A DNA stretch of 17,143 nucleotides from Octopus sinensis (Eukaryota), in the NCBI RefSeq assembly GCF_006345805.1, contig NW_021825503.1, forward strand, positions 1 to 17,143, written 5' to 3'. The notes below the pieces were generated by a model. The model saw nothing but the letters and a program-made list of their open reading frames with translations, did not search any database and was not told the origin of the DNA. Both the position numbers and the translations under genes were made by a program. Shown here piece after piece: positions 1-17,143 of this stretch; the first letter of the stretch is position 1; each line of letters starts with the position of its first letter.

Positions 1-418
1 CCTCTCTGTGTTTGCCCCTTGTGGGTAGTAAAGAAAAGGTATTTCGTCTACTGTTACGTTCTGAGTTCAAATTCGGCCGAGTTCGACTTGCCATTCATCC
101 TTCGGGGTCGATAGATTAAGTACCAGTTACGCACTGGCGGTCGATGTAATCGACTTAATCCCTTTGGACTGTCCTTGTTTGTCCCCTCTATGTTAGCCCC
201 TTGTGGGCAATAAAAAAATAAGAAGCGTTAGTACGCGGGCAAAATGCTTAGTGTATTTCGTTGTCTTTATGTTTTGAGTTCAAATTCCGCCGAATTCGAC
301 ATTGCCTTCATTCTTTCGGGGTCAATAAATTAATTACCAGTTGCGTACTGCAGTCGATTTAATCGACGGCCCCCACCCGCCAAAATTTCGAGCCTGTGCA
401 TAGAGTAGAAAAAGAATA
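1..418 (+). mobile_element. SINE family A, multimeric composite copy (5' part outside window)
   Basis: Tandem units share the core ttctgagttcaaattc (B-box-like) ... catccttcggggtcgata.attaagtaccagtt. Internal units end in tail X (gccccttgtggg.a.taaagaaa). The last unit ends in tail Y (aaaatttcgagcctgtgcatagagtagaaaaagaata). Family is repeated many times in the window. Confidence 0.85.
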
Positions 419-429
419 TTTTTTGGAAT

Positions 430-865
430 TAAGGCGGCGAGCTGGCAGAAGCGTTGGCACGCTGGGCGAAATGCTTGGCGGTATTTCGTCTGCCGTTACG
501 TTTTGAGTTCAAATTCCACCCAGGTCATCTTTGCCATTCATCCTTTCGGGATCGATAAATTAAGTACCAGTTACGCACTGGGATCGATGTTATCGACTTA
601 AACCTTTTGTCTGTCCTTGTTTGTCCCCTCTATGTTTAGCCCCTTGTGGGCAATAAAGAAAGAAGAAATGTAAGCGCGCCAGGCGAAATGCTTAGCGCTA
701 TTTAGTTATTCTGTACTTTCTGAGTTCGAATTACGCTGAACTCGACTTTGTGTTTTACCCTTTCGGGGTCGATAAACTGAGTACCAGTTGCGTACTGGGG
801 TCGATTTAACCATCCGGCCCCCACCCCAAAAATTTCCGGCCCTGTCCCTAGAGTAGAAAAGAATA
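430..865 (+). mobile_element. SINE family A, full dimeric copy (head + core/tail X + core/tail Y)
   Basis: Starts with taaggcggcgagctggcagaag (A-box-like head). gagttcaaattcc B-box-like motif at ~506. Second unit starts ~666 and ends ctagagtagaaaagaata. Same head is seen at 16482 (+) and 2248 (-). Confidence 0.88.
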
Positions 866-987
866 TATTTTTAGACTTAAATTCCAATGAAACTATATAT
901 TTTGTTACTCTTGATATCTATTTAAACCTCAAAACTATTTTCAATATCCGTATCTATTTGTGTCCTTGTTTATTTGTTTTCTTTCAG

Positions 988-1195
988 GTTAACCTTGCAA
1001 GTAAATAATTACAGTCACGAGAAGGAAACAAATATACTCAGCTCTATTCCTTCTCATACCTCTGTGTTAGATCCAATGTATTGTCATTGCATACGCTTGT
1101 TTTCTTTGCTAACTTTCAAAGGCCGTTGACCTCGTTTAGTACTGTATTACATCACATACTTATTGACCAATAAATATCAAGTGTCAAGTAACCGT
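988..1195 (+). other. Candidate 3'-terminal exon (short coding tail VNLASK* then 3'UTR)
   Basis: Strong acceptor tgtccttgtttatttgttttctttcag|G (AG at 986-987). Non-repetitive sequence follows. AATAAA at 1169-1174 and a GT/T-rich tract at ~1242-1280. No homology evidence. Confidence 0.25.
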
Positions 1196-1347
1196 GGACT
1201 TGCGATAAGCAAAAAAAACTCACACTGCCTTCTTTGTCGGATTTATGTGGTTGTGTTTTATTTTCTGTTTTTGCTTTTTAATTCAAAAGATCTTCCATTG
1301 TCCTTTTAGAGAAAGCTTCTACATAGTCACGCCCTCTGTTAGAAATA

Positions 1348-1740
1348 TACTCTTTTACTCTTTTACTTGTTTCAGTCATTTGACTGTGGCCATGCTGGAC
1401 CACCACCTTTAGTCGAGAAAATCGACCCCAGGACTTACTCTTTGTAAGCCTAGTACTTATTCTATCGCTAACTTACGGGGACCTAAACACACCACCATCG
1501 GTTGTCAAGCGATGTTGGGGGAACAAACACAGACACACAAACGTATACACACACATACATATATACACATATATACGACGGACTTCTCTCAGTTTCCGTC
1601 TACCAAATCCACTCACAAGGCTTTGGTTGGCCCGAGGCTATAGTAGAAGACACTTGTCCAAGATGCCACACAGTGGGACTGAACCCGGAATCATGTGGTT
1701 AGTAAGCAAGCTACTTACCACACAGCCACTCCTACGCCTA
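1348..1740 (-). mobile_element. SINE family B, full-length copy (tRNA-like head, internal TA/TG microsatellite, (taaaagag)n tail)
   Basis: Minus strand reads ggcgtaggagtggctgtgtggtaag (A-box-like), gggttcagtccc (B-box-like), cttggacaagtgtcttc, then microsatellite, then gactgaaacaagtaaaagagtaaaagagta. Homologous to 4445-4915, 8234-8602 and 10146-10472. Resembles octopus tRNA-derived SINEs (OK/OR group); exact family not assigned. Confidence 0.88.
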
Positions 1741-2057
1741 TGCACAAAATTCCCTCAAGGTACATTTTGCTCTGTCATAAAAAGAACATCCGAATTATGT
1801 ATTATGATTTTCCTAAAAAGAAGGTGAGATGACCATTTGTTCATTTTTTTTAAAAATCTCAAATCACGCCATATCGCCTTAGAAAAGGGGAGGCATTGCG
1901 TAACATCCTGAAATCAACGTGATCGTCACGACGGGAAAGCCTGTTACCATAATTGAATTCATTCGGGGCTGACATGGGATAAAACAATAACAAAACATCA
2001 GATTTATTAGATTTTCTGTGCGCAATTCCTGGCTCTGTAAAATTGTTTTATATACGC

Positions 2058-2248
2058 GTTTAAATTTTGGCACATGGCCAGCAATTTCGTAGGAGTTGGG
2101 TAAGTCAATGCATCGACCCCAGTACTCAACTGGTTCGTATTTTATCGACCCTGAAAGGATGAATTTGAACTCAGAACATAAATATAAATAAAATACCGCT
2201 TAGCATTTTGATCGGCATGCTTACGATTCGTTTAGCTTCGCCGCCTTA
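2058..2248 (-). mobile_element. SINE family A, monomeric diverged copy with small internal deletion
   Basis: Reverse complement contains the taaggcggcgaagc head, ttctgagttcaaattc, atcctttcagggtcgataaa and a tail-Y-like end. Confidence 0.8.
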
Positions 2249-2261
2249 GAATTTTCTATGT

Positions 2262-2329
2262 ATTGGTTTCAAATTTTGGCACAAGGCCAGTAGTTTTGGG
2301 GAAGGGGGTAAGTCGATGTATCGACCCCA
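2262..2329 (-). mobile_element. SINE family A 3' fragment
   Basis: aaattttggcacaaggccag...taagtcgatgtatcgacccca closely matches 2062-2121. Confidence 0.7.
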
Positions 2330-2510
2330 TCGCTTGACAACCGATGCTGGTGTGTTTATGTCATCGTAACTTAGCGGCTCGAGAAAAGAGACCGATAGAA
2401 TAAGTACTAGGCTTACAAAGAATAAGTCCTGGGGTAGATTCGCTCGACTAAAGGCGATGCTCCAGCATGGCCGCAGTCAGATGACTGAAACAAGTAAGAG
2501 AGTAAAGAGT
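2327..2510 (+). mobile_element. SINE family B 3' half
   Basis: ccatcgcttgacaaccgatgctgg...aagaataagtcctgggg...ccagcatggccgcagtc...gaaacaagtaagagagtaaagagt matches the 3' half of 8234-8602. Confidence 0.85.
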
Positions 2511-2862
2511 GGCAGAATCATTGGCGCCTCAGGCACCGTGATTAACGCCATTAATTTTGGCCCTTTACTTTCTGTTCTCAAATCCCGACGAGGTCAACTT
2601 GGCCTTTCATCCCTTTCTGGGTCGATAAAAGTAAGGGCCAGTCAAGTCCTAACATCAATGTAATAGATGTAACCCCTTCCCTATAAAATTGATGGTTTTG
2701 CGCCAAGACTTGCTATCATTCTGAGTACAAACTCCGCTGAGGTTGACTTTGCCTTTCATCCTTTCGGGGTCGATAAATTAAGTACCAGTTGCGTACTGGG
2801 TCGATGTACTCGACCAGTTCACTCCGCTGAGATTTCAGGCTTTGTACTTTAGCAGAAAGGGT
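2510..2862 (+). mobile_element. Two SINE family A units: an old diverged copy (2510-~2712) and a partial copy (~2719-2862)
   Basis: gaggtcaacttggcctttcatccctttctgggtcgataaa and gaggttgactttgcctttcatcctttcggggtcgataaattaagtaccagttgcgtactggg cores. Confidence 0.75.
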
Positions 2863-2886
2863 TTTTTATTATTTGTAATACAGGCC

Positions 2887-2946
<60 letters not shown>

Positions 2947-3033
2947 AAAGAAGAAGAAGAAGAAGAAGGAAGAAGAAGAAGAAGAAGAAGAAGTAGGGTG
3001 TTGTGCTGATCTAATGATATTAACAACGATACA

Positions 3034-3064
<31 letters not shown>

Positions 3065-3410
3065 GGAAGAGGAGGAGGAGGAGGAGGTGGAGAATGACGA
3101 CGGATACGATGATAATAACGGCGATGTTGATAATGATAATGATGGCGATGATGATGATGAGGCTGACGACAACGGCGACGATGATCGCGATTATGATAAT
3201 GACGGCAACAACGACAGTGTTGATGATGATGATGACGATGATGTTGATGATGATGATGATGACGGCGACAACGACAGTGTTGATGATGATGATGATGATG
3301 ATGATGATGACGACGACGATGATGATGATGATGATGATGATGGTGATGATGGTGATCAAAAGCGAAGAAATAAGAGATGACGGCAGCTACAATAACAAGA
3401 AGAAGACTGT
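2887..3410 (+). repeat. Compound trinucleotide microsatellite: (GTA)n 2887-2946, (GAA)n ~2950-2992, then (GAT)n/(GAG)n/(GAC)n to ~3360
   Basis: Directly visible. Includes a repeated gacggc.acaacgacagtgttgatgatg subunit at ~3201 and ~3261. Confidence 0.95.
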
Positions 3411-3644
3411 TAACAAGATTAAAGATCACTCAGCAGCTACACGCGACCTCTCTGACACCCGGGGTAGATTTATTTCAAATTCTCGTCAGTTTTACCCCCC
3501 GAGAGGAAATGAAGTAAGACTGATGCTTTCTGTATAGCTAACCATATTCTTCAATGCGGCATTGTGTTCCACTTGGTTTTTATATTTATTATTGATATAA
3601 GGGGTATTATTTGAGCTGTGGTTGTAACGTTGCAGCTGCTTGGC

Positions 3645-3645
3645 C

Positions 3646-3686
<41 letters not shown>
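3645..3686 (+). repeat. (TTG)n microsatellite
   Basis: Directly visible perfect run. Confidence 0.95.
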
Positions 3687-3687
<1 letters not shown>

Positions 3688-3881
3688 GTCGTGGCTAGTA
3701 GATATGTATCTAAAAATTCTGTACACTCAAGTACCTCACAAAAATTGGCGCATCTAGTAAACACATAACCTGTTAGCTAATACATGTGCCATAATTATAT
3801 ATGCGAGTGTATATGTATCTACATATATATATGTGTGTATGTATATATATATATGTGTGTGTGTGTGTGGTGTGTGTATGT

Positions 3882-4176
3882 GGAGGCGCAATGGCCCAGT
3901 GGTTAGGGCAGCGGACTCGCGGTCGGAGGATCGCGGCTTCGATTCCCAGACCGGGCGTTGTGTGTGTTTATTGAGAGAAAACGCCTAAAAGCTCCACGAG
4001 GCTTCGTCAGGGTGTGGGTGGGGGTGGTAGTGACCCCTGTTGTACTCTTTCGCCACAACTTTCTCTCACACTCTCTCTTCCTGTTTCTTGAGGAAAGCCA
4101 CGATGGAGTGACGTCCCGTCTAGCTAGGGGGTACCCATACGCCACAGAAACCGGGAAACCGAGCCCATGAGCTTGG
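3882..4176 (+). mobile_element. tRNA-derived SINE family C
   Basis: Head ggaggcgcaaTGGCCCAGTGGttaggg (A box 3892-3902) and ggcttcgattccc (B-box-like, 3935-3947). 3' region gatggagtgacgtcccgtctagct...catacgccacagaaaccgggaaaccgagcccatgagc is shared with the element at 11945-12183. Confidence 0.85.
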
Positions 4177-4178
4177 TA

Positions 4179-4194
4179 GTGATAATGATGATGG

Positions 4195-4242
<48 letters not shown>

Positions 4243-4312
4243 CGACGACGACAACGACGATGATGATCGCGATTTTGATAATGACGGCAACGACGAGTGT
4301 TCATGATGATGA
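4179..4312 (+). repeat. (GAT)n/(GAC)n microsatellite with a motif related to 3166-3232
   Basis: Directly visible. Confidence 0.9.
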
Positions 4313-4345
4313 AAAGGGTGACGTTATGAATTTAAATACACATAT

Positions 4346-4353
<8 letters not shown>

Positions 4354-4428
<75 letters not shown>
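4354..4428. repeat. (TA)n microsatellite
   Basis: Directly visible perfect run. Confidence 0.95.
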
Positions 4429-4429
<1 letters not shown>

Positions 4430-4444
4430 GTATGGATATGTGCT

Positions 4445-4642
4445 TTGTAGGCAGAAACTAGCATCCCAACCACATGGTCTGGGTTCAGTCCACTGCGTGG
4501 CACCTTGGGCAAATGTCTTCTACTGTGGCCTCGGGCTCCGACCAAAGCCTTGTGAGTGGATTGGTAGACGGAAACTGAAAGAAGCTCGTCGTATATATGA
4601 ATATGTAATATATGGATGTGTGTGTGTCTGTATATATATATG

Positions 4643-4675
<33 letters not shown>

Positions 4676-4915
4676 CAGACACATATAAATATATGCGCAT
4701 ATGTATATATGTATGTGTGTGCATTTGTCTCCCCATCACCACTTGGCAACCGGTGCTGGTGCGTTCACGTCCCTGTAACTTAGTGGTTCATCAAAAGAGT
4801 CCGATATAATAAGTTCTCAGCTTTGAAAAATGTCCTGGGGTCGATTTGTTCGACTATGACCCTTCAAGGCGGTGTTCCAGCATGGCCGCAGTCAAATGAC
4901 CGAAACAAGCACAAG
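4445..4915 (+). mobile_element. SINE family B copy with expanded internal TA/TG microsatellite
   Basis: aaccacatggtctgggttcagtcc, caccttgggcaaatgtcttc, ggtagacggaaactgaaagaagc, microsatellite at ~4592-4720, ccagcatggccgcagtcaaatgac. Confidence 0.85.
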
Positions 4916-4919
4916 AATG

Positions 4920-4959
4920 CACACATACACACACACACACACACACACGCACACACACA

Positions 4960-5005
<46 letters not shown>
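4920..5005. repeat. (CA)n-(TA)n compound microsatellite
   Basis: Directly visible. Confidence 0.95.
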
Positions 5006-5006
<1 letters not shown>

Positions 5007-5192
5007 TTGAAATTTACAGAAGAACAAAAGATGAAGATAGATGTATAAACAGCAAGCAGGTGTATTAGTTTGACGCTCGGGAAAGTGAGAAAGTCTTTTA
5101 CGTTTCGAGCCTACGCTCTTCAACGGAAAGGAACGCGAGGAAATAAACAAAGAGAGAATAAAAAAAGAAACTCGTGGATTTAGCGATCAATC
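5004..5192 (-). mobile_element. Hammerhead-motif-containing dispersed element, copy 1 (Penelope-like terminal repeat / retrozyme-like)
   Basis: Homologous to 15581-15772. A 30-nt block (5092-5121) is identical between the copies. Both end in a (TA)n tract. Confidence 0.65.
5095..5130 (-). ncRNA. Minimal type I hammerhead-ribozyme-like motif (variant core)
   Basis: Minus strand reads CUUU-CCGUUGA-A-GAGC(GUAG)GCUC-GAA-ACGU-A-AAAG. Stem I is CUUU/AAAG, stem II is GAGC/GCUC, helix III is palindromic ACGU, putative cleavage after GUA. Core differs from CUGANGA at two positions. Confidence 0.5.
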
Positions 5193-5194
5193 AT

Positions 5195-5398
5195 GTTTGT
5201 GCGTCTGTGTTTGTCCCCACTTCACCATCGCCTGACGACCGATGTTGGTGTGTCCACGTCCCGTAAAATAGTGGTTCGACGAAGGAGACCGATAGAATAA
5301 GTACTAGGTTTACAAAGAGTGAGTCCTGGGGTCGATTTGTTCGGCTAAAGGCGATGCTCCAGCATGGCCGCAGCCATGTGACTGAAACATGTAAAAGA
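5195..5398 (+). mobile_element. SINE family B 3' half
   Basis: gtctgtgtttgtcccc...gagaccgatagaataagtactagg...ccagcatggccgcag...gactgaaacatgtaaaaga. Confidence 0.85.
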
Positions 5399-5582
5399 AT
5401 CTTTTCTGAAATATGGTGGGAATTGAACTGGGAACGAACATGCAGGTAGCTAAGCATGGTACGGTATTTCGTTCGACCTTTGACCGCTGCTGGCAATATA
5501 CTCTGGAGAGCAGAGAACAATATCTGCGTTTAATAAAATATAACTATTATTGGGAATAGAATTAAAAGAAGCAAAGTTAAAG

Positions 5583-5663
5583 ACAAACAAACAAACAAAC
5601 AAGAAAGTGACTTTCTGGTTATAGATTGATTCTCTGTCTTGGAATATTGACAATAAATAAATA

Positions 5664-5694
<31 letters not shown>

Positions 5695-5950
5695 GAAGTC
5701 AAACAGAAATTTGTTAAAACAAAAACAAGCAAAAACATCAAATTGAAAAAAAAAAAGATGAAGACAAACAACTTGAAAAAAGGAAACGGACAAAAAAATT
5801 CTTGGAAACTTCATTTCTGTTATTTGTTGTTATTGCTGTTGTTTGTTGTTGTTGCTGTTGTTTGTTGTTGTTGTTGTTGTTGTTGCTCAGCAGCATTGTC
5901 ATCATCATCATCGTCTTCTTCGTCTTCTTCTTTTTCTTCTTCTTCTTTCA
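5583..5950. repeat. Low-complexity tracts: (ACAA)n, (AAAT)n/(AAAG)n, (TTG)n, (TCA)n/(TCT)n
   Basis: Directly visible simple repeats. Confidence 0.85.
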
Positions 5951-6073
5951 CTTTTCTTATTATGGTTACACGGACCACTCACACACAAAAAAAAAAAGGA
6001 ATAGAAATAAATTTAAAAATCTGGTCACAGAGAGATACACAAACATTTATAATACGCTGGGTATAGCTATATG

Positions 6074-6112
6074 TGTATGTATGTATGTATGTATGTATGT
6101 ATGTATGTATGT
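6074..6112. repeat. (TATG)n microsatellite
   Basis: Directly visible. Confidence 0.9.
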
Positions 6113-6365
6113 ACACATGCGTGTATATGTATGTGCATGTACATAAGAGTATCTTGGTGTGTGTGTGTGTTTGTGGATATCATATTTAAGTTACACACAC
6201 AGGTACTCACACACGTACCCAAACACACAGGCAGAAACGGATAAGATAAATGTGTAGTTACACAGGTAGATAAAGATAAATCTATATAAATACACACATA
6301 CAAACACACGCACATACATAGATATACACCCATTGTATATATATATATACACACACATATACTGC

Positions 6366-6740
6366 ATACACACACACACACACACACACACCATATATAT
6401 ATATATCTATACACAAACACATTATATATATCTCCATATATATTATGTATAAATATCTATACATATAGGTATGTTGACGTATGTGTATATATTTCTACAT
6501 ACGTATATAGATATTCTGTGAGAGAGAGGGAGAGAGAGAGAGAGAGAGGGAATACTCACACACACACATACACACATATATGTATATATATATATATATC
6601 TATACACAAACACATTATATATATCTCCATATATATTATGTATAAATATCTACACATATAGGTATGTCGACGTATGTGTATATATTTCTGCATACGTATA
6701 TAGATATTCTGTGAGTGAGAGAGAGAGAGAGAGAGAGGGA
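6366..6740 (+). repeat. Two-copy tandem duplication, period 193 bp, bounded by (CA)n and (GA)n
   Basis: tctatacacaaacacattatatatatctccat...gatattctgtgag occurs at 6406-6522 and 6599-6715 with few substitutions. Confidence 0.9.
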
Positions 6741-7203
6741 AACGCAGAGAGATTGACAATTCTGGCAACAAGCAAGACCTCGTTAACACGCATCAAGGCA
6801 TCCTGTCTAGTTGGTTCCAGTTTGCTGCTTGCAACGAAACACCTCACTTCCTGTTAGGTCACTTATTCGATTGAAAATGTTCTCAAGAATTCCGACATGT
6901 TTTTTTTTTTTTTGTGGGGTGGTGGTATGCCGGGTTGGAGAAAAAAATATGTTTTGTATTTATTTTCTACTGCTTCTTCGTGTTTATTCTCCTCTATTTT
7001 CTACTATCGCTGTGTTGTTGTGTTGTTGTTGTTGTTGATGTAATGGTGAGTGGTTAGAGGCATGATGGTTGAAGAGGTTTCCCTTTATTTAAATTTATAA
7101 TAGAAAAATTCTGTCTTTCAAGTTTACTTCAAACCCTTATATTCCGGTTGCATTGCGTTAGGTTTATCCTAGGTGTTGCACACTAATGCAAATATGTACG
7201 AAT

Positions 7204-7244
7204 TATATATATATATATATTATATATAATATATATATATATAT

Positions 7245-7295
<51 letters not shown>

Positions 7296-7306
7296 ATTAT
7301 ATATAT
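7204..7306. repeat. Interrupted (TA)n microsatellite
   Basis: Directly visible. Confidence 0.9.
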
Positions 7307-7339
7307 GTACGTGCATGTATTCATAGAAGCGTGTATGTT

Positions 7340-7442
7340 GGTCATAAGTTCAATCTCAATGCGTGACGCATTCATCAAGTGTTCTCTACCATAGCCTTAG
7401 GTAGGTAGGCCAAGGTCTTGGAGTTGAAGTTTGGCAGACGTA
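7340..7442 (+). mobile_element. Highly diverged SINE family B 5' fragment
   Basis: aagttcaatctcaatgcgtg...caagtgttctctaccatagcct...ccaaggtcttggagttgaagtttggcagacg aligns loosely with the family B head. Confidence 0.5.
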
Positions 7443-7676
7443 CACTATATGCAAGCACATCGGTGAAACAGTTTATTTGCTGAGAGAGAGAGTAGATTTG
7501 TTTTTCTTCAGTCGGTTTCGTAGGAAACCCCGGCTCTTTGTTGGGGGGCTGTCTTTAAGGCAGGCCACTTTGTTGCACGTATTCGAGCCTGGTCTCCTAC
7601 ACGTTTCTGGGGTCCTGTTGAAAGTCATAAGCAGCGTACTTCCCCCTCTGTTATAGTAATAGAAACATATCTATCT

Positions 7677-8130
7677 ATTCTTTTCTACTCTAGGCACAAA
7701 GCCCGAAATTTTGGGGAACGGAGCCAGTCGATTAGATCGACCCCAGTACGCAACTGGTACTTAATTTATTGATCCCGAAATGATGAAAGGCAAAGTCGAC
7801 CGCGGTGGAATTTGAACTCAGGACATAAAGACAGACACAAAATCTATTTCTTTACTACCAACAAGGGGCTAAACACAGAGAGGACAAACAAGGACAGACA
7901 AACGGATTAAGTCGATTATATCGCCCCCAGTGGGTAACTGGTACTTATTTAATCGACCCCGAAAGGATGAAAGGCAAAGTCAACCTCGGCTGAATTCGAA
8001 CTCAGAATGTAACAGCAGACGAAATACCTATTTCTTTACTACCCACAAGGGGCTAAACACAGAGGTGACAAACAAGGACAGGCAAACGGATTAAGTACGC
8101 AACTGCTACCTAATTTATCGACCCCGAAAG
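7677..8130 (-). mobile_element. SINE family A, trimeric composite (5'-truncated)
   Basis: Tail Y (tattcttttctactctaggcac) at 7677. Tail X (tatttctttactac.cacaaggggctaaacac) at ~7845 and ~8029. Repeated cgaccccgaaaggatgaaaggcaaagtc cores. Confidence 0.88.
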
Positions 8131-8233
8131 GCATCTTGGGTACCTTCAGTCACACACACACACACACACGCACGCACATACACACACACATCCACACAAA
8201 CACATACATATGTATGCGCATGATATACATGTC

Positions 8234-8602
8234 TGGTAAGAAGCTTGTTTCTCAACCACATGGTTCCGGGTTCAGTCCCACTGCATTGCACCTTGGGCAT
8301 GTGTCTTCTGCTATACCCACGGGCCGACCAAAGTCTTATGAGTGGATTTGGTAGACGGAAACTGATAGAAGCCCGTCGTATATATATATGTGTGTCTGTC
8401 TGTCTGTCTGTGCTTGTCTTCTCCACCATCGCTTGACAACCGATGTTGGTGTATTTTCGTCCACATAACTTAGCGGTTCGGCAAAAGAGACCGATAGGAT
8501 AATTACCTGGCTTACAAAGAATAAGTCCTGGGTTCAAGTTGTTCGACTAAAGGCGGTGCTCCAGCATGGCCGCAGTTAAATGACTGAAATAAGTAAAAGA
8601 AT
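8234..8602 (+). mobile_element. SINE family B, near full-length copy
   Basis: tggtaagaagcttg...ggttccgggttcagtcccactgc...caccttgggc...ccagcatggccgcag...gactgaaataagtaaaaga. Confidence 0.88.
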
Positions 8603-8722
8603 ATATATATACACGACAGGCTTCTTTCAATTTCCGTCTATCAAATTGGCTTCGCAGAGTGAGATTGAACCTGAAACCACATGGTAGCAAAGCAAGCTTT
8701 TTATCCACCATTCCACACCAGC
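8603..8722 (-). mobile_element. SINE family B 5' fragment with internal deletion, inverted relative to the adjacent copy
   Basis: Reverse complement: tggataaaaagcttgctttgctaccatgtggtttcaggttcaatctcac...tgatagacggaaattgaaagaagcctgtcgtg. Confidence 0.7.
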
Positions 8723-8753
8723 ATCTATATTTATGTAACCTCGAAATAAAATA

Positions 8754-9306
8754 TTGGGTTGTCGGAAAGTTTGTGCCGACTTTTGAAGGAAAGAAAAAGG
8801 TCAATAAATACTTACCATTACATTTTTAATCAACCAAATATGAACCATTTTGTTGCACAATGTATCTCCATCTTTCCTTTAACTTGAAAATACCCTTTTC
8901 CCAGAATTGTGGTGGTTTCATGGCAAGGAATCTTTTTACGTCATCCAAGGAATTTAAATTTTTACCATTAAGACTATTCTGCAGAGACCAGAATAAGTGG
9001 AAATCCAAAGGAGCAATATCTGGTTAATATGGAGGGTAGAGTAACACATCCCAGTCGAGCTGCAGGAATTTTTGTCTGGTTCCCAAAGCATCAAGTGCTG
9101 AAAATGAACTTTCTTATCTTCCATTTTTAAGGGTTACAGAATTAATATAGGTTGTAGGAACAGAAACCTTCTTCCACGAAAAGATAGCTTAAACTGTGTT
9201 CTTAATGGAGGTGTAGTCAAATCCTATTTTATTGACTCAAGAATGTTCTAAAATAAGTCGAAAGGTAAGCTACTATAAATCGGTACGAACTTTCCGGACA
9301 ACCCAA
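8754..9306 (-). mobile_element. Internally deleted mariner (Tc1/mariner) DNA transposon, 553 bp
   Basis: Left TIR TTGGGTTGTC-GGAAAGTTTGTGCCGACTTT. Right TIR (reverse complement) TTGGGTTGTCCGGAAAGTTCGTACCGATTT. TA dinucleotides at 8752-8753 and 9307-9308. Transposase remnants inside. Confidence 0.92.
8826..9124 (-). pseudogene. Mariner transposase remnant (N-terminus fused out of frame to C-terminus)
   Basis: ATG at 9124 gives MEDKKVHFQHLMLWE. Another frame gives LGTRQKFLQLDWDVLLYPPY*PDIAPLDFHLFWSLQNSLNGKNLNSLDDVK...GIFKLKERWRYIVQQNGSYLVD*, a degenerate mariner YSPDLAPSD motif with a stop. The DNA-binding and most of the catalytic domain are deleted. Confidence 0.9.
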
Positions 9307-9613
9307 TAATATTTGTGCTTGCACTGTATCTGAGTAAAAATCTTCTTTCACTGGACACTTGTAAACTTCCTGACCTTGAAACTTTGTCACCTGATAGCAA
9401 ATGCTTTTTATTTTTATTTTTTTTTTTTTTAAATATCGATTATTTTCCTCAAGCTTAAAAAGAATGTCAAATGCAACAGTGTAGCTTTGTAGGTTACACT
9501 AGCTCTAGATTTCAAACTGATACCACTCACGTTATTGTTTATAATGTTGTCGTTATATAAAGGCGTCACCAGAAAAATTACGTAGCCAAATTATTTCACA
9601 GTAATTCTAATTG

Positions 9614-9616
<3 letters not shown>

Positions 9617-9650
<34 letters not shown>

Positions 9651-9710
9651 CACACTAAGATGTTATATATATATATATATAATATGGTGTGTGTGTGTGT
9701 GTGTGTGTGG
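9617..9710. repeat. (CA)n - (TA)n - (TG)n microsatellite cluster
   Basis: Directly visible. The CA and TG arms are complementary. Confidence 0.9.
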
Positions 9711-10023
9711 TGGTTTAATAAGTATGTGATTGGAGTATTATCTGGTAATTGATATTTGATTTTGATGTATTTCTTCCATTTTCTATCTTGTATTAGTAAT
9801 TTGGTAAATCATTTTACCTTTGCCCATATAATACAGTAAATGAATTGATTGCATCGCAATCATTAACATTTATGTATTAACTTTGTTGGGTACTTCACTA
9901 GCAGTATATTGGATATATGTTATCCCATGGAGGGTTGGATTTACAACCCCTATCTCAATTTGTATATATATATATATATGTAAAAGAGTATATAAATATA
10001 TATAGAGGGAGAGATAGCTAGCT

Positions 10024-10035
10024 AGATAGATAGAT

Positions 10036-10094
<59 letters not shown>
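10024..10094. repeat. (GATA)n microsatellite
   Basis: Directly visible. Confidence 0.95.
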
Positions 10095-10145
10095 GTATAT
10101 TCCTTTTAGTTTGCTCGTGTAGACAAATCGTACTAATTTAACTAT

Positions 10146-10472
10146 ATGGTTCTGGGTTCAGTCCCACTGCGTGGCACCTTGGGCAAGTGTCTTCTACTAT
10201 AGCCTCGGGCCGACTAAAGCCTTGTGAGTGGATTTGGTAGACGGAAACTGAAAAGAAGCCCGTCGTAAAAATGTCTGTATATAAGTATGTGTTTTTGTGT
10301 TTGTACTCCCAACATCGCTTGGCAACCGATGCTGGTGTGTTTACGTCCCCGTTACTCAGTGGTTCGGCAAAAGTACTAGGCTTACAAAGAATAAGTCCTG
10401 GGGCCGATTTGCTCGGCTAAAGGCGGTACTCCAGCATGGCTGCAGTCTAATGATTGAATCAAGTAAAAGAGT
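10146..10472 (+). mobile_element. SINE family B copy (small internal deletion)
   Basis: atggttctgggttcagtcccactgcgtggcaccttgggcaagtgtcttctactatagcctcgggccgac...ccagcatggctgcagtc...aagtaaaagagta. Confidence 0.88.
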
Positions 10473-10545
10473 AGATGTCAAAGCATCAATCCCTAAATAC
10501 ATCCATACTCACTCAAACGTAGCAATGTACGTTTTTATGTTATAA

Positions 10546-10945
10546 TTATTTCTAGTCTGGGCACAAGTTCTTGAAAATTTTAGGGGAAGAGGGCTAGTCG
10601 ATACATCGATCCCAGTGCGTAGATGGTACTTATTTCATTGACCCCGAAAGGATGAAAGGCAAGGTTGACCTCGGCGAAATTTGAACTCAGAACGTAGCGG
10701 CAAACAAAATGCCTATTTCTTTACTACCCACAAGGGGATAAACACAGAGGGGACAAACAAGGACGGACAAACGGATTAAGTCGATTATATCGACTCCGGT
10801 GCGTAACTGGTACTTATTTAATCGACCCCGAAAGCATGAAAGGCAAAGTCGACCCTGGCGGAATTTGAACTCAGAACGTAAGGGCAGACGAAATACCGCT
10901 AAGCATTTCGCCCGGCGTGCTAACGATTCTGCCAGTTCACCGCCC
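10546..10945 (-). mobile_element. SINE family A, dimeric composite copy
   Basis: Head (reverse complement of ctgccagttcaccgccct) at ~10945. Two cores, tail X at ~10714 and tail Y at ~10546. Confidence 0.88.
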
Positions 10946-11023
10946 TCATTTTTGAGTTATAATGAAAACAATTTTCCGTTAATTATTTTACATTAAACTG
11001 AATGATTACTCTACATGAATATG

Positions 11024-11025
<2 letters not shown>

Positions 11026-11064
<39 letters not shown>
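11026..11064. repeat. (TACA)n microsatellite
   Basis: Directly visible. Confidence 0.9.
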
Positions 11065-11070
<6 letters not shown>

Positions 11071-11285
11071 CACATATCTATATGTATATATGTATGTATG
11101 TATTTGTGTGCGTGTGTGTTGTGTGAAGAGAGGGAGGGAGGGAGATGGAGAAAACAAGAAACAATGGTCTACATATCAGTGGACTATAAATTCATAATGT
11201 CAAGAAGTTTTAGAAATATTAACAAAATAAAGGAAAGAAAATAATTTCTGTCGAAATAATAAAGAAAAAGCTGGAGAGGCACTGG

Positions 11286-11345
11286 CCTGGCTGTGTAGCA
11301 GGAACCTTGCTTCCCATCCACAAGTTCTTATGTTCAGTACCACGT
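11286..11345 (+). mobile_element. Degenerate SINE family B head fragment
   Basis: tggctgtgtagcaggaaccttgcttcccatccacaagttcttatgttcagtaccac resembles tggctgtgtggtaagaagcttgcttcccaaccacatggttccgggttcagtcccac. Confidence 0.5.
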
Positions 11346-11349
11346 TCAT

Positions 11350-11910
11350 GTCTCTTTTATTTCGCAAGTATTATTAATCTTCCACTGAGGAGGGAACCGT
11401 ATTCCAACGAAGAAACAAGGCTTCATCTTTGGGATGTAGTTAACATAGACAAATTCACATTTAGAAATTGAGAAAATTCTTGCATATTTTCATTGTTCCA
11501 CTTACAGATTGCACTTGTAATATACGAATTAGCCGGTCGATTTCGATTTCTCTTTCTGAAAATCCTAGTTTGTCGAGATTCTCCTTTAAGCATTTACTAA
11601 AAAACCTAGCGCTCCAATTATTATTGGTATAGGTATGAATTCATAGCCTGGATATAGAAGCTGGAGGTTTCGAAGCTGTTGTCCATAGATATCCTCCTAT
11701 TCTTTGATTTTCAAAGAGATATTTGTATCTGCAGGGCAGCTAATCTCTATGATGGTACATACCTTTGCCCCTCTGTCCCAAACAACAATATCCAGCCTGT
11801 TATGCTTATATTTGAAAGAAATTCTGATGGGAATATTCCAAAATATTCCTAGAGTTGGTGTTTATGAATATATTCCATAACAGAGTGATTTTTCTATGTT
11901 TATTTCATGT
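11350..11910 (-). mobile_element. 5'-truncated RLE-type non-LTR retrotransposon remnant (R2/R4/NeSL-like group): endonuclease domain plus putative 3'UTR
   Basis: Hand translation of the minus strand shows a PD-(D/E)xK-type endonuclease C-terminus ending in TAA at 11463-11461, followed by ~110 bp of putative 3'UTR. Outer boundaries are approximate. Confidence 0.8.
11461..11880 (-). pseudogene. Restriction-like endonuclease (RLE) domain pseudogene of a non-LTR retrotransposon
   Basis: MEYIHKHQL*EY /fs/ WNIPIRISFKYKHNRLDIVVWDRGAKVCTIIEISCPADTNISLKIKE*EDIYGQQLRNLQLLYPGYEFIPIPIIIGALGF /fs/ KCLKENLDKLGFSEREIEIDRLIRILQVQSVSGTMKICKNFLNF*. This matches the HNRPD(I/L)...IE.S.P.D.N...K..KY..L...IGALG signature. 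Two stops and two frameshifts. Confidence 0.82.
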
Positions 11911-11944
11911 ATGTATGTACGTAGTACGTAAAATAATATAATAA

Positions 11945-12183
11945 TAAATGCGCCTAGCTAGGCTCATAGGCCCGGTTTCCCGGTTTCTATGGCGTATGCG
12001 TTCCCCAGCTGGACGGGACGCCAGTCCATTGCAGCGTTACTCATTTTTGCCAGCTGAGTGGACTGGAGCAACGTGAAATGAAGTGTTTTGCTCAAGAACA
12101 CAACGCGTCGCTCGGTCCAGGAATCGAAACAACAATCTTATGATCAGGGTGCTGACACCCTAACCACAAGGCCACGCGCCTCC
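11945..12183 (-). mobile_element. tRNA-derived SINE family D (head and tail shared with family C)
   Basis: Minus strand: ggaggcgcgTGGCCTTGTGGttaggg (A box), gtttcgattcct (B-box-like), cttgagcaaaacacttcatttcacgttgctccagtccactcagctg, atggactggcgtcccgtccagctgggg, catacgccatagaaaccgggaaaccgggcctatgagcc, then an AT-rich tail. Confidence 0.85.
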
Positions 12184-12368
12184 ACGTACGCGCGTGGCCT
12201 AGTGGTTGTATGTATGTATGTGCTCAGATACGCACGCGCCCAGACATACGTACCTTACTTAGAATGTTGAGTCAAAAATATTCCCTCACAAACTGTTTGA
12301 ATCAAAAGTTTAGTAGCCAACCCGTGCATCGTGCTGTTTGTAATGTTATGTTGGGCCAACGTGCCTAC

Positions 12369-12650
12369 CAGTAGTTCTCAAAAGGGGGTTCATATGACCC
12401 TTGGGTGCTGGGGGGATCCATCTAAGACTATATTCTTAATGTTTATGTACATTAAATCGGTTGTACTTCTACACGACACCGAATTTGTTAACAATTTTTT
12501 AAAATTCAATTTCTAATAATACTTAAATATAAAAATGTATAATGATCATTTAATCATCAAATGGCTATGGAGGGGGGGGAGTTCAGTATAAGGAAACGGG
12601 ATTCAAAGTGGGGGTCCATAGGCCCCAAAAAAAGTGGTTGAGGAACACTA
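12369..12650. mobile_element. Non-autonomous hAT-type (Charlie-like) MITE, ~282 bp
   Basis: Imperfect TIRs cagtagttctcaa / ttgaggaacacta resemble CAGTGGTTCTCAA-type ends. Subterminal gggg(g/a/t)tcca-like motifs near both ends. Flanking 8-mers gtgcctac / gtgcacgc match at 5/8 (decayed TSD). Confidence 0.6.
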
Positions 12651-13206
12651 GTGCACGCGAACAGTTGTTAACTTACGTCTGTGTTTGTAGAAAACACAGT
12701 GTGCGTGTGTGTATAAGTGTGTGCATATTCGTATGTGTGTGCGCGCGCAAGCGCGTAAATGTTTTAGCCCAAGACGGCAAAAGAAAGGCTTTATAACTTA
12801 AATGGTTAAATAATCCAATGGAGACACACTGACAAGTACGGACAACAACCTCAGACATGTTTCGATATTATGAAGACTTTTCAGTAAAACATACTCTAAC
12901 AATTTTTACTCCGTAAAACATAATCAAAACATTTTTTAAAATAATTTTAAGGTTAATTCCGTCGTAATGTTAATGACGTTACATTTCATTGCAGGTTAAA
13001 TTTTAATTGCTCAAAGCAAAATATTTTTACCTAGCTAAAGTAAATACATTAGTTGCACTTAGCTGTATGTTCTTAACGCAGAGAGTACGAGTGAAGAATC
13101 TTCCTGTATGGCAGAGAAAGACAAATATTTGAAGTGAGCGAAGTGGAGTTTGAGTAGTTGTCAGTGAACAAACTTTATAGACATAAACGAATTACTTACC
13201 TAAGCA

Positions 13207-13228
13207 TACACACAAATATGTACATACA

Positions 13229-13260
<32 letters not shown>

Positions 13261-13270
13261 CATACATACA

Positions 13271-13301
<31 letters not shown>

Positions 13302-13506
13302 GTACATACATACATGCAGACATAATACGTACATGCATACATATATATATATATATACATACATGCATATATGCATACTTTATGTATATATGTATATATA
13401 TATATAAATATATATATATATACATATATACATATATAGATACACACATACACATATAAATATATGCACATGTATATATTCATATATACATACAAATATA
13501 TATGTT

Positions 13507-13540
<34 letters not shown>

Positions 13541-13729
13541 TCTATATATATATATAGAGAGAGAGTGGGGGTTGATAGATAGATAAATAGGTAGATACAT
13601 AGATAGGGAAGAAGAAAGATACATACATGCAAATATTTATGTGTATATACACATACACACAAATACACACATACACACACAATCTATATATATATATATG
13701 TCAGTTTTACTTTTATATATATATATATG

Positions 13730-13767
<38 letters not shown>

Positions 13768-14045
13768 ATAATACATAGTTAGACAGACAGAAAGACGCAA
13801 ACGCACACACACAAACATACACACACACAAATAGATCATATATATGTATATATATATATATATATTATATATATATAAAATATATATAATATATATATAT
13901 ATATATAATATATATAAATCATACCTAGCTATATTGACACACATACACAAATATATACAAACACATACCAAAACACACGTACACATACATTTATATATAT
14001 ATATATATATATCTTAAAAGTACATAACTAGACAGAAAGACGAAA

Positions 14046-14097
<52 letters not shown>

Positions 14098-14110
14098 ATA
14101 TATATATCAT
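13207..14110. repeat. Large compound microsatellite field: (TACA)n, (TA)n, (TATG)n, (TG)n, (CA)n
   Basis: Directly visible. Confidence 0.9.
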
Positions 14111-14718
14111 ATAAAAATACACAGGTATATAGACAAAACTGATGTACACGTATACTCACAAACTGTATATAATGCAAAATTTCTCGCTAACCCTCAAGAT
14201 CACAACTGACGTCTTCAAATGTGAACAAAATTATGAACCCGAGATAGGATAGTTTGACCTTACATCATCACATATTAATCTCCAAGATCGTATGTTCCTT
14301 TTATTCTAGATCAGACCGTCCGGTCAGCTGTGATCTTCGACCAACAGGAACTTTATCTCTGTTTTTAGCCTGTCAAGCTACGTAGCTTTACTCTTTCAAT
14401 GGCGCACGCCTGACCTCACAAGTGTGTTTCTAGGATGACCCCAGCATAACCTTGTTGATATCGGAAATGTTATATATGTGTACGTGTGTATGTGTGTACA
14501 TATATATATAGATATGTGTATGTGTGTGTGTGCAATTGTGTATGTGTGTAATTGGTGTGTGTGTGTGTATTTGTGCGTGATCTTTATAAGAACGTAGCTT
14601 GGTGCAAATTTATTTTTGGTGTCCTTTGTAGCGTTAAAAGGCGAAAGAATTCATCTTTGTCAAATCGAAGCAGCTTCGTTTGTTTCTGTATTTTCAACTT
14701 CAACTCATATCTCCTGCT

Positions 14719-14797
14719 CTCTCTTTTGCTCTCTCTCTCATATGTATATATGTATATATGTGTATATATATATATATATAGAAGAGAGAGAGAGATG

Positions 14798-14870
<73 letters not shown>

Positions 14871-14898
14871 GTCTGTCTACTTGTTTATGTATCTTTTA

Positions 14899-14933
<35 letters not shown>

Positions 14934-14962
14934 TCACCCTCTCTCTCTATATATATATATAC
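14719..14962. repeat. Compound microsatellite: (CT)n, (TA)n, (GA)n, (GATA)n at 14799-14870, (CT)n
   Basis: Directly visible. Confidence 0.92.
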
Positions 14963-15252
14963 AAATCTATTTATCAATGCACTGACACACATGCACGTAT
15001 ATAAACGTGCGCGCACAGTCCGGTGTATGAACACACAGACAAATGTGTGTGTGTTTTGGTTTTCGCTCAGTTTATTTTACCATAGATCTCTCTGTGTCTC
15101 TGGTTGCTTGCCAACTCCATCAACAACTATTTCTACACCTTTATATTTAGACAGATATTTCTATATTTACTGATCAATAACAAAAAAAAAACGCATACCT
15201 TTATGTGTGTATGCATGCATAAATCTATACATGTGTGTGTATAAATACATAC

Positions 15253-15254
<2 letters not shown>

Positions 15255-15283
<29 letters not shown>

Positions 15284-15296
15284 TGTATGTATGTAT
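15255..15296. repeat. (TATG)n microsatellite
   Basis: Directly visible. Confidence 0.9.
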
Positions 15297-15580
15297 ATTT
15301 ATGTATTTCTATTATTAGCATGGTATTCTTTGAGTGAGGTGTGGCCGTTTCTGTTCGTTTCTGTATCTTCTCAAAGGTAAAAATACCGTGTACGATGAAA
15401 TAACAGCTGAAGCGAGATTTAGCACGAATAAAAAAAAAAAAATAAATAAATGAATAAACAACATCATATCAGTAACGGGTGGAGGAGGTCGCTAATTAGA
15501 TGCAACGATGCCACATGACAACCTGACGAAGAGAAATAATAATAACAATAATTCTTTCATATATATATATATATATATAT

Positions 15581-15772
15581 ATAGGGAGAGTTCACGAAAA
15601 AAACAAAGGACGAAGACAGGTGGTGTATAAAACAAACAGATGTAATTAGTATAACGCTCAGGAATAGAAACAGTCTTTTACGTTTCGAGCCTACGCTCTT
15701 CTGCAGAAAGGGACACAGAAAAAAACAAGGAAAGAAAAAAATGTGCGTAGTGGCTACCGATCTGTCATGGCG
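15581..15772 (-). mobile_element. Hammerhead-motif-containing dispersed element, copy 2 (may extend to ~15860)
   Basis: Colinear homology with 5004-5192: aacaaa.ga.gaaga.ag, tgtataaa.ca, attagt.t.acgctc.ggaa, agtcttttacgtttcgagcctacgctcttc, gaaagg.ac. Abuts a (TA)n tract. Confidence 0.65.
15675..15710 (-). ncRNA. Minimal type I hammerhead-ribozyme-like motif (variant core)
   Basis: Minus strand reads CUUU-CUGCAGA-A-GAGC(GUAG)GCUC-GAA-ACGU-A-AAAG. One mismatch to CUGANGA (A6 to C). Palindromic ACGU helix III. Confidence 0.55.
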
Positions 15773-15869
15773 ACTGCCGGTCAGAAGGGTCACACAGGAG
15801 AGCGAAGAAATAGGAGAGATAACACAAAGTAAAGATGATCCCCAAAACGAAGGTGCGTGTGTGTATAGT

Positions 15870-16081
15870 ACACAAAATGTCGAAATATCGTTCTTTAGAT
15901 AACAATGGCACTCTCCTTTTAATTTTGACTCTATATCTTCAGGAGGAGTAACCTCAATCCCTTATATATTAACCAAAATGAAGTAGATTGACAAATTTAT
16001 TTTTTGAATCAGTTGAAGACACACAAGATGTCGAAATATCGTTCACTAGATAACAATGGCACTCTTCTTTTAATTTTGACT
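15870..16081 (+). repeat. 61-bp direct repeat pair (15870-15930 and 16021-16081; offset 151)
   Basis: acacaa.atgtcgaaatatcgttc..tagataacaatggcactct.cttttaattttgact is present twice. Confidence 0.9.
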
Positions 16082-16097
16082 TTAATAATAATAATAA

Positions 16098-16171
16098 TCG
16101 TTTCTACCCGAGGTACAAGGCTCGAAATTTTTAGGGAGGGGGCCTGTCGATTAGATTGACCCCACTACGCA
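16098..16171 (-). mobile_element. SINE family A 3' fragment (tail Y) with (TAA)n beside it
   Basis: tttctacccgaggtacaaggctcgaaatttttaggg...gtcgattagattgaccccactacgca matches 7681-7753. Confidence 0.7.
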
Positions 16172-16261
16172 AAAGCAGAAACAATACAAATATAAATTTT
16201 AGTGCGTATGTGTCTCGCTTGTAATTTTTTTAGTGTGTTTATTGAGTACGTGTGACTGTAT

Positions 16262-16415
16262 AGTGCGTGTATGTGTGTATATGTGCGTGTACGTGTGTAT
16301 ATATGCGTGTGTATGTGTGTGTGCATGTGTGTATGTACATGTGCACGTGTGCGTGCGTATGTGCGTATGTGTGTGTATGTGTGTGTATGCGCATGTGTGT
16401 GTGTTGTGTGCACGT
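16262..16415. repeat. Degenerate (TG/CG/TA)n alternating purine-pyrimidine tract
   Basis: Directly visible. Confidence 0.85.
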
Positions 16416-16481
16416 GCTTGGTTACCTTTAATGTGTGGAGTTACTATTTCCGTAAAGCGGTAGAAATATTACTATTATTAT

Positions 16482-16695
16482 TAAGGCGGCGAGCTGGAAG
16501 AAACGTTACCACGCCGGGTGAAATACTTAGCGGTATTTCGTCTGCGTTACATTCTGAGTTCAAATTCCGCCGAGGTCGACTTTGCCTTTCATCCTTTCGA
16601 GGTCGCGATATAATCGACTTAATCCCTTTGTCTGTCATTGTTTGTCCCCTCCATGTTTAGCCCCTTGTGGGAAAAAAAAAAAAGAAATAAGAAAC
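16482..16695 (+). mobile_element. SINE family A copy with internal deletion, ending in tail X
   Basis: taaggcggcgagctgg head; ttctgagttcaaattccgccgaggtcgactttgcctttcatcctttcgaggtcg; joined to gatataatcgacttaatcc...gccccttgtggg. The ccagt hairpin segment is missing. Confidence 0.88.
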
Positions 16696-16928
16696 ATTAT
16701 TATTTAATATGAAGGTGCTAAGTTACTAACTTCAGAGCAAAGGTTTTCAATCGAGGTCGACATAAGATTTTTTTGTCAAAATTTATGTGCAATAAATTGA
16801 TTATTCTTCTACGAAACACAAAATATTCCAACAATATTTTTTATACAATTCCTTATAATATTTAGGGTTTCGTTTGCAAGATTCATTGTGTGAATTCGTG
16901 TGTTGAAGCATATTTTATTGTGTCTGGG

Positions 16929-17078
16929 GAGAGTCATTCTCTTTTAGTGCCTTATTAATACAACACACTCACCGGTCTGATTTCTACTCATTTACTTATT
17001 TATTTAATTAAGCAAATGAGTGGAAATCAGACCGGTGGGTGTGTTAAATTAATAAGGCACTAAAAGAGAATGACTCTC
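16929..17078. repeat. Long inverted repeat / palindrome: 70-bp arms, 10-bp AT spacer
   Basis: 16929-16998 versus the reverse complement of 17009-17078 gives 65/70 identical by hand alignment. Confidence 0.92.
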
Positions 17079-17107
17079 AACTGTCCTTATAATATGTAAT
17101 TACGAAC

Positions 17108-17143
17108 AGGCAGTAAGCTGGCAGAATCGTAATCGCACCGGAC
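17108..17143 (+). mobile_element. SINE family A head (continues beyond window)
   Basis: aggcagtaagctggcagaatcgtaatcgcaccggac resembles aggcggcgagctggcagaa.cgttagcacgccgggc. Confidence 0.55.

Follow-up and report, generated by a model that had tools for sequence, protein, structure and literature searches.

A lineage-wide change at core position 6 of a hammerhead-derived motif in the terminal repeats of an Octopus sinensis Penelope-like element

The window, here the whole stretch of DNA that was analysed (17,143 nt of Octopus sinensis contig NW_021825503.1), carries on its minus strand at 15584..15866 the 5′-truncated 3′ end of an autonomous Penelope-like retrotransposon (PLE). Within this copy, referred to below as the window copy, lies a minimal type I hammerhead-derived motif (15675..15710, minus strand) whose core position 6 is A in canonical hammerheads, U in the lineage and a private C in the window copy. 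Judged by sequence comparison, the lineage-wide A6U change is a real anomaly, and it stands beside a lineage with U4C and beside canonical families. The chance that the U6 motif acts in the parent element as a slowed self-cleaving ribozyme is put at about even, and the lone window copy is likely inactive as a ribozyme.

The motif was delimited from the sequence, from pair counts across families and from the consensus in Fig. S3 of PMC4209133; the minus-strand letters at 15710-15675 agree one for one with those given by the sequence-only reading. In 5′ to 3′ order on that strand, it consists of the 5′ strand of a 4-bp stem I (15710-15707), the core C3-A9 (15706-15700) with position 6 at 15703, an extra A before stem II (15699), stem II of 4 bp with a 4-nt loop (15698-15687), G12-A14 (GAA, 15686-15684), a palindromic ACGU (15683-15680), H17, which is A (15679), and the 3′ strand of stem I (15678-15675); the motif register places the predicted cut between 15679 and 15678. 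Compared with the consensus core C3 U4 G5 A6 N7 G8 A9, position 6 was the sole departure. The unpaired nucleotide between 9 and 10.1, the G10.1-C11.1 pair and the palindromic 15.2-16.2 of the consensus are matched by the window copy, and G12, A13, A14, A15.1-U16.1 and H17 all match the PLE consensus, with agreement in 26-28 of 29 copies per position. The extra A, which had been taken as unusual, turned out to be part of the PLE hammerhead consensus (PMC4209133).

The motif exceeded chance: a relaxed descriptor matched the window once, whereas 300 dinucleotide shuffles gave no match, and pattern searches of the genome gave thousands of matches against 0 for reversed controls. Rfam returned no hammerhead on 15600-15800, where five weak, unrelated rows were reported, and for the whole window the 150 matches listed out of 233 likewise contained no hammerhead. 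A core register shifted three bases later was rejected; with it, position 4 would vary among subfamilies and the second pair of stem II would be mismatched. In predicted folding, stem II was stable in the isolated motif and weak in the context of the window copy (0.05-0.2). C6 makes the core region at 15698-15709 (minus strand) contain a perfect 10-nt palindrome, and a dimer of the window copy is predicted to pair through the core, not through ACGU. Further downstream, 19-27 nt past H17, an element of pyrimidines followed by GAGCG (15655..15664, minus strand) was kept across clustered motifs, being present in 138/166 motifs of the six clusters with at least five members. It is partly complementary to the 3′ strand of stem II and to GAA, and the predicted probability of this alternative pairing ranged from 0 to 0.8 by copy; by pairing with the 3′ strand of stem II, the element could act as an off-switch.

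Alignment to longer relatives identified the window copy as the last 283 nt of a 3′ pseudo-LTR/UTR, a length that follows from its being alignable to long copies from 15866 to the TA tract. Identity to three such copies (L031, L032 and L033) was ~89-90% over ~310 columns with the TA tract counted in, and all three extend upstream beyond the homology with the window copy into EN/RT coding sequence. The (TA)n tract itself (15559..15583, found with TRF and assigned to neither strand) lies at the 3′ end of the element and is its likely insertion target. TATA was located within 10 nt of the element end in 26/29 related copies, which bears out the earlier proposal that the family lands at (TA)n tracts. 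Since tblastn with the element protein against the window yielded no match, no coding part is taken to be present there. The window copy is without an ORF and without a tandem partner and has one further core change, from U6 to C; lacking both and having a poor predicted fold, it is likely inert whether the motif of its lineage is slowed, dead or compensated. It is an ordinary transposon fragment, the tail of a very common Penelope-type element. A 64-nt local duplication (92%; window 15870-15933 and 16021-16084) adjoins its truncated 5′ end.

A second, older and shorter 3′-end fragment, belonging to a related subfamily and accompanied by a TA tract, was found by blastn at 4995..5163 (minus strand); it is 76% identical to the window copy over 172 columns, and the two sort into different 3′-flank clusters. 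The second copy with U at position 6 that had been announced is thus present, with U6 visible in its motif at 5130-5095, but that motif also carries a further change, U4C, and it is because of the C at core position 4 that the relaxed descriptor skips it. Other repeats in the window include a near-perfect palindrome of 150 nt (16929-17078, 91% self-complementary, MITE- or hairpin-like) and two abundant dispersed families distinct from the hammerhead element, each with several copies, one at 4-880, 7676-8096, 10541-10950 and 16480-16688, the other at 1356-1724, 2327-2504, 5194-5400, 8230-8614 and 10139-10476. One of these two families has a 184-nt tandem unit.

The parent element was characterized by searches of the genome (2.72 Gb). 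A nucleotide search returned 4,046 first-look candidates, 40 of which were scored (89-95% identity), and across 30 loci the 3′ end was fixed while the 5′ end varied from ~0 to >1,400 nt beyond the query. Among five long copies followed further outward, L032 encodes a PLE reverse transcriptase (RT) with a DKG motif and L031 an endonuclease C-terminus. A 342-codon open frame also occurs at L031:1952-2977 (plus strand), ~4.5 kb from a PLE copy, and appears to resemble a monocarboxylate/MFS transporter exon. Searching with the L032 protein fragment gave 5,361 candidates; 150 were scored, and 20 elements with long open frames were taken, selected by protein match and ORF length. The motif lay 3′ of the ORF in 19/20 of these selected elements and also 5′ of the ORF in 8 of those 19, and core position 6 was U in 26 and C in one of the resulting 27 motifs. 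Direct terminal repeats (pLTRs) of ~630-1,390 nt were present in 8/8 two-motif elements, with best segments 90-99% identical. Placement of the motif in both repeats gives the parent architecture as pLTR-ORF-pLTR, with the motif inside each repeat and the 5′ motif >1,400 nt ahead of the conserved part of the ORF.

Long single ORFs with a PLE-type RT were seen in L066-L085. Pfam RVT_1 scored above cut-off in 3/3 ORFs and Pfam GIY-YIG, at E 0.0078 and below cut-off, in 1/3; residues of a GIY-YIG endonuclease with a CCHH motif were visible at the C-terminus in L066, L067, L069 and L070, and a C-x4-C-x2-C linker preceded EN in L066 and L281. The closest Atlas clusters scored 0.98, the first of them having GIY-YIG on 52%. 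Pfam matched none of five short ORF fragments, and a PDB sequence search with the element ORF gave 0 matches. Same-sense ORF sequence was found upstream of 31/208 fetched motifs within the upstream DNA covered, one of these being a spurious singleton, and antisense ORF matches were found for 2 of the 208. The ORFs of the window family and of the youngest family were ~80-83% identical. Kinship with Penelope minimal hammerheads, proposed from the window alone, is therefore supported by parent elements that encode RT and GIY-YIG and carry the motif in their pLTRs, and copies attached to such ORFs were found with homology continuous into the ORF.

The same data bear on what the window copy is a copy of. 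The sequence-only reading had offered either a family of short, protein-less retroelements or solo Penelope terminal repeats. The latter came close, but 5′ truncation explains the window copy best; the former did not survive, the copies being variably 5′-truncated ends of an autonomous RT/GIY-YIG element. That a non-autonomous retrozyme or SINE-like family of ~190 nt moves as its own unit is accordingly highly improbable: most copies are indeed short with no ORF nearby, and tandem retrozymes are traced back to PLE repeats in a preprint (bioRxiv 2026.07.22.740005), but the copies have no fixed 5′ end and their homology runs on into the ORF. The tandem arrangement that had been suggested for checking was likewise scarce among the fetched loci, where two motifs lay on the same strand within 1 kb of each other in 10/191 locus-strands, and the number of motifs never exceeded three. 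For the window copy, the short-element reading is already largely refuted.

Position 6 was examined in alignments made without any motif pattern, in which the 29 nearest copies had U in 27, C in one and an unaligned position in one. The window copy has 8 private differences in 220 nt, and its C6 is among them. Exact-pattern counts over the genome, which require a 4-nt loop on an identical stem II and covered A, C and U, were 20,714 for U6, 650 for C6 and 413 for A6, with 0 for each reversed control. C6 as a subfamily of its own was rejected, the nearest neighbour by flanks being another C6 copy for only 2/22 C6 copies. The natural core-variant family that had been envisaged thus exists, but its variant is U6, and the C6 of the window copy is a private change. 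When 210 motifs were clustered by 3′ flank, four clusters were mainly U6 and two A6, with 44 singletons; the samples were partly drawn by pattern, and these proportions do not stand for frequencies in the genome. With a 3-nt loop, the scaffold had 5,361 matches, with canonical A6 in 95 of 100 listed, and families with other stem II sequences are present in the genome.

Following the protein fragment linked to A6 led to 20 more elements, in 9 of which a motif combining A6 with C4 lay immediately before the ORF. The U4C pattern had 8,649 matches in the genome, with A6 in 95 of 100 listed, and the lineage (L281-L297, for example L293:1025-1110) is a young sister PLE with long open ORFs, the youngest branch of which has a U-U mismatch in stem I and C at H17. 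At L281, a repeat of the U6 lineage lies ~270 nt upstream of the 5′ repeat of the U4C element on the same strand, an arrangement that suggests insertion beside a related element; mixed U6/U4C dimers are conceivable there. In an ORF tree of 25 stretches (midpoint root; 17 near-identical young U6 rows left out), 10 U6 rows were split from 9 A6 rows by a 100/100 branch, and 6 rows carried no motif label. U6 was constant over branches of up to ~0.2 changes per site, along which N7 was A, C, G or U and H17 was A or U, and the end branches of young U6 copies with open long ORFs were mostly <0.01. U6 is called derived because A6 is general elsewhere, the tree itself being midpoint-rooted only. The U6 core is covered, without differences, by contigs of organisms A and D, which shows presence only.

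Conservation was assessed between two ORF-defined lineages (67% amino-acid identity), in which the motif was identical at 26/36 positions; the 5′ flank gave 46/129 and fourfold-degenerate ORF sites 113/281, and the corresponding figure for the 3′ flank, 38/165, is depressed by overhangs. Among what was kept are the catalytic G8 and G12, the C3-G8 pair, both stems and the palindrome. Excess conservation of the motif across copies, on which the ribozyme proposal had been staked, was thus found, and the catalytic guanines and the stems are conserved beyond neutral expectation. Between the two ORF-linked lineages, the outer pair of stem I is swapped, C-G standing against G-C. In 12 hand-picked family rows, 92% of cells pair and 5/8 pairs have double-sided changes; the shuffle control for this test ignores relatedness, and one slid control also reached 5 pairs, with 5-7 cells against 10. 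Stem II is invariant inside the U6 lineage, neither stem covaries there, and covariation comes from comparison between families only, with the largest stem II changes contributed by L141, L155 and L164, which are putative PLE families. When left free in the pattern, G12-A13 was intact in 96 of 100 listed U6 matches. H17 was A, U or C among subfamilies, and the lone G17 among 166 clustered motifs belonged to one old copy.

On the slowed-ribozyme reading, a read-through transcript would carry two repeats whose ACGU palindromes pair into helix III, probably aided by the protein of the element, and a slow cut after GUH would process the precursor. Reverse transcription would start downstream of the cut site and have to cross it, as is implied by the genomic copies, which end 95 nt 3′ of H17. 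On a template read across the cut site, fast cutting would not be needed and may be costly, and such a relaxed need would let changes in the CUGA turn (U6, and U4C in the sister lineage) spread. In favour of slowing, both changes sit in the CUGA turn; mutants of this turn are poor cleavers in vitro and were low in activity in a full mutational scan (PMC9901934), and A6C and U4C reduce activity without abolishing it (PMC3088659). No activity value for A6U itself was found in the literature searched, the supplement of PMC9901934 being outside its scope. Reading through the cut site, however, is equally expected if the cut RNA is religated into a circle and so is no proof of an uncut template, the U-U mismatch in stem I of the youngest U4C family fits catalytic decay equally, and the covariation is of the between-family kind described above, part of it in L141, L155 and L164.

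The same PLE remnant could instead carry a motif that no longer cleaves in the lineage and is kept for protein binding or positioning or as a DNA signal, which we regard as rather unlikely, if with an appreciable chance. Two lineages of thousands of copies each with a different change in the CUGA turn would be accounted for in this way, as would the stem I mismatch; cleavage is dispensable for insertion in vitro (PMC11167929), and Naiad PLEs thrive without hammerheads (bioRxiv 2021.04.23.441226). A dead motif is harder to reconcile with the positions that do vary, which are those free in an active hammerhead (N7 with all four bases; H17 with A, U and C), with the intact G12-A13 in nearly all listed matches, or with the nature of both observed changes, each of a type after which some activity is known to persist. 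Somewhat less likely still is full compensation of U6, by which the motif would cleave like canonical PLE hammerheads in a dimer or protein context or with another metal ion. U6 is held across several subfamilies, no large reverted subfamily with a 4-nt loop was seen at the A6 and U6 counts given above, and A6C keeps good activity in Mn2+ (PMC7151607), but rare reversion needs no selection for U6, and in a full pairwise scan the CUGA turn was rescued only by a C3-G8 swap (PMC9901934; a type III ribozyme, not a PLE dimer).

A stronger form of the slowed-ribozyme reading, which is offered tentatively and is on balance unlikely, holds that the two most successful of the sampled Penelope lineages independently detuned the CUGA turn (A6U in >20,000 copies, U4C in >8,000) since a slow, protein- or metal-gated ribozyme favours transposition. 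If this were true, A6U would be a functional natural hammerhead core new to the literature searched, and the genome would be a natural experiment on the purpose of PLE ribozymes. Canonical, A6U and U4C cores sit on nearly the same scaffold in this one genome, in lineages that are closely related and have recently amplified, and the series can be used to measure the amount of catalysis that a mobile PLE requires. Descriptor searches that demand CUGA miss tens of thousands of PLE motifs. PLE hammerheads, the extra nucleotide, the palindrome and truncated single copies are already known. Many PLE-linked hammerhead variants are reportedly described by Lunse et al. 2017. Neither an A6U hammerhead family nor an octopus PLE hammerhead was found in the literature searched, a provisional result in that Lunse et al. 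2017 and Arkhipova et al. 2017 may list position-6 variants; the extracts of PMC6155905, PMC7229834, PMC6962438 and bioRxiv 2026.07.22.740005 mention no A6U hammerhead family. What the hammerhead does in EN+ Penelope elements is described as unclear (bioRxiv 2021.04.23.441226).

Among known systems, the metazoan PLE minimal hammerheads (PMC4209133) share with the octopus motif the type I layout in both pLTRs, a short stem I, the unpaired nucleotide between 9 and 10.1, G10.1-C11.1, a palindromic 15.2-16.2 without helix III and occurrence mostly as single truncated copies; such hammerheads depend on dimerization, and their cleavage is weak (PMC4209133; review PMC6765202). The stem II of the Acropora Neptune row in Fig. 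S3 of PMC4209133 is near-identical to that of the window motif. A6 is present in 56/56 rows of that figure, but the descriptor required A6, and no row is from a cephalopod; the core variant published there is U3-A8, in contrast to U6 or C4 here. Neptune/Nematis-type EN+ PLEs (bioRxiv 2021.04.23.441226 = PMC8557442) have the DKG RT, the CX2-5CXXC linker, GIY-YIG with CCHH, pLTRs and microsatellite targets in common with the octopus element, a likeness by description only, whereas the hammerhead core is non-canonical in the two largest lineages sampled here. The natural A6C hammerhead of phage Bcep176 (PMC3088659, PMC7151607) also has a pyrimidine at position 6, the same base as the window copy. 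It is a single phage ribozyme that cleaves slowly, at <0.1 per minute (PMC3088659), and favours Mn2+ (PMC7151607), whereas here C6 is private and U6 is inherited in >20,000 dimer-type copies; U4C, for its part, lowers activity yet supports viroid infectivity (PMC3088659). In the Anolis Poseidon element PAc (PMC11167929), a hammerhead likewise lies in a PLE repeat and genomic copies end downstream of it. Its motif overlaps the start of the ORF, cleavage was shown to require protein, and its mutants remain capable of insertion in vitro; in the octopus element, the predicted motif lies well before the conserved ORF. Non-LTR retrozymes (PMC7229834; bioRxiv 2026.07.22.740005) resemble the octopus copies in being short, repeated animal sequences with a type I hammerhead and a relation to PLE repeats, but they form tandem units of ~170-400 nt, usually with canonical hammerheads, whereas the copies here are scattered, are truncated to varying extents and run on into an ORF.
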